A DNA stretch of 64,000 nt from a virus: IMG/VR virus record IMGVR_UViG_3300027747_003534, positions 97,521 to 161,520 of that record. One strand, 5' to 3'. The stretch's first letter is position 1. The number at the start of each line of letters is the position of its first letter. Below, piece by piece: positions 1 to 64,000 of this stretch. The translations under genes were made by a program, and so were the position numbers. Under the pieces are notes generated by a model. The model ran no database searches. It was not told the origin of the DNA and saw only the letters and a program-made list of their open reading frames with translations.

Positions 1-22
1 AGTATATTTCCTACTGTGAAAC

Positions 23-1147
23 TTAGATACATATTTTTTTTCCTATGTTTTCATAGCTAAATTGATCCGTATTATTTCTTCCGATTTCTCGTTTTTGTTC
101 TAGAGTCTTTCGGTCTTCTTTATGCATTTTATAAACTGTTTGCATTTTATTTATTAAGTCATACATATCAGGCCTATACCAATATTCATTAGCTGTATAA
201 ATATCAAAATCTTTGGACAATGGTCTGTTGTTCACATATACTGGTGTTCTATGACTCTTGATCAAGAAACCGTTATCATAATTAATAAAGTCATTCATAC
301 CGGTATTATCTGTAACTATTGGGGTTTTACCTAAACACAAAGCTTCAGCAGCTGGGCGACAAAAGGCTTCACCATAAGAAGGAGCAATCAAACAATCGCA
401 AGAATTATGTAATCCGATAACATCTTTATATGACAGCCTATCTGTAATAATAATTTCTTTTTTATATTTTGTTCTAATATTTAATTTCTTTTTTATTGTT
501 TCTATTTCATCTTCTATAATTTTATTACTATCATAGGGAGATATTCCTGGTATAGATGTTTTTAAAATCATAGATACTGGCTGATCTATATCAAAAGCCA
601 AATTAAATGCAATAATTAAATCTTCAATATTTTTACGCTCTGTGTACTCACCAATAAAGTAAAACTTAAAAGTTTTATCAATAATATTACTAAAGGCTAG
701 TTTATGATCAGAATATTTTTTTATAAATTCTGTGTCTAATGGTTGAGATATAACTTTGATAGGCTTATTAACGCCTGACTTCATCAAACATTTCTTTTCT
801 TGGCTACTGGGTACCCAAATTTCATCCATTCTATTCATATTGGATATGCATTCGGAATTAGATAAATTATTAGTTTCTAGTTCTGTTAATCCAATATTTT
901 TTTTGTATCTGCCATCATAAAAAAAACAATGAGGTAATGTTTTTTCTATTACAACATCATAATTATCATAAATTGTATTTTCATATTTTAGTAGATCATT
1001 ATCTAGTTCATCATTAGAACTTTGGGCTAAAAAGACTGGCCTTATAGTTAAATTTTTATACTGTGTAGCAAGTGACTTGATATAATTTTTGGTTGCCGAA
1101 CCCCAGCCATCGTTTTGTCTATATGGTCCTATAAATAGTATATTCAT
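23..1147 (-). CDS. GT-B (GT4-like) glycosyltransferase
   Basis: N-terminal MNILFIG..DGWG; RKNIEDLI and SYGEAFCRPAAEALCLGKTPIVT (EGFGLPxxEA-like) motifs. Confidence 0.85.
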   Translation of the reverse strand: MNILFIGPYRQNDGWGSATKNYIKSLATQYKNLTIRPVFLAQSSNDELDNDLLKYENTIYDNYDVVIEKTLPHCFFYDGRYKKNIGLTELETNNLSNSECISNMNRMDEIWVPSSQEKKCLMKSGVNKPIKVISQPLDTEFIKKYSDHKLAFSNIIDKTFKFYFIGEYTERKNIEDLIIAFNLAFDIDQPVSMILKTSIPGISPYDSNKIIEDEIETIKKKLNIRTKYKKEIIITDRLSYKDVIGLHNSCDCLIAPSYGEAFCRPAAEALCLGKTPIVTDNTGMNDFINYDNGFLIKSHRTPVYVNNRPLSKDFDIYTANEYWYRPDMYDLINKMQTVYKMHKEDRKTLEQKREIGRNNTDQFSYENIGKKICI

Positions 1148-2814
1148 TGCAGTCTAGCTTTCATGTTTGCGTATTCAATAAAATCTTCATTTTTTAGATT
1201 ACTATCATTTTCTTTAGCTTTTTGAACTATATTGTTATTGGTGATCATATTATTTAGAACATCTAAAGTCTTTTTGATATTATATGAGTCTGTACTCATT
1301 CCATTGATAGAAAATCCATAATCAAGATCCCTCATCATATTTAACATGACCATAGATGAAGCTATCTGATGGTTGGGCATATGCTTTGATACTATATGAG
1401 TTAATAGATCATAATAGTTATTAATATTTTCTGGAATACTATCTATAGTTGTCATTGTTGGTAAATTTTCATCCCATTTTCCTTGCAGTCCTTTTAGTTG
1501 TATATTATCAAAATACTTTTCCCATTTGCTAGCAATCAAATCCCAATTATAATAATTTTCAGTTAATTTTCTGGTTTCAAATCTTTTTTGATTCTTTAGT
1601 ACTTCTGGCATATTTAGATAGTCATAAAGTATTTTCACCAGATGATCATTATCAGGATAAACTCTAATAGCTTTAGTTTCTAATTCCTTAAAAGCTTGTT
1701 TAATTTGAATTGGATAGCCATTAAGCTTATGTACAACGTCGTTCATTGCGCTATAGTTTACAGAAGCTATAGGAACACCACAAGCAGCTGCCTCAACTTG
1801 AGGCATACCAAAACCTTCACATATGGCATATTGTACATACATGTCAAATGTATTCATTATAGCAGCTAATACTTGGGACGTAACTCCAGAACTGACGTTA
1901 GGCATACTCATAGACTTTTGACCACATCTTGGACAAAATGCTACTGGGTGTTGATATAACGATGAACAAAAATGAGAACAGTTCTTGCAATTATAGGTGA
2001 ATAATACTCTGTTACCGACCTTATATTCTTTTAAGAGTTGTGGTAAATCCCACCCAGCATCAGGATAGCTGGTATGAAGATACAAATATGTTTTTTCTCC
2101 TATGGGGTTATTTTCTGCTTCTAATTTATTTAGTAGCTGTTTAAAAGCAGAGAATAATTCCGGCATTAATTTACGTTTTTGATTCCTCATTACCGAACCA
2201 ACAATGAATGCAGAGGAATCTATACCTAATGAATTTCTCAATAAGTTTCTATTGTTAATTATATTAAATGTTTTAAGATCAACTCCAGGAGAAGTAGTAT
2301 CTATATAATTAATCTTATTATTACTCTGTTGCAACAGTGTGTCTCTGCCGAAATCAGAGTATGTAAATATTGCGTCCGCATGAAGAAATGTATCAATCCA
2401 TTCTTCTTGCTGAGGAGCAGAGTCTACTGTTGGCATTAGAATCCAATGATAAAATGGTCTTAATGGCGAAAACTGTTGGTAGGAATTCATCCAATAGTCT
2501 CGAACATCAAACACAACATCAGGACGAAAGTCTAATAATACTCTTTCAAATCTCCACCGCCCAAATTGATTTTCCGCAGAACTATTGTATTCTTTATGTC
2601 TTGGGTCTTTATCGTCTACGGCATTAGCATAATATCTCCATCTTATATTAATATCTTTTGGATCATTTACTTTGCCATATGAAGCAAATTCTGCTATTTC
2701 ATATTTGCCAGTATCGTGTAGTCTTTTAAGAATTTCTTTAGCATATGTACCGAAACCAGAACTAAGAAAACTAGCTTCGGAACACATGAGAATCTTGAGT
2801 TTTTTATTAGACAT
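1144..2814 (-). CDS. GT4-like glycosyltransferase with CxxC/CxxC zinc-ribbon insertion
   Basis: SGFGTY, RNQKRKLMP, CEGFGMPQVEAAACGVP motifs; inserted CKNC...CPRC. Confidence 0.85.
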   Translation of the reverse strand: MSNKKLKILMCSEASFLSSGFGTYAKEILKRLHDTGKYEIAEFASYGKVNDPKDINIRWRYYANAVDDKDPRHKEYNSSAENQFGRWRFERVLLDFRPDVVFDVRDYWMNSYQQFSPLRPFYHWILMPTVDSAPQQEEWIDTFLHADAIFTYSDFGRDTLLQQSNNKINYIDTTSPGVDLKTFNIINNRNLLRNSLGIDSSAFIVGSVMRNQKRKLMPELFSAFKQLLNKLEAENNPIGEKTYLYLHTSYPDAGWDLPQLLKEYKVGNRVLFTYNCKNCSHFCSSLYQHPVAFCPRCGQKSMSMPNVSSGVTSQVLAAIMNTFDMYVQYAICEGFGMPQVEAAACGVPIASVNYSAMNDVVHKLNGYPIQIKQAFKELETKAIRVYPDNDHLVKILYDYLNMPEVLKNQKRFETRKLTENYYNWDLIASKWEKYFDNIQLKGLQGKWDENLPTMTTIDSIPENINNYYDLLTHIVSKHMPNHQIASSMVMLNMMRDLDYGFSINGMSTDSYNIKKTLDVLNNMITNNNIVQKAKENDSNLKNEDFIEYANMKARLQ

Positions 2815-2825
2815 AAGAAATAGAT

Positions 2826-2845
2826 AGGGGGCTATTAACCCCCCT
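2826..2845 (-). terminator. Probable intrinsic terminator after ssb
   Basis: AGGGGG-CTATTAA-CCCCCCT hairpin followed by a pyrimidine-rich tract on the minus strand. Confidence 0.55.
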
Positions 2846-2886
2846 TCTCGTATTGGTTTATAAAAAGTTATTTAGTAATTAGTAAT

Positions 2887-3273
2887 TCAGAAACTAACAA
2901 CTTCCTCTTCTGAAATTTCCTTAGTGCTCTTCTTGTTGTTATTAGAAAGCTTAGTAATCTTAGAAAAATTATTAACTCTTATCTTAAGAGTATTATGTTT
3001 AACTCCATCCTTTTCCCAAGAATCATTCCTAAGAGACCCCTCAACCAAAACCAAATCACCCTTTTTAAAGGACTGGCTAATAATTTCAGCTCCAGTATCC
3101 CAAGCTTCACACGGAACAAATGTGGTAATCTTATCCTTTTCTCCATTAGCCTTAGTATACTCACGAGAAACAGCAACTGTAAAATTAACTACAGAAGTTT
3201 GCTTGCCATTGGTACTAACTACTCTTAGCTCAGGATCTCTGGCCAGATTACCACGTAAGATATTCAAATTCAT
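2887..3273 (-). CDS. ssb: Single-stranded DNA-binding protein
   Basis: LRGNLARDPELR, FTVAVSR, KGDLVLVEGSLRNDSWEKDG; acidic tail ending in F; ATG at 3273 with AGGAG Shine-Dalgarno. Confidence 0.95.
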   Translation of the reverse strand: MNLNILRGNLARDPELRVVSTNGKQTSVVNFTVAVSREYTKANGEKDKITTFVPCEAWDTGAEIISQSFKKGDLVLVEGSLRNDSWEKDGVKHNTLKIRVNNFSKITKLSNNNKKSTKEISEEEVVSF

Positions 3274-3322
3274 AATCAAATCTCCTTTTAAAGAAAATAA
3301 CCAAATCCAACGAACTCATTTT

Positions 3323-3351
3323 ATAATACGAACTGACGGGACAGCGTCAAG
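3323..3351 (-). promoter_or_regulatory. sigma70-like promoter upstream of ssb
   Basis: CTTGACG-16 bp-TATTAT on the minus strand. Confidence 0.55.
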
Positions 3352-4978
3352 TACTAGGCAGATAAACTTTTTCTACAATTAGTGAATCTCCGCCCTTTGC
3401 CCTAGACCCTTTTATAATAATAACATTACCACTGAATAATAAATTTCTGTAAGTTTTATATGCTTCAGGAAAAAATATAACTGAGTCTAGCAGTCCGGTT
3501 CCGTCACTAACTGTAACAAAAGCCATTTCTAATCCTGGATTTTTACCTTTTTTAGTTTTTGTTATTCCAATATTCTCTATTTCTGAACATAAAATAATAT
3601 TGTCTTTTAGAATACTATTTTTAAAATCTTTACATGTCGTGTTGGTCATAGTGATATCATACATATCAACTTTAGAACATGTAATATTACATCCCAATAT
3701 CTCGTCCTCAGTATCTGCTATCCATTCTGGATTGTCTTCTAATGAATATGGTGGCTTATTAATAGAGTTTATAAGACTTAGTATAATAGTTTTTCTATTT
3801 TTATTTATTTTGGCATTATGATAAAGGTCGTGCATACTATCAGACAGTGTTTTGTATTTACTAAAATTGGCTATTATATGATCACATTCTCTTTTTGTCA
3901 ATTCTAATACTATGCCAAAATCAAACAGCATAGCAGTTCTGCTTTTGCCCAAAAAAGATAGCGATCCAGATTGTATCAGAGCTTTGCTAGCATTAGAATT
4001 AATATTTATAAGAATATTAAACAAAAACTCTAACCAGCTCATATTATCTATGTAAAGATTACGATCCTTCAAGAGTTTATTCAGTTTATCAAAAATTGAT
4101 TGTCCAAATCCTTTGATGTCTGTTAATCCAAAATAAATCTTTTGATTCCTTAACACAAAGTGTCTATTTAGATGTCTAATGTCTGGTATACATACATTAA
4201 TATCCATTTCATTAGCATTTTGCACTAACTCTTTAATTTCAGCTTTAGGATCTATTTTATCTTTAGCAAATCTTAGATATGATGCAAAAAATACTTTGGG
4301 GAAATGTGCCTTGGCATACGCTGAGAGATAAGCGTTGACGGCGTATGAAACAGCATGACTTTTATTAAAGGAGTATCTTTGGCTTTTTTCGACCCAACCA
4401 AAAATTTCTTCTGCTTGTTCAATTGATACCGTATTAATTTCCTTACAGCCATTTAGAAATTTAAGTTTGATTTTAGCCATCTCTTCTGGTTTTTTCTTTC
4501 CAATAGCTTTTCTTAACATATCTGCTTCTTGAAGATCGAAACCAGCAATAACTTTTGCTATTTCCATAGCTTGTTCTTGATAGATCATTTCTCCATAAGT
4601 AGTATGAAGTATCGGCTCTAATGATGGATGATAATAATCAATACTTTCTTGAGCATTCTTTTTGTCAATGTAGTGGTTACTTACATTTTTTCCTTCCCTA
4701 TAGGCCTCCAAACATCCCGGTCTTAGGATGCTAATTAACCCAGATAGTTGTTCGATATTTTCTGGTTTAAGTTTTTTAGCCATAGATTTACCAAGCCTGG
4801 ACTCTAACTGGAAACAACCCTTAGTGTTACCAGAAGATATTAATTCCCAGGTTTTTGTACAGTCTAAGGGGAGATGTTCAATTTTTGGATCAAAATTTAT
4901 CAAAGTATTATCTATTGTATTGTCTCCGCCGACAATATCGAAAGCACATCCACAAGAATATTGGAATTTTTTAGACAT
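3347..4978 (-). CDS. dnaE: DNA polymerase III alpha, C-terminal half (fingers, HhH, OB) of a split gene
   Basis: GCFQLES, LRPG, TYGEMIYQEQAM, ADMLRKAIGKKK, YSFNKSHAVSY, FGLTDIKG, MAFVTVSDGTG motifs. Confidence 0.93.
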   Translation of the reverse strand: MSKKFQYSCGCAFDIVGGDNTIDNTLINFDPKIEHLPLDCTKTWELISSGNTKGCFQLESRLGKSMAKKLKPENIEQLSGLISILRPGCLEAYREGKNVSNHYIDKKNAQESIDYYHPSLEPILHTTYGEMIYQEQAMEIAKVIAGFDLQEADMLRKAIGKKKPEEMAKIKLKFLNGCKEINTVSIEQAEEIFGWVEKSQRYSFNKSHAVSYAVNAYLSAYAKAHFPKVFFASYLRFAKDKIDPKAEIKELVQNANEMDINVCIPDIRHLNRHFVLRNQKIYFGLTDIKGFGQSIFDKLNKLLKDRNLYIDNMSWLEFLFNILININSNASKALIQSGSLSFLGKSRTAMLFDFGIVLELTKRECDHIIANFSKYKTLSDSMHDLYHNAKINKNRKTIILSLINSINKPPYSLEDNPEWIADTEDEILGCNITCSKVDMYDITMTNTTCKDFKNSILKDNIILCSEIENIGITKTKKGKNPGLEMAFVTVSDGTGLLDSVIFFPEAYKTYRNLLFSGNVIIIKGSRAKGGDSLIVEKVYLPST

Positions 4979-5663
4979 TTGTAAAAGAATCTTTGAACTT
5001 AATTTTGTTACTCAAATTACGATGCAGTCTCAAAAATCTGATCAGAATTTCAGCACAGTCTTGCACGTCCTTAAAAGCATCATGTGCCCCAACCTTAGAT
5101 ATTCCAAAATAGTCTCTTAAGGAATCTAAAGTATAGCTCTTAAGATCGCTATTACTTTCAAACCAATAAAATACCAGATTCATCAGATCTATAACATCTC
5201 GTGGATAAAATATATCAGATCTACCTTCTTTATTTGTAAATCCATATTTTATACTGAGTCTGTCTATAATATTCAGATCAAATCTATTAATGTTGTATCC
5301 AGCTGCTATTGGAGCACTAAATTGACTTTTTTTAGATGACCTACTATGATGCATTTCTAAATAATTTGTAAACATTTTCCAAGACTGTTCCTGCGGAGGA
5401 TATTCTTTCCATTGAGATAAAATATCTTCTTTTGAACAACTCCTGACCTTAGCATGAAAATCTAATATGTCTGTAGTATATACATAATTTTCATCTTTAG
5501 CTAAGGTTTCGGGCTTAAAGAAAACATTAAACTCTGATTTGGGAACAATCTCTAATTTTATAGGATCTATTATTAGAGCTGCTATTTGTACAGGACTACA
5601 GATCCTAGGATCGGAACCATCTGTTTCAAAATCAAAAACACAAATTTTATTATAGTTAATCAT
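4971..5663 (-). CDS. DEDDh 3'-5' exonuclease (DnaQ-like)
   Basis: ExoI VFDFETDG, ExoII GYNINRFD, ExoIII HDAFKD. Confidence 0.9.
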   Translation of the reverse strand: MINYNKICVFDFETDGSDPRICSPVQIAALIIDPIKLEIVPKSEFNVFFKPETLAKDENYVYTTDILDFHAKVRSCSKEDILSQWKEYPPQEQSWKMFTNYLEMHHSRSSKKSQFSAPIAAGYNINRFDLNIIDRLSIKYGFTNKEGRSDIFYPRDVIDLMNLVFYWFESNSDLKSYTLDSLRDYFGISKVGAHDAFKDVQDCAEILIRFLRLHRNLSNKIKFKDSFTNV

Positions 5664-5686
5664 TAGTTTTTATATTATAGGGTATC

Positions 5687-5890
5687 TTAAATTAATTCTA
5701 CTTCTACTAGAGGCGTGACCTGAACCTTTTGGGCAGGATCAGAGAGTAACGCTGCGGTCAATACATGACAACAGCTCTTTCTTTCTTCGGGTATTTTTAT
5801 ATATTCACTGACGGGACCACCATTAATCGAAACCTTAAACTTTTGACCAACTGTAAGATCCATAAATTTTACCATAATATTATTCTCCAT
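5687..5890 (-). CDS. Small hypothetical protein (SH3-like?) with SCC motif
   Basis: 67-aa ORF packed between the dnaE N-half and the exonuclease. Confidence 0.6.
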   Translation of the reverse strand: MENNIMVKFMDLTVGQKFKVSINGGPVSEYIKIPEERKSCCHVLTAALLSDPAQKVQVTPLVEVELI

Positions 5891-7757
5891 TTTTTAAAAT
5901 GTCTTGAATAGTCATAATTTTATCCAACATAGCAATACCTAGAATATCAAACTTGATAACGCCAAGAGCTTCCAAATCTTGCATTTCCATACCTGCTATC
6001 ATTTGATCATTTTTGCTGTCATAAACCATCGGACAAATAGTGTTCAAAGGTTCTGAACTTATTGCAATTCCTGCCGCGTGTTTGGATTGATTGGATTTAG
6101 TGCCTTCTAATCTTATAGCCTGCTCAAACCTTTTTGCAAGTGGGCCTTGTAGTTCATTGTTTTCATCTATATAGCACCACTCTTTGAGTTTTTCTGGCTG
6201 ATTTTCTAATGCCCACCGTATTATTGAGGCCTCTCCTGTTTCGTCCTTCATTTCCTGAAGATCGTCAGCAATTTTAGATTCATCTGGTATATTTTTGGTT
6301 ATTTTGTTCATTTCATCAAAACTAATATTTCCATAAACTCTAAGTACATCTTTTAGAGCACCTCTGCCTTTCATAGTATTAAATGTAATCATTTGAGATA
6401 CTTTGTCATGACCATAGGTTTGTTTAATATATTCTATAATGTTTTCTCTTTTGTCTATAGGAACGTCAACATCAATATCTGGCATGGATATATGGTCTTT
6501 AGAATTTCTTCCGCTATTATAGAATCTTTCAAATAACAAACCATATTTTATTGGATCAATACTGGTAATACCTATCAAGTATGACACTAAACAACCAGAA
6601 GCAGATCCTCTTCCGGGTCCAGGCAGCCAGCCATTTTTCCTTACATAGTTTACAATGTCTTGTACTATTAAAAAATAACTAGATAATCCTGCTCCCTGTA
6701 ATATATCTAGTTCATATTTCACTCTGTCTACATAAATTTGTTGCTCTTCCTTCGGAATAATATTAGCAATTTTAGCTTTCCAACCTTTGCGACATAATTC
6801 TCTCAGATATTCAACATCATCCATTCCTTTGGGACATGGAAAAGGAGGTAGTCTTGGCTTATGTAGGATATTATATTCTTCGCACATATCTGCTACTAAG
6901 TTAGTATTAACTATTTCTTCTTCTGTGTGTAATTGTGCTATTTCTTCTTGTGATAATATATGAAAATTTTCAGATGTAAAAAAGCATCCTAACGCCACAT
7001 CATCGTCATTAGCTATTTTTCTGCTAATATCAGGAAATGTCATTTTTAAATTATTACATAATAATATTCTTTGATCTATTGCATCTTCTTTACGGGAGTA
7101 ATGAGCATCCGGTGTGCATATAATCTTAGTATTGGTAATTTTGGATAATTTTCTGATTGCTTCAGTTAAAACCTCTTGCATAGGAGTATTCTCTTTATCC
7201 ATAAGTTGCGCTTCCAAGAAGAAATTATCTGATCCAAAAATATCTTTGTAAAGAGATATTTCTTGTGTTCCTATATCTATCCAATTTGGTTTGAGGTTAT
7301 AGTTATCAGTTATTTTATCTGCTAATGTTGATCCAAGATGTCCACAAAAGGCTATAATATTATTATTGCAAAATTGAGCTAGATTGTTTAATGCTAGTCT
7401 TGGCTTGTGATAATAAAAATTTGGACGATTTGATTCTGATACTATTCTTATTAAACTTTCCCAACCTTTATAGTTTTTTGCTAAAATTACCAAATGACTT
7501 AATTTTTTATTTTCCGGCTTTTGTATTGATGGATCTAAATCACAAATATATAGCTCACACCCCAATATAGGCTTTATTCCATGTTTTTTCATTTCGGTAT
7601 AAAACTTAACACATCCTGCTATATTACCATGATCCGTGATAGCACATGACGTTGCTCCGATCTCTAAACATCTCTCAGCAATAGTAGACGGTTGAGATAA
7701 TCCATCCAATAAAGAATATGTAGAATGAACATGAAGAGGTATATAATTGACTGCCAT
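5880..7757 (-). CDS. dnaE: DNA polymerase III alpha, N-terminal half (PHP + palm) of a split gene
   Basis: LHVHSTYSLLDG, TDHGN, DAHY, GPGRGSA, SMPDIDVD, KHAAG, KFDILG; ends about 20 aa after KFDILG. Confidence 0.95.
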   Translation of the reverse strand: MAVNYIPLHVHSTYSLLDGLSQPSTIAERCLEIGATSCAITDHGNIAGCVKFYTEMKKHGIKPILGCELYICDLDPSIQKPENKKLSHLVILAKNYKGWESLIRIVSESNRPNFYYHKPRLALNNLAQFCNNNIIAFCGHLGSTLADKITDNYNLKPNWIDIGTQEISLYKDIFGSDNFFLEAQLMDKENTPMQEVLTEAIRKLSKITNTKIICTPDAHYSRKEDAIDQRILLCNNLKMTFPDISRKIANDDDVALGCFFTSENFHILSQEEIAQLHTEEEIVNTNLVADMCEEYNILHKPRLPPFPCPKGMDDVEYLRELCRKGWKAKIANIIPKEEQQIYVDRVKYELDILQGAGLSSYFLIVQDIVNYVRKNGWLPGPGRGSASGCLVSYLIGITSIDPIKYGLLFERFYNSGRNSKDHISMPDIDVDVPIDKRENIIEYIKQTYGHDKVSQMITFNTMKGRGALKDVLRVYGNISFDEMNKITKNIPDESKIADDLQEMKDETGEASIIRWALENQPEKLKEWCYIDENNELQGPLAKRFEQAIRLEGTKSNQSKHAAGIAISSEPLNTICPMVYDSKNDQMIAGMEMQDLEALGVIKFDILGIAMLDKIMTIQDILKNGE

Positions 7758-7762
7758 ATATA

Positions 7763-8803
7763 TTAAACGCTGCCGGGTGCCTTGTAGTGTCCTATACTAT
7801 AACCCGGAACTTGGTATTGGTCAACTACCTCGTCTACGCCTTTTATATCCATATCATGTTTGACCTGTTCACATTTGGTCATACATTGATCTTTTGGTGT
7901 TACTTGATTATCTCTGTATTCAATTATTGGTAACACATGAGTATTTGCAAATGTACTTTTGCCAAAATGACAGAATTTAGTACATTTCCAACTTTTATTT
8001 AATTGTGGCTTATATGTATTTTTTATTGTTTCAAATTTTGCCTTAAGCATCATTTCCGTTTGGAATATATCTTTTTTATCAAAACATATACTGAATGCTC
8101 CACCATCATTTATAAAATATATAGAAACCATGACATGTTCTATCTCTGGATATAAATGCTGTATAGCATAATGATATATTCTTAACTGAGCATCATTTTG
8201 TAACTTCGCCTGTGTTTTTTCCTCACCTGTTGCCCAATCTAATCGTCTCCCTGTTTTATAGTCAACTATTTCTAATGTTTTATCATTAACCCTAGTAATT
8301 AAGTCTATTGTTCCTTTTATGGCTAGATTGCCTTCTAATATTCCATCTTTCGTTTCATATTTATATTTAGCCCATGGCTTATTAATTTCAATATCAAAAC
8401 GTTGTTCAGGCTGAACTATATCTTGATTTCTAGGGTCAAACATACCATTATTATACTCTAATGCTTTATATACCCAATTATGACAATCTTTATAGTCCTT
8501 TGGGGTCCAAGAGTGGTGCTTTTCGGCAGATGAATAATGGTTGTATACTTTTTCAATTATTGTATTTAAATTATAGTCCTTTGTATTGATTTTTCCAATA
8601 ATATCGTCTTCTATCGTGGGTAATCCATCTTGGATACCTTTTTTAATAATAGCAAGAATCTCCATTACCTTATGTAAAACTGTGCCTTTAGCAGCTTTTA
8701 GCCCGCTTGGACTTCTTATTCCTAAAACATATTCAAGCATATATTGCATAGGACATAAGCTATGTGTACCATAACTGGAACTGCGTATGTATGTGATAAT
8801 CAT
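7763..8803 (-). CDS. PD-(D/E)XK exonuclease (Cas4/AddB-like, Cys-ligated)
   Basis: KGTVLH, GTIDL, IVDYKTG, QLRIY; Cys at LCP and C-terminal CTKFCHF. Confidence 0.85.
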   Translation of the reverse strand: MIITYIRSSSYGTHSLCPMQYMLEYVLGIRSPSGLKAAKGTVLHKVMEILAIIKKGIQDGLPTIEDDIIGKINTKDYNLNTIIEKVYNHYSSAEKHHSWTPKDYKDCHNWVYKALEYNNGMFDPRNQDIVQPEQRFDIEINKPWAKYKYETKDGILEGNLAIKGTIDLITRVNDKTLEIVDYKTGRRLDWATGEEKTQAKLQNDAQLRIYHYAIQHLYPEIEHVMVSIYFINDGGAFSICFDKKDIFQTEMMLKAKFETIKNTYKPQLNKSWKCTKFCHFGKSTFANTHVLPIIEYRDNQVTPKDQCMTKCEQVKHDMDIKGVDEVVDQYQVPGYSIGHYKAPGSV

Positions 8804-9414
8804 TAATTTAAAATTTCAGTCTTATTTAGGAATTGTTCTATAAGTTTATTTTTTTCAGACATATCCATATTATCATTATCTATAACAATACTAAATTTTT
8901 CCCAATTATAATTAGTAGGATCCAAAGCAATTTCAGCATCAGCTTGCGAGGCGAAAGGATCTTTTGTTACCCTTATAACATAGCCGCCTAAATTTAGTAT
9001 TTGATCAACTTCATTAGGAAATCTACAGTCTGGAATTATAGCTATGTCAGGATTTTGTTTTTTGATACTGTTGAGTGTTGCTTGGACCCAAACATCATTC
9101 TTTATTTTACGAAAAATATTGGTACCAATTATCTCCATTACTTCCCTAGCAGACATTGGTCCAATAAAATCTCCATCATATCCAGGAATATTTTCCCATA
9201 GTATATCTGTTAAACTATTCTTATCAGTATCAGTTCCATAGCACTGGTCATATGTTAACCCTAGCATATTTATACATATGTCTTGTTTTAATGGGTCAGC
9301 AAAACTATAGATTTTATTGCTGATGTTTCTATGGTTTAATAAAGCTTGTATATGTTCTGCTCCAGTACTTTTGCCAGATTGTTTTCTTCCAGAGAATGCT
9401 ATAATTTTGGTCAT
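8803..9414 (-). CDS. Deoxynucleoside monophosphate kinase
   Basis: GRKQSGKST P-loop, SFADPLK, REVMEIIGT, PDCRFPNE. Confidence 0.88.
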   Translation of the reverse strand: MTKIIAFSGRKQSGKSTGAEHIQALLNHRNISNKIYSFADPLKQDICINMLGLTYDQCYGTDTDKNSLTDILWENIPGYDGDFIGPMSAREVMEIIGTNIFRKIKNDVWVQATLNSIKKQNPDIAIIPDCRFPNEVDQILNLGGYVIRVTKDPFASQADAEIALDPTNYNWEKFSIVIDNDNMDMSEKNKLIEQFLNKTEILN

Positions 9415-10565
9415 TCAATACTTTCTATATAATCATGAATTTGTTCTTTAATCTCTATAGATGTCATTTCGCCAACATCGGGTTTACTGATTTTAGGTAT
9501 AAAAATACGATATGTATTTTTACATTTTGAACTAATCTGTTCAGAAGCTTTGCGACCAGCTTCATCTTGATCAGTTAGTATTATAAGAGTCATAGCTCCC
9601 GAAGAATCCAAAATAATTTTTTGCCTATCGCTTAATGATGATCCAAACATAGCTACGCTGTTATGAATACCATTTTCCTCCAATCTCCATACATTGCCTG
9701 GGCTTTCAACTATAATAGCTGTAGCTGATTTTTGTATAAATGATTTTGCAAACCAAAAATTATATAAGCAATTTTGACTCTTAAAATTTGAACTATGTTT
9801 CCACTTAGAAAATAACCACCTATTATGTTCTGGTGGACATTCCTGTATATTGTCATGATAAGATGAGCATGAGTTACATTTTTCAAATATGCTTCTACCT
9901 GAACAGCCTATCATATGATGATAGTCGTTATCATAAATTGGCACAACAACCCTGTTATACATTTCCTTATTTGGTTTAGAGCATAGTCCTATATCATATT
10001 TATCTAATATTTCTGCAGAGTAATTGCGGTTAGTATAATAGTTGGCTGGTATAGATAAAGACCTTCTTATTTGTTCTCTGAGTGGTTTTGGTCCATCATT
10101 TTGCGATATCGGTTTATTTGTTAAATAATTGACGGCGCTAGAGAAAAACTGTTTATCTTTTGATGATTTAGATATCTTTATACTATCAAGATCTTTTTTA
10201 AGAAAATTTAGAGCAAAATTTAAAGCTTCATCAAATGAACAAGACTTATCTCCATCTTTAGACCAACCATATTTATTATGAGATAATATTCCTCTAATAA
10301 ATCCTATAATAGAAGACTTGAAAATTTGTTCGCAATTGTGTGTTCTGCATTTCCAATTGCCTCTGTATGTATCTCCCTCTGGATAAAGATTAATAGCAGA
10401 TTTATTATCTCCACCATGTATTGGACATGACATAGTAATCATCTTAGAATTATTTCTATATTCTATTTGAAAAACATCAAGTAGATCACAGACATTATCG
10501 CAAAGATTATCACAAACAACTTTTAATTTAGCCTGGTCTTTAGTCGAACTTGATTTCTTGTTCAT
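9411..10565 (-). CDS. dnaG: DnaG-type DNA primase (zinc finger + TOPRIM)
   Basis: CPIH..C..C zinc finger, RVVVPI, SGRSI, IIVES, DQDEAG; start uncertain (ORF open to 10607). Confidence 0.85.
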   Translation of the reverse strand: MNKKSSSTKDQAKLKVVCDNLCDNVCDLLDVFQIEYRNNSKMITMSCPIHGGDNKSAINLYPEGDTYRGNWKCRTHNCEQIFKSSIIGFIRGILSHNKYGWSKDGDKSCSFDEALNFALNFLKKDLDSIKISKSSKDKQFFSSAVNYLTNKPISQNDGPKPLREQIRRSLSIPANYYTNRNYSAEILDKYDIGLCSKPNKEMYNRVVVPIYDNDYHHMIGCSGRSIFEKCNSCSSYHDNIQECPPEHNRWLFSKWKHSSNFKSQNCLYNFWFAKSFIQKSATAIIVESPGNVWRLEENGIHNSVAMFGSSLSDRQKIILDSSGAMTLIILTDQDEAGRKASEQISSKCKNTYRIFIPKISKPDVGEMTSIEIKEQIHDYIESIE

Positions 10566-12006
10566 TTTCGCTTTGCTCATCAACAATGAATCCATCTTTC
10601 TTTCCACCCTTATTATTAATAATTTCTAACCTAGTACGACCTTCAGTAATTTTTGCACACCAGCCCTTCATATGACAATTAATGTAGTCATTATCATCTA
10701 AACCGCCTCCATGTCTACTAATTAAAGGGACTAGTTTTCTATTACCATTTTCTGGACCATCTTCAGCTATCTCTTCTGGAGTTTTTCTTTTAAATATACT
10801 GAAATTACTACATAGCCAAATAATTCTATCAGAACCACTAGCAGCATCAGTGCTCTCTTTAGTAATTCCATCTCTATTTAGCTGTATAAAAGCAACAATA
10901 GGAACCTTATATCTAACGGCAAAATTATGTAAGCTTGTCATCATAAAGCCTAAGACCTGATACTCTTTAAGGTCCTGGGTCATTCCTGCACTATCCATAA
11001 TCTTTAAGTAGTCATAAAATATAACACAGTCCTTAGCTGTGCCATCATCATGTAGACCAACTTCTTTAACTATCCATCTTCTCATAATTGCTAACTGATC
11101 CTCAAAGGGTTTTCCAGCAATACTCTTATGAAACATTTTAAGTTCTTTAAGTTTATGAACAGATTGTAATATTTTATTCTTTTTGTCAGGAGACTCTGAA
11201 AACTTTCCAGTTTCTATAGTATTGATTTCAATTTCGCTCATCATGGCCAAAGTTCTATTAATATGGTCTTCTTTATTCATTTCGGTATCCATATTAAGAG
11301 TAGGAATACCTAAATTAGCAACATTATATCCTATATTGTCAGACATTAAAGTTTTACCAGTCTTTGGTCGTGCTGCTATAATATTGACGGTTCCTTTTCT
11401 TAAACCTCCACCGATAGACTGATCGTATACTGGAAAGCCTGTTGGTATTCCAACCTGATCTATTTTGTTTTCTTCTAGATTTTTAACATATTCATCCAAA
11501 TTATGGCCGAAGGAAGATGGATTATTATCACCATCATTAAGTAATGAAGTAAAATTAAATATGGTATCTTCTGCTATGCTGAGAATAGAACCTATAGGCT
11601 CACTGCCATTTACATCCAAAATCTTATCTTGAGCTAGTTCTAGTTGTTTTCTTAAAAGTCTGGCTATCTCTAATTTTCTTATTTTTGCTGCAAATTTTCT
11701 AACATTTTCAAGAATAACAGGAAAGTCCATAACAGCTTTTAAATGCTGCAATTCTTCTTTTTTTGTAAGAATATGGGCTAGTCCTAACTCTTCAGCAGTA
11801 GAAAAAATTGTAGCAATATCTATAGAGGGTTTTTGTTCTCTTTCACAAATAGTTTTTAAGCATTTAAATATAACCGTATTACTATCTATAGTAAAAGTAG
11901 TATCTTGAATAATATCAGCCACATCAAGATACGCATCTTCACCATAAGTACAGATACCAGCCAATACTGCTCTTTCAGCAGATGGGTCGCACAATACCAT
12001 TGTCAT
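10540..12006 (-). CDS. dnaB: Replicative helicase DnaB
   Basis: AERAVLAG, GIPTGF, AARPKTGKT Walker A, TEM, YDYLK, QLNR. Confidence 0.92.
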   Translation of the reverse strand: MTMVLCDPSAERAVLAGICTYGEDAYLDVADIIQDTTFTIDSNTVIFKCLKTICEREQKPSIDIATIFSTAEELGLAHILTKKEELQHLKAVMDFPVILENVRKFAAKIRKLEIARLLRKQLELAQDKILDVNGSEPIGSILSIAEDTIFNFTSLLNDGDNNPSSFGHNLDEYVKNLEENKIDQVGIPTGFPVYDQSIGGGLRKGTVNIIAARPKTGKTLMSDNIGYNVANLGIPTLNMDTEMNKEDHINRTLAMMSEIEINTIETGKFSESPDKKNKILQSVHKLKELKMFHKSIAGKPFEDQLAIMRRWIVKEVGLHDDGTAKDCVIFYDYLKIMDSAGMTQDLKEYQVLGFMMTSLHNFAVRYKVPIVAFIQLNRDGITKESTDAASGSDRIIWLCSNFSIFKRKTPEEIAEDGPENGNRKLVPLISRHGGGLDDNDYINCHMKGWCAKITEGRTRLEIINNKGGKKDGFIVDEQSENEQEIKFD

Positions 12007-12395
12007 CAGCCCGCTCCTGCTGAACATTTATTACATTTATACCTATCAACGCCTTCTGTTATTAAAACAGGATTTACTTTTTCTTTTTTGCCACAAACTC
12101 TACATATAGTATTTACCAATTCAAAAGGCCTAGCTCTTGGAACAGGGGGAAGAACAGATAGTTTCTTATCTATAGCTATATCTTCTTTGTGCATTCTGGC
12201 TTCTGTCATGCTATCGAATTTATTTTCTCTTGTTGGCTTACTTTTAGTTTGTGTCTGAGTATTCTTTTTGGCCTTAGGTTTTTTGGTTGACTTAGTCTCT
12301 TTATTCTGTTTGTCCTCTTCAGTTTGGGGGAGCATGGACTGAAGCATAATAATCATTTGTTGAATTTGTTGTGGGTCTAAATTAATATTATCCAT
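12006..12395 (-). CDS. Hypothetical protein with C-terminal zinc ribbon
   Basis: CRVC...CNKC. Confidence 0.65.
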   Translation of the reverse strand: MDNINLDPQQIQQMIIMLQSMLPQTEEDKQNKETKSTKKPKAKKNTQTQTKSKPTRENKFDSMTEARMHKEDIAIDKKLSVLPPVPRARPFELVNTICRVCGKKEKVNPVLITEGVDRYKCNKCSAGAG

Positions 12396-12879
12396 TTTTT
12401 GTTGCCAGTTTAATTTTTTGAATAGAAATAAGTATATCTGATAGATTTTTGATAGAATTCGCTAAATATGATAATCTGTCTGTTCGCTGTTTGGAATAAA
12501 TTTTTATTTTATTTATAGCTTGAGCCTTTTCATTATTCTTAATAGCTTGGAGAGATTTCTCCACATATCCGTATCCTTTATAATTATTTATTTCATCTGC
12601 TATAACCATTTTAATTGTTTCATCAGCCCAATTATTTCTAGCTATTTCTCTGTTTATGGTGCGTTGTATATAAAAAGAAAACTGAGCTAATCTATAAGAT
12701 ATTTGAGAACAATCTTCTGGTGTTATTCTCTCTAGCTCTGTTCTATCCATAGTAAGATAATTATTTAGCTCTTGCTCTGGCATACCAGCGTTATTATATT
12801 TAGGTATACCAAGACCCTTTTCATATTCATCTAGAATATTATCCCAATCTTGTAATTCTTCTTTAGCCGTTTTGTTCAT
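12388..12879 (-). CDS. Helical hypothetical protein (possibly a UvsY-like recombination mediator)
   Basis: Predicted all-helical 163 aa, close to recA; function inferred from context only. Confidence 0.5.
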   Translation of the reverse strand: MNKTAKEELQDWDNILDEYEKGLGIPKYNNAGMPEQELNNYLTMDRTELERITPEDCSQISYRLAQFSFYIQRTINREIARNNWADETIKMVIADEINNYKGYGYVEKSLQAIKNNEKAQAINKIKIYSKQRTDRLSYLANSIKNLSDILISIQKIKLATKNG

Positions 12880-13279
12880 TTATTAATCTCCCAATCCATT
12901 GATTTTCATTTTCATCAAACGGTAATGCTATAAATTTAATCTGATTAATTTCACACCACTCTATTTTTTCGCGATCTCTTTTTTGTGATCTTATAAAACC
13001 TAAAGTATTATGATGATAAAAAGGAACAAACTTATAGTGCTGTTCTCCGTGAACTTCTATGCACGTTTGAATTAATGGCAAGTAAAAATCTAAAAATAAT
13101 GTTTCATTTTTCCTAATTAAAATTGGTATTTCCTCTAATAATTGCAAAGTTGGAAAACACGATATCAGTGCTGAGCGAGCTTTTAGATGCAAATTAGACT
13201 TGTTAGCAATCTTGCCTTTAGCCATATTCCCAGTAAGCTGCCATTGAGATATGTTTCCATCTAGATCTCTCACTATCAT
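12863..13279 (-). CDS. PD-(D/E)XK / Vsr-like endonuclease domain protein
   Basis: LDFYLP..CIEVHGEQH..RDREKIEWC motif. Confidence 0.75.
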   Translation of the reverse strand: MIVRDLDGNISQWQLTGNMAKGKIANKSNLHLKARSALISCFPTLQLLEEIPILIRKNETLFLDFYLPLIQTCIEVHGEQHYKFVPFYHHNTLGFIRSQKRDREKIEWCEINQIKFIALPFDENENQWIGRLINEQNG

Positions 13280-14298
13280 CCTTTGATCCCCATCATTTCC
13301 TTAACTTTAATCCACAGGTTTTCGTATATCTCAGGATTGTCAACAAGATATTGACGAACCTTTTCTGTTCCTTGAAATTTTGGTTTTGACTCAACCGTGG
13401 TTATGGTGTACCAAGCCCCTGCTTTATGTATTAGTCCCAAGTCTGAAGCTAGTGTAACCAGTTCTGTTTGTTTGTCAATACCCTGACCATATCTTATATA
13501 GCTTGTGATAGTACCACCCGGTGGTCCGAGAGCCGAGCATTGTACTTGCCATTGAATTTCTTGACCTATTTGTTGACCATCTTCTGCTGATCCAACTTTC
13601 CATGCTTTATGAAATTGTGCTTTTAGCTTAATATCCGTCTGATAAGCAATAGCTTGTCCACTCTTTTCTTTCCACTCACTATGACCCAGCCCTGGGTTAC
13701 CCATAAGATGAGTAATTCCAATTACGATATTTCTATTGACAGGTATAACATTAGCCACTTTTCTGCAAAACTTAGCTAATAATTTAGCACCATCTGCTCG
13801 TTGCATTTTATCCATATCGCTTGTTATTTCAGCTTCTGTACATAATGCAGAATAGGAGTCTATTATTAGTATTGATCCTGGAATTTCATTAATAATTCTT
13901 TCTCCAATTTGAAGGTATTCTTCAGCGTGTAATATTTTACCCTGTTTTGACCCTATGACATTAAATCGTGTCAAATCAAGGCCAGGAATACCCTCCAGAT
14001 CTCGTTTTTTCAGACGCCCTTCGATGTTTAAGTAATATACCTGACGCCCTTCCGAAAAAGAACTATGAGCGTATTCTTTTTTTTGTCCAGTAGCACAAAA
14101 ATCTAGAGAAGTAGTAGTTTTCCCACATTTTGGTTGACCGGTTAAAATTACAAAACTGCCTTCAGGAATACCTCCATTCAAAACAATATCTAGAGAAGGA
14201 CTTATTGGTATGGTAATTAATTTTTTATCTACAATAGAATTACCATTCAGTATAATATCATCTCCGAATTTTTTTTCTACGTCATCCTTTAAGCTCAT
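13276..14298 (-). CDS. recA: RecA/UvsX-like recombinase
   Basis: SLDIVLNGGIPEG, GQPKCGKTT, IIDSYSAL, YGQGID, KAGAWY. Confidence 0.92.
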   Translation of the reverse strand: MSLKDDVEKKFGDDIILNGNSIVDKKLITIPISPSLDIVLNGGIPEGSFVILTGQPKCGKTTTSLDFCATGQKKEYAHSSFSEGRQVYYLNIEGRLKKRDLEGIPGLDLTRFNVIGSKQGKILHAEEYLQIGERIINEIPGSILIIDSYSALCTEAEITSDMDKMQRADGAKLLAKFCRKVANVIPVNRNIVIGITHLMGNPGLGHSEWKEKSGQAIAYQTDIKLKAQFHKAWKVGSAEDGQQIGQEIQWQVQCSALGPPGGTITSYIRYGQGIDKQTELVTLASDLGLIHKAGAWYTITTVESKPKFQGTEKVRQYLVDNPEIYENLWIKVKEMMGIKG

Positions 14299-14714
14299 TA
14301 TTCTAGATCCTTTAGTTTGGAAATAATGTTATTATTATTTTGAGAGGCGCCAAATTTAACTTGAGTATTTCGTTCAATTTGTAGAGTAATTTTTTTATTC
14401 TCTGAAGCTATAAGAGCCTCCTGCTGTTCTATGATAGCTGGTAGGTGGGGTGCTCGCAAAGAATATATTCTTCTTCCCGCGTCTGTGCCTAGAGCCTTTA
14501 CTATTGCTTTAGAGCTATACTTTTTAAGAAGCTTATGTGCTGAACCTATTTGATTACTATAAAATGATGCCCATTTTTTTTCTATCCAAAATCTATAATG
14601 CAAATCTTCTTTTTGCGATAAGGCTTTTCTTTCACAAATAATCTCTGTTATAAACTGAGCTGCCGATACTGGTTTATCATTAGAGTATCGAGATAGATAA
14701 GTATCATTTTTCAT
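14298..14714 (-). CDS. Hypothetical protein
   Basis: 138-aa ORF in a tightly packed operon. Confidence 0.65.
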   Translation of the reverse strand: MKNDTYLSRYSNDKPVSAAQFITEIICERKALSQKEDLHYRFWIEKKWASFYSNQIGSAHKLLKKYSSKAIVKALGTDAGRRIYSLRAPHLPAIIEQQEALIASENKKITLQIERNTQVKFGASQNNNNIISKLKDLE

Positions 14715-15126
14715 TTTGTTTATTTGAGTGAATAATCCTGCAAGATTCTTCCAAAGTGCTATGAAATTTATTTAAAAAATTATCTACATGAGATTTATAA
14801 TCACTATTTATATCTAAAGGTATATGATAAAATTTTTCTATTATATCAACTATAGATAATAATTGTCTTTGTTCGCCGATTTGAGATACTTCGGCTTTAA
14901 CTGTAAAAATTAGCTCATTTGGGAAACCAGTTAAATTCTTTTTCTGAATAATATCGGGATGGTCTTCAGATAAATCAACATATGGATCAGTAATTTCCTC
15001 TAATTTTTTGTTTTTTTCATCTTTTTCATTTTCCAAACTAGCTAATATCTTTGTTTGTATTTTATCTAGAATTTCTTTTTCTTCTTCAGATAATTCATTT
15101 ACAACACTTTGAAAAAAATCTGTCAT
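14704..15126 (-). CDS. Hypothetical acidic protein
   Basis: 140-aa ORF overlapping or abutting its neighbours. Confidence 0.6.
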   Translation of the reverse strand: MTDFFQSVVNELSEEEKEILDKIQTKILASLENEKDEKNKKLEEITDPYVDLSEDHPDIIQKKNLTGFPNELIFTVKAEVSQIGEQRQLLSIVDIIEKFYHIPLDINSDYKSHVDNFLNKFHSTLEESCRIIHSNKQNEK

Positions 15127-15128
15127 AA

Positions 15129-15470
15129 TTATTTGCTATATGGTCTATAGATTCCTGTTTGCGTTTTAGTTGTTGATGTTATATTTTTTTTAAGATCGTC
15201 ATTTAGTTGAGATGCTTCCTTGGTCATTACTGCCACATTACGAGTTTTATTAGAAGTTTCGGTGATCATTAAATTTTTAGACCGAGAACCATTTACCGGA
15301 GAGGTTTTTGTTTTCAAGCCCTTTTCAGCAATTTTATTATTTTGTTCTGTTATAGTATTTGTGATTTGTGTTTTACTTAGTTTTGTTTCTGATACTATAT
15401 AATCAATATCATGTCCTTCGCTATTTAACCATAGGATAGCGTATTTCTGCATTTTATTAATTCTTGCCAT
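15129..15470 (-). CDS. Hypothetical protein, possible N-terminal HTH
   Basis: GHDIDYIVSETKLSKTQITNTI resembles an HTH. Confidence 0.55.
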   Translation of the reverse strand: MARINKMQKYAILWLNSEGHDIDYIVSETKLSKTQITNTITEQNNKIAEKGLKTKTSPVNGSRSKNLMITETSNKTRNVAVMTKEASQLNDDLKKNITSTTKTQTGIYRPYSK

Positions 15471-15892
15471 TATTCATGTTCCCTTTCTGCATTAATTAGC
15501 AGTGAAATATTTTTTGTATTAAGAAATTCTACATACATATTAAAAACCTTTTGTCCTACCTCTTTAAATTTATCATTAGATCTGCATATTCTATTTAAAA
15601 AAGTATGTGTCTTTTCCTGACCATAAATTGATATTGGATTATAAAATTTCCCATTATTTCCAAGTCTTATGGTATATTTAATTGAACCATTTTTTCTTAT
15701 TATTTTTTTTGCTAGGACAGTATTATTTTCTTCTTTGGATCTCGCTTTATTTGCTTCATCAATAAAAGATTCTGTGCCTATCAATGTATATAATTCTGTT
15801 ATTTCTTCAATATTGTCTTTTTTAGTAAATAAACTACTAGGCTTAAAAATAAAATTATCCATTGTATAATTCCTTATGTTTATCCATTCCAT
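15470..15892 (-). CDS. Hypothetical protein
   Basis: ORF in operon; start may be the internal MDNF. Confidence 0.6.
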   Translation of the reverse strand: MEWINIRNYTMDNFIFKPSSLFTKKDNIEEITELYTLIGTESFIDEANKARSKEENNTVLAKKIIRKNGSIKYTIRLGNNGKFYNPISIYGQEKTHTFLNRICRSNDKFKEVGQKVFNMYVEFLNTKNISLLINAEREHE

Positions 15893-16233
15893 TTGTATTT
15901 AATTTTTGGTTTTTTTATTCTAGACATACCTTTTGGTAATTGTTTATTAGAGACTTCTTCTTTATAGCTATTATGTTTTTTTTCTAATTCTGTTTTATGA
16001 TCTTCACTCAATCTGTCTCTATTTCTATTTGCTAAATCACCTATTGTTTTAAGTTCACTATCATTTTTTTTGATAGATGTGCTAAGGGTTGATACGTCTT
16101 CAATATATAGCCTATAAGTATTTTTATTCTTCTTGCAATACTCACATGAGGCATTTTCTACATAGTCTTTGATACTACAAAAAATTTCAAATTTAGTTTG
16201 ACATTTATTACAAAAATATGAATAAGTAGGCAT
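15880..16233 (-). CDS. FmdB-family zinc-ribbon protein
   Basis: MPTYSYFCNKC...FE...CEYC. Confidence 0.8.
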   Translation of the reverse strand: MPTYSYFCNKCQTKFEIFCSIKDYVENASCEYCKKNKNTYRLYIEDVSTLSTSIKKNDSELKTIGDLANRNRDRLSEDHKTELEKKHNSYKEEVSNKQLPKGMSRIKKPKIKYKWNG

Positions 16234-16236
16234 GTT

Positions 16237-16818
16237 TTATATATAGGATTCTGGTAAATAAACAGCCCACTCTGTAGGGATGTCGCTTCTTATATTAAGG
16301 AGCTGGTTGGTGATCGGCAAGTATTTTGGACACTTATTGGGCGCCGTAGGCATATTTTTTAAAGGCATGTTAGCCTGTTTTGGAGTTCTATTACCTTTTC
16401 TCCTGTTACATACTACACATGCTGTTACTATATTTGTCCAACAAGTAGGAGATCCCATCTGTTGTGTCCAAACAGATTTGGGAATAACATGATCGTATGT
16501 TAATTCATTGATATGTTTTTTTATGCCACAATATTGACAGCTATAATTATCTCTTATAAAAAGATTTTTCCTACAAAAATTTACTTTTTGATTGTTATTC
16601 CTAAAATATCTAGCGGTTTTAGCAACTGCTGGTATTGGAATTTTTTTATTATTGGTACCACAAATATAATCATCTTTATAAAAGTCTATAATTTCCATGC
16701 CAGTCTTTGGATTTTCAGCATACCTGAAAGACCATACCAAAGCTCTTTTCCAACTAATTATACCTAATGGACTATAATCAGCATTAAGTACAAGACATTT
16801 ACTGTTTTGTTGTTTCAT
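16237..16818 (-). CDS. HNH endonuclease (McrA-like)
   Basis: LVLNADYSPL, RDNYSCQYCG, TYDHVIP, WTNIVTACVVCNRRK. Confidence 0.9.
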   Translation of the reverse strand: MKQQNSKCLVLNADYSPLGIISWKRALVWSFRYAENPKTGMEIIDFYKDDYICGTNNKKIPIPAVAKTARYFRNNNQKVNFCRKNLFIRDNYSCQYCGIKKHINELTYDHVIPKSVWTQQMGSPTCWTNIVTACVVCNRRKGNRTPKQANMPLKNMPTAPNKCPKYLPITNQLLNIRSDIPTEWAVYLPESYI

Positions 16819-17533
16819 TTTCGTAGGCGTCTAAACGAACAAGAATTTTTGCTATGATTGGATTTCTTACAATATCTGAAAATTGAAGTCTGGCAACTGC
16901 TATGCCTTCTATAGTCTCTAACTGTTCTATCATCTCTAAAAATCCTCCTTGGAGATGTCTTTGTAGATCAGACTGACCAATATCGCCTGTTAGAACCATT
17001 TTGCTATCTTTGCCTAGTCTTGTTATTAACATTTTAAGTTGTTCATAAGAAGCATTTTGACATTCATCAGCAACAATAAAACAGTTGTTAAAATTTCTAC
17101 CTCTCATTAATCCAAGTGGAACAATTTCTATTTTGTTATTTAGTTTAAGAGAAGTATATTGAGCTGTTGAGATAAAATGATTTACTTCATCTAGTATGGG
17201 CAGTAAATATGGATGTATTTTTTCTTCTGCTGTTCCTGGTAAATATCCTATCTTTTCTCCACTCTCAACTATTGGTCTTGTGATAATAATTTTTTTAACT
17301 TTGTCATCTAGTAAATATTCTAAAGCTAAACCAATAGCACAGTGCGTTTTGCCGCTACCAGCTGCTCCTTGACAAAATGTTATATGATTTTCAGCTATGC
17401 TTCTAATGTATTCTTTTTGATTTTCACTTCTTGGCTTTAATCTATTCCTATAAGCCGCTCCTTGTTGCACAATCTCATTAGTAGCATCAACAACCCTAGG
17501 TCTTTTAGATGACCTTTTATTATTTTTTTTCAA
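16799..17533 (-). CDS. phoH: PhoH family ATPase
   Basis: GAAGSGKT, ITRP, GYLPG, MRGRNF, DECQN, TGDIGQSD, DIVRNP. Confidence 0.95.
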   Translation of the reverse strand: MKKNNKRSSKRPRVVDATNEIVQQGAAYRNRLKPRSENQKEYIRSIAENHITFCQGAAGSGKTHCAIGLALEYLLDDKVKKIIITRPIVESGEKIGYLPGTAEEKIHPYLLPILDEVNHFISTAQYTSLKLNNKIEIVPLGLMRGRNFNNCFIVADECQNASYEQLKMLITRLGKDSKMVLTGDIGQSDLQRHLQGGFLEMIEQLETIEGIAVARLQFSDIVRNPIIAKILVRLDAYENETTKQ

Positions 17534-17577
17534 GAGTGAGCCCTTATTAATAGATGTAAAATAACTCTTGTTCCTTA

Positions 17578-17586
17578 TAATACACC
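17578..17586 (-). promoter_or_regulatory. Phage-type GGTGTAT promoter motif
   Basis: GGTGTATTA about 45 bp upstream of phoH; repeated genome motif. Confidence 0.55.
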
Positions 17587-17607
17587 ATATAAAAATAAAT
17601 GATAATC

Positions 17608-18033
17608 TTAACTCACTCCGGTAGAACCAAAACCACCATTACCTCTTTCCGTATCTGTTAAGTTGTCATTTTCTGAAAAAGACATATTATAATGTGCTTC
17701 AATAATTAATTGAGCTATTCTGTCTCCTTGATTAACTACAAAATCATTGTGTTTGTCTGTATTAAAAAGAATAACCCCAATCTCTCCTCTATAAGAGCTG
17801 TCTATAACTCCAGCTAAGACATCAATACCATTTTTAAAAGCTAGTCCGGATCGTGGCGCAATTCTACCATAATAATTTTTTGGAATTTCGATACTAATTC
17901 CTGTTTTTATTAAAGCCCTTGATAGTGGAGCTATAACAACAGATTCAATGGAGCATAAGTCCGCACCAGCATCAGTTTCATTAGCTCTAAAGGGTATCTT
18001 GGCTGCTTCATTTAGTTTTTTAATTTTAATCAC
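17608..18033 (-). CDS. dut: Trimeric dUTPase
   Basis: AGADL, PRSGLA, GVIDSSYRGE, RIAQL, RGNGGFGSTG. Confidence 0.97.
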   Translation of the reverse strand: MIKIKKLNEAAKIPFRANETDAGADLCSIESVVIAPLSRALIKTGISIEIPKNYYGRIAPRSGLAFKNGIDVLAGVIDSSYRGEIGVILFNTDKHNDFVVNQGDRIAQLIIEAHYNMSFSENDNLTDTERGNGGFGSTGVS

Positions 18034-19683
18034 TTATGCCTCACATGATGAACAGGTTAAAATGCTTCTTGTTAATTCTTGAGCAGGATTGGATGATCTT
18101 TGATAGTAAAAAGTTTTGATACCATTTTCCCAGCCATAAATCAATAGCTCGCTCACTTCTTTAGCTGGACAATTAGGTGGAATCATTAAGTTAAGAGATA
18201 TGGACTGATCTATATATTTTTGTCTTTGTATATTTTGTATCACTATTTCTTTTTGACTAATCTCACCAAAGGTTTTAAAAATATCTTTTTCTTCTTGAGA
18301 TAAGAAATCCAAATGTTGTACAGATCCTCCTCTTACTAGGATTGTCTTCCATATTTCATCATTATCTTGATCTTTATCTTTGAGGAGTTTTTTCAAATAT
18401 GGATTTTTATAAGTGAAACTACCTTTAGCTAATTTTTTAACAAAGTAGTTTGAGTTTAAAGGCTCTATTGATGGACTTACTTGTCCCAAAATAAAAGAGC
18501 TAGATGTAGTTGGAGCCACAGATAGAGTGGTAACGTTTCTTCGACCATATCCTTTTAATAATTCTGGCTCTCCAAATTTTTCAGCTAATTCAAAAGAAGC
18601 TTTGTCTGCTTTGTCTCTTATTATTTTCCATATTGACGCATTTAAACTTTTAGCTTTCATAGATTCAAAAGATATCATCTTATATTGAAGTAGAGAATGC
18701 CAGCCAAGAGCACCCATACCTAAAGCTCTTTGTGTCCTAGCAAAATTATGTGCAGTTGCCATAAATGGAATATCTTTAGTCTTTTGTATGAATTCTTCAT
18801 TTACTGCATCTAGAAAATAAACTAATGTCTCTACTGCATCAGTTTTTTCTATTTCATCCCAATGTAATAAATTTAAAGAAGATAGCACACAAACAAATGA
18901 ATTATTTTCATCAGAAGCTAATTCGATTTCTGAACATAGATTAGAGCTTTTAATAATGAGATTTTTATCTTTATATACTTGTGGAGCTTCCTTATTTACT
19001 GTGTCTGTAAACATAATATAAGGATAGCCTGTTTCAAATCTTTTTTGTATGATCTTGGCCCATATTTGTCTTTTTTCTTTATCTCCAGCAAGCATCTTTT
19101 TCATCCAATCATCACCAATGGTGACTCCAATACTCATATTTTGAATACTGTGTCCCTCTGAGCGAATCTGTAAAAATTCTTCTATGTCCGAATGTTCCAC
19201 TGGCAGATATGCTGCAAAAGATCCTCTTCTAGCTGATCCCTGACTTACAACTTCTGCTACTTTATCGAATAGTTCCATAAAATGAACAGGCCCACTAGAT
19301 TCTCCACCAACACTTATAGAAGATCCTCTAGCTCTAAGATCACCAAAAAATCCACTTGTTCCTCCTCCAAGCTTACTCATCATTCCTACTTCTGCAACTT
19401 TTTGTAGGATAGATTGCATTGTGTCAGAGATATAGGAATTAAAACATGATACTGGAAGACCACGAGCATTTCCAAAATTAGTCCACACAGGGGTTGCTAA
19501 TGAGAAGAAGCCTCTACTCATATAGTCTTCAAATTTATCTGCAAATCCTTCAATCTTCAATATTCTTTCAGCATTCTCTGCTATGTCTCTGATTCTTTTT
19601 TCTGGAGTGCCACCTTGTTCAATATAGCCTCTCTCTAGAAAAATACGACTATGCGAATTGAGCCAATAGTACTTCTTATGCAT
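18034..19683 (-). CDS. nrdA: Ribonucleotide reductase class I alpha subunit, short form without ATP cone
   Basis: SCF, GGGT, NLCSEI, VCVLSS, APTTSSS, KTFYY, C-terminal CSSCEA. Confidence 0.95.
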   Translation of the reverse strand: MHKKYYWLNSHSRIFLERGYIEQGGTPEKRIRDIAENAERILKIEGFADKFEDYMSRGFFSLATPVWTNFGNARGLPVSCFNSYISDTMQSILQKVAEVGMMSKLGGGTSGFFGDLRARGSSISVGGESSGPVHFMELFDKVAEVVSQGSARRGSFAAYLPVEHSDIEEFLQIRSEGHSIQNMSIGVTIGDDWMKKMLAGDKEKRQIWAKIIQKRFETGYPYIMFTDTVNKEAPQVYKDKNLIIKSSNLCSEIELASDENNSFVCVLSSLNLLHWDEIEKTDAVETLVYFLDAVNEEFIQKTKDIPFMATAHNFARTQRALGMGALGWHSLLQYKMISFESMKAKSLNASIWKIIRDKADKASFELAEKFGEPELLKGYGRRNVTTLSVAPTTSSSFILGQVSPSIEPLNSNYFVKKLAKGSFTYKNPYLKKLLKDKDQDNDEIWKTILVRGGSVQHLDFLSQEEKDIFKTFGEISQKEIVIQNIQRQKYIDQSISLNLMIPPNCPAKEVSELLIYGWENGIKTFYYQRSSNPAQELTRSILTCSSCEA

Positions 19684-19702
19684 TATCTAAATTCCGTTCT
19701 AA

Positions 19703-19780
19703 TTAAAAAAGATCCGTAACATCAAAACTTTGGGCCGATTTTGCATATTCTACTGGTCTACTATGAAAAAAGTCAGTCAT
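19703..19780 (-). other. Out-of-frame C-terminal tail of nrdB (MTDFFHSRPVEYAKSAQSFDVTDLF)
   Basis: Conserved DFF...EY tail lies in a different frame; one missing A at 19785-19786 (GGAATAAT instead of GGAAATAAT). Confidence 0.85.
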
Positions 19781-20673
19781 ATTATTCCTAGAATTTGCTC
19801 ATCAAACCATGTTGTTTGAGCAATAACCTCCTGGTCGGTTTCAAAAATGCTATCATACCCTATTTGTTTAAGTGAATCATTCATTCTGTTTTTTATAAAT
19901 TCTTTCAAAAGGTCAGAATTTAACTTTTCGTGGTCATAGCCATTAACTATCCATTCAATGATCTGGCATTCGTATTTTACGGCATCTCTTGCTTCGTGTA
20001 AGACCTTATTTTTTAATTCATTGTCAAACAGCTCAGGGTGCTCTTGTTTAATTGTATTAATGATTTTAACACCAATAATAGCATGAAGATTTTCTTCTCT
20101 AGAAGTATATTCAACCTGTTTATTGGTATCTTTTAATAAATTTTTATACCGGCCAAAAAAACCGATAGTATAAAACTGAGAAAATAGAGCAATATTTTCA
20201 ACAAATAAAGTAAATAGAATCAAAGAATAAATGAACTGTCTTTTGTTGTCATTGTGAAACTTATGAAGATGTTTTCTCAGATAATTGACACGACCTTTAA
20301 TAATGTCCAATTTTAGAATTTCATCAAAACTATCTTGAATGCCTAAGACTTCCAATAATCTTTCATATGCATCACCATGAATAACTTCTGTATTAGCCAT
20401 CACATAGCCCATATCGTTTAATGATGGGTGTGGGAGATTGTCTCCTAGTTTTGCCCAGAATTTTTTGACACTGATTTCTAACTGGCCTATGGTGGATAAC
20501 GCTCTTGTGATAATTTCTTGTTCTTGTATAGAAAGATTAACTCTAAAGTCCTGGATGTCGCTTTGAAAATTAAATTCCTTATCGGTCCAAAATCCAGTAT
20601 GCATTGCTTCTATAAATTCTTGTGTCCATGGATAATTATCTGGTTTTCTTGTAATTTGTTCTTCAAAAATCAT
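19777..20673 (-). CDS. nrdB: Ribonucleotide reductase class I beta subunit, frameshifted before its C-terminal tail
   Basis: FWTDKEF, EVIHGDAY, VENIALFSQF, EENLH diiron motifs. Confidence 0.93.
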   Translation of the reverse strand: MIFEEQITRKPDNYPWTQEFIEAMHTGFWTDKEFNFQSDIQDFRVNLSIQEQEIITRALSTIGQLEISVKKFWAKLGDNLPHPSLNDMGYVMANTEVIHGDAYERLLEVLGIQDSFDEILKLDIIKGRVNYLRKHLHKFHNDNKRQFIYSLILFTLFVENIALFSQFYTIGFFGRYKNLLKDTNKQVEYTSREENLHAIIGVKIINTIKQEHPELFDNELKNKVLHEARDAVKYECQIIEWIVNGYDHEKLNSDLLKEFIKNRMNDSLKQIGYDSIFETDQEVIAQTTWFDEQILGII

Positions 20674-20712
20674 ATGGCACCTTTATTAGTCGGATTATTG
20701 GAATACGTTCCA

Positions 20713-20720
20713 TATACACC
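20713..20720 (-). promoter_or_regulatory. Phage-type GGTGTATA promoter motif
   Basis: 40 bp upstream of the nrdB ATG. Confidence 0.6.
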
Positions 20721-20834
20721 ACGACTGTATCGTATACTAGAGCCTCGGGAGTCTCAGGAAAGAGAAATTTTTTTACGCTATCATTTTGCCGAAATTGCCA
20801 GATTCTACTAAAAACACAAGGATATTATGCATAT

Positions 20835-21026
20835 TTATAGATTACGCATGTCTACGTCATAGTAATGCTCATTACTCAGTAGTCCTAGTTTCGTCATCAA
20901 TGAGTTTTCCAATATACGTATGAGCAAAATATCTGTCGTGGCATTATTGAAATTCGACTCTATTATTTTAGAATTTCTTTTAGGATTACAAAAAATATAA
21001 ATGACATTATGATTAGTATAGTTCAT
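20835..21026 (-). CDS. Hypothetical protein
   Basis: 63-aa ORF overlapping the end of the upstream gene. Confidence 0.4.
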   Translation of the reverse strand: MNYTNHNVIYIFCNPKRNSKIIESNFNNATTDILLIRILENSLMTKLGLLSNEHYYDVDMRNL

Positions 21027-22818
21027 AAAATTGATCCAATGAGATAATATTTAATATTTCTTCTCTATTGTTGTCAAAATATTGCCAATTATTTTTAATG
21101 TCTTCGAACTTTAAACTATCATATATTTTCTGAGATCCTGGATGTACTATGCCTATGCCCCAATCGGTATCAATAACACTAACTTTGAGGTCTGATCTTG
21201 TACATCTTAGTTTGGCTATTGATTTCCAAACGTCACCATTCCATAATCCTGTTACACGAGGTATTGCTTGTAATTCATATGTTGGAGGATTACAATCATG
21301 AAGAACAATAATTCCATTCTTATTAAGATGTTTAAGTGAGTTTATTATATCTTTATCAACCTGTATGGAATTATGTAATCCATCTATAAAAATAATGTCA
21401 TATTTTTGATGTTCATCTATAGACAAAAAGAAATCATCAGAAGACATACAATAATTTACTTCTGGAACAACCATTCCTCCAACTTCAGATCCTGGAGATG
21501 GGTCTACACCATCTTTGTTAGCAATATCAATTTGACGAATACATAGTCCATCATTAACTCCAATTTCTAAATATGTATCATATTGATTTTTTTTAATCAA
21601 ATAATTTATTATATCCCATCTCTGTTTACTAGTTCTATTGAGATAATTATCAATAGTATATTTTTTGTCTCCAATTTTATATTTTTCTATTCTATCAAAA
21701 TTGTTTAGTTTAATCATTAAATTATTTAGTTTATGTAATCCAATTTTATTAATTTGATGAATAATTTTTTGTATATTATTTATATTTTCTATATCTGTTG
21801 AATCAATTTTATGAAAGTCTATTATAACTATATTGGTGAGTGGATATTGTTGTAAAAAATTTATATCAGAATGAAACTTATTTTTAAGTATTATTTTTGT
21901 ATTTTGTTGTTCTTTATTGATATATTCATTAATTAGTTCTTTAGCATATGGGTCTTCAATAAAAATATTTTGTGCAAATGGTTCTAGGAATGAAACGGAT
22001 TCGAGCGAGCAATTTTTAGCAACTATCGAAACATAGTATAAGCAATCTTCTGTGATAGAACCCCACTTCCTTATATAGTTTCTAATGCTATTATTTTCTA
22101 TATTTTTGGTGCTATCTTTATATTCTTCAGAAAATCTAGAAGTTTTAGATATAAAATGATAACACAGAGAATCCAGGCAAGTAAAACAATCAATATTTTC
22201 CAGCATCTTTAATCTTTTAATAAAGTCATCATCTTCCCTAAAAAATGGAAAGAATAAATTATCAAATCCGTTTATTCTTAAAAAGATACTTTTTTTCAAG
22301 GCCATAAAGAAAAAAATACCTTGCTCTGTTTTATCTTTATTGTTTTCTATAGTAGATTTTGCAAAGTGTTCGAATTTTATTCTATTAAAAGTTACTAGAC
22401 TATCTCCACAATCGCAAATAATTTTTCCTGGTCTTTCATGACACCCAAAAAGAGGATGCTCAATAGTAGTATATGATACAACATTATTTGGCGCCAAATG
22501 TTTTGATAAATTTTCTAAAAAATGAGTATACAAAATAATATCATTGTGTAAAAAAACTATATATTCTTTGGTAGCTATTTCAACAGCTTTATTATATGTA
22601 TCAGAAAAAGACTTTGTTTTATCATTTCTATAGAATATTTTAACATTAAGATCTGTGAGCAAAATGTTTTCTAGCCACTCATTTGTTCCGTCTGTTGAGT
22701 CATAACTAACAAAACATATTTCCGTGTCAGGATAAAGTTGTCTCGTTGTTGTGTAGAATAACTTTGTATAATCAAGATTATTTTTTAAACCAACCAGTAA
22801 TGAAATATTATCGATCAT
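21013..22818 (-). CDS. GT2 glycosyltransferase fused to a class I SAM-dependent methyltransferase
   Basis: N: DSTDGT, FLHNDI, EDDDF; C: YLEIGV, DIIFIDGLH, IVLHDCNP, WNGDVWK. Confidence 0.85.
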   Translation of the reverse strand: MIDNISLLVGLKNNLDYTKLFYTTTRQLYPDTEICFVSYDSTDGTNEWLENILLTDLNVKIFYRNDKTKSFSDTYNKAVEIATKEYIVFLHNDIILYTHFLENLSKHLAPNNVVSYTTIEHPLFGCHERPGKIICDCGDSLVTFNRIKFEHFAKSTIENNKDKTEQGIFFFMALKKSIFLRINGFDNLFFPFFREDDDFIKRLKMLENIDCFTCLDSLCYHFISKTSRFSEEYKDSTKNIENNSIRNYIRKWGSITEDCLYYVSIVAKNCSLESVSFLEPFAQNIFIEDPYAKELINEYINKEQQNTKIILKNKFHSDINFLQQYPLTNIVIIDFHKIDSTDIENINNIQKIIHQINKIGLHKLNNLMIKLNNFDRIEKYKIGDKKYTIDNYLNRTSKQRWDIINYLIKKNQYDTYLEIGVNDGLCIRQIDIANKDGVDPSPGSEVGGMVVPEVNYCMSSDDFFLSIDEHQKYDIIFIDGLHNSIQVDKDIINSLKHLNKNGIIVLHDCNPPTYELQAIPRVTGLWNGDVWKSIAKLRCTRSDLKVSVIDTDWGIGIVHPGSQKIYDSLKFEDIKNNWQYFDNNREEILNIISLDQFYELY

Positions 22819-22822
22819 TAAA

Positions 22823-23470
22823 TTAATCTCTGGAGATATTTATTTGGTCATACAAGGCATTTTGCATTCTTTGTTTGTCTATATGTTTTTTATGCATAAT
22901 CGCTATTTTGCTATCAGGTTCTATAATGCCGTAATTTTTAAAACCCTCTAGTCTCTCGTGTACTTTGCTGGTCCATTTAATAGATCCATTATTTTTATAG
23001 ATTCTTGGTTGATAATCTGGCCAATTTATCCAGCCATTTTCATCAATGGTCCATTTCCATTTTTGAATATCTTCTTCGGTAAGTCCATCAACAATATTTA
23101 TTCGGGGCAGATATAATAAATCAATATCTTCTGTTGTTAATAAATTTCTTAGTTCTTTTAGCATCTCAGGTTTCATGGTTTCATCAGCATCAAAATTAAA
23201 AATATATTTTTGATCAGAAGAAACTTTGCTTGTCATGTAGTTTTTAAGGTTGGCAAAATTATTTTGAAAATGAAAATTATAATAATCTGATGAATGCTGT
23301 CTACAGATTGCTTGTATTTGTTCATAATTATTTGATAATTTTTCAAATTCGTCTCTATAAGTATGAATAATAACTATTTCGTCATCAGGTTCCTTAACAG
23401 ATTCTAGTATGCTTAGTAATCTAGATATTTCTTCTAATTCGTTATATACAGTAATGCAGTATGCTATCAT
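22823..23470 (-). CDS. GT2 glycosyltransferase
   Basis: ITVYNE, NFANLKN, FDADE, WPDYQPRIY, VHERL. Confidence 0.85.
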   Translation of the reverse strand: MIAYCITVYNELEEISRLLSILESVKEPDDEIVIIHTYRDEFEKLSNNYEQIQAICRQHSSDYYNFHFQNNFANLKNYMTSKVSSDQKYIFNFDADETMKPEMLKELRNLLTTEDIDLLYLPRINIVDGLTEEDIQKWKWTIDENGWINWPDYQPRIYKNNGSIKWTSKVHERLEGFKNYGIIEPDSKIAIMHKKHIDKQRMQNALYDQINISRD

Positions 23471-23946
23471 ATAATACTAAACCTTTGTAGCCATAGGTTA
23501 TCCATTGGAATTTTTTTAACATTAGTTTTTGACATTGAAATTAAAATTTCTCTCATTTTTCCTGTTTCTTCATTTTCGGTGATAGAACCCATTCTATCTG
23601 CTATGATAATTTCATTGACTCCAAAATTTATAATACGCTGAAGACAGTTATTGCAAGGAATGCCCGTTATATAAATCCTACACCCGTCACCTCTTTCAGA
23701 TGGATTTTGGGTAGTATTCAGTATACAATTTTCTTCTGCATGTATCATCCATTTTCTTTTTTCGTCTCTGATATGCAAAGGAATAAAGTCATTGACGGAT
23801 CCTTTGATTGGACCATTGTATCCTGTGCCGATAATCTGATTATACCTATTAACTAGCACTGCTCCGTGCTTAATATCTGGATCTTCTGACCGTATTGATA
23901 CGGTAAAAGCCAGAGTCAAGAAGTATTCGTCCCAAGATGGTCTCAT
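23467..23946 (-). CDS. dCMP deaminase
   Basis: RPSWDEYF, GTGYNG, HAEEN, PCNNC. Confidence 0.93.
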   Translation of the reverse strand: MRPSWDEYFLTLAFTVSIRSEDPDIKHGAVLVNRYNQIIGTGYNGPIKGSVNDFIPLHIRDEKRKWMIHAEENCILNTTQNPSERGDGCRIYITGIPCNNCLQRIINFGVNEIIIADRMGSITENEETGKMREILISMSKTNVKKIPMDNLWLQRFSII

Positions 23947-23951
23947 GAGCT

Positions 23952-23980
23952 ATGATAGGAAATCGAGTTAGAATGTCAAG
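23952..23980 (-). promoter_or_regulatory. sigma70-like promoter, probably giving a leaderless mRNA
   Basis: CTTGACA-16 bp-TATCAT, ending 5 nt before the ATG at 23946. Confidence 0.6.
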
Positions 23981-24007
23981 ATTTGTATTAACACCTGACT
24001 ACAATTA

Positions 24008-27000
24008 TCAAGCAGTCGGTATTCCTGACTGAAGGCTTTCTAATTTTGAATTAAAATAACTGATATCTACAGTGGCTCGACGATCTGCTTCAAATTTATT
24101 GGGAGAAACCCATCGCCAGTAACCGTCATCAAAAAAATAATAATCATTATTAATATTAAAATATCTTGATACAGTTACGGGTCGTGTAGGATAATATGTC
24201 TCTTCCCATTCCCGTTCATTTAGAGTACATTCAGTTGAGTAGTCAATACCAACCAAAGATCCTGTACCTAATACATATCCACAATTATAACCCATATTAT
24301 TATATACATTTCCACCGATAAGACCATAATTTTGACCACCAGATTCCAGTATTACATTTTTTGATACATATCCATTGCCGACATTACGAAGATTATCATT
24401 ACTCATTATAGAATCAATTGAGGCTTGATTGTTGATGTCTAAATAATTACTCAAACTTACATCATCCATACCATTATAAGACGCATTTGTAAAAGTAGCA
24501 TCTCCTTGTATATAACCCTGATTATATGAATTATTGAAATATCCAGATCCAATAACTAATCCATAATTGTAGGATTGGCTTTTAAAAATAGCTTGCTTGC
24601 CTACTACTCCAGCTAAATTTTTTGATCCATCAGAAAACATAGCTCCTCCTTTGATATCTCCAAAGTTCAAACTATTATTATAAAATAATCCGCTATTTGT
24701 TAAATTTCCACTATTAATACTATTATCATATAAATATGTTATTCCATTAATAATTCCAGAAATATTTTTAGAGTTGTATAGATATGAATTATTTATTACT
24801 TTTCCATAGTTTATACTATTTGATAGAAAACTACCAGAACCTCTTATAGTTCCATAGTTAATTCCAGAAACAAAATATCCGTTGCCTCCAATTGTTCCAT
24901 AATTTATGGAATCATTAAATTGACTATTTTTCATCACAAATCCAGAATTTATACAATGATTAAATATCGCGCTTCCTGCTATATTTCCAACATTAATAGC
25001 ATAATCAAATACTGCTTTAATTTTATGATCTTCTCCATTTAGGGTCATTCCATTACTTAATAATATTTGGCCATAATTAATAGAAGCATTGTAAAAATAT
25101 AAAGTATTAGTATTTGGTATAGTATAACATGGCGTAAAATTTGAATAAATATTAGTATCAGGCAAACTATAACTATTAATATTACCATAATTTATAGAAC
25201 TATTTAAAAATTCACCAAATGATATATTTCCAGAATTAATTGCGCCGTTTGAAAAAATAATTTTACCTTTTGGTATATTAGCACAATTAATACTATTTTC
25301 CGAAAAGTAAGCAATTGTAGCATGATTTGGGATTATATTATATGAAAATAACTGTCCAAAGTTTTTAGAATTATCATTAAAAATATAATCACGATAGCCT
25401 CTTAAGTTGCCTCTATTTATAGAATAGTCTTTGAATTCTATTTTATAATTGAAAATACAATATGGAGAAAAATGATCTGTATTACAAAAAAAGTCTGATA
25501 AGAATTGCTCATTAGATCCAACAAAAACAGGATATTGTCCACTATATATTGCTACTGTAAATGTTTTATCATCAAATTTTAAATTGTTATTAATATTTAT
25601 ATTACCTATATTTGAACTATGATCATAAAAAGTTATATGATATGGACTAAATAGTGAGTTGTTCGTAGATAAGTCATAGAAATTTCCATCTATAATTTTT
25701 CCTTTATTAATGCTTTCATTATAAAATAATCCATACTGAACAAAGCCTTTTGTATCATTCGATGAATACCCATAAAAGCGCCCACTTTCAACAAACCCGT
25801 TGTTTTTAGATGAATCATCAAAAAAACCTTTCGACACAAATCCTTTGTCATTAACTGATTCATTGCGTAAAAAAGCTGAAAAAATTCTTCCATTATTAAT
25901 AGTTTTATTATTTAAATAACCTGATCCTATATATCCATTATTTTTAGCATTATCTAATAAATGTGCAATATTAACTCTTCCATTATTAATACTATTTTCT
26001 GTAAACATAGCACCATTATTTATTTCTCCTGTATTTGAAGAATTTCCACTAAAAAGTATTCTTGTTGAAGAGATTCCAGCATTAATTGAATTGTCATAAA
26101 ATGTTAAATAGTTGCCATTTCCAAAATGGCCATTGAGTGAATTATTATAGAATAACCCAGTAGTACATGATGCTTGGTTATTTGAATTATTATAAAACAA
26201 TGCATCAAAGACCATCCCTACTCCGGAATTCTTTGAATTATTGTTAAAGACACCATGTCTTACTGTGCTATAATTTGCAGAATTATCATTAAAAATACCA
26301 GATCTACAGCTACTACTTATTAAATAAGAATCATTATAAAAATTACCAATATTTATTATCGTACTACCATCAGCAAAACTTGAATCATAAAAAACAACAT
26401 CCCAGACTACTGCTGCTATATGGCTATTATTTTTAACTGTAACTAAACCAGGGGAAGATAATTCTCCTCTAATATAACTTTTATCTAATAATATAGACTT
26501 ATAAGCATAAATGTATGAGCTTCCTGAAGAACCTTTAAGAACAACATTTCCACTATTAGAAATAATAGAACTGCTGTCAACATAAACATAAGAATTATTT
26601 AGGGTTATTGTATTCTCAACATTAATAGTTCCTTTATTTTCAGCACCATCCAAAGAACATGATGATCCTAATACTATACCACCTTTATCATTGAATGTTC
26701 CAGAATTAAAAATAGCATTATATGCTACTCCATTATTGTAGCTTCCGGAAGTAAAAAATATAGCTTGTTCATAAACTTTGCCTTCATTGTAACATCCTGA
26801 GCCTTTAAATATTGCATAGCCAACATTTCCTAAATTAATACTATCATTATAAAATGTAGCTTTGCCTACATTTCCATAGTTAGTACCATTTCCATAAAAT
26901 TCAGCCTCCTCAATAGTTCCATAATTATCTCCTCCATTATCAAAAATTGCTTTTTTTACTGTTCCATAATTTATTGCTGCTCCACCATGAAAAATAACAT

Positions 27001-27715
27001 TCCCGTTGATTGTTCCATAATTTTTACAACTATCCCAAAACTCACAATTTCCATTTATTATTGAAGGATTTAAATGATATGATCTATTTCTAAATTTAAC
27101 ATCACTTTTTATTTGACATTTTTGAATATTACTGTATAGATAAATATCCAATTCGCTATCACTTTCTATGATAAAATCTTGAATTTGAGATTTTATTAAT
27201 GTGCCAGCAGATAATTTTAGTTTGCTCCTTAAATCATCACTATAAGGAAAGTCTAGAGAAGGCAATCCTTCTAAAATACTATCTTCAAAATATAAATTAA
27301 GACCATCTGATAAGAATAAGCAATCTTTTACAAGGCTAGATACTCCTGAAATTTTTTCTGCTATATCAAAAGCTATGCTATGTACTTTAGAATCTGTAAG
27401 ACTTAAACTATCAATAGTATACAAACTAAAGGGATTTTTTTCATCTATATAATTTGTTATGTTACATTTATTTAAGGATACATTTTTTGCATTTAAAAAT
27501 CCGACAATAAAATTTCCAGTTCCTGATGAAGTAGATAACGATAGATTTTCACATTTTAAATAAGATATTTTATCAATGCAATTTATTGTTGCAAGATCTA
27601 GTGATAGATTATTGTCAACATATATATCATTGGTATTTTGCGGAATACTATTAGCGGGCTTAAGGTTTCCAGAATCATAAAACCAAGAGGCAGGATCACA
27701 CCAGTCATTAGACAT
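24008..27715 (-). CDS. Large Asn/Gly-rich beta-helix repeat protein (tail fibre/adhesin-like)
   Basis: Dozens of F-x-N-x-S-x-N-x-G-x-(I/V) repeats over 1235 aa. Confidence 0.7.
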   Translation of the reverse strand: MSNDWCDPASWFYDSGNLKPANSIPQNTNDIYVDNNLSLDLATINCIDKISYLKCENLSLSTSSGTGNFIVGFLNAKNVSLNKCNITNYIDEKNPFSLYTIDSLSLTDSKVHSIAFDIAEKISGVSSLVKDCLFLSDGLNLYFEDSILEGLPSLDFPYSDDLRSKLKLSAGTLIKSQIQDFIIESDSELDIYLYSNIQKCQIKSDVKFRNRSYHLNPSIINGNCEFWDSCKNYGTINGNVIFHGGAAINYGTVKKAIFDNGGDNYGTIEEAEFYGNGTNYGNVGKATFYNDSINLGNVGYAIFKGSGCYNEGKVYEQAIFFTSGSYNNGVAYNAIFNSGTFNDKGGIVLGSSCSLDGAENKGTINVENTITLNNSYVYVDSSSIISNSGNVVLKGSSGSSYIYAYKSILLDKSYIRGELSSPGLVTVKNNSHIAAVVWDVVFYDSSFADGSTIINIGNFYNDSYLISSSCRSGIFNDNSANYSTVRHGVFNNNSKNSGVGMVFDALFYNNSNNQASCTTGLFYNNSLNGHFGNGNYLTFYDNSINAGISSTRILFSGNSSNTGEINNGAMFTENSINNGRVNIAHLLDNAKNNGYIGSGYLNNKTINNGRIFSAFLRNESVNDKGFVSKGFFDDSSKNNGFVESGRFYGYSSNDTKGFVQYGLFYNESINKGKIIDGNFYDLSTNNSLFSPYHITFYDHSSNIGNININNNLKFDDKTFTVAIYSGQYPVFVGSNEQFLSDFFCNTDHFSPYCIFNYKIEFKDYSINRGNLRGYRDYIFNDNSKNFGQLFSYNIIPNHATIAYFSENSINCANIPKGKIIFSNGAINSGNISFGEFLNSSINYGNINSYSLPDTNIYSNFTPCYTIPNTNTLYFYNASINYGQILLSNGMTLNGEDHKIKAVFDYAINVGNIAGSAIFNHCINSGFVMKNSQFNDSINYGTIGGNGYFVSGINYGTIRGSGSFLSNSINYGKVINNSYLYNSKNISGIINGITYLYDNSINSGNLTNSGLFYNNSLNFGDIKGGAMFSDGSKNLAGVVGKQAIFKSQSYNYGLVIGSGYFNNSYNQGYIQGDATFTNASYNGMDDVSLSNYLDINNQASIDSIMSNDNLRNVGNGYVSKNVILESGGQNYGLIGGNVYNNMGYNCGYVLGTGSLVGIDYSTECTLNEREWEETYYPTRPVTVSRYFNINNDYYFFDDGYWRWVSPNKFEADRRATVDISYFNSKLESLQSGIPTA

Positions 27716-27717
27716 AA

Positions 27718-29493
27718 TTAGGTTCCTGTATTAAAATACCTAGCGCCCATATTAAACTTTTTATATGTATTAATCGGATAAAATGGTTTGTAGTCTAAGT
27801 ATTGTCTGGGAAAACCACTAACTGTAGATAGTCCAAATAATAGACCGAATGCTCTCTGGTATTTGCCACACTCAAATGGAACACAACTACCCTCATCTGT
27901 ACATCCTTTATATTGTTCACTAATAGCAGGATCATTGCAAGGGGAGCTATTATCCACAAAGGTACTACTTAATAAAACATTAGGAAAATTTGATGATATT
28001 GCACCAGCTGCAGCCATTAAACTAGCAATATCTGCTCCTGCTAATATTTTTCCTGAATCTAAGCTTAAGCCGCTATAAGGAAGCAAGCCCAAACCCTTAT
28101 ATATTGCATCAATACATTTTTTAGTTTTACACTTAATAAAACTTGGACTATGATTAAATACTGTTATGCTTTTTAGATGATTCTCAGTAATTAAAAAAGA
28201 TCCTTGAGGAATAGGGCCCCAATTTGGTGATCCTCCGCTATTCCAATTTCCCCAGCTATTAGCGACTAAATAAACACATTCTGGAAATTCAATTTTTGTA
28301 TCATCATATCCAATAATCGCTAATGAATGATACCATATTCTATCAGGATATGACAAACCAGTAGAATCCCTAGTATTAGGAAAACCAACATTTGTCATAA
28401 GTAAAACACCATATCCATTATATAATAAATCTTTGACTCTACTAACTCTATTATCTCCATCTCCTCCAATTAAAGAAATCGTTTGACATCTATCTATTCC
28501 TCCAGACGGAGATTTAGGAATATCCTGATCATAATCATAATTATTTATGCCTTTAAAGTAATTTAAAAATATCTCATCTCTACAGCCATAGAAGGTTGAT
28601 CCTGAATAATCAACAAAACTACCATATGCTCCATAATTTTTTCTTTTAATAATTCCAATATGTTTCAATATTTCGTCTCTAAATCCACTAGTAATGTTTC
28701 CGGCAAAATATAAATCATCAGTTGGTACTAAATATTTAAAATCAAATCTACTTGTTCTAGGGGCACCACAACATATTTCTAATTTATCTACACAAGTAGT
28801 AGCTGAACAACAAGGAGAAGTAGGTAGTAATGGATCGCATTCTACACAACTTCTGCATTTTGCTGAGGTTTCATCTGGTTTTTTTATGCATGAAAAAAAT
28901 GCTCCAGCAGCTCCATACTGAGGATTATCTATACAATTAAAACTGATAGTATTCCCGTCGGTTGCAGTATATGAACAACCCGGAATCTGTAAGTTTTGAG
29001 CAGTACTTTCCGAAACCAAATCTGGACCAAGCATGAGTAAACAATCTGGTAACGAAGAACCACAAAAGTGTTGTAAATACTCTGTAGCCATACGACTCTC
29101 CCAGCTACCATAGCTTTTAGTGCTTTCTATTTGGCAAGCTCTCGATATATCGCAAGCGTTCCTTATGGCATGAGCTGTTCCTCCATCAACCGTAGTTTGG
29201 ATTTCTGTAAAAGCTTCAGCATCCATTCTGTTTAAAAATTTGAATGGTAATCCTAATTTCCCTGACCCTGTATTTTTGATTCCACTAGCATTAACAGAAG
29301 GTTCAATATCTACAAAAGGGGCGCCTTCTAGACATGGATATTTTAAATGTCTCAAAAAACGGATAAGTCTGGGCAAATCATAGGGAGTACCATATGCTGT
29401 TTTAGTTGGTATTCCCGAAGTTCCATTTATTATATAACTATCAAAACATATATTATTACTATATGAATAGTATAATTCCTGTGGAGACAACAT
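27718..29493 (-). CDS. Papain-like (C1) protease paralog lacking the catalytic Cys, with Cys-rich insertions
   Basis: Aligns to 30800-31726 (RNACDISRA, NVGFPNTRD, NSWGNWN.GG.P.WGPIP.GSFLI), but QTTVDGGTAHA replaces QTVGDCVSHG. Confidence 0.8.
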   Translation of the reverse strand: MLSPQELYYSYSNNICFDSYIINGTSGIPTKTAYGTPYDLPRLIRFLRHLKYPCLEGAPFVDIEPSVNASGIKNTGSGKLGLPFKFLNRMDAEAFTEIQTTVDGGTAHAIRNACDISRACQIESTKSYGSWESRMATEYLQHFCGSSLPDCLLMLGPDLVSESTAQNLQIPGCSYTATDGNTISFNCIDNPQYGAAGAFFSCIKKPDETSAKCRSCVECDPLLPTSPCCSATTCVDKLEICCGAPRTSRFDFKYLVPTDDLYFAGNITSGFRDEILKHIGIIKRKNYGAYGSFVDYSGSTFYGCRDEIFLNYFKGINNYDYDQDIPKSPSGGIDRCQTISLIGGDGDNRVSRVKDLLYNGYGVLLMTNVGFPNTRDSTGLSYPDRIWYHSLAIIGYDDTKIEFPECVYLVANSWGNWNSGGSPNWGPIPQGSFLITENHLKSITVFNHSPSFIKCKTKKCIDAIYKGLGLLPYSGLSLDSGKILAGADIASLMAAAGAISSNFPNVLLSSTFVDNSSPCNDPAISEQYKGCTDEGSCVPFECGKYQRAFGLLFGLSTVSGFPRQYLDYKPFYPINTYKKFNMGARYFNTGT

Positions 29494-29500
29494 ATTTTAT

Positions 29501-29749
29501 TTATTTTTCGGTAAGTTTATTGTATAAAATAATAGTTAATGAAGATCCAGTAATTCCTAAGAAAATTCCACTAGGCTCTAATACAGTATTAAAACCAAGC
29601 ATATAAGATAATGCTCCTCCACAGTATGAGCCAGCTACTCCTAAAATTATCGTTTTCCAAAATCCAAAATTTTCTTCACCCGGAATCAAACTTTTAGCTA
29701 TTGAGCCAACTAACAAACCATAAACACACCACACTAATAAATTAAACAT
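29501..29749 (-). CDS. GlsB/YeaQ/YmgE (transglycosylase-associated) membrane protein
   Basis: GLLVGSIAKSLIPG..GFWKTIILGVAGSYCGG; three TM segments. Confidence 0.85.
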   Translation of the reverse strand: MFNLLVWCVYGLLVGSIAKSLIPGEENFGFWKTIILGVAGSYCGGALSYMLGFNTVLEPSGIFLGITGSSLTIILYNKLTEK

Positions 29750-30140
29750 TTGCCGCCTCCACTAAAGTTTTAACGTCATCATCCGTGAGAGTTTCTCCTG
29801 TTTCTAATAAAGCATTCAAAATACTTAATGAATACTTATTATAATCTTCTTTTTTCATTTCTCTACGAAGAATTTTTTTAATTCTCATCTTAGTAAACCA
29901 ACCTTTGCGCTCACTAAAAGTATGAAGTTGTTCGCCATACATTGAATATTTATCTTCTGCTGTAGACTGAGATGTTAATTTATTTTTATTGCATTCTTGT
30001 AATATTCTCACACAAGTTAATATAATACTAATTATCATTAAAATAGTCACGATAGCAAATCCATACATATTATCTTTAGATATAGTAGATTTTTCTAAAA
30101 TTTTAATAGCTATAGCTTTGAGTTTTTCATTATCGGCCAT
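29742..30140 (-). CDS. Membrane protein
   Basis: TM FAIVTILMIISIILTCV; likely start MADNEK at 30140 with AAGGAG Shine-Dalgarno. Confidence 0.65.
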   Translation of the reverse strand: MADNEKLKAIAIKILEKSTISKDNMYGFAIVTILMIISIILTCVRILQECNKNKLTSQSTAEDKYSMYGEQLHTFSERKGWFTKMRIKKILRREMKKEDYNKYSLSILNALLETGETLTDDDVKTLVEAANV

Positions 30141-30145
30141 AGTAT

Positions 30146-30496
30146 TTATCTCCTTGATGTTTTGATTGGACATTGGCCATCTGGACAATTTATTGGAGCA
30201 GTTTGGATTTTGGGGATTACTGGAGTGATTGATTTAATCGGCCCTACCGACACAGACCCTTTGTCTGCTTCACAATATGTGCAATCAATTTTTAATATAC
30301 CATCACCACTCATATACCAGCCTTTACCCTTGCAAACGGGACAGTCTTTTCTTTTATACTTTTGGGTAGCTTGCTGTACATGCTTTGCTTTAATAATGCC
30401 ACCAGCAAGAGTTACAGGAGCCGTTGTTGAGCCATAGTAGTGAGACTGAGTAAACAGCAGGCCAACACAAAATAAACCAACAAATAATTTATTCAT
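30146..30496 (-). CDS. Exported protein with CxxCxGxG zinc motif and CPDGQCP tail
   Basis: Signal-like MNKLFVGLFCVGLLF; CPVCKGKG...CTYC. Confidence 0.65.
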   Translation of the reverse strand: MNKLFVGLFCVGLLFTQSHYYGSTTAPVTLAGGIIKAKHVQQATQKYKRKDCPVCKGKGWYMSGDGILKIDCTYCEADKGSVSVGPIKSITPVIPKIQTAPINCPDGQCPIKTSRR

Positions 30497-30716
30497 TTTT
30501 ATCTCTCCATGGAAAAGGTATAACATTATCAATAGTGTCCACAATTCTTTTTAGCGGTCGTGGTCTATTGGGTTTAACTGGAGAATCTGGAGTATCTACT
30601 TTAGGTTTTGGTCCAAATTTTTCTTTAGCCTTAGTAAATAGTCTAGCTAAGGTTTCAATAACACCAATTATCATATTGATAACTGCTCTTAATTCTAGTC
30701 GTTCTCTTAGATTCAT
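30489..30716 (-). CDS. Hypothetical basic protein
   Basis: 75-aa ORF downstream of a GGTGTATA motif. Confidence 0.6.
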   Translation of the reverse strand: MNLRERLELRAVINMIIGVIETLARLFTKAKEKFGPKPKVDTPDSPVKPNRPRPLKRIVDTIDNVIPFPWRDKNE

Positions 30717-30753
30717 AAAATTATTCCATAGAAGGAATTTAGATATATAAATA

Positions 30754-30761
30754 TATACACC
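30754..30761 (-). promoter_or_regulatory. Phage-type GGTGTATA promoter motif
   Basis: Intergenic, 38 bp upstream of the 30716 start. Confidence 0.6.
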
Positions 30762-30799
30762 TAATAGAGAGCAGCTTTTAAAATAGCTAATTGCGAATT

Positions 30800-31726
30800 T
30801 TAGAGATAGTCTTCAAATCCGTAGCTTGGTAATTTTTGTAGAGGAAAACCATCAAAACCGCTAAATGTATATGACCCATTCATTGCTAGCATTCCAGCAG
30901 CAACATCAGCATGAATTAAAAATGAGCCGTCTGGAATTGGACCCCATTCTGGATGTCCACCGTCATTCCATTTGCCCCAACTATTTTGGACTAAAAACGC
31001 TGGCTCACTACCAGTGTCATCACATGCTATCCAAGCCATGCAATGTCCCCAGCTACCTGATGTTCTAGCAAATCCCTTTTTATCTCTAGTGTTACTAAAT
31101 CCATAATTAGAGCATACTGCTAAACCATAACCATTAGCAAGAGCGTCTCGTGCTTCTTCTACTGTTCTTATTAATGAAGCAGTTTTAATTTGATGATCGT
31201 TGGCTAAATCTAATACTTTATCTGGAAGTCCTCTACCTCCCCAACCAGCGCCTAGATTGCCATTATATTTGCTGAAGTCGGCAACTCCTGGATAATTCTT
31301 TCTAAGAACAATTCCGCCAATCTTGCTAACAAACTCAGCAGCTCTGGCACAACTCATTCCTTCTCCAGAAAAACCTCTTGCTCCATAAATAGCTTCTGTT
31401 GCTCCTTTTGTTATCCAATCCTCTCTCTCATTACCAATATCAATTTCTACTGCTCGGGTAATATCACAAGCATTTCTTGTTCCATGACTCACGCAATCTC
31501 CGACAGTTTGTCTTTCATTATAAGGATTCTTCTCAAATCGTAACACACTCTTGTATGGTGTTGAAAGTTTACCTTTGCCTGAATTTTTAATTTTTTTACT
31601 AGCATCTCCAAATAGTGGATACTTGGATGTTTCCATTAGGTGATCATAAACGTGCTGCTCAAATCGACAGCCGCTATAACCACCACGATACATATCATAT
31701 AGTTCTTTAGGAGAGAGTCTTGGCAT
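30800..31726 (-). CDS. Papain-like C1 cysteine peptidase
   Basis: Q-x4-C (RQTVGDCVSHG), GHCM His, QNSWG Asn. Confidence 0.88.
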   Translation of the reverse strand: MPRLSPKELYDMYRGGYSGCRFEQHVYDHLMETSKYPLFGDASKKIKNSGKGKLSTPYKSVLRFEKNPYNERQTVGDCVSHGTRNACDITRAVEIDIGNEREDWITKGATEAIYGARGFSGEGMSCARAAEFVSKIGGIVLRKNYPGVADFSKYNGNLGAGWGGRGLPDKVLDLANDHQIKTASLIRTVEEARDALANGYGLAVCSNYGFSNTRDKKGFARTSGSWGHCMAWIACDDTGSEPAFLVQNSWGKWNDGGHPEWGPIPDGSFLIHADVAAGMLAMNGSYTFSGFDGFPLQKLPSYGFEDYL

Positions 31727-32217
31727 TATTTTGACCCCGTATTACAAGCCCAAGCTAAAGCATTAAAACCTTCTACGGCCTTAGCTCTTAGCTCTTTAGA
31801 TAAAAGAATTTGATCATCACCGATAGAAGCAACTACTACTTCTTTTGTTTCTTTAGCTAGATCAGGATACTTACCCTTAATATCTAGTCTAAGCATCACA
31901 CCAGCCAAACTATTAGCTTGACGAATTTCTTCTGTACTTTTAACTACTTCATTTTCTCCATCAAGCTCAACAAGCTTTGCTAGATCTAGATACAAATCTC
32001 GTAATCTTTTAGCATCTCTCTTTGCTCCAGATTCTTTTAGAACTGTAACAACATCATCTGCTTCTTTTTTAACAGCTGGGTCTGTTGGTTCTGATAATTC
32101 CAAAACATCTACTGTTGCTGGTTTGTTTGGGCCAAGAATATTTGAAAACTCTGGCTTAAGTAAACCGATGACAATTAGTAGAGCAGCTAGTCCTAGTAAT
32201 ATATTTTTTTGACTCAT
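31726..32217 (-). CDS. Membrane-anchored hypothetical protein
   Basis: N-terminal hydrophobic ILLGLAALLIVIGLL. Confidence 0.65.
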   Translation of the reverse strand: MSQKNILLGLAALLIVIGLLKPEFSNILGPNKPATVDVLELSEPTDPAVKKEADDVVTVLKESGAKRDAKRLRDLYLDLAKLVELDGENEVVKSTEEIRQANSLAGVMLRLDIKGKYPDLAKETKEVVVASIGDDQILLSKELRAKAVEGFNALAWACNTGSK

Positions 32218-32606
32218 AGTACTTTATCCTCATTTTGTTTACCACATACATTAGGACTTAAAAACGGAAACATTTGATCGGCAACTTTTACCGCTTCAGA
32301 ACAGCCGCTCTGTACTGCCAAGTCTCTGGTTTGTTTCCACGAAACTACCAACTTGAAAAATGTATCTTCAGAGTCACCCTTTTTGGGAACGACTACTGGA
32401 GAAACTGATGGAACATTTACTACTGGTAAAGAGGTATTAGCAGAACCACCTTTGAATTTTTCAACGAGACCAGCTAATAGTTTTTGTATTGGGCTAAGTT
32501 TATCCTTAAATAAAACCCACAACACAAGACCAACACCGGCATAAAGAGCCAAATCCGTTGTGCTCAGTTTACTACTAAATTCTTGAAAGCTCTCTGTAAA
32601 ATTCAT
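32214..32606 (-). CDS. Membrane protein
   Basis: TM LALYAGVGLVLWVLF. Confidence 0.65.
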   Translation of the reverse strand: MNFTESFQEFSSKLSTTDLALYAGVGLVLWVLFKDKLSPIQKLLAGLVEKFKGGSANTSLPVVNVPSVSPVVVPKKGDSEDTFFKLVVSWKQTRDLAVQSGCSEAVKVADQMFPFLSPNVCGKQNEDKVL

Positions 32607-32617
32607 TTTATTATTCC

Positions 32618-33043
32618 TTATTTGTCTGAGACGGGAGGCGTATTATCAACAACAGGATCAACCTTAACACTTGGATCAACAAAAACTCCACTATTTCTGA
32701 AAGTGGTAACTAAAGCATCAATTGTCGCACTAACCAATAGCATGAGTATTTGTTTAACATACCTTTGTATAATAGGCTGTAAAATTTGTGGCACAAATGG
32801 AAAATTTATTATCGTAAATACTTGATCGTAAAACTTAGAGATCATAGTCATAGCAAGTGTTTTTTTATCAACCCCTTTAAGGGAGGGATTATTATCTTCT
32901 ATGTTTTGAATAACTTCTGCTGTAGCTAACTGTAGCACATTCCATGCTTGGGGCATTGCTACTGCTTTTGCATTTCTAATTATTTCTTTAGCTTTAACTA
33001 CTAAATTTTCAAGATCATTTACTGACAAGTTTTGGGTTTGCAT
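32618..33043 (-). CDS. Hypothetical protein
   Basis: 141-aa ORF with amphipathic helices. Confidence 0.65.
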   Translation of the reverse strand: MQTQNLSVNDLENLVVKAKEIIRNAKAVAMPQAWNVLQLATAEVIQNIEDNNPSLKGVDKKTLAMTMISKFYDQVFTIINFPFVPQILQPIIQRYVKQILMLLVSATIDALVTTFRNSGVFVDPSVKVDPVVDNTPPVSDK

Positions 33044-33353
33044 TTTTCTTTCTCTTTTTTCTTAAAGGCTGGCTATTCTTTCTATTTGCTTCTTTTCTTT
33101 CTTCTGGAGTTGCTGTGCTCCACCAAGTTTTTTTCAGATCTGTTCTTCCTTTGATATATTTAAATAGTATTGTTAATTGTCCAATAATAAGTATTGTAGC
33201 TTCTAGTCCTTTACTAGTTTCTTGAATCAAATCTTCTTTTTGAGAATTTTCTCCAATAATTCCCATTAGATACAAACCACTAAAAATAAAGCTAACCATT
33301 GTGAACCAAAACTCACTGGTGCGATAGCCGGGTTTTACCATTTTAAGCTCCAA
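33015..33353 (-). CDS. Holin-like two-TM membrane protein
   Basis: KPGYRTSEFW start, two TM segments, highly basic tail. Confidence 0.55.
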   Translation of the reverse strand: MELKMVKPGYRTSEFWFTMVSFIFSGLYLMGIIGENSQKEDLIQETSKGLEATILIIGQLTILFKYIKGRTDLKKTWWSTATPEERKEANRKNSQPLRKKRKKNANPKLVSK

Positions 33354-33381
33354 TTAAAGATAGTTGTAACTACTAGAGTAA

Positions 33382-33389
33382 TATACACC
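33382..33389 (-). promoter_or_regulatory. Phage-type GGTGTATA promoter motif
   Basis: Intergenic, upstream of the holin-like gene. Confidence 0.6.
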
Positions 33390-33398
33390 AATTTATAA

Positions 33399-34367
33399 TT
33401 AGGCATTTTGGTCAACAAATCCGAAGCAAACTGTGCAGTAATATTCTGCAGTCCCGTAGTTAAACTTTACACTACTCATTGTTCCATCGATTCGAATAAT
33501 ATTGAACCCTTCTGCACCAATGAATTGAGTGTATTGTGTAGGACTCACTTGGTTTAGATATGTTGTTTGCGACCAAGGTTCGCTGGTTAATGACCAAATG
33601 GGTGTAAACGGTTTTGGATTACCATTTTCGTCAAGTACCTGTACTGGAACCGCTGTGCCGGGATTACCAACGCTGGCAAATGCAACAAGAGCATCTGTGA
33701 CGGGGGAACTAAATGTTGCAGTAAATACCCCGGCCTGAGTGTTTCCAATTTGTGCCGTTCCAATTAGTGGAACCCCGTATTCTTCCGGAAAATTTGTGGC
33801 CGAATACATACCATCGTGCTGGAACATACCACCACCATTTTGGGTAATATTTATTGTTATATTATTTTGACCAATTCCTGATGCTGTAGACTCTGTAATA
33901 GAATTCATTGTCATCCACTGAAATCCTGAACTTCCAAAAGTTGGTGCTTCTGTGGTGGTTGTTGTGGTTGTTGTAGTGGTTGTTGTACTTGCAGACTCAC
34001 ATGACGTACCATCTTGACGAACTTTCTCAGCAGCATATGGGGACGGCCACTCTACTAGCCAAGGCCGGTCGGCATAACTATATGCCCTAACAATCTCTCC
34101 TCCAGTATTAGTATAAATCCATACTCCAGTTTCATATCGAACAGCTTCATCCCCATAGATATAAGTTTCACGTCCATAAGGAGCATATCCAATCGGAGAT
34201 AGAATTCGATCACCAACAAACCATCCGGTCATTTTAACGCTAGAAGTTGAGTCAGGACATATAGGAGTAGGAGGAAATACTAAATTTTCGCCTAAAAATA
34301 TTTTAGAAACATTAGTGTTTCCTAATTTAATAGAAGATAGGTCAGAATTGTTTAAAAATATAGACAT
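33399..34367 (-). CDS. Probable virion/tail-associated protein with poly-Thr linker
   Basis: IKLGNTNVSKIFLGENLVFP tail-type N-terminus; 13-Thr run separating two domains. Confidence 0.6.
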   Translation of the reverse strand: MSIFLNNSDLSSIKLGNTNVSKIFLGENLVFPPTPICPDSTSSVKMTGWFVGDRILSPIGYAPYGRETYIYGDEAVRYETGVWIYTNTGGEIVRAYSYADRPWLVEWPSPYAAEKVRQDGTSCESASTTTTTTTTTTTTEAPTFGSSGFQWMTMNSITESTASGIGQNNITINITQNGGGMFQHDGMYSATNFPEEYGVPLIGTAQIGNTQAGVFTATFSSPVTDALVAFASVGNPGTAVPVQVLDENGNPKPFTPIWSLTSEPWSQTTYLNQVSPTQYTQFIGAEGFNIIRIDGTMSSVKFNYGTAEYYCTVCFGFVDQNA

Positions 34368-35593
34368 TATGAGATAACATACAAAGTAGTAGAATTTTTA
34401 GTAACAAGAGCATCATAATTTGCTTGAGATATATTTACTATATTAGTAATACTAGCTGAGTTTGGAACAAGTCCGGTATTGCTTGGTATGCCAGCAGAAG
34501 TTTGGGTTGTGTTATTTGGGAATGTGATGCTACCGCTTGCTGGTAATGTTAGTTCACCATTTCCGTCAAAAGTCCAGCTATATCCAGGAGGCCCTCCAAA
34601 GATTTCAAACGCATGTTCAGCACCGCCGATCTTAATTTGGCTATTGGGAGCAACGTTAGTTTCCGCTGTTCCAATACGAACCCCAGCATCACCCTCTACA
34701 ACAACTTGAGCATATCCTCCTGGTAATATTAATTTGCCGTCTGTATCAAAAGTCCAAAGGTGAGTATTTGAATTAGTGCCAATAATCACATCTCCACCAT
34801 CTTTTTCAATTTTAACATATTGATCATCATCTCCCAAATAAATATCAACTGTTGAAGGATCTCCTGATACAAGATGTACATGACTATGCTCTGAACTAGA
34901 TATTCCATTATTGGTTACTGTAATAAATTGACCAGTAGGCACGTTAGATTCTTCAAAATTGTAATATAGTTCTGGATGAAGGTTTGCGTCTGCAACATCT
35001 GGACCCGGTCTTGTTCCGTCAACACTAGTTAATGTAAGAGTAAATTCGGAGATATTACTATTAGCTGGTATAGTCCAAGTAATATTTTTTGTATCTGGCT
35101 GACCACTAATGCCTGAGAAAGTTATCTTGCCAGTTAATGCTCGACCTAATGATTGTGAAGTAACTCCAGGACCAGAGATTGTATAGTTTACTGTTCCAAA
35201 ATAAACCCAACCATTTATGGTAACTGAAATGGTGATAGGATTACCATACTCAATATAATTACTAGAATTAATACTCCAAGATGCAGCGGTTGGACGAATT
35301 ACTAAACTTTGTCCAGAGGCTGCTGTTGGAGGCATTAAAGATACTGTATTATTTGTTTCACTGAATATGCTACCGCTGGGTAATGTTAAAGAACCATTTC
35401 CAGTAAGTATAACTTCTTTATCGTCTTTAATTAATCTATCAACTCCTATAGCACTACTTAGTTGGCTTAAAGTTATTTTTTTAGTAACTCCGCTAACCGA
35501 TGGACTGTCCATGAATAAAAATATATCATCGTTACTTAGTGATCCACTACCTGTCGGAAATTCGTTTATTCTTTTTATACTCATATTAGCCAC
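34367..35593 (-). CDS. Tail fibre-like protein
   Basis: KRINEFP..TKKITLSQL N-terminus; repeated WTFDxxGxLxLP; C-terminal ISQANYDALVTKNSTTLYVI. Confidence 0.7.
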   Translation of the reverse strand: MANMSIKRINEFPTGSGSLSNDDIFLFMDSPSVSGVTKKITLSQLSSAIGVDRLIKDDKEVILTGNGSLTLPSGSIFSETNNTVSLMPPTAASGQSLVIRPTAASWSINSSNYIEYGNPITISVTINGWVYFGTVNYTISGPGVTSQSLGRALTGKITFSGISGQPDTKNITWTIPANSNISEFTLTLTSVDGTRPGPDVADANLHPELYYNFEESNVPTGQFITVTNNGISSSEHSHVHLVSGDPSTVDIYLGDDDQYVKIEKDGGDVIIGTNSNTHLWTFDTDGKLILPGGYAQVVVEGDAGVRIGTAETNVAPNSQIKIGGAEHAFEIFGGPPGYSWTFDGNGELTLPASGSITFPNNTTQTSAGIPSNTGLVPNSASITNIVNISQANYDALVTKNSTTLYVIS

Positions 35594-35807
35594 CTACTAC
35601 TGTTTGGTCACCAACTAATTCGACAAAAATACCATTATAGAATCTATAACCATATTTTGAAGCTATGTCAGAAATAGCTGGGGTGTTTTTAACATAATTA
35701 TTATTAACAGAATATTTTCCTGTAAATGTTGTAGATGTTACTAGTGTTCCATTTTTAATAGGATTAGCACTAATTGATTTTGAGATATCTGTAAAAGGTC
35801 TTGACAT
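35586..35807 (-). CDS. Small hypothetical (structural?) protein
   Basis: 73 aa, GGAG Shine-Dalgarno, downstream of AGTGTAT motifs. Confidence 0.6.
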   Translation of the reverse strand: MSRPFTDISKSISANPIKNGTLVTSTTFTGKYSVNNNYVKNTPAISDIASKYGYRFYNGIFVELVGDQTVVGG

Positions 35808-35840
35808 AATTTTTCTCCAAAGAAAGGTTATTATTTTAAA

Positions 35841-35859
35841 TATACACTATCAATACACT
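35841..35859 (-). promoter_or_regulatory. Tandem AGTGTAT promoter motifs
   Basis: AGTGTATT and AGTGTATA upstream of 35807. Confidence 0.5.
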
Positions 35860-36181
35860 AGGTTCTATCTATTCTATCTTCTAGTGTTTCTAGAGTTTTG
35901 GTAAGTATTGTCATTTGAATTCTAAGCTCATTCATAACTTCGCTATTTCTTTGTAATGCAGTTGCGAAGGCTATTTGATTTTCTTTATTACTTGCTAATC
36001 TTTCCATTATAAATTGTCTATCTTGTAGATATGGTGAGTGGGTTTGAATTAGATTTTCTATTTCGGATTTAGTTACAACATGACGAACTAATGCTGCCCA
36101 AAAAGTAATTAGCGTAACAATAATACCAATACTAGTAGTTGCAACAATTTGCCAAACATGAGCTAAATTAGAATCTGTCAT
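35858..36181 (-). CDS. TM + coiled-coil protein (holin/spanin-like?)
   Basis: Single N-terminal TM then heptad repeats; likely start MTDSNL at 36181 with GGAG Shine-Dalgarno. Confidence 0.6.
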   Translation of the reverse strand: MTDSNLAHVWQIVATTSIGIIVTLITFWAALVRHVVTKSEIENLIQTHSPYLQDRQFIMERLASNKENQIAFATALQRNSEVMNELRIQMTILTKTLETLEDRIDRT

Positions 36182-36195
36182 AATTAAATCTCCAT

Positions 36196-36234
36196 AATAA
36201 AATGAGCCAACGACACTAAGTATCATTGGCTCAT
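36196..36234 (-). terminator. Intrinsic terminator
   Basis: ATGAGCCAATGATAC-TTA-GTGTCGTTGGCTCAT followed by a T-rich tract. Confidence 0.75.
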
Positions 36235-36271
36235 AATAATTTATTATTACCTCGTATTAATTTATACGAAA

Positions 36272-36823
36272 TTAACCAGTAATTGCTTTATAGTTATTAG
36301 TAACAGGAACTGGCTGACCAAGTTTATAAACCAAAACACCAGGAGCTGAACGAGTTACAACAGCAGCATTATCTGTAGCCAATGTGTCTACAGCAACTAC
36401 TGGATAACCAACTTCGAACTTACCTGTAAATCTATTATATTTATTAGTTCTAATTGCTGTGGTAAATCTGCGTGTCCTAAGAACTCTTAAATAATGAATA
36501 CTTTGCATTAAAGATGGAACATTAGCACCACTACGTAGTGCTGTGTTTGAAACACCACTGAGAGTAGCTGTGCTTCTCATAGCTACACCATCCCTATCTC
36601 CATAAGCAAAAATGCCAGCAGAGACAGCTTTATCTGCCCAGCCATTATCAAGAACAGTTGATGCAAAAACAGTAGTGTTATATCGTGAAACACCCACATT
36701 AGTTAGTTTGCCAGAAGCAATAGAGCCGCCTCTAGTCACAACGCCACGATTATTTTGTGATCCACTAGCTTTTACATTTGGTGGAACAGTATATGATGAG
36801 CCATTAACTTTTTGTGTGGCCAT
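36272..36823 (-). CDS. Probable virion structural protein
   Basis: Ser/Thr/Gly/Val-rich, strong Shine-Dalgarno, own terminator; start MATQK at 36823. Confidence 0.6.
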   Translation of the reverse strand: MATQKVNGSSYTVPPNVKASGSQNNRGVVTRGGSIASGKLTNVGVSRYNTTVFASTVLDNGWADKAVSAGIFAYGDRDGVAMRSTATLSGVSNTALRSGANVPSLMQSIHYLRVLRTRRFTTAIRTNKYNRFTGKFEVGYPVVAVDTLATDNAAVVTRSAPGVLVYKLGQPVPVTNNYKAITG

Positions 36824-36885
36824 TTTAATCTCCATTTGTTAGTAGAAATACTAATATAGTATACCCTAAATTTAAAAAAACTTGA

Positions 36886-37527
36886 TTATTTTTTGGATAT
36901 TAGCTCTAAAGCATTAATAGAATTGACCATTATTCCAAATATGCTACTTTTTTTTACAATATTAATTTGGTCAATATTCCATAAATTACCATTGCATATA
37001 ATATTAATTGATACTTTTTTATTAATTAATCCAGCAGCAAGCATATTATCATTAATGTTATCTAATAAATAGCCAGTTGAAGGATATATTGTACTAATGC
37101 CCAAATCTAGCAAGATTTGCGAAACTTTATATAATAGTTCATAAGTAAAAACTCTATATTCGAGAATGTATCTTAATTCTGTTCCATTTTTAGAGCATAC
37201 TTCAATATTTGTGCGAATATCATCTCTAAATTTATCATATTTCCTATTGCAAAAATTATGAGGTTGAGCTACTATATTGATTATATTAGCTCCATTTTTT
37301 ATACAAGATTCAATAGCTGAGTTTCTATTTTTACTATCAAGAATACCTAATGGGTAATCAACAACAGTGGACAATAAAATTGATGATGGAAGAATATTTT
37401 TTGCTAATTTAACGGAGGCTGGTAGTACGGATATTGTATCTGGACAATAAGCTACTGCTTGATGTAAATTATTCTTTAGTTCATCATCAGAAAAAGATAC
37501 ATCATATGTTGAATATTCAATTATCAT
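36886..37527 (-). CDS. DeoC-like aldolase-fold protein lacking the catalytic lysine
   Basis: TVVDYPLG, NGANIINIV, LRYILE, IYPSTGY where DeoC has FIKTSTG. Confidence 0.75.
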   Translation of the reverse strand: MIIEYSTYDVSFSDDELKNNLHQAVAYCPDTISVLPASVKLAKNILPSSILLSTVVDYPLGILDSKNRNSAIESCIKNGANIINIVAQPHNFCNRKYDKFRDDIRTNIEVCSKNGTELRYILEYRVFTYELLYKVSQILLDLGISTIYPSTGYLLDNINDNMLAAGLINKKVSINIICNGNLWNIDQINIVKKSSIFGIMVNSINALELISKK

Positions 37528-38201
37528 TTTTTAAATTTATGAGATTTTAGCGATTCTATATTAGGATATTTCTTACTTCCTAATACACCGTCAGCAAATC
37601 CATATTCAACAGCTTCCTCAGCATTTAATAGCCAATCGCACTTGCTTGCTAGTTGAGATGTGATATGTTTTTTGGCCATCATCTTTTTCCAATTTTTTTG
37701 TTTGGCCATTTCACTCTCCATACATCGATCAGTAAAAATATCTACCATCTTATCGCATTCTTCCTCGTTCCATCTAACACTACTTGCTGCTGCTTTACTA
37801 TGTTCATCATTTAAACTAAATGAACCATAATGAATTAACATTGTAACATTAGGAGTAAGAATTCTTAACGGCGCTGCTTGTAAAAGAACACTACTAGAAG
37901 ACTCAACCTTTGCATATGCTAATATAATAATTTTTGATCTAGAAAATTTTATAGTATCATATATACCAAGACAATCTTGCCATTCTCCTCCCGGTAAATG
38001 CATATGAACTAAAATGGGATCACTAGATAAAGTATTAAGATGCCTAATGTTCTTTTCAAAAACTATTGCTGATCTATAATCTACTCCAGGTTCACCAGAT
38101 TCTGATGAATCAAAATAAGAGTGTAAATATATTTCTCTGTTTTTTAGATCAATATTAAAATTATGAATATCATTTATATCATTATCATTTAGATTAACCA
38201 T
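37524..38201 (-). CDS. clpP: ClpP-like serine protease
   Basis: REIYL, LPGG, ESSSSVLLQAA (Ser), MLIH (His), DWLLNAEEAVEYGFAD (Asp). Confidence 0.85.
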   Translation of the reverse strand: MVNLNDNDINDIHNFNIDLKNREIYLHSYFDSSESGEPGVDYRSAIVFEKNIRHLNTLSSDPILVHMHLPGGEWQDCLGIYDTIKFSRSKIIILAYAKVESSSSVLLQAAPLRILTPNVTMLIHYGSFSLNDEHSKAAASSVRWNEEECDKMVDIFTDRCMESEMAKQKNWKKMMAKKHITSQLASKCDWLLNAEEAVEYGFADGVLGSKKYPNIESLKSHKFKK

Positions 38202-38635
38202 TATATTTCTTGATCCAGGTATTCGTAGACTCTTTCATTTATATTTGTCATAACTTTTGCATCTTCAAAAACTTTACCAATAGCCATTCTAAATCTATAT
38301 CTTGTAAAGATGTCTAGCGTTTCTACTCCATCAGAATTTTCTATAATATCTATAACTTTTTTTGTTAGATTAAAATTTGTATGACCAACCCAAAAATTAA
38401 AAATTTTACTTGATGCGGTATTTTCAGTATATGGTATCAATCCCATTGGAGTTATAATGGCTTTTAAAGCACCTTCTTTAATACTAGGCGATTCATTATG
38501 TTGATTTTCTGCATAATCATCTTCTTGATCATCGTTATTATTTATAGAATTTTCCAAAGAGGATATATCATCATGACCAAAAGGATCTAGCCATTTTTGC
38601 CAAACTATTAGGTTAGAGGTTTTTGATATATTCAT
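38201..38635 (-). CDS. Hypothetical protein
   Basis: FNFWVGHTNFNLT..GVETLDIFTRYRFRMAIGKVF block that looks conserved. Confidence 0.65.
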   Translation of the reverse strand: MNISKTSNLIVWQKWLDPFGHDDISSLENSINNNDDQEDDYAENQHNESPSIKEGALKAIITPMGLIPYTENTASSKIFNFWVGHTNFNLTKKVIDIIENSDGVETLDIFTRYRFRMAIGKVFEDAKVMTNINERVYEYLDQEI

Positions 38636-39036
38636 TTATATTGCTTAAAAACATTAGATGGTTTAATTAAGGGTTTAGTATTTTTAGCTTGTGCTTTATT
38701 ATAATACTCCAACCATTTGTCGAGAACCTCTTGGACGAAAAATACATCATATGGATTATTTTTTAAATGAACATCATATAAAGTATCTATAATATCTCTT
38801 TTAAGCAAACCACTATCTGTAGCAAAAATCATTTTAGCATACTGATCTGCTATTAATTTTATAGATTTTTCATCCAATTTTTCTAAATCAGGCCAGTAAC
38901 ATGTAATATTAATAATACCATCAAAACCCAATTCAATATTTAAACTACATAAAAATTTTTTATGATCATCTAAATTTTTGATTTCTTCTTTTTTTTCAGG
39001 CTCTGGAAATAGCCATTTAATTATTTGTTTAAGCAT
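38632..39036 (-). CDS. Hypothetical protein
   Basis: 134-aa ORF in operon. Confidence 0.6.
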   Translation of the reverse strand: MLKQIIKWLFPEPEKKEEIKNLDDHKKFLCSLNIELGFDGIINITCYWPDLEKLDEKSIKLIADQYAKMIFATDSGLLKRDIIDTLYDVHLKNNPYDVFFVQEVLDKWLEYYNKAQAKNTKPLIKPSNVFKQYK

Positions 39037-39379
39037 AATATAAACATTTTCTAGCTAAATTATTTATTGTAGAAATATTTTTGCTAACATAATATGAGTT
39101 TTTAAGAACAGTTTTTGGTGGGATACTGCAAGTATATGTCAACGTAATTATATTATTATTTTTATCAGCATGAATTAATTTAGTACTAATCCAACCAAAT
39201 CCCAGGTCTATGTATGTTTCAAATATCTTTTGTAGCATGTCATCGATACGCTCCGCATTGTCTTCGCCAATCTCGACAGAAAGAGGAGTTAATATTTCAT
39301 TGTCTAAAGAAACAAGGCATTGTTCATTAGTAGATAAATTAAAGCTTACCACATATAATTGTAATGCTATTTTAAACAT
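39029..39379 (-). CDS. Hypothetical protein (possible degenerate Nudix-like fold)
   Basis: 116 aa; Nudix-like pattern without a Nudix box. Confidence 0.5.
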   Translation of the reverse strand: MFKIALQLYVVSFNLSTNEQCLVSLDNEILTPLSVEIGEDNAERIDDMLQKIFETYIDLGFGWISTKLIHADKNNNIITLTYTCSIPPKTVLKNSYYVSKNISTINNLARKCLYYA

Positions 39380-39956
39380 ATTGCTTTATCTTTGTTAATC
39401 CTTTTTGTATGTTTTGACGAATAGCTTCTCTTGTTACTCCAAATTCGTTCCCTATTTCTGACAATGTTTTGTCTTGAAAATAATATAGCTTAATTTGTTC
39501 TGCTTGTTTATCTGTTATTAATCCACTTGTTAGAATATCTTCTATATTATTTTTAAGATTTTCATGATATTCATTATTTTCTGCTATTAGAGAAGGATCA
39601 TACTCAGGCTTATCACGAATATGATCTGAGAAAGATGTATCAAATTCTGGATTTTTATTTTCTATAGATAAATGATTATTTTGTTTTTTGTATTTGTTTG
39701 TTATGTATGTTTTAATTGCCCATATTCCACATTGGTTTCTGTAGGAGTATCTGGTCTTTTTTTTACCTTCAAATCCTGTTCTATCCTCATCCCATTTCCA
39801 ATCTCCTATCATAATAGCAGAGGCTATGTCCGCTATGGCATCTTCATTAGATAATAGCTCTTGCCTGAGAGATGAGTAAAATCCCGGCGCAAATTTTGAT
39901 ATAATCTTTTTAGCTAAAGTTATATATGTAGACAGACTGTCATATTCTTTTTCCAT
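39372..39956 (-). CDS. Phage RNA polymerase sigma factor (sigma70 family)
   Basis: Region 4 HTH KTLSEIGNEFGVTREAIRQ; region 2-like WKWDEDR..YSY..WAIK. Confidence 0.85.
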   Translation of the reverse strand: MEKEYDSLSTYITLAKKIISKFAPGFYSSLRQELLSNEDAIADIASAIMIGDWKWDEDRTGFEGKKKTRYSYRNQCGIWAIKTYITNKYKKQNNHLSIENKNPEFDTSFSDHIRDKPEYDPSLIAENNEYHENLKNNIEDILTSGLITDKQAEQIKLYYFQDKTLSEIGNEFGVTREAIRQNIQKGLTKIKQYV

Positions 39957-40010
39957 TTGTTGTCCTTTGTAAAAAATCTAGTAATAATGTCCTATTATCC
40001 TATCGCGTAC

Positions 40011-40970
40011 CTAACTACAGGTACAGTCAGCCATCACTTTTCCGCATGTGGCACAAATTTTAGCTTTTGTTAATTTTTTCCACATTTCTGGATCCGGTCG
40101 ATCTTTATCTCCCCTTTTTGCGGGACGATATTTTTTACCTTCTCTTTCTCTCTTTTTCCTTATATTATCCCATAATCCGGGTTTTTCTCCAGATAATGTT
40201 GGTGAAGAGTCTGGTTCAGATTCTTCATTATCAGGGTTATTTGTTGAATTATCTTCATCTACTTCATCTGTTTTAATGCTTGGTAACATCATAGTATTAC
40301 GAAACACAGGAATTATTTTAACTAGTCTTTCGTGATGTTTCTTTTTCTTCTTTGATGCCTCTGTAGTATCGTCATCCGTCTCTGTGAACATGAGAAAATC
40401 ATGTATGTTCTGGACATAGTTGGCGACTACGGCAATTTTACCATGTAGCCAAGGCTCTGTCAAGTTTTCTTTTACATCCTCGTCTCCTGAGTCAATTGCA
40501 TTTAAAATGCCAGAGACATGAACTTCTATTGATTTCAAATATGAGATAGACATCTCGTATAGCTCATCAATCTTCATTTCATTTTCATCAACAGAAGAAT
40601 CATCAGTATTATCATTTTGAGGAGATAGAATCATATCAAATACATCTGCATTACTTTTCTTATCTTTAATACCAAGTTTTTCTTTACTAGCTTCTGGTAA
40701 AGCAGCAACAAATTCGGACCCTTTTCTTTTGCACATGCTGTATAGTTTTCGTAAAAAATCATCATAACTCATTTTACCGCTCATGCGACCATAATTACTA
40801 ATGGCATCTTTAACGTCTGCTGGAGATACTATTGGAAAGGATCGTGTTTCTGGAAATAGAAAATCGCTATCTTTAAGATCATTTCTTTGCTGTCCATCAT
40901 ATGTCTTTTGTGCTGTTGAGTTTAATAGAAATGATGTAACATTGTTGAGAATATTATGCATACGATCCAT
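40011..40970 (-). CDS. Modular hypothetical protein
   Basis: Short modules (DFLFPETRSFPI; EPWLHGKIAV; KPGLWDNIRKK) separated by acidic linkers. Confidence 0.7.
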   Translation of the reverse strand: MDRMHNILNNVTSFLLNSTAQKTYDGQQRNDLKDSDFLFPETRSFPIVSPADVKDAISNYGRMSGKMSYDDFLRKLYSMCKRKGSEFVAALPEASKEKLGIKDKKSNADVFDMILSPQNDNTDDSSVDENEMKIDELYEMSISYLKSIEVHVSGILNAIDSGDEDVKENLTEPWLHGKIAVVANYVQNIHDFLMFTETDDDTTEASKKKKKHHERLVKIIPVFRNTMMLPSIKTDEVDEDNSTNNPDNEESEPDSSPTLSGEKPGLWDNIRKKREREGKKYRPAKRGDKDRPDPEMWKKLTKAKICATCGKVMADCTCS

Positions 40971-40982
40971 GACTTATCTCCA

Positions 40983-41087
40983 TTATTTAGAAAGAGGGAC
41001 GTTAGTAATCTAAGCATCACAGGTGCGTGATCCAGCACACTTGAAATCAAATAATTCGCAAAAACCAAGATGGGATCTATTTATCAT
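40983..41087 (-). pseudogene. Remnant ORF MINRSHLGFCELFDFKCAGSRTCDA*ITNVPLSK
   Basis: Cys motif resembling phage LGYCExFDFKCAxxRTCxAW proteins; TAG at 41010-41012 where Trp is expected. Confidence 0.55.
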
Positions 41088-41088
41088 A

Positions 41089-41649
41089 TTAAGCCTGTAA
41101 AGTTAAGAAGTTATCAATACCCATTTGTTCAATTAGTTTTAGAAATCCTTCATAAAGCTCAATACCATCTTCGCTACCCTGTAACAGCTCAATAAACATA
41201 TTTGCTGTTATTTCATCTCCTACTGCCCTAGCAGCAACAATTGTTGCTCTTTCAGCAGATGAGGCTTCTCTGACTGAATCTAAATTATAGTTAATCATAG
41301 CAACCATATCATGGCGTTTCCAAACTGGAGGATTTAGTATCAACGGTTGGTAATCAACATCAAAAAATTCTAATCTTTTAATATTAATTGCAGCATGTGT
41401 TTGTTCTTGAATTGCGTCTTCTTTAATAATTGCTGCTAATTTCTTATAGCCCCATCTTTGAAGGTGTTCTGCTTGTGCTGTTAAAACAGTGGTTTGTTGC
41501 CAGTGTATATTCAGAGATTTTTTAATTAACTCTATAACAGCATCTGACGAGTAGCCTTCTACATGTTGTGCTTCAGCGTGTTGGTCTGTAGCTATTTTTT
41601 GATTTGAATTATCTTGATCTTTTAGTAGTTCATTAATTGGTTTAATCAT
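41089..41649 (-). CDS. Bacterioferritin-like protein with degenerate ferroxidase centre
   Basis: RWGYKKLA, EQTHA, KRLEFF, GDEITANMF, LIEQMGIDNFL align to Bfr helices. Confidence 0.8.
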   Translation of the reverse strand: MIKPINELLKDQDNSNQKIATDQHAEAQHVEGYSSDAVIELIKKSLNIHWQQTTVLTAQAEHLQRWGYKKLAAIIKEDAIQEQTHAAINIKRLEFFDVDYQPLILNPPVWKRHDMVAMINYNLDSVREASSAERATIVAARAVGDEITANMFIELLQGSEDGIELYEGFLKLIEQMGIDNFLTLQA

Positions 41650-41680
41650 AATTATTAGTCCATTTTTTGTAGTTTATATA

Positions 41681-42226
41681 TCACCAACTCTTACATGCCC
41701 AATATCGAGCCTTATATTTGGGCCCAGGATTATCACATCTCATTCTTGCTCTAAAACTTTTTCGTCTTGCTGGAATATCTTTTTTTATTGTCATATTTGG
41801 GTCACCAAAATTTACCTTAACAATATTGCCTTTTTCATTTTTGACATAAACGCTAAATTTTTTAGGACCATCAGGTGTTCTAAAGGGTTTATTAAGAGTA
41901 ATTTTACGTCCTTGATACTCAGAAGCTAATGTATATAGGTCCCAAATTTCTGATGGTTCATTCTCATCGATATCGACATAATCCTCTTCATCAGGAATTA
42001 TAAGATTAGATGGAGTAACTTCTTCTCCATCTTTATCTAATTCTTCGTCATGATTATATTCTAAAATTTGGCCAACTTGTTCTATTAATGAAGATTTAGT
42101 TTGTCCTAAACAGATAGCTACTCTTTGTTTATTATCTGGATAGTCTTTTTTCATTATATCATCGCCCATACAACGGGCTATGAATTTTTGATGATCTTCA
42201 TCTTTGTGAGGTTTGGGTATTGGCAT
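41681..42226 (-). CDS. Phage hypothetical protein
   Basis: LNKPFRTPDGPKKFSVYVK..FGDPNMTIK..RKSFRAR..RYWACKSW motif, common in large phages. Confidence 0.75.
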   Translation of the reverse strand: MPIPKPHKDEDHQKFIARCMGDDIMKKDYPDNKQRVAICLGQTKSSLIEQVGQILEYNHDEELDKDGEEVTPSNLIIPDEEDYVDIDENEPSEIWDLYTLASEYQGRKITLNKPFRTPDGPKKFSVYVKNEKGNIVKVNFGDPNMTIKKDIPARRKSFRARMRCDNPGPKYKARYWACKSW

Positions 42227-42236
42227 AGTTATTCTC

Positions 42237-43301
42237 CTATTCTTCTATACACCTGATTAAAGTATTAGCCGAATTTTCCCAACTAAATTGTTTTGCTGTT
42301 TCTAATCCAGCTGAATTTTCTTTTATTCCATATTGAGCCATCTGTCTCATTTCCCATATTATTTGATCTTTTTGAGCATCTGTTATTTTGGCCCAATTAC
42401 CTGTACCATTAAACCACTTATTATCTATAGCTGGTTCTGTTTCGTATATTTCTATTAATTTACAATTATCTACATTACAATACTCTGTGTGTGCAGAATA
42501 GTTTGTCGCTATTACTGGTTTATTCATTGCCATAGTTTCTAGTAATTCTAAATTCCATCCCTCAGCTCTGGAGATATAAATACCACAATCGCTATAACTA
42601 ATTAGATTGGCTAAATCAGCTTGAGAATTTAATTTAGGAAATAATTTTATTTTTGATTTTAATTTCGATGACTGTGCTAAATTTGCCCATTGTTTTGATT
42701 CTTCTTCTGTCAAAAAGTTATTATCAGTAGCCATCCAAAGTTCAACATTATCATTAAGTTCAAAAGCCTTATTAAAACACTCAATTATAATATCGTGTGA
42801 TTTTCTGATTTCCCATTTACCTACTGTCATAAAAATATAATTAGATATCTTATCTTTGTTCTGAGGAATTCTTGGATAAAATATTGAGGAATCTACTCCT
42901 AATGGAACAATATGAATCGGCTTATTGATATTATTTTGTTCTATGATAGATTTTGCCCATTTACTACTAACAATTATATTATCAGGAAATTTTAAATGAT
43001 GTTTTTCCAATTCATTGAAAGTATCAATTTCAAAAAAGGGATATGCAAAATATCTACCATTCCCTGCCCTGCTTAGTAGATCAAATTGATGCCAAATTTT
43101 AACTATAGGACATTGGTAATCAACAGAAGATTGTTTTATCATAGAATTACGAATTAATTCTGAATCTTTTATATTATCAGGAAAAACGTTTCCAATTACT
43201 GATAGACAAACATCATTATTTGTAGACAACGCCTTTAAAAGATGTAGACCAGCATAACCATACCCTGTACCGCCAATTGGCGTTTGCAAATGAATGTTCA
43301 T
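42237..43301 (-). CDS. GT4-like glycosyltransferase
   Basis: TGYG, VPLGVD, GKWEIRKSHD, SRAEGWNLELLETMAMNKPVIAT. Confidence 0.88.
   Translation of the reverse strand: MNIHLQTPIGGTGYGYAGLHLLKALSTNNDVCLSVIGNVFPDNIKDSELIRNSMIKQSSVDYQCPIVKIWHQFDLLSRAGNGRYFAYPFFEIDTFNELEKHHLKFPDNIIVSSKWAKSIIEQNNINKPIHIVPLGVDSSIFYPRIPQNKDKISNYIFMTVGKWEIRKSHDIIIECFNKAFELNDNVELWMATDNNFLTEEESKQWANLAQSSKLKSKIKLFPKLNSQADLANLISYSDCGIYISRAEGWNLELLETMAMNKPVIATNYSAHTEYCNVDNCKLIEIYETEPAIDNKWFNGTGNWAKITDAQKDQIIWEMRQMAQYGIKENSAGLETAKQFSWENSANTLIRCIEE
42246..42253 (-). promoter_or_regulatory. Phage-type GGTGTATA promoter motif
   Basis: Embedded in the 3' end of the GT gene, 20 bp upstream of the 42226 start. Confidence 0.55.
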
Positions 43302-43303
43302 TA

Positions 43304-44446
43304 TTATATTCCTAATATTGGATTGTTATTATTATGTATTTTATTAACTCTGCAAAATTGACCGCATTTAGACATGTATTTTATATTAGAAGCACCTATA
43401 TAGCAACAACAAGATCTTATTCCTCCTAATAGCTCTTGAATAATTGTGTCTATTGTTCCCTTGTATTTTACTATAATTTTTGTGCCTTCGCTAGCTCTAT
43501 AATCTTTTTTACCATCCTCAAAAATATCTTGGGAATGATGAGAACTCATACCATAATATGTAAAATTTATTTTTCTTTTTTCTGTGTCATATCCCGGATC
43601 TATTGTTTGCCAAAATGGTTTGGCAAATTTTGTTCCCATTCCAGCAAGATACTCATATGACCACTCTCCGCTGCATGTGTCTGTTCCAGCAAAATATCCA
43701 CCTAGCATAACAAAATCTGCTCCTCCACAAAAGGCTTTACAAACATCTCCGGATGTTTTATGTCCACCATCAGAGCATATTAATCCAAGCTTTTTCTTTC
43801 CATTTTGCAATCCGTGAGAAACATAAGAGTTTTCTATGCAACAACTAAGTTGAGGATATCCACACCCGGTAACAAATCTAGATAAACATGCGCTACCTCC
43901 ACCAACTCCACATTTAACAATATCAACACCACCATAAATTAACAACTCCTGAGTAGAAGAAGTATTAGTTACATTACCAGCTAATATTATTGATTCTGGA
44001 AAATTATCTCTAATTTTTTTACAGTAATTTACAAAAACATCCATATGACCGTTAGGAACATCAATGCATATATTTGGTTGTATGTTAAGTTTTGTTTTTA
44101 GTTCTAGTAGGTGATTAATATCACTCTTTTTATAACCGACAGAAACAAAAGTATAATCAATATTATTAGGATTTTCTATAAAATAATTATAGAGTTCTTC
44201 TACAGAATGGTACTTATGAAGACATGATATTATCTTATGTTTAGATAAAGCTTTTGCCATTTCAAAACTACAAAAACTCATATTTGCACACATTATAGGA
44301 ACACCAGTCCATGTTCTAGGAGAATGGTAGAAATTAAACGTTCTCTCTAGCTGTATCTGTGATCTACTAGTTAGAGTAGATCTTTGAGGGACTATTAATA
44401 CATCATCAAAATCTATTTTGGTTTCATTCAGTAGTTTTTGCATCAT
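43304..44446 (-). CDS. guaC: GMP reductase
   Basis: FDDVLIVPQRSTLTSRS, CIDVPNG, GVGGGSAC, GYPQLS, SDGG, YYGMSS, YRASEG. Confidence 0.9.
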   Translation of the reverse strand: MMQKLLNETKIDFDDVLIVPQRSTLTSRSQIQLERTFNFYHSPRTWTGVPIMCANMSFCSFEMAKALSKHKIISCLHKYHSVEELYNYFIENPNNIDYTFVSVGYKKSDINHLLELKTKLNIQPNICIDVPNGHMDVFVNYCKKIRDNFPESIILAGNVTNTSSTQELLIYGGVDIVKCGVGGGSACLSRFVTGCGYPQLSCCIENSYVSHGLQNGKKKLGLICSDGGHKTSGDVCKAFCGGADFVMLGGYFAGTDTCSGEWSYEYLAGMGTKFAKPFWQTIDPGYDTEKRKINFTYYGMSSHHSQDIFEDGKKDYRASEGTKIIVKYKGTIDTIIQELLGGIRSCCCYIGASNIKYMSKCGQFCRVNKIHNNNNPILGI

Positions 44447-44873
44447 TCAACTCTGTTTTCTCTCTATCGTAAAAATATTTTGTTCCATAATCTACAAAAA
44501 TTTCATCATCGGACTTTATTGGCCTATTAGCAATAACATCAGCATATCCATTATCCCAATCAAATTTCCATGTTGTATTAGCATTATCCTGATGGTTATA
44601 TATCATTCCATATCCTAATACCATGTGAAATACGAATCCATGAGTCTGACATTCTTTACAAGAACATGGAGGTTGACTATAAAGATAGTTATATATTTGT
44701 GGATCAGAATGATATCTTGATCTAAAGCCCAAAGGAACCAACGGACAACGTTCGATTAACTCGTCTGCTTCAATATCTGAGATAGCAAAAACTCCTCTGC
44801 CATGAACTTCAGATTTTTTTATTAAAATTTTTGTTGCAGTAATGTAGTTGTATGAATTATCATTTTTTGTCAT
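44424..44873 (-). CDS. SET-domain lysine methyltransferase (with CxCxxC insert)
   Basis: HGRGVFA, IYNHQDNAN, EIFVDYG. Confidence 0.9.
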   Translation of the reverse strand: MTKNDNSYNYITATKILIKKSEVHGRGVFAISDIEADELIERCPLVPLGFRSRYHSDPQIYNYLYSQPPCSCKECQTHGFVFHMVLGYGMIYNHQDNANTTWKFDWDNGYADVIANRPIKSDDEIFVDYGTKYFYDREKTELNDAKTTE

Positions 44874-45312
44874 GTTTTACCTGCTCGATTCCTGTATATG
44901 CGTCTTTATTGTTAAAGTAGCAATTGCCATAATTGATAAAAATTTCATCCCCTATTTTTAGGTCTTTAATAGCTATAATATCTCCTAATAGTTGAGGATA
45001 ATTAAATTTCCATAAAGCATTGGGGTCGTCCTGATGATTGTACAGCATACCATATCCGGCGGCAATATGCATAATAAAACCATGTTTTTGTGCTTCTTCA
45101 TCGTTCTGGTATCTTGCATACATATAGCCAAAAATAGTAGGATCCAATTGATATTTTGATCGATACTCCATTTGAATCAAAGGACATCTCTCAACAATTT
45201 CTCCTTTTTTGATATTAGAAACAGCAAAAACCCCTCTTCCTTGAACTGAAGAATCTCCAACAATGATTTTTGTGGGAGCAAGGTATGATGGTTGTTGTAA
45301 ATTAAGATTCAT
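44860..45312 (-). CDS. SET-domain lysine methyltransferase
   Basis: QGRGVFA, LYNHQDDPN, EIFINYG. Confidence 0.9.
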   Translation of the reverse strand: MNLNLQQPSYLAPTKIIVGDSSVQGRGVFAVSNIKKGEIVERCPLIQMEYRSKYQLDPTIFGYMYARYQNDEEAQKHGFIMHIAAGYGMLYNHQDDPNALWKFNYPQLLGDIIAIKDLKIGDEIFINYGNCYFNNKDAYTGIEQVKHDKK

Positions 45313-45316
45313 TTTA

Positions 45317-45511
45317 TTAATTCCTTAAAAAGTCATCTGTATCATAACAAGTAAGATTTTTAGAAAATCCTGTTTCGCTAACACATATTTTTGCCAACGT
45401 CAAAAATCCTTTTCCTTTATATTTTTCAATTGCAAATAATATTGCTTCTCTATGAGACTTTCTGTCTACTATTTCTTTTATTTGACCTGATATTACATAG
45501 TATTTTGGCAT
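45317..45511 (-). CDS. Hypothetical protein
   Basis: 64-aa ORF in operon. Confidence 0.6.
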   Translation of the reverse strand: MPKYYVISGQIKEIVDRKSHREAILFAIEKYKGKGFLTLAKICVSETGFSKNLTCYDTDDFLRN

Positions 45512-45514
45512 ATA

Positions 45515-46045
45515 TTATATATCAAAGAATCGCCATCTGTTGTAATGTTCTATATTTTCGTCATTATTAATATGTATAACGTAGTTTTTAAGTTCTTCCC
45601 AATTTGAAAAAAACCATTCGTGGGGAAGTGTTCCAAATAGCCAATCTGGAGCATGTGCTTTTCCTTGTTCGATATGAATTAGAATAGGTTTTTTTGACCT
45701 ATTGCACAAAAATAGCTCTTCCCATGTTCCACAAGCATAATGATCTAAATCAAGGTTAACTATTAAAAAATCACTTATGTCAACAAGTCTCAAATCAACG
45801 GAACGAATAGTTTTCATCATTGATGATAACTCATCATATCTTTTTTGATTTTTAAACTTTGTTTTTATTACATGAGAATCATGATCTTCCATTCCTGTGG
45901 AAGTTGGTTTTGTTATAGGGTTAAAAATTATAATGCCCATTTTTTCAAGAAATGGAGTTATATTATCTCTCCATGTGGCACCCCTATCATGAACTCTATC
46001 CATAGCTCCTGCTAAGTAAACTCTTTGATTTTTCAGTCTGTTCAT
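45515..46045 (-). CDS. Nucleoside 2-deoxyribosyltransferase-like (nucleotide N-glycosidase) protein
   Basis: VYLAGAM, DLRLVDISD, GTWEE; likely start MNRLK at 46045. Confidence 0.8.
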   Translation of the reverse strand: MNRLKNQRVYLAGAMDRVHDRGATWRDNITPFLEKMGIIIFNPITKPTSTGMEDHDSHVIKTKFKNQKRYDELSSMMKTIRSVDLRLVDISDFLIVNLDLDHYACGTWEELFLCNRSKKPILIHIEQGKAHAPDWLFGTLPHEWFFSNWEELKNYVIHINNDENIEHYNRWRFFDI

Positions 46046-46050
46046 ACTAT

Positions 46051-46170
46051 TCAATTTGGAAAGAGAAAATCCCATAAATTTTTTGAATGACTAATATTAT
46101 TACTAGATTGCAATTTAATTAGTCCATCAAGAAATCCCATAATACCAAAAATAACTATTAAAGCATACAT
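46051..46170 (-). CDS. Unlisted 39-aa membrane peptide MYALIVIFGIMGFLDGLIKLQSSNNISHSKNLWDFLFPN
   Basis: Fills the gap between the macrodomain and NDT genes almost exactly; hydrophobic N-terminus. Confidence 0.55.
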   Translation of the reverse strand: MYALIVIFGIMGFLDGLIKLQSSNNISHSKNLWDFLFPN

Positions 46171-46175
46171 AATTA

Positions 46176-46721
46176 TTATCCTAAATATACAAAAACGGAC
46201 ATATCATACCATATATCAGCTATAAGATCACTAATAAAATTCCAATTTCCTCCGGCCAATCCACTACCAAATTTAGGACAATGAATCTCTATAGGATTAG
46301 TGTCGGATGCTGATTGTAAATTTTTGGAATACGACCTGACCTGATTCATGCAGTAAACTAATGCTGCATAATTTAAAGGTCTTTTATTTTTTTCATTAAT
46401 TAATTTATTTTGAGCAATCATATTAGCAAATATAATACTGTGTCCATATTTTTTATCTGATTTTACATTAATAAATTGAACATGACCTAGTTTTGCTTGA
46501 GAGCCAAGTAAATGAAAATTGGCCTTAACTTCTGGGTACATTTGAGCAACTTGCCCGGCAAATCCTGCTCCAAAAGCATTGACATTATTACAAACATGAG
46601 GAATTATAACGCTTGCTCCATTTTGTTCAGATTTTATCCTGTTAGAAATGATATCAAAAATATTGGCATTTTTAACAAGAGAAAAAGCATTTCTGTCTTT
46701 ATCGAAGATTTTTTGGATCAT
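46176..46721 (-). CDS. Macrodomain (ADP-ribose binding/hydrolase) protein
   Basis: IIPHVCNNVNAFGAGFA, NMIAQ, HCPKFGSGLAGGNW. Confidence 0.88.
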   Translation of the reverse strand: MIQKIFDKDRNAFSLVKNANIFDIISNRIKSEQNGASVIIPHVCNNVNAFGAGFAGQVAQMYPEVKANFHLLGSQAKLGHVQFINVKSDKKYGHSIIFANMIAQNKLINEKNKRPLNYAALVYCMNQVRSYSKNLQSASDTNPIEIHCPKFGSGLAGGNWNFISDLIADIWYDMSVFVYLG

Positions 46722-46981
46722 TTTTTAGTCCTAACAATTTTAAGCCATTTATTTTGAGGACAATGCTGATCAGCCCAGGCTAGTTTGTTCAAGAATACTT
46801 TTTGTTTATTAACATTGCATCCGCAGACCAGACATTGCTCTTCTGTATTATCGAAGAATTCACACTTTTGGCAAATGTCATATCTTTCAAGAATTTCTTG
46901 TTTAGTACACTTTGGGAAACCCGCCCAAACATGAAAAAATAATGATTTAAAAAATGTCGGAAGTCTTTTCAGAATATTCAT
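46718..46981 (-). CDS. Small Cys-rich protein
   Basis: RYDICQKC..CLVCGC..K..HCP.NKW. Confidence 0.7.
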   Translation of the reverse strand: MNILKRLPTFFKSLFFHVWAGFPKCTKQEILERYDICQKCEFFDNTEEQCLVCGCNVNKQKVFLNKLAWADQHCPQNKWLKIVRTKK

Positions 46982-47210
46982 TTTTTATTTCCTTAAGAGC
47001 TATTATATTTCCTTCTTTATCTCTAAAATAAAGATCCACACTATCAACAATATCATTATCATCTAGCCATTGCAAAAATCCAGTATTTATATTAACTGAT
47101 AACCTTTTATATAGATTATTTGTAGATAATTTAAAGTCTCTAGTTAAAATAAATCTTTCATTTTTTAGAATAAACAAATCGCCGGGCTTAAGCTCTTCAA
47201 TGTATTTCAT
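46947..47210 (-). CDS. Hypothetical protein (SH3-like?)
   Basis: Likely start MKYIEELKPGDLF at 47210. Confidence 0.55.
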   Translation of the reverse strand: MKYIEELKPGDLFILKNERFILTRDFKLSTNNLYKRLSVNINTGFLQWLDDNDIVDSVDLYFRDKEGNIIALKEIKNEYSEKTSDIF

Positions 47211-47385
47211 CTTCCCAGTCTTCCCACAGTTCTTCTTGATGCATTTCTTCTTTATGCTTTTTGAACTGTTTCTTAAGCTTAGAACTGTCTCTATGATCAA
47301 TATCATTAGACTTACGATCTAAATACTTTTTTTGTATATTTTGCCTACGGTTATTTTTTCTATTTTCAAAATCAAAATCAGTCAT
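47197..47385 (-). CDS. Small charged hypothetical protein
   Basis: 62 aa; Shine-Dalgarno and promoter upstream. Confidence 0.6.
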   Translation of the reverse strand: MTDFDFENRKNNRRQNIQKKYLDRKSNDIDHRDSSKLKKQFKKHKEEMHQEELWEDWEDEIH

Positions 47386-47409
47386 TTAATTTTCCCTTTA
47401 TCGTTATTT

Positions 47410-47438
47410 ATAGTACTCGAAAAAAAAACAAAGTCAAG
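47410..47438 (-). promoter_or_regulatory. sigma70-like promoter
   Basis: CTTGACT-16 bp-TACTAT. Confidence 0.6.
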
Positions 47439-47461
47439 CACCAAAATAAAAAAAAATAAAG

Positions 47462-47491
47462 CTTGACTATGGCTAAGTATTTCATTATAAC
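47462..47491 (+). promoter_or_regulatory. sigma70-like promoter firing antisense into the subtilase gene
   Basis: CTTGACT-17 bp-TATAAC with an upstream A-tract. Confidence 0.55.
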
Positions 47492-47507
47492 TGATGCAGC
47501 TGCGGGG

Positions 47508-48434
47508 TTATATAATAGGTTGGATGATTCCATTTCCCTCGTAGTCTCTTTTACCTGTATACTTCGCCTGCTTTAATTTCATAGCTTTTCTACTAAACGC
47601 TGAGATATAATCATCAGGTGTGCGAAGCATATTGTCAATTGCTGAGTTAGGATTTTTTCTAAAGTATGATAATAAGAGAGCGGCACAACCAACAGCGAAT
47701 GGTGTTGCCATACTAGTTCCACTCATAATAGCATATTTATTATCTGGAACTGAGCTGATTATGTTATGTCCTGGAGCTAAAAAATCTAATTCTGGGCCAC
47801 AACAACTAAATTCGCATATTTCTAAATTTTCATTAATTGCACCTATACTTATAGTATCTTCATATCTTGCTGGATACTGTATTCCAGAATTTATTCCGCT
47901 ATTTCCAGATGCACAAAAAATAATTACATTTTTATCTTTAGCATATCTAATGGCTTTTCTCATCTGTTCGCATGGAGATTCCGAACCTAGAGACATTGTG
48001 ATGATGTCTGCACCATGCTCTACAGCCCACAGGATCGCCTCTGTGACATTTTTATTATCTCCTCGACCATCGCCGTCGAGAGCTTTAACTGGCATGATCT
48101 TGCATCTTGGAGCTATTCCAACCATTCCCAAGGTATTATTACATGCAGCAATAGTTCCTGAAACATGAGTACCATGAGAATTATCATCTATAGGATCTTT
48201 ATTTTTGTTCAAAACATTATATCCATCAATAAGATTGTCTTTAATATCTTCATGATATAGATCGCATCCTGTGTCTATAACTGCTACTTTAACTCCCTCT
48301 CCTTGAGAGTTTTTCCAGCTTTTTTCTATATTAAATTGTTTAATTGGCCATGGATAAAACTGTATAGAGTTTCTATCTAAACCAAATAAATCTTGTTTAA
48401 TGTGGGGCAATAACCCGCATTCTCCTCTTCTCAT
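47508..48434 (-). CDS. Subtilisin-like S8 serine protease
   Basis: VAVIDTG, HGTHVSG, SGTSMATP catalytic triad. Confidence 0.96.
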   Translation of the reverse strand: MRRGECGLLPHIKQDLFGLDRNSIQFYPWPIKQFNIEKSWKNSQGEGVKVAVIDTGCDLYHEDIKDNLIDGYNVLNKNKDPIDDNSHGTHVSGTIAACNNTLGMVGIAPRCKIMPVKALDGDGRGDNKNVTEAILWAVEHGADIITMSLGSESPCEQMRKAIRYAKDKNVIIFCASGNSGINSGIQYPARYEDTISIGAINENLEICEFSCCGPELDFLAPGHNIISSVPDNKYAIMSGTSMATPFAVGCAALLLSYFRKNPNSAIDNMLRTPDDYISAFSRKAMKLKQAKYTGKRDYEGNGIIQPII

Positions 48435-49171
48435 TTTTCCATCTCTTCTTTTATCCAGTTATAGTATAAACTTAATCTTGTATGACAACTTTCATCTCCA
48501 TACGTTGAGTCTGATTTTCCATCGTATCCTATAACAGAAGAATTAATACCGGCTAATTTATTGTCTATAAATAAACCGCCGCCACTGTCTCCACTACATA
48601 TCAAAAATTCTAATTGAGTAAATTTATCTTTTCTTTTTGATGGTGAGCATATCAGTACATTTTTTTCTATTCTATCTATAAAATTAGAACCTGCTCTTCT
48701 GTTATCATCATGTATTTTAGTTCCTGTAATAAAATTTCCAGTAAATCCCCAACCAGATATTGAGCAAATCTTCCCAACTTCATCAGAATTTTGATAAATT
48801 TTTGGATAATATTTTAAATCTATTTTTTCTTCTATATGCCCTAATGCTATATCATCATAGCCAAAAGTATGGGTTTTATAATTTTTGTGAATAATTATTT
48901 TATCTATATTGTATTTTTTTTTATTCATTATTATTGTACAGCTCTGACTTCCCTCAACAACGTGAGCAGCTGTAATTATCCATTCGGCATCTATTACTAC
49001 CGCAGAACCACAAGATAAGCCTTTTCCATCAAAACAACAAATTTTTACAACACTATCAAATTTTGATCCATACTCTATATATTTTTGGTCTGGTGTTTCA
49101 GGATCTATTGTTCCAGCAAAAACCTTACTTAAAAATAGACAAAGAACCATGAGTGCTATTAATTTTTTCAT
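48431..49171 (-). CDS. Secreted trypsin-like S1 serine protease
   Basis: Signal peptide; TAAH, DIAL, GDSGG. Confidence 0.93.
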   Translation of the reverse strand: MKKLIALMVLCLFLSKVFAGTIDPETPDQKYIEYGSKFDSVVKICCFDGKGLSCGSAVVIDAEWIITAAHVVEGSQSCTIIMNKKKYNIDKIIIHKNYKTHTFGYDDIALGHIEEKIDLKYYPKIYQNSDEVGKICSISGWGFTGNFITGTKIHDDNRRAGSNFIDRIEKNVLICSPSKRKDKFTQLEFLICSGDSGGGLFIDNKLAGINSSVIGYDGKSDSTYGDESCHTRLSLYYNWIKEEMEK

Positions 49172-49189
49172 GGAAATTTCCTTAACAAA

Positions 49190-49495
49190 CTATGGTCTGT
49201 TTTTTACCTTATCTAAATACACCGAGCAATCCTCTATGACCATTTTATTGTAACTCTTAAAATTCATTAAATGACCGAATAATAAATGACAAGGATTAGC
49301 ACAAAGAGTAACTAAATTTGAAGGGGTCAGCTCAAGTTCTGGACTAATATGTACTGGTATTTTATGATGAACTTCCAGTTTTGAGTTTCGTCCACAAGCA
49401 GCACATAAAGGATATTTTTTTAGATGTTCTTTACGAACATTGGTCCACTTAGGAGATCTTGTGGCATATCTTATTTTTTTAAAAAATCCAAACAT
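49190..49495 (-). CDS. Small HNH endonuclease
   Basis: RSPKW..CAACG..EVHH..NLVTLC..CH. Confidence 0.88.
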   Translation of the reverse strand: MFGFFKKIRYATRSPKWTNVRKEHLKKYPLCAACGRNSKLEVHHKIPVHISPELELTPSNLVTLCANPCHLLFGHLMNFKSYNKMVIEDCSVYLDKVKNRP

Positions 49496-49540
49496 AAATT
49501 TATATTCCCATATAAAATAGTTATTATAGCCAATTTATAT

Positions 49541-49562
49541 TGTACACCATAATTAGTGTATA
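49541..49562. promoter_or_regulatory. Back-to-back divergent phage-type motifs
   Basis: GGTGTACA (minus, 49541-49548) and AGTGTATA (plus, 49555-49562) between divergent genes. Confidence 0.55.
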
Positions 49563-49601
49563 GCAATAGTGTTAATATGCTTAAAGGGACTCTAAAACCT
49601 C

Positions 49602-50294
49602 ATGATTTCAATACTTACTTTAACTTACCATAGATATCATATTCTTGAAGAAGCTATCTATTCATTTTTATCTCAACATCAATCATTATATGATTGTGAA
49701 ATGGTAGTAATAAACGACTCCACATCTGTAGAATATTCTATAACAAATAATTTGTCTAAAGTACAGATTATCAATACTAAAAACAGATTCCCATCACTAT
49801 CGTCTAAACTTGAATTTGGTTATAAACAGTGTAAGTATGAAAACATCTACAGGCTAGATGACGATGATTTGTTGTGTCCTTGGGCTATAAAAAATGCTTG
49901 TGATGATATATTAAATAATCCTGGCCATGAGATTTATAGATCCCATGGACACTACTTCTTTACTGATAATAAATTTATTCAAATTAGTAATAACATAAAT
50001 AATGGAAATATTTATACAAAAAAATACCTAGATAGAATTACTTTTCCTAATAAAACATCTAATGAAGATGTAGAAATAACTTTTGAAAATAATGCTAAAA
50101 TTTATACATCAAAACTAAAACCAACAATGATATATAGATGGGGTATGAATACTTATCATATATCTGGACTAGGCACAGGCAATAGTATATTAGACAAAAT
50201 AGATAATATAGTAAATAAAGAAGAAGGAAAAATTATTTTAGATCCAAAATTTAAAAATAATTACTACCAAGAATTGCCGGACTATGTCAAATAA
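49602..50294 (+). CDS. GT2 glycosyltransferase
   Basis: ISILTLTY.R, VVINDS, RLDDDD, ED. Confidence 0.85.
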   Translation: MISILTLTYHRYHILEEAIYSFLSQHQSLYDCEMVVINDSTSVEYSITNNLSKVQIINTKNRFPSLSSKLEFGYKQCKYENIYRLDDDDLLCPWAIKNACDDILNNPGHEIYRSHGHYFFTDNKFIQISNNINNGNIYTKKYLDRITFPNKTSNEDVEITFENNAKIYTSKLKPTMIYRWGMNTYHISGLGTGNSILDKIDNIVNKEEGKIILDPKFKNNYYQELPDYVK

Positions 50295-51069
50295 AATAAC
50301 ATGTAATCTTGCTGGGAGATTGGGAAATAATTTATTTCAAATAGCATATTGTACAGCTATCTCCATAGATAATGATTTAAAATTTTTTATTCATAAAGAT
50401 AATCCTGGTGTTTATCATGAATATAAAAATAATATTCTCAAAAATATTTCATATTTAGATATTGATATTTCAGACTATACTCATGTTTTAGTATCTCATA
50501 ATTATAATCCAATTAAAATACCTAAAAATAAAAACTTAATTTTAACTGGATATGGTCAAACAGATAAATATTTCAATCACCATAAATCATTAATATGTTC
50601 TATGTTTGGACCCAATGATGATTTTATAAAAAAAAATAAACATATAATATCCAAGAATACTACAGCCATACATGTTAGACGTGGAGATTATTTATATTAT
50701 CCAAATATTCATCCAGTTATTTCTATAGAGTATATAAATTATTGTACAAAACTTATTGATTCTGATTCTTATATGATAAGTAGTGACGATATTGATTGGT
50801 GCAAATCAAATATAACTTTGCGAAATGCTACTTTTATTGATAAAACAGAACCTCTAGAAACACTATGGATATTATCCATGTGTAATAATTTTATTTTATC
50901 TAATTCTTCTTTCTCTTGGTGGTCAGCTTATTTATCTAAAACACAAGGAAAGGTCTTAATGCCATCTACTTGGTTTGGTCCAGAATTAAATATAACATGC
51001 GCAGACTTGGCTTGCTACGGATGGGATACTATTCCTACTTATTTCGATAATGGTCAAATTAAAGTATGA
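50284..51069 (+). CDS. Alpha-1,2-fucosyltransferase-like (GT11)
   Basis: GRLGNNLFQ, IHVRRGDY, SDDIDWC, SNSSFSWWSAYL. Confidence 0.9.
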   Translation: MSNKITCNLAGRLGNNLFQIAYCTAISIDNDLKFFIHKDNPGVYHEYKNNILKNISYLDIDISDYTHVLVSHNYNPIKIPKNKNLILTGYGQTDKYFNHHKSLICSMFGPNDDFIKKNKHIISKNTTAIHVRRGDYLYYPNIHPVISIEYINYCTKLIDSDSYMISSDDIDWCKSNITLRNATFIDKTEPLETLWILSMCNNFILSNSSFSWWSAYLSKTQGKVLMPSTWFGPELNITCADLACYGWDTIPTYFDNGQIKV

Positions 51070-52074
51070 TCACAACACCTTTGCTGCAATCAAACATCCT
51101 TTAGCAACTGCATGTAAGGGGTCCGCAGCATGTCTGACTACTTTAATCTTAAGTGGAAAATTATTATCTGCTAATTTTTTAGTAAATTCTTCGATATATC
51201 CATTAGCTTGAGATGTACCACCGGCTATAACTATAGTTAAAGCATCTTTGAATTTAGGTAAAGATTTATGACCAGTTAATGCAGCAGATAATTGTTTAGT
51301 TGTATAATCAATTAATCTTTCATAATAAGCTGACACAGCACCTAAAACTGGATTCTCTGTGGTTTCCCCGATTTTAAAACCACCGCCCTCCTTTTCTGCT
51401 TGAACAACACTGTCGGGTTCTCCTGTTGCCACAGCACTCATACGATCAATCCAGTCGCCACTCTTGGTGGTACTGAATACTACGGTAGGTTCACCATTCA
51501 ACATTACACAGACATTAGTCATTCCTGCTCCACAACTAATAGCTATGCCTGTGTATTCATCGTTTTCTAATTCGGCATAACAAAGAGCTTCTGCTTCATT
51601 AATTGATCTAGCACTATAACCACATTCCGCAAGAATAGTTTTGACAACATCTTCGTGGTATCCTACATCAAAATCTTCATCTTCTTGATCTACCGGTTGT
51701 GCTGGAACGCAGAATACCAATTTTTCACCCGGCTCTGAAGCTTTGCCCACTACTTCTTTAAGAATAAAAGCCAATACTCTTTTGGCATCTTTTTCTTTCG
51801 CTGAAACAACTCCTTTATACATTGGTCTTTTCGCTGTGTCATTTCTTTCTATGGCTTTTTCTATAGCGTCTTTACCTAAAAGAATAAAAGAACCATCGCT
51901 ATCTTTGATAAATACTTTTCCAGTTAATCCTTTCTCTATCATTTTTGTGGCAACTGGTGTCGTTGGTTTTATTACATAGAAAGCATCTCTAAAATCTTTA
52001 TATATTAAATTATTGTTTTCTTCTTTTGATAAAACTATATAGCTTGTTCCAACATCTAATCCGCATCCAGCCAT
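51070..52074 (-). CDS. Actin-family ATPase, volactin-like
   Basis: GLDVGT phosphate-1, INEAEA connect-1, GIAISCGAGMTNVC phosphate-2, IAGGTS adenosine, PLHAVAKG connect-2. Confidence 0.85.
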   Translation of the reverse strand: MAGCGLDVGTSYIVLSKEENNNLIYKDFRDAFYVIKPTTPVATKMIEKGLTGKVFIKDSDGSFILLGKDAIEKAIERNDTAKRPMYKGVVSAKEKDAKRVLAFILKEVVGKASEPGEKLVFCVPAQPVDQEDEDFDVGYHEDVVKTILAECGYSARSINEAEALCYAELENDEYTGIAISCGAGMTNVCVMLNGEPTVVFSTTKSGDWIDRMSAVATGEPDSVVQAEKEGGGFKIGETTENPVLGAVSAYYERLIDYTTKQLSAALTGHKSLPKFKDALTIVIAGGTSQANGYIEEFTKKLADNNFPLKIKVVRHAADPLHAVAKGCLIAAKVL

Positions 52075-52077
52075 AAA

Positions 52078-52410
52078 TCACCTCTTTAAATTTTTAAGTT
52101 TATTTATTGATCCAGATATGTCATCTCCTGAGTTTTTTATATCGCCCAAAGATTCATATTTTTTTTCTAAATTATCAGTTTTTATATCAGTTACAACTTT
52201 AGTATTATCAATAGATATTTTTTTATTTTTTGTTACACTATGATCAAAAAAATTTTTCGGCTTATCTACTATCAAATTAGATACACCGTTAACGGACTTG
52301 GACAAGCCGTAAAAATAGCCTATTAAAAACAAACACACCCCTATTGCTAGGAGTGTGATTGAGAATAAAATAATAGTTGGTAAATTTATAGCTATTGATA
52401 TTTCATTCAT
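52078..52410 (-). CDS. Membrane-anchored protein adjacent to the actin gene
   Basis: N-terminal TM; C-terminal helical tail DDISGSINKLKNLKR. Confidence 0.7.
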   Translation of the reverse strand: MNEISIAINLPTIILFSITLLAIGVCLFLIGYFYGLSKSVNGVSNLIVDKPKNFFDHSVTKNKKISIDNTKVVTDIKTDNLEKKYESLGDIKNSGDDISGSINKLKNLKR

Positions 52411-53326
52411 TTTTATATGAGCCTATCACCCTGCCTTTCTGAGTTCTAACAACATATCCTTTTCTGACTAGATATGGCTCAATACTATTTTCTATAGTTT
52501 CAATAGCAATACCAGTCAAAGAAGATATACTTTTTAGCCCAAGAGCAGAGCCTTTATGTTTAATAAGAACCGTTAAATACATCTTATCATACACATCCAA
52601 ACCGTTCTTATCAATCCCCTGATTATTGAATATATCATCAACAGTCATTTTTTGATCTGTATAATAGGCAATACAATTTTTGTACCACTGTAATCTTCCA
52701 TTAAGAATACGAGGCGTACCTTTGCTTCTTTTTGCTATCTCAAATAGATCAGTATCATTAATCATTAGTCCGAGTTTTTCAGCGTTTAACCTTGCCAGTT
52801 TAGCTAGATCATCATCGCTATAGAAACATAAATGTTCCTTAATTTGAAATCTATCATAAAAAGGTTGGCTTAATGATCCCCCGCTAGTTGTAGCCCCAAC
52901 AATTGTGAATTGAGGAAGTTCAATAGTCTCTGGTTTCTCTTTATCTTCATTATCTTTGTCTTTAACTGTGATATTAAGAACAAAATCTTCCATAACAGGA
53001 TACAAAAATTCTTCTACAATCTTAGGAAGTCTATGGATCTCATCAATAAACAAAACCGATCTTGGCTCTATGCCTACAATGTATGGCAAAATATTTTTAA
53101 TACTGCGAATAACAGCACCATTGATAGTATATAGGTTCACTCCCATTTCTGTAGCTATTGCACTAGCTATAGTAGTCTTACCAAGACCGGGAGGGCCGTC
53201 TATTAAAACATGAGGCATCACACCACCAGAGTTTTTACAACCAGAAACGATGATGCTAAGACGATTAGTAACTTGAGACTGACCAACAATCTCACTAAAG
53301 CATGTGGGTCTAATATTATTAGCCAT
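52403..53326 (-). CDS. ruvB: Holliday junction branch-migration ATPase RuvB
   Basis: IRP, GPPGLGKTT, FIDEIHRL, YPVMED, GATT, DRF, GTPR, EPYL, RTQKGR. Confidence 0.95.
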   Translation of the reverse strand: MANNIRPTCFSEIVGQSQVTNRLSIIVSGCKNSGGVMPHVLIDGPPGLGKTTIASAIATEMGVNLYTINGAVIRSIKNILPYIVGIEPRSVLFIDEIHRLPKIVEEFLYPVMEDFVLNITVKDKDNEDKEKPETIELPQFTIVGATTSGGSLSQPFYDRFQIKEHLCFYSDDDLAKLARLNAEKLGLMINDTDLFEIAKRSKGTPRILNGRLQWYKNCIAYYTDQKMTVDDIFNNQGIDKNGLDVYDKMYLTVLIKHKGSALGLKSISSLTGIAIETIENSIEPYLVRKGYVVRTQKGRVIGSYKNE

Positions 53327-53369
53327 AATTTTCTCCAAAATAGTTTTATAATTCCAAAATAAATATCAA

Positions 53370-53792
53370 TTAAGAATCTTTGTTTGTTTTATCATCTTCT
53401 TTTACCCAAAAAATAAAATCGTTTTTGTCAGTATCAAATGCGCTCTCCAATACTCCTTTGCTAACCAGAACATTTAGAATATTGCTAACCATTCTACTAT
53501 TAAGATCTTCTATTATTGATTGAAGTATCTTGTCTGTTAGACAATATCTTATTCTGTTTGTTTTTTTATTTATTTGTTTCTTAGCATGATTTTTAATAAT
53601 AGTAGCAGCTTCATCGTGTGTTAGTGTTTGATCCATCTCTTCTGTTTCTTTTTTTGTCATTTCATAGAGAGATGCGGTCATTGAATCGTCTGCTATCTCA
53701 TTTACCTCTCCGAAAAACTTAAATACTAAAGATCTAGAATGATCAACAAACTCATCAAAATTATTGATAAAAAACCATCTGTCATTGTTCAT
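53370..53792 (-). CDS. Hypothetical protein
   Basis: Likely start MNNDRWF at 53792; LVSKGVLESAFD wing-like end. Confidence 0.6.
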   Translation of the reverse strand: MNNDRWFFINNFDEFVDHSRSLVFKFFGEVNEIADDSMTASLYEMTKKETEEMDQTLTHDEAATIIKNHAKKQINKKTNRIRYCLTDKILQSIIEDLNSRMVSNILNVLVSKGVLESAFDTDKNDFIFWVKEDDKTNKDS

Positions 53793-54058
53793 GATATTGG
53801 TGCAGTGCCATCCTCGTATTTTGGTATATGAACCCACTCCAGTTTAGCAGAGAACTTGGGCTTGTAAATGGTGATGATGCTGTGCGTTTTGCTATCTTTT
53901 TCTATTACAGTTTCAGCTATTGCTCTATCCTCATTAAGAACTTTAGCTATGTTGACATTAACCTCTAACATTGTATTAAATCTATTATTATATTGGACCC
54001 TATTAAAGATTATCTCAAAATAAGTATTCATATTTATTTCCTTAGTTGCGACTGACAA
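53789..54058 (-). CDS. Hypothetical protein
   Basis: ORF in operon. Confidence 0.5.
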   Translation of the reverse strand: MSVATKEINMNTYFEIIFNRVQYNNRFNTMLEVNVNIAKVLNEDRAIAETVIEKDSKTHSIITIYKPKFSAKLEWVHIPKYEDGTAPIS

Positions 54059-54282
54059 TTGTTATGCTTATCTACAAAAGTTCTTTCAAAACCTAGCTCT
54101 GCTAGTATTGGCATCTTATGAAAGGTAATAGTAAATTTTACATTTCCAGAATCATCAGTCATTTTTGTCCATTCTACTCTTTGTGCTTTACTCATATGAG
54201 TAGCTAAGTCATAAGCAATATATGGAGTTTCTGTCAATGAACCAAAAACCATCGCTAAATATAAAAGTATTGCTGGTAACAT
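54034..54282 (-). CDS. Small exported/membrane protein
   Basis: Hydrophobic N-terminus. Confidence 0.55.
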   Translation of the reverse strand: MLPAILLYLAMVFGSLTETPYIAYDLATHMSKAQRVEWTKMTDDSGNVKFTITFHKMPILAELGFERTFVDKHNNCQSQLRK

Positions 54283-54292
54283 ACTTGTTCTT

Positions 54293-54700
54293 CTAGTTTA
54301 AGATATCAAACATCCCTTTATAATAATTTGGCTGTTGGAGAAAGTGAACCGCATGTGTTCTTAGGTGATTTTTATATTCATTATGTATCTTATCATGAAT
54401 AAAATATTGAGTTTTATATATCGGTTCTTTATAATGATTATTCCCCAAGTACAGGGAGTTTTTGAAGTTCCCTGATTTGGAGAAGTAATCATTCACAGGA
54501 ATCGACTTGAATGGAAAACCATGAACATACCATATATTAGGAGAAGATTCTACCATACCATTTAGAGTATCATATAGCATCTTACCCCAAGCATCCCACG
54601 CATCGGGATCAAACTTAAAGTATTTTTTATAATGACTCTCTAAATTGTCCTGACTACTATCGTATTCATCATAGTTGTCATCTTCATAATCTTCGTTCAT
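54293..54700 (-). CDS. Hypothetical protein
   Basis: 135 aa, acidic N-terminus. Confidence 0.6.
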   Translation of the reverse strand: MNEDYEDDNYDEYDSSQDNLESHYKKYFKFDPDAWDAWGKMLYDTLNGMVESSPNIWYVHGFPFKSIPVNDYFSKSGNFKNSLYLGNNHYKEPIYKTQYFIHDKIHNEYKNHLRTHAVHFLQQPNYYKGMFDILN

Positions 54701-54705
54701 ATAAC

Positions 54706-54963
54706 TTACCTATAACTGTATCTATTTTGAGAAGCCACATTCTTACGATTTCGTCCTCTGCGACCCTTAAAACCTAATCTTCTTATGATATTACAAATTG
54801 TTTGCCAACTAAGATAATACTTATTGCCACAGAACGTATTCTTTTGAAAGTAATAGTAAAGATCTCTTGCTGATCCCGACTCATTCATTAGTTCAATAAA
54901 TTTCTTCTTAGCTTCTTCATCATATAATAAAAGTTGCAAAAGAGGATTAGTATGTCTACCCAT
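54706..54963 (-). CDS. Small basic, possibly DNA-binding protein
   Basis: HTH-like SWQTICNIIRRLGFKGRRGR; AAGGAG Shine-Dalgarno. Confidence 0.6.
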   Translation of the reverse strand: MGRHTNPLLQLLLYDEEAKKKFIELMNESGSARDLYYYFQKNTFCGNKYYLSWQTICNIIRRLGFKGRRGRNRKNVASQNRYSYR

Positions 54964-54986
54964 TTGTTTTCTCCTTGTTTTTATAT

Positions 54987-55033
54987 GGTTGTGTCAAAGG
55001 GTATAGGATATTCCATACCCTTGACACAGAACC
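54987..55033. repeat. Long inverted repeat downstream of the RepB-like gene
   Basis: TGTGTCAA(A)GGGTAT-AGGATATTCC-ATACCCTTGACACA. Confidence 0.8.
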
Positions 55034-55034
55034 C

Positions 55035-56192
55035 TCAACCGATACAAAACTTATCACTAATTTGAGATGCAAGGTCTTTAGCAGAATTAGACAGAAACCT
55101 GTTGTTGCTAAAGTATAGCGGTGTTGAGACTTGATTAAGGAACTCCACGACCGTTTTTAAAAGCTTGGTCTGCTGACCATCAAGGTTCATATCCTCGTCA
55201 GGCAGAGCATCCTGTGAGTCCGTAGACACATCCTCGTCATCCACCAGTGTATCATCAATAGGATTAACTGGCATTGGATCACCATAAGTCTTTTGACCAT
55301 AGTGACCAGCAGCATATCCATATACAGCTTTAGTAGTTACATCTTCTGTACTATTGGTATATACTTCAGGATTCAAAGTTCTCATCTGGTTCAGAATGTT
55401 TGTAGCAACATTTACTGATACCGGAACCCCAGTAACATCAGACTGCTTATAAGCCTGAGCATAACCCTTATACCATTCGTCACTACACTTCTCAGGGATA
55501 ATCTGTAGGGTAGCCGGTTGACCAGTAAGAGCAGACTTTAGATCAGCAACATTAATAGGTTGACCAGTGCTACCGGGAAGCAGACTTGTAAAGTAAGGAG
55601 CCTTCTTCTCCCACTCTTTACGCCACCAAGTGTAAGGAACACGATAGATCTGATTTGGTTTAATAGCTCGCGGATCACCACCAAAATAGTTCACCAGCTT
55701 TTTCTGCAAGCCGTTCCAGAAAGTCTTATTTGAGCCAACAATGTTTCTTGAAGCATCATCAAAAATCCAGTAGCACTGATAACCATTACGAGTATCAACT
55801 ACCCAACTGGGCTTAACAGGAAACTCGTTGATCTTCTTTAGAAACTTCTTTTTGTGCTGCATAACAACGCTAGGCTTAAAATAAGTACCATCAGCATTTC
55901 TTCCAGCATCCATGTCGCAAAAACAGCAAGTAAATTGCTTGATAGCATAAAGCTTGCGACCACCATTTACATAGAAGTAAGCATCAGAATGATTATTAAT
56001 ATTTGCTTCAATCATCTCATTAAGATTATTAGTATGATTCATACTACTAATCTTCTTACGAGGATTACCATTATAAACAAAGATGTGACTTTGTTTAAAA
56101 GAATTCAAAAAAGTATCTCTAATACCACGATGATGATCAGCCGGATTATTATTTTTATCAAACGGATTAAAAGCCAAAGTATCGCTAAACAT
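55035..56192 (-). CDS. RepB-type (AEP-superfamily) primase domain protein
   Basis: YFYVNG, FCDMD, PSWVVDTRNGYQCYW, GGDP, IYRVP. Confidence 0.75.
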   Translation of the reverse strand: MFSDTLAFNPFDKNNNPADHHRGIRDTFLNSFKQSHIFVYNGNPRKKISSMNHTNNLNEMIEANINNHSDAYFYVNGGRKLYAIKQFTCCFCDMDAGRNADGTYFKPSVVMQHKKKFLKKINEFPVKPSWVVDTRNGYQCYWIFDDASRNIVGSNKTFWNGLQKKLVNYFGGDPRAIKPNQIYRVPYTWWRKEWEKKAPYFTSLLPGSTGQPINVADLKSALTGQPATLQIIPEKCSDEWYKGYAQAYKQSDVTGVPVSVNVATNILNQMRTLNPEVYTNSTEDVTTKAVYGYAAGHYGQKTYGDPMPVNPIDDTLVDDEDVSTDSQDALPDEDMNLDGQQTKLLKTVVEFLNQVSTPLYFSNNRFLSNSAKDLASQISDKFCIG

Positions 56193-56269
56193 TCGTTATT
56201 CCTTTTTCCAACTACCTACAATTTTGATATTGGGACAGTAAACACTACCATCAAAAGCAATATCTTAAA

Positions 56270-56349
56270 AGATGGTAACGGAATCGAACCGTTATTGTAT
56301 GATAGTAAAAACTATATAGGTACTATCTTACAAGTTCCAAACACCACCT
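56270..56349 (-). ncRNA. tRNA-like structured RNA (T-arm + acceptor stem, no D-stem, long hairpin in place of the anticodon arm)
   Basis: AACGG-UUCGAUU-CCGUU T-arm; AGGUGGU/ACCAUCU 7-bp stem; UUGUA.GAUAGUA/UACUAUC.UACAA stem. Confidence 0.65.
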
Positions 56350-56362
56350 TGACTATCAAGAA

Positions 56363-57232
56363 TCAATACTGGTCATCTTCATCGTCATAATCTTCATCAT
56401 CATCATCTTCATCTTCTTCTTCATCAAACTGATCCCAATAACTCTCGTCATAATCATTCAGATAATCATCGTCATCATCTTCATAATCGTCCTGACTAAA
56501 ATCAGCTTTATAAAGAGGCTTGAGCAATTCGCCCTCGTACTCACCAACTACTTCGTAGCGACAAGTGCGAAGCTTTTCATAGTTACAATCACTAGGGACG
56601 CTGACAACATCCTTGGGATTAATCTTTACGATCACAATACGGTCGCCAGCCTCAAGACTACCATAACCAGCAACATAATTCAATGCCCCAGCATGAAGTC
56701 CATTAGAACAACCACGACCACGATCATCATCTACTTTTGCTCGTTGCATTTGGCAGACCTGACCAACCCTATTGTCAAAAACTCCCTTATACTTATCCTT
56801 AAAGTCTGAACGAACAGCCTTATAAGCAAGGAAGAAACCATCTTCAGTGATAGGCAGATGCTCATGTTCCAAGAAATCATACAGTTCCTTCTGACTCTGC
56901 ATACTTGGATTTTCCATGAGATTATTCAGGAAATTAACAAGGGGCTGGAACGGCAATCCCTTGCTCATAAACTCCAGAATACGCTTACTGATACTACCAT
57001 GAACTTCTTCACCCTCATAAAGAACCTGTCCATTCTTGATCTCCACAAGACCGTCGCTGAAAGAAGCAACAGCTTTTTGAACATCAACAACTTCCAACAG
57101 TTCTTCTGCCGTAGCAGTAGGAAGTCTTTCCAGAATCAACTTATAGTTGATATGATCTGGAAGCACCTGATAACTCTGGTTATTAAGAACCAGTGTCAAA
57201 TTCCCATCCACAAACATAAACGGAACAGCCAT
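56363..57232 (-). CDS. rIIB: T4 rIIB-like protein
   Basis: LPITEDGFFLAYKAV, CSNGLH, VKINPKDVVSVP.D...KLRTCRYEV; acidic tail. Confidence 0.88.
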   Translation of the reverse strand: MAVPFMFVDGNLTLVLNNQSYQVLPDHINYKLILERLPTATAEELLEVVDVQKAVASFSDGLVEIKNGQVLYEGEEVHGSISKRILEFMSKGLPFQPLVNFLNNLMENPSMQSQKELYDFLEHEHLPITEDGFFLAYKAVRSDFKDKYKGVFDNRVGQVCQMQRAKVDDDRGRGCSNGLHAGALNYVAGYGSLEAGDRIVIVKINPKDVVSVPSDCNYEKLRTCRYEVVGEYEGELLKPLYKADFSQDDYEDDDDDYLNDYDESYWDQFDEEEDEDDDDEDYDDEDDQY

Positions 57233-57277
57233 AATCCAAACTCCTAGTTTCTAGTTACGATACCCTGTGATACTGTC

Positions 57278-57306
57278 ATTTTACACTAATCGGCAAGCTT
57301 GTCAAG
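57278..57306 (-). promoter_or_regulatory. Early promoter of rIIB
   Basis: CTTGACA-16 bp (contains TTGCCGAT)-TAAAAT. Confidence 0.7.
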
Positions 57307-57326
57307 GGGTCTTGAGAAATTTCTGA

Positions 57327-60008
57327 CTACTTGATCAAACTACTCAACTGAATCTTAAATAGGTCAATGTTATCCTGACTCATCTGTTCGACCCAATCCC
57401 TACTCTGCTTTCCATAGTATGAACGATCTTCAATAATAGGATTCTGACTAGACTTAAGATCTATCAGATTACCAGAGACTTGATGATTGCCCATAATAAG
57501 TTTCAGCATAGGATTCTTGTCTACCTCAGTCTTAATCTTTTCCCTAATCTCAGAGATTTTCCATGTTTTAATATCTTGAGTAGAAGTTCCACGAATAATT
57601 TTCACAAAACCTTCTGCCTTGTCTGTATTCGGCACACAATACAAATGATCAGTAATCATACGTGTCAAAGTATTATAGGCCAAATTAGCATTACGAATCT
57701 CTTTACTGTCAACATCTTCAATCCCAGCCTCTTTCATAAGCTTAGAGATATGAGAAAGATATTCTGTTTGACTGAATCTTGGAATATTAAAAGGACTGAT
57801 ATGAACAGTATGTGCAAAGAACTCTGTTAGCATTGTTTTATTCAAGCAATCAACAAGGGTCTTATTACCAATAAACTTGTCATAATCCAGACCAAAGATA
57901 TTCAGAATATGAAACATAAACTGCTTATCCGTTGTCCCGTGCTGATAATATCTGTATCCACCACCATTCTTCTCTTCTGTTGCATAATCCTTCTTGCAAT
58001 ATTCAACAAGCTTGTTGATAGAACCAAGATTCTTAAAGTGCTTTTGTGTTACAATTTTGAGTTGACGCTTCAAAAAATCATTGAAGTTAACAAGATTATA
58101 ACCATCCTTCTCAAGCTTTTTAATGAAAGCTGTTTTGATAGCATAAATCTTACTATTGCCAACCAAATCCTTGACTATGCTCTTCAGAGTATCTTCTTGG
58201 AGAGTTCTAGTAATGCTACAAATCTCTGGACAACCAGACTCAGACTCAGTTCCATATCTCAGCATGGGAACATAAACAATCTCATCTTGTTCCAGAAAAT
58301 TCTCTAGCTGTTCTTCTGACAGAATTCTCAAATATGTAGCATCATTATAAGGATTTGTAATCTGCTTACTATCCTTGTCATAGCCGTAGATAAAGAATAC
58401 ATCTTGATCGCTGACACTACCATTAGAATTTCTGTTGTAAGACTTTCTTGGGCCAGAACTTTGTGTCAGATGCTTATAGTCTGAAACCTTGAGCAGATTT
58501 TCAGCACCAACATCTTCGATTAGTTGATCAAAACCCTCATTGCTTTTTGTATGATCCTTAGTGTCGATCATCAGATAAGCAAAGCAATCGTTCGCATTAC
58601 AAAACCTTGTAAGAATCTTCTTAGCGCTTTCTTCACTAGCAACATCGCACACAAAGAAACTCATCTTACCCTTCTTCTTCTGGTTATTCCAATAGTAGGA
58701 ACCTTTACCAGTAAGGGTTTCGTGATGGATTCTGTCTGTGAGAGCAACTTGGCGACGAGAACGATAGCCAGCAGTCTTGTAATTAAATACATACAGACTC
58801 TTGCCCGCAGGAATTTTATATTCCAAGTCATTGCCAGAATTGATAGGATGATCCTTACCCTTGGGATCAGTCCAAGTAGCACCAACACCCCAGCCTCCAG
58901 CCAATTCGTTCATAGTATAGTATGAAGTAATTGCCTCTACCTTATTCTGAGCAGATTTAATCTTTTTGGAGAATTCTTCCTTCATCTCCATATAAATTTC
59001 TTGAGTCTTTTTACGCAGAGTCTTGATAACATCCTTGGTATACTGCAAACCTTCACGGGAAACATCCATCTCCAATTCACCGATACCAAAATCAAGTTCC
59101 AAATAAAGACCAGAGTTAATGATCTCGCTCACGAAGCTCTTCCAAGAATCAATGTCTGCTTTTTGGAAAGCTCTATTCCACTTCTGAATATGATCGGGCA
59201 TCTCGTCCTTCTCTTGCCCAACAATCTGTGCGGTCTGAACAGGGTACGCAATATTACCCATGATAGCTACGATACCGCTATCAATTCGATGATAACCATT
59301 AGGGAAATAACTATTATCATTGTTGAGTCGGCAAACCCTCCAACCTTCACCGCTAATGATGATATTGGTGTTGCTATACTTATGATCTTGAAGATTATTT
59401 CCGATACCACCTTCAAGAATGGGTTTCATGCGAAAATAGTGGAAGATTCTCTTAGCCTTGTCGGTAAACTCTTGAAAGTCATGCTGCTTAACAGCGAAAC
59501 TAATCTCAAGACCATTAGGCTCAGACGTATCTGAAGTATTGAAAAGATTCAGAGTAGGAACACCACTCTCATCAATCGCTGCAATATAGGTATACTTCTT
59601 ACCATTATAGTATGATGCAGTAGTGAAACTTTTGGTATAGGCAAACGGACTCTTAGACCCTAGACCAAGGCAACCAACAAAATCATTACTATCATTCTTG
59701 TTGGACGCTCCGTATGTTGTATACAAGTCCTCCATATCGGCCTGACTAAGACCAGTGCCATAATCTCTGACTACAAAAGTAGGATTGGCAGCGGTGGGCA
59801 GAGTAACCTTAAAAGGATTTTTATTCCCGGCAGAGATATGACTATCATAAGCATTAGTAGAAAGTTCACGAATCGCAGCCATAACCTTATCAGAATAAAG
59901 AGAGTCTGAAAGGATTTTAAACATTTTGCTCGTCTGAGCAATATTAAACTGATTCCTGCTTGCAACTCCAACGCTGTGAGTCTCAATCGTCCTATCTGCC
60001 AACTTCAT
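57327..60008 (-). CDS. rIIA: T4 rIIA-like protein (GHKL ATPase)
   Basis: LYSDK..IRELSTNAYDSH, VRDYGTGL, GCLGLGSKSPFAYT, SREGLQY; adjacent to rIIB. Confidence 0.9.
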   Translation of the reverse strand: MKLADRTIETHSVGVASRNQFNIAQTSKMFKILSDSLYSDKVMAAIRELSTNAYDSHISAGNKNPFKVTLPTAANPTFVVRDYGTGLSQADMEDLYTTYGASNKNDSNDFVGCLGLGSKSPFAYTKSFTTASYYNGKKYTYIAAIDESGVPTLNLFNTSDTSEPNGLEISFAVKQHDFQEFTDKAKRIFHYFRMKPILEGGIGNNLQDHKYSNTNIIISGEGWRVCRLNNDNSYFPNGYHRIDSGIVAIMGNIAYPVQTAQIVGQEKDEMPDHIQKWNRAFQKADIDSWKSFVSEIINSGLYLELDFGIGELEMDVSREGLQYTKDVIKTLRKKTQEIYMEMKEEFSKKIKSAQNKVEAITSYYTMNELAGGWGVGATWTDPKGKDHPINSGNDLEYKIPAGKSLYVFNYKTAGYRSRRQVALTDRIHHETLTGKGSYYWNNQKKKGKMSFFVCDVASEESAKKILTRFCNANDCFAYLMIDTKDHTKSNEGFDQLIEDVGAENLLKVSDYKHLTQSSGPRKSYNRNSNGSVSDQDVFFIYGYDKDSKQITNPYNDATYLRILSEEQLENFLEQDEIVYVPMLRYGTESESGCPEICSITRTLQEDTLKSIVKDLVGNSKIYAIKTAFIKKLEKDGYNLVNFNDFLKRQLKIVTQKHFKNLGSINKLVEYCKKDYATEEKNGGGYRYYQHGTTDKQFMFHILNIFGLDYDKFIGNKTLVDCLNKTMLTEFFAHTVHISPFNIPRFSQTEYLSHISKLMKEAGIEDVDSKEIRNANLAYNTLTRMITDHLYCVPNTDKAEGFVKIIRGTSTQDIKTWKISEIREKIKTEVDKNPMLKLIMGNHQVSGNLIDLKSSQNPIIEDRSYYGKQSRDWVEQMSQDNIDLFKIQLSSLIK

Positions 60009-60048
60009 CTTATTTCTCCAAAAGTGTTATCGTTCCTGTGATGGCTCA

Positions 60049-60078
60049 AGTATATCATCGGCAAACCGTCTTGTCAAG
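60049..60078 (-). promoter_or_regulatory. Early promoter of rIIA
   Basis: CTTGACA-17 bp (contains TTGCCGAT)-TATACT. Confidence 0.75.
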
Positions 60079-60325
60079 CTCCAGTTTTCTTTTCTTGTCT
60101 GTCGGCTATTATTTTAAAGCCTATAGCTATGTCTATCAGACCCAAAACTTTTAAAAAGACCACAGGCAACGTGAATGTCATTCCTCCAACAAATATGCAG
60201 AGAAGTCCCATAATCCATACTATTGTCTTTGGCATCCAATCAAACAAAGATAAGATATAACTTAATGGTCCTATAATTAGCACTGATAAAAAAATTATTG
60301 ATACCAGCAGAGCTAAACTAGCCAT
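60074..60325 (-). CDS. Small multi-TM membrane protein
   Basis: Three hydrophobic segments. Confidence 0.65.
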   Translation of the reverse strand: MASLALLVSIIFLSVLIIGPLSYILSLFDWMPKTIVWIMGLLCIFVGGMTFTLPVVFLKVLGLIDIAIGFKIIADRQEKKTGA

Positions 60326-60639
60326 TAGTACTGATCTTCATCAGTATCTTCTGGATCATAATCTTCTTGCTGATCATAAGGAGTCCAGTCCTCGTTCTCT
60401 TCTTCATCATCTATATCAACATCATTCATATCGTCCATGTCAGAAATTAAAATAGTGAATGTATTTAAAAGGTCTATAGCTTGATCAATCTTATTTTCTA
60501 AAAGTTTGATTTTATTTTCAATATTTTTGATACCTTTTTTTACTTCAACAATATCTTTAGTTAAATGGGTATCCATATTATGAATTTCCTTATTGCTTTT
60601 CATCACCTCTCTGATTACATCATCAATATTTTTAGACAT
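60325..60639 (-). CDS. Coiled-coil protein with acidic tail
   Basis: Heptad repeats followed by a D/E-rich C-terminus. Confidence 0.6.
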   Translation of the reverse strand: MSKNIDDVIREVMKSNKEIHNMDTHLTKDIVEVKKGIKNIENKIKLLENKIDQAIDLLNTFTILISDMDDMNDVDIDDEEENEDWTPYDQQEDYDPEDTDEDQY

Positions 60640-60649
60640 TTTGGCCTCT

Positions 60650-60979
60650 TTATTTTAGGCGTTTATATTCTTTAATATCACCATTCTCAATAATCTTTTT
60701 ATCTTCGTATGGTTCTGCCACTCTCCGATAATATTCTTGCTTAATATTTTCTAATACACCAGTAATCATAGCAACCTTGGAGTACGAAATGTCTCCAATA
60801 ATACCGCCTAATATTCGAGAAAAACAATAATTAATTTTCCCTAAAAGGCTCATTGTTTGATTATCAGTCAGATTTTTTTCTTGGCAAATTTCTCCTTCTA
60901 AAGAGCATTTAAATACAAAAATTAGAGTATCTATATGATGATCTAATACTTCTCTGTCTTTTTCTTTAATATATGGCAT
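60650..60979 (-). CDS. Phage hypothetical protein
   Basis: MPYIK..INY..GVLENIKQEYYRR.AEPYEDKKI.ENGD motif. Confidence 0.7.
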   Translation of the reverse strand: MPYIKEKDREVLDHHIDTLIFVFKCSLEGEICQEKNLTDNQTMSLLGKINYCFSRILGGIIGDISYSKVAMITGVLENIKQEYYRRVAEPYEDKKIIENGDIKEYKRLK

Positions 60980-60982
60980 ATT

Positions 60983-61507
60983 TTATATATTCTTTTTTAG
61001 AATGGTCAAACCATTATTATTTTTAAGTTGTAAATGAATAGTCCAAATACTATTAGTTTCCAAGAACTCATTAAGTGCTTTTATCAGACCTTCTGATTCG
61101 GTTTCACCACGAATACCAAATGTCTCAGTATCGTGAAGTATGATGAACTTAGAAGTTTTTGGGGCGTGTAAATATAGTTCCTGTTTTAGTTGTTCATAGT
61201 TATGAAGAGTATCAATGAATAGTAATTCTGTAGGCTCTATTGATATCGTTCTTGTATCTCCAACAATGAAACTATAGTCTGTTTCTTCGACTAAGGAGTT
61301 AATATGAGAAGTGTCAACATACACAATATCATACGATATCATCTTTTTGGGTTTAGCTGCCAGTAAAGCATAGGTAGAGACGATGCTTCTGACTCCCATT
61401 TCTGTAATATGATCAACCTTCTCTCCGTATTCTTTTAATACTGGAAGATGTTCATTAATATCAGAGATAGTTCTACACTTATTATCATATATTTCATTTA
61501 AAGTCAT
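60983..61507 (-). CDS. Class I SAM-dependent methyltransferase-like protein
   Basis: SDINEHL, EMGVR, LFIDTLH, IILHDT, NNNGLTIL. Confidence 0.8.
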   Translation of the reverse strand: MTLNEIYDNKCRTISDINEHLPVLKEYGEKVDHITEMGVRSIVSTYALLAAKPKKMISYDIVYVDTSHINSLVEETDYSFIVGDTRTISIEPTELLFIDTLHNYEQLKQELYLHAPKTSKFIILHDTETFGIRGETESEGLIKALNEFLETNSIWTIHLQLKNNNGLTILKKNI

Positions 61508-61519
61508 TAATTATTAACC

Positions 61520-62038
61520 TTATATACATTTACATTGGTATTTTAAACAATATGAACACTTTGGGCCGGGATCTGGATTTCCCCAAGCATTACTATAGCC
61601 AGAGAAACTTTCTTCGCCAGTATCAATACATACTAATTTTTTATATTTCCCCCTTTTGACAAATCCTATATTATGCCAATGACAATCCCAAAATTTTAAT
61701 TTGGTTTTAACTTCTATCTTTTCCACCAAATCTTGCAACAATATCATAGTGTGTTTTGTATGATTAGCCGGTAATGCTTTTTCTGTAATATATCCCCAGC
61801 CGCTTTTTTGGGCAGGAAATAATGTTTCATATTTCAGTTTACAGAGTTTAGAAAAAACTTTTGGTGCAAGACTATACCTGCTTAATTTGATTTGAATATT
61901 TCTAGCATATTCTGCTCTACTTTTCGAGATAAATTCCTTAAAAGCCTTATTGGAATGATCATTTATGCTATACAAAGCACAATAGCCACCTTGATTAAAG
62001 TCTGAATATAGATCAATTTTATATTTAGTATTAACCAT
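61520..62038 (-). CDS. Minimal protein-kinase-like protein
   Basis: QGGY Gly-loop, AFKEF Lys, LAPKV, YITE hinge, WDCHWHN catalytic loop, CIDTG. Confidence 0.65.
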   Translation of the reverse strand: MVNTKYKIDLYSDFNQGGYCALYSINDHSNKAFKEFISKSRAEYARNIQIKLSRYSLAPKVFSKLCKLKYETLFPAQKSGWGYITEKALPANHTKHTMILLQDLVEKIEVKTKLKFWDCHWHNIGFVKRGKYKKLVCIDTGEESFSGYSNAWGNPDPGPKCSYCLKYQCKCI

Positions 62039-62039
62039 A

Positions 62040-62372
62040 TTAGTAAGAGATAATGTCTGGAACTTCGCCAGTAAGGTTGTAGAGAAATTCTTTGGCCTTA
62101 TCTAGAGTATAAAATTCACCAAGAAAAATAGACTTGTATTCAGTATCGTGAGAGTATCTTTCTCCATAGATCTGGTAATAAGGATCATCCAAACCTTCTT
62201 CTTCTGAATCTAGAAAGTGTTCAGCACTTTTAATTTCATCTATATAAGACCCGCCCTCATAGTCGCTGAACTCTCGCACAGTAACCAACAAGAAATATTC
62301 TATGGGTGATTTAGGATTATTATTCTTAACTCTACCATTACACAAACTATTGCTCATGATTTTTCCTATCAA
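62040..62372 (-). CDS. Hypothetical protein
   Basis: ORF in the array of small early-type ORFs. Confidence 0.55.
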   Translation of the reverse strand: MIGKIMSNSLCNGRVKNNNPKSPIEYFLLVTVREFSDYEGGSYIDEIKSAEHFLDSEEEGLDDPYYQIYGERYSHDTEYKSIFLGEFYTLDKAKEFLYNLTGEVPDIISY

Positions 62373-62599
62373 GACTCAAGGGAATTTTTTAATTCTTGCA
62401 TCTGTTGAGATATTTTTAGATACTCATTAGTTTGCTGAACAGCAAATTCATTAGCTTTATAAACTTCTGCTGCCCACTCTTTATTCTTTTCCTTTAGCTT
62501 TTTAAGTTCATCTTTAGCATTTTGAACAAAGAAAAGATCAGCACCAGCACTCCATGCAAAATCAATAATACTTTCAAGAGGATCAGAATTTTTATTCAT
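62369..62599 (-). CDS. Hypothetical coiled-coil protein
   Basis: 76 aa. Confidence 0.55.
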   Translation of the reverse strand: MNKNSDPLESIIDFAWSAGADLFFVQNAKDELKKLKEKNKEWAAEVYKANEFAVQQTNEYLKISQQMQELKNSLES

Positions 62600-62601
62600 A
62601 T

Positions 62602-62832
62602 TTATATCCTACGATTTTTAAGTTGTTCTATTTCTCTTTCCAACTTAGCTACTCTTTCGTATATATCATAGTTAGCTAATCGTGGCAAATCTTTTGCTGG
62701 AGTTTTGCCATCACCAATTCTAGTATCCCATAATTTAGCGACACAATCATACTCATATAGAAATAACTCACCAAGCTTAGGAATAACATCACAATCTTTC
62801 TTGGCTTTTGGTAGACTAAACGATCCATTCAT
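62602..62832 (-). CDS. Hypothetical protein
   Basis: RIGDGKTPAKDLP motif. Confidence 0.55.
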   Translation of the reverse strand: MNGSFSLPKAKKDCDVIPKLGELFLYEYDCVAKLWDTRIGDGKTPAKDLPRLANYDIYERVAKLEREIEQLKNRRI

Positions 62833-63035
62833 TCTAGTACAGTAATTTCTGCTCCTTTTAATTCAGGCTTATAGTAGCCTGTTAAACTATCCTTCTGATA
62901 AGTTTCTTCAACGATAAACTTAATAGTAAAACCTTTTTGAGTTTCAACTAACTCATCATTAACATATCTTTCAATAGCTTTTTCAATATCGTCAATAGTT
63001 AGATTGTATAAATTATACCCCATAATTATGCCCAT
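62829..63035 (-). CDS. Hypothetical protein
   Basis: 68 aa. Confidence 0.5.
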   Translation of the reverse strand: MGIIMGYNLYNLTIDDIEKAIERYVNDELVETQKGFTIKFIVEETYQKDSLTGYYKPELKGAEITVLE

Positions 63036-63247
63036 CCATATTCATCAAAGTGTTCTTTGCAGTTTTTCTTACCATCATAATATCCAGTATCATAACCCTG
63101 TTCATGACCCATAGCATAAGCTGCCATCAACCACTTGATTATATCGTCAGTTTCTCCTTTTGCAACACAATTTCTTATGTCACTTATAGCTCTTTCGTGT
63201 CTAACACTATATCCTTCAATTTCATTTATCCAGTGGTCGAATGTCAT
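63026..63247 (-). CDS. Hypothetical protein
   Basis: 73 aa. Confidence 0.55.
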   Translation of the reverse strand: MTFDHWINEIEGYSVRHERAISDIRNCVAKGETDDIIKWLMAAYAMGHEQGYDTGYYDGKKNCKEHFDEYGWA

Positions 63248-63315
63248 AAGATTTTATATCCTGCAAACGCTTTGATGTAATACTATTATAGCCTATGCCT
63301 ATTAAGGAGTCAACT

Positions 63316-63771
63316 ATGGAAAGACATAAATATTCAGTCGATGATTTAAAAAATGCTGTTAAAAATTCTCGTTCAATTAGACAAGTATTAGATAAACTTG
63401 GTATTGTTCCAGCGGGAGGTAATTATCAAACAGTTAAAAGAAGAATATCTAAATATAGTATTGATACTTCTCATTTTGGTGGTCAGTCTTGGAATAAAGG
63501 GAAAATTACTGGCCCTAAAAAACCTGTCCATTTTTATCTCACTAAGAATTCTGTTGTTCAGAGTTTTAGACTAAAGAAAAGATTATTATCTGAGAATGTT
63601 TTTGAACACAAGTGTTCTAAATGCAAACAAACCAAATGGTTAAATTACTCTATACCTTTAGAACTCCATCATATTGACGGAGATCATTATAATAACGAGT
63701 TAATTAATCTAATTTTACTTTGTCCAAACTGTCATGCTTTAACTGATAATTATCGTGGGAAAAATAAGTAG
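63316..63771 (+). CDS. Free-standing HNH homing endonuclease
   Basis: N-terminal DNA-binding module (SIRQVLDKLG..IDTSHF), CSKC, LELHHIDGD..NLILLCPNCH; AAGGAG Shine-Dalgarno before the ATG at 63316. Confidence 0.9.
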   Translation: MERHKYSVDDLKNAVKNSRSIRQVLDKLGIVPAGGNYQTVKRRISKYSIDTSHFGGQSWNKGKITGPKKPVHFYLTKNSVVQSFRLKKRLLSENVFEHKCSKCKQTKWLNYSIPLELHHIDGDHYNNELINLILLCPNCHALTDNYRGKNK

Positions 63772-63807
63772 GAGCAGAGGGGATCGAACCCTCACTGTAT
63801 GGATTTT
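63769..63807 (-). tRNA. 3' exon (positions 35-73) of an intron-containing tRNA with anticodon N-A-A, most likely Leu(UAA); 5' exon lies outside the window
   Basis: AAAA-UCCAU-ACAGU-GAGGG-UUCGAUC-CCCUC-UGCUCCU-A is exactly 39 nt; CCA not encoded. Confidence 0.8.
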
Positions 63808-64000
63808 CGTACTACTATAACTTTCGTTACCATTTCTGTTTGTAGTCTGGACTTTACCTTAACCATAGTTACACAACATTAGGTTCCTGCCGTCAAGTCT
63901 CTACACCTTCATAATATTTCTATTAAGCTTGGCTCGGTATTAGCAGTTAAGCCTTCACCGACTTTGACAAGTTCTACTTTAAAGATTTCTCTTTAAGCAC
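63808..64000 (-). ncRNA. Group I self-splicing intron in the tRNA anticodon (partial; 5' end beyond the window)
   Basis: P AAAGUCGGUGAA (63954-63965), Q AAUACCGAGC (63932-63941), R GUGUAGAGACUUGA (63893-63906), S AAGGUAAAGUCC (63849-63860), terminal G at 63808. Confidence 0.88.

What the first reader, a model, noticed from the sequence alone, without database searches (positions are those of the whole stretch)
51070..52410. Volactin-like actin paired with a membrane-anchored protein: candidate phage cytoskeletal system
Seen: 51070-52074 has all five actin-fold motifs, with an atypical phosphate-2 loop (GIAISCGAGMTNVC, Ser where most actins have Asp). It also carries KRPM..G, PAQPVD, YHEDVV and GDWID blocks. 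From memory these blocks match the haloarchaeal cell-shape actin volactin better than MreB, ParM or FtsA. The gene immediately upstream (3-bp gap) encodes one TM helix plus a cytoplasmic tail ending in a short amphipathic helix, and it overlaps ruvB. Known: phage filaments such as PhuZ tubulin and the AlpC/AlpA actin pair position phage DNA. Inference: a two-component membrane-tethered filament that positions replication/assembly sites or reshapes the host cell.
Basis: partly seen in the sequence, partly recalled or inferred. Interest (0 to 1): 0.82.

Follow-up and report, generated by a model that had tools for sequence, protein, structure and literature searches.

The report
Phage volactin-type actin with membrane adaptor
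An uncultured 161-kb freshwater phage encodes a very highly conserved actin-like protein of the "volactin" family. The gene just upstream encodes a small membrane-anchored partner, and the partner's conserved tail also ends the partner genes of the same actin in planctomycete bacteria. The phage therefore probably builds membrane-tethered actin filaments, which no paper I could search describes.

Summary
Window 51070-52074 (-) encodes a 334-aa actin-fold protein. It scores 213.9 bits, full length, on Pfam Volactin (cut-off 35), against 25.6 bits for MreB, which is below that family's cut-off. The AlphaFold model is confident (pLDDT 97). Its best structural matches are all filament formers: MamK, BeeR, MreB and F-actin.

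The upstream gene (52078-52410) encodes a 110-aa protein with one TM helix, a variable linker and a conserved 46-residue tail. It lies immediately upstream of the actin in 76 of 80 related viral contigs. In the other 4 a roughly 600-nt insert separates them; in the one I read (L026) it is a GIY-YIG gene. The actin is 83-98% identical across these contigs. The adaptor is 35-86% identical.

The main result here is that the tail motif (..LE..N..VK..G.I..L.KLK.LKGG) also ends the gene next to volactin homologues in other phage lineages and in Planctomycetota/Omnitrophota. A profile found 64 ORFs out of 8,942, all beside an actin gene.

No centromere repeats, integrase or tubulin were found.

Polymerisation, tail-actin binding and the biological role are inferred, not shown.

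The scan has reported this same system before on other DNA (24 notes, at least 21 genomes), and I found no paper on it. I rate it a new variant of a known kind, interest 0.72.

The parts
51070..52074 (-). Volactin-family actin-like ATPase, 334 aa
52078..52410 (-). Adaptor gene, 110 aa: N-terminal TM anchor, variable linker, conserved C-terminal tail
   Evidence: A homologue lies just upstream of the actin in all 80 related viral loci, directly adjacent in 76. It has no Pfam family. A database search found 173 clusters, all unnamed.
52300..52383 (-). Predicted transmembrane helix of the adaptor (residues about 10-37), likely N-out/C-in
   Evidence: AF2 predicts helix 10-37 with pLDDT 83-88. The sequence varies between relatives but stays hydrophobic. 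The Lys-rich flank after the helix suggests the C-terminus is cytoplasmic; this applies the positive-inside rule and is an inference.
52081..52218 (-). Conserved adaptor tail (residues 65-110): isIDd.K.V.dIkTdglEKKY..LGe.K.S.enIs.SiNKLKNmK
   Evidence: Median identity is 63% here, against 22% for residues 1-40 and 31% for 41-64. A profile of this block finds the actin-adjacent genes of other phages and of Planctomycetota.
52078..52086 (-). Shine-Dalgarno-like AAGAGGTGA, including the adaptor's TGA stop, 3 nt before the actin ATG
   Evidence: Read directly from the sequence. It suggests translational coupling of the two genes.
52403..53338 (-). RuvB-like AAA+ ATPase whose end overlaps the adaptor start by 8 nt; same operon, but not part of the conserved pair
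   Evidence: Pfam RuvB_N E 9.8e-48, RuvB_C E 1.4e-17. The overlap is shown. It is present upstream in 76 of 80 close relatives but absent next to the pair in L165, L166 and L170-L176.

Best explanation
This is a two-gene phage cytoskeletal module. The 334-aa protein is a genuine member of the volactin family of actins. It most likely binds and hydrolyses ATP and assembles into filaments in the infected cell. The 110-aa protein made just before it, by coupled translation, sits in the cytoplasmic membrane through one N-terminal helix. It reaches into the cytoplasm with a flexible linker and a conserved tail that ends in a basic amphipathic helix (..SINKLKNLKR). The tail most likely docks on the actin and so tethers filaments or filament ends to the membrane.

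Shown: family membership, the fold, co-inheritance of the pair, and conservation of the tail across phage lineages and planctomycete partner genes.

Inferred: polymerisation, the tail-actin contact, the membrane topology, and the purpose. My best guess for the purpose is spatial organisation of phage replication or assembly relative to the membrane.
For: Family and fold:
- Pfam Volactin scores 213.9 bits over the full length.
- The protein is 35% identical over 98% of its length to the haloarchaeal homologues.
- The AF2 model has pLDDT 97.
- The nucleotide-binding residues are intact and family-invariant: D7, G9, E160, G182, G184, G285, G286.
- Volactin itself forms dynamic filaments whose tips touch the membrane (PMC10869688).

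Conservation:
- The actin has median 86% identity across relatives. RuvB has 72%, the adaptor 50%, and the other neighbours 45-55%. This is the pattern expected of a polymer with many constrained surfaces.
- Inteins occur in 15 of 150 family representatives, all inserted in or next to the phosphate-2 loop. This marks that loop as functionally critical.

Pairing:
- All 80 related viral loci carry the adaptor just before the actin. The gap is -3 to +46 nt (mostly -3 to +3) in 76, and a ~600-nt insert (a GIY-YIG gene in L026) separates them in 4.
- The adaptor's end contains a Shine-Dalgarno-like sequence for the actin.

Tail:
- A profile built only from the window-clade tails returned 12 ORFs out of 8,942 at E<10. 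About 10 of them are the ORF ending just before a distant actin gene. By my own estimate about 1% would be expected by chance.
- The second-round profile found 64 ORFs at E<1, all in an actin neighbourhood. Many were not in the training set and scored E 1e-4 to 2e-6.
- The same tail is present in independent phage lineages, with a TM helix (L164, L170) or without one (L165, L166, L171-176).
Against: - No experiment exists on any phage member, and only one family member (Haloferax volactin) has been shown to form filaments.
- The AF2 run on the natural read-through fusion of the adaptor and actin gave mean pLDDT 67 and only 57-76 in the tail. The tool gives no contact map, so the predicted contact is untested here.
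- The family replaces the canonical phosphate-2 Asp with Ser, so the ATPase chemistry may differ from other actins.
- Several phage lineages and the planctomycete partners lack a TM helix. Membrane tethering is therefore a feature of this lineage, not of the module as a whole.
- The host is unknown, so no cell-biological context can be given.
Confidence: 0.6

Rival explanations
1. Host take-over. The membrane-anchored filament acts on the host rather than on phage cargo. It would change cell shape or block division so that the infected cell becomes a better factory.
For: Volactin's only known role is in cell shape, the rod-to-disk transition (PMC10869688). The family is common in Planctomycetota, with 62 of 151 sampled genomes above the cut-off, and it sits there beside a partner with the same tail. 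A phage copy could therefore plug into a host network. The adaptor carries no DNA-binding or capsid-related domain.
Against: The host is unknown. On the tree the phage actins form their own clade, apart from the planctomycete and haloarchaeal clades, so this is not a recent host copy. At 35-40% identity, co-assembly with a host actin is doubtful. This reading shares every structural step with the best explanation and differs only in the target.
Confidence: 0.2
2. The small protein regulates or sequesters the actin rather than anchoring it. Its tail would cap or depolymerise the actin, as arcadin-2 does to crenactin.
For: Arcadin-2 is encoded in the same gene cluster as crenactin. Its C-terminal peptide binds crenactin's hydrophobic groove and depolymerises the filaments (PMC5173319; the gene-cluster detail is from my own knowledge). 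The tail here is likewise a short C-terminal amphipathic helix. Several lineages keep the tail but have no TM helix.
Against: In this lineage the TM helix is retained in all 54 distinct adaptor sequences, although its sequence drifts. That argues that membrane attachment matters. The planctomycete partners are long coiled-coil proteins, which look more like scaffolds than inhibitors.
Confidence: 0.12
3. A non-polymerising scaffold. The actin-fold protein works as a monomer or dimer that clamps the cytoplasmic tail of a bitopic membrane protein, as PilM does with PilN and FtsA with FtsN.
For: PilM and FtsA appear among the Foldseek hits at ranks 32 and 41. An actin-fold protein bound to a peptide of an adjacent single-pass membrane protein is exactly the PilM-PilN arrangement (from my own knowledge).
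Confidence: 0.1
4. A ParMRC-like partition system that segregates the phage genome as a plasmid-like prophage.
For: Actin plus an upstream small adaptor gene is the ParR-ParM order. Some phages and plasmid prophages carry ParM-type systems (PMC8026635).
Against: There are no iterated or centromere-like repeats within 49000-55200. The adaptor has a TM helix and no DNA-binding family. The complete record has no integrase. The genome carries rIIA/rIIB, a DnaE-type polymerase and RNR, which fits a lytic phage. Pfam gave no ParM hit.
Confidence: 0.04

Closest known systems
Volactin (VolA, HVO_2015) of Haloferax volcanii with its neighbour HVO_2016 (CdpA-like, DUF7139); Pfam PF25216 (PMC10869688, PMC12126565)
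   Same: - Same Pfam family, full length.
- About 35% identity to the haloarchaeal homologues.
- Same Ser-containing phosphate-2 loop and the same GDW(I/V)D block.
- In the three haloarchaeal loci I read, a membrane protein is encoded just upstream on the same strand. It has TM segments, an acidic linker and a small cytoplasmic end.
- Volactin filaments touch the membrane with their tips.
   Different: - The window's actin is phage-encoded and sits in a separate clade.
- The partner has one TM helix and 110 aa, not four TM segments and about 300 aa, and it has no DUF7139 domain.
- Homology of the two partners is not established. hhalign pairs KLKkLkgg with GLRqLqGG at P 0.0058 but only 6% probability.
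- No shape phenotype or filament has been shown for the phage protein.
Planctomycetota/Omnitrophota volactin homologues with their coiled-coil neighbour (undescribed, as far as I could find)
   Same: Same Pfam family, at 268-302 bits. The adjacent gene ends in the same tail, LESN..VK..GGI..L.KLKKLKGG.
   Different: The partners are 250-450 aa cytoplasmic coiled-coil proteins with no TM helix. The actins often carry N-terminal extensions. They form a separate clade, with support 95-98.
AlpC/AlpA of prophage CGP3, Corynebacterium glutamicum (PMC4446434)
   Same: A phage-borne actin-like protein working with a dedicated small adaptor gene. It is needed for efficient viral DNA replication.
   Different: AlpA binds phage DNA. 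Here the adaptor is membrane-anchored, has no DNA-binding domain, and there are no repeats. AlpC was not recovered as a relative: tblastn against the phage collection found only two huge-phage records. The Volactin profile did not ring in the C. glutamicum control genome.
ParM/ParR, AlfA/AlfB, MamK/MamJ, MreB/RodZ and crenactin/arcadin-2
   Different: None is in the same sequence family: MreB scores below its cut-off, there are no ParM or MamK family hits, and there are no PDB sequence hits. The adaptor differs in architecture from all of their partners.
PhuZ/TubZ tubulin spindles of jumbo phages (PMC8314001, PMC13282480)
   Same: A phage-encoded cytomotive filament that organises the infected cell.
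   Different: PhuZ has a tubulin fold, not an actin fold. This genome has no tubulin. No phage-nucleus context is evident.

Membership tests
Volactin (Pfam PF25216) | Scores above the curated cut-off over the whole profile | tested here: met
   213.9 bits against a cut-off of 35, profile positions 3-321 of 321. The six-frame search gave the same result.
Volactin (Pfam PF25216) | Four-subdomain actin fold with intact nucleotide-binding motifs, including the family's S-x-G-A-G-M-x-N loop and GDW(I/V)D block | tested here: met
Volactin (Pfam PF25216) | [quoted passage not shown] | not testable with these tools
   Known only for Haloferax volactin (PMC10869688).
Volactin (Pfam PF25216) | Adjacent CdpA-like (DUF7139) membrane protein, as in haloarchaea | tested here: inconclusive
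   An adjacent membrane protein is present, but it has one TM helix and no DUF7139 domain. hhalign gave P 0.0058 and probability 6% for the tail motif only.
Volactin adaptor tail module (defined here from phage and planctomycete partners) | The gene next to the actin ends in the ..LE.N..VK..G.I..L.KLK.LKGG tail | tested here: met
   Found in all 80 close relatives. Also found in L164-L166 and L170-L176 and in about 60 Planctomycetota/Omnitrophota loci.
ParMRC type II partition | A DNA-binding adaptor and centromere repeats upstream, with an actin of the ParM family | tested here: not met
   No repeat array in 49000-55200. The adaptor has a TM helix and no DNA-binding family, and there is no ParM hit.
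MreB/Mbl | Scores above the Pfam MreB_Mbl cut-off | tested here: not met
   25.6 bits against a cut-off of 27, covering residues 60-210 only.
AlpC/AlpA (CGP3) | Sequence relationship to AlpC, and an adaptor that binds phage DNA | tested here: inconclusive
   I held no AlpC sequence to compare. The phage-collection tblastn returned only two huge phages. The adaptor has no DNA-binding domain.
PhuZ/TubZ | Tubulin/FtsZ fold | tested here: not met
   The protein has an actin fold, and the genome has no tubulin family hit.

The most novel reading that the evidence does not exclude
The adaptor tail (..KLK.LKGG) is an ancient linear motif that binds volactin, and it defines a two-part cytoskeletal module shared by many lineages of large aquatic phages, by Planctomycetota/Omnitrophota and perhaps by haloarchaea. 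In these phages the module would be the first actin-based, membrane-anchored cytoskeleton of lytic phages, an actin counterpart of the PhuZ tubulin spindle.
Probability: 0.45. Interest if true: 0.85.

Novelty: new variant of a known kind. Interest (0 to 1): 0.72.

Why it matters
Phage cytoskeletons are known mainly from tubulin (PhuZ) and from a single prophage actin (AlpC). Here an actin of a different family is among the most conserved genes of a very abundant group of freshwater phages: over 2,800 protein clusters, on contigs of 140-240 kb. It comes with a dedicated partner.

The shared tail motif gives a concrete and cheap hypothesis, that a peptide binds the actin. It can be tested in vitro without a cultured host.

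The motif also links the phage system to an apparently undescribed actin-plus-coiled-coil module in Planctomycetota. Many members of that phylum lack FtsZ (PMC6952346), and its cytoskeleton is poorly understood. Finally, the motif offers a candidate for how archaeal volactin filaments meet the membrane.

Tried and rejected
- phmmer against PDB sequences gave only noise, E about 0.75.
- PHROGs had no family for the actin and only a weak hit (E 0.002) for the adaptor.
The provenance of several clade members is therefore unknown.
- Viral scans with P0127, P0139 and P0140 found no close relatives.
- I modelled the natural read-through fusion of the adaptor and actin (TGA read as Gly, 26 paired rows). 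Mean pLDDT was 67 and no contact output is available, so it says nothing about binding. It only confirms the layout: TM helix, disordered linker, short strand, C-terminal helix.
- I looked for a host clue in the rarely present GT11 gene. All 120 listed relatives are unnamed metagenomic proteins.
- The listing of cluster members gave taxon names for only two clusters, both Planctomycetota.
- The homology test between the adaptor tails and the haloarchaeal DUF7139 neighbours gave the right motif pairing but only 6% probability (round-3 HMM E 11-28). I do not claim homology.
- I rejected the ParMRC and PhuZ-type readings.
- I rejected the idea that the atypical phosphate-2 Ser marks a dead enzyme, because it is a family trait shared with filament-forming volactin.
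- The planctomycete 'Ca. Uab amorphum' actin-like protein described in PMC6906331 is a eukaryote-like actin, not this family.

Full report
WHAT IS THERE

The window is bases 97521-161520 of a 161,520-bp IMG/VR virus record that CheckV rates complete. GC content is about 31%. Nearly all genes lie on the minus strand.

The region carries these genes:
- rIIA and rIIB, a DnaE-type polymerase and ribonucleotide reductase
- a RuvB-like ATPase at 52403-53338
- a 110-aa ORF at 52078-52410
- a 334-aa ORF at 51070-52074
- then, in most relatives, an HNH protein, a trypsin-like protease and an S8 protease

I noticed an N-terminal signal-peptide-like sequence on the trypsin-like protease when reading.

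The three upstream genes are tightly coupled. The RuvB stop overlaps the 110-aa ORF's start, as ATGAATGA. The 110-aa ORF ends AAG AGG TGA, followed by 3 nt and the actin ATG, so a Shine-Dalgarno-like AAGAGGTGA sits in its last codons.

THE ACTIN

Sequence family:
- Pfam gives Volactin (PF25216) at E 5e-63 and 213.9 bits, against a cut-off of 35, over the whole profile.
- MreB_Mbl (25.6 bits) and Salactin (22.7 bits) fall below their cut-offs.
- tblastn finds haloarchaeal megaplasmid homologues at 35% identity over 98% of the length.

Structure:
- With a 55-sequence alignment of diverse relatives, AlphaFold2 gives pLDDT 97.1 and pTM 0.93.
- The top 50 Foldseek hits are MreB, BeeR, MamK, actin/Arp, crenactin, FtsA and PilM, with no sugar kinase or Hsp70 among them.

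Motifs:
- Family-invariant residues include D7, G9, E160, G182, G184, D210, G285 and G286.
- The "atypical" Ser180 of the phosphate-2 loop is present in at least 90% of members, and the haloarchaeal proteins have it too.
- It is therefore a family trait and not a defect. Volactin, which has this loop, forms dynamic filaments in vivo (PMC10869688).

HOW COMMON AND HOW CONSERVED

- The protein has 2,846 clusters at E below 1e-5, and the best 120 are 84-100% identical. They come from lake and other aquatic metagenomes, on contigs up to about 240 kb.
- In 80 related IMG/VR loci the actin is 83-98% identical (median 86%). RuvB has a median of 72%, the 110-aa protein 50%, and the other neighbours 45-55%.
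- Among published phage genomes, only two uncultured huge phages carry a relative, at 33-34% identity.
- Fifteen of 150 family representatives are interrupted by inteins at four or more sites, all in or beside the phosphate-2 loop.
- In four close relatives an insert of about 600 nt lies between the two genes. In L026, the one I read, it is a GIY-YIG endonuclease gene.
- These selfish elements typically target indispensable, highly conserved genes (my own knowledge).

THE PARTNER

A homologue of the 110-aa protein lies just before the actin in all 80 related viral loci. The gap is -3 to +46 nt, and mostly -3 to +3 nt, except in the four loci with the ~600-nt insert.

Its N-terminal hydrophobic helix keeps its hydrophobic character but not its sequence. 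The linker is variable. The last 46 residues are conserved, with median identity 63% against 22% for residues 1-40.

The tail consensus is isIDd.K.V.dIkTdglEKKY..LGe.K.S.enIs.SiNKLKNmK. It has no Pfam family, and its 173 database clusters are all unnamed.

THE TAIL IS SHARED WELL BEYOND THIS PHAGE GROUP

I built a profile from the window-clade tails only and searched all 8,942 ORFs of 40 aa or more in 88 distant loci. These were the huge phages, three metagenome contigs, 80 Planctomycetota/Omnitrophota loci and three haloarchaeal loci.

- Round 1. Twelve ORFs scored E<10. About ten of them are the ORF that ends just before the actin gene, and they match through their C-terminal end. Only about 1% of ORFs hold that position, so I estimate the chance probability at around 1e-18.
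- Round 2. A second-round profile found 64 ORFs at E<1, all in an actin neighbourhood. Sixty lie directly upstream. Four lie about 1.5 kb downstream, in three Omnitrophota loci and one locus labelled Planctomycetia. Many were not in the training set and scored E 1e-4 to 2e-6.

The planctomycete partners are 250-450 aa coiled-coil proteins with no TM helix and no Pfam family. They end in LESN..VK..GGI..L.KLKKLKGG.

Other phage lineages have the tail too:

| Locus | Actin identity to window | Partner |
|---|---|---|
| L164 | 53% | TM helix plus ..DINKLKELKKR |
| L165 | 46% | no TM helix; ..ADKLKKMLKRR |
| L166 | 44% | no TM helix; ..IDKLRQLKK |
| L170 | not measured (67% to P0131, which is 38% to the window) | TM helix plus ..VDRLRRLLGK, separated from the actin by a 473-aa ORF |
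| L171-L176 (IMG/VR contigs of 18-298 kb, three over 190 kb) | not measured (64-95% to P0125, which is 42% to the window) | ..KLEKLRKLKG |

In haloarchaea, a roughly 300-aa DUF7139 (CdpA-like) four-TM protein is encoded just upstream of the volactin homologue. This matches HVO_2016 beside HVO_2015 (PMC12126565). Profile-profile comparison aligns the KLKkLkgg motif with its GLRqLqGG segment, with P 0.0058 but only 6% probability. I treat that as suggestive only.

PHYLOGENY

I built a FastTree of 219 sequences and an IQ-TREE (LG+C20) of 73 sequences, and they agree.
- The window clade joins P0122/L164 (support 99), then P0123 and P0124 (96-97).
- These sit inside a clade (95-98) that holds every lineage I could place on viral contigs.
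- The planctomycete sequences form their own clade (95-98).
- The haloarchaea sit elsewhere (99-100).

The phage gene is therefore not a recent copy of either cellular group. The family is common in Planctomycetota: 62 of 151 sampled genomes score above the cut-off.

WHAT IT IS NOT

- It is not a partition system. There is no repeat array in 49000-55200, the adaptor has no DNA-binding domain, and the genome has no integrase.
- It is not tubulin-based. The genome has no tubulin hit.

MECHANISM

I think a membrane-anchored adaptor holds volactin-type filaments through its C-terminal amphipathic helix. Known precedents for this kind of contact are ParR on ParM and arcadin-2 on crenactin (PMC5173319), and the tip-anchored volactin filaments seen in Haloferax (PMC10869688).

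The contact itself is untested. My read-through fusion model was of low confidence and gives no contacts.

The cargo or target is unknown, and so is the host. The GT11 search gave no taxon names.

EARLIER WORK IN THIS SCAN

The scan has already reported this system on other genomes. There are 24 notes in at least 21 genomes, and look-alike stretches occur in 101 windows of 67 genomes. Those reports reach the same reading. Some of them suggest planctomycete hosts, which I did not test.

I found no paper describing phage volactins:
- 17 papers mention volactin, and none of the 14 listed concerns phages by title or abstract.
- A 2026 jumbo-phage review and a 2026 review of giant viruses and large phages mention no phage actin.
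- Further literature searches found nothing.

Noticed in passing
P0121, P0128 and 13 other representatives (family-wide); equivalent to window residues about 180-206, i.e. window 51457-51537: Inteins interrupt 15 of 150 volactin-family representatives at four or more sites. All the sites lie in or next to the phosphate-2 loop or the GDW block: S|CGAGM in seven, GAGM|C in three, before CGDW in three, and two others.
   Followed up: partly
L026:3399-4004 (also L008, L023, L027); L170:1587-3005: In L026 a 201-aa GIY-YIG-type homing endonuclease ORF lies between the adaptor and the actin. Three other close relatives have an insert of similar size that I did not read. In another phage lineage a 473-aa ORF occupies the same position.
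   Followed up: partly
window 49602-51069 (+ strand): A GT2 plus GT11 glycosyltransferase pair lies on the opposite strand directly after the actin. GT2 is present in only 1 and GT11 in 3 of 80 relatives, so it is a recent insertion. In L083, L165 and L166 a GT9 heptosyltransferase-like gene also lies beside or near the actin-adaptor pair.
   Followed up: partly
window 47508-49171 (-): A trypsin-like protease with an N-terminal signal-peptide-like sequence (48431-49171) and an S8 subtilisin-like protease (47508-48434) follow the module. The trypsin-like gene is in 69 and the S8 gene in 33 of 80 relatives. Secreted proteases are unusual in phages.
   Followed up: no
L084-L163 (Planctomycetota/Omnitrophota genome loci): Volactin-family actins are found in 62 of 151 sampled Planctomycetota genomes. 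They sit beside a 250-450 aa coiled-coil protein that has no Pfam family and ends in the conserved tail. This looks like an undescribed bacterial cytoskeletal pair. Many of the actins carry N-terminal extensions (zinc-ribbon or HTH-like) or are tandem duplications (P0126, 729 aa).
   Followed up: partly
window 52403-53338 (-): A RuvB-like ATPase with the N-domain, AAA lid and C-terminal winged helix is translationally coupled to the adaptor. I did not look for a RuvA partner. PHROGs calls its relatives clamp loaders.
   Followed up: no
window 51067-51092 (-): A terminator-like hairpin overlaps the last codons of the actin gene. It may mark the end of the RuvB-adaptor-actin transcript before the inserted glycosyltransferase genes.
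   Followed up: no
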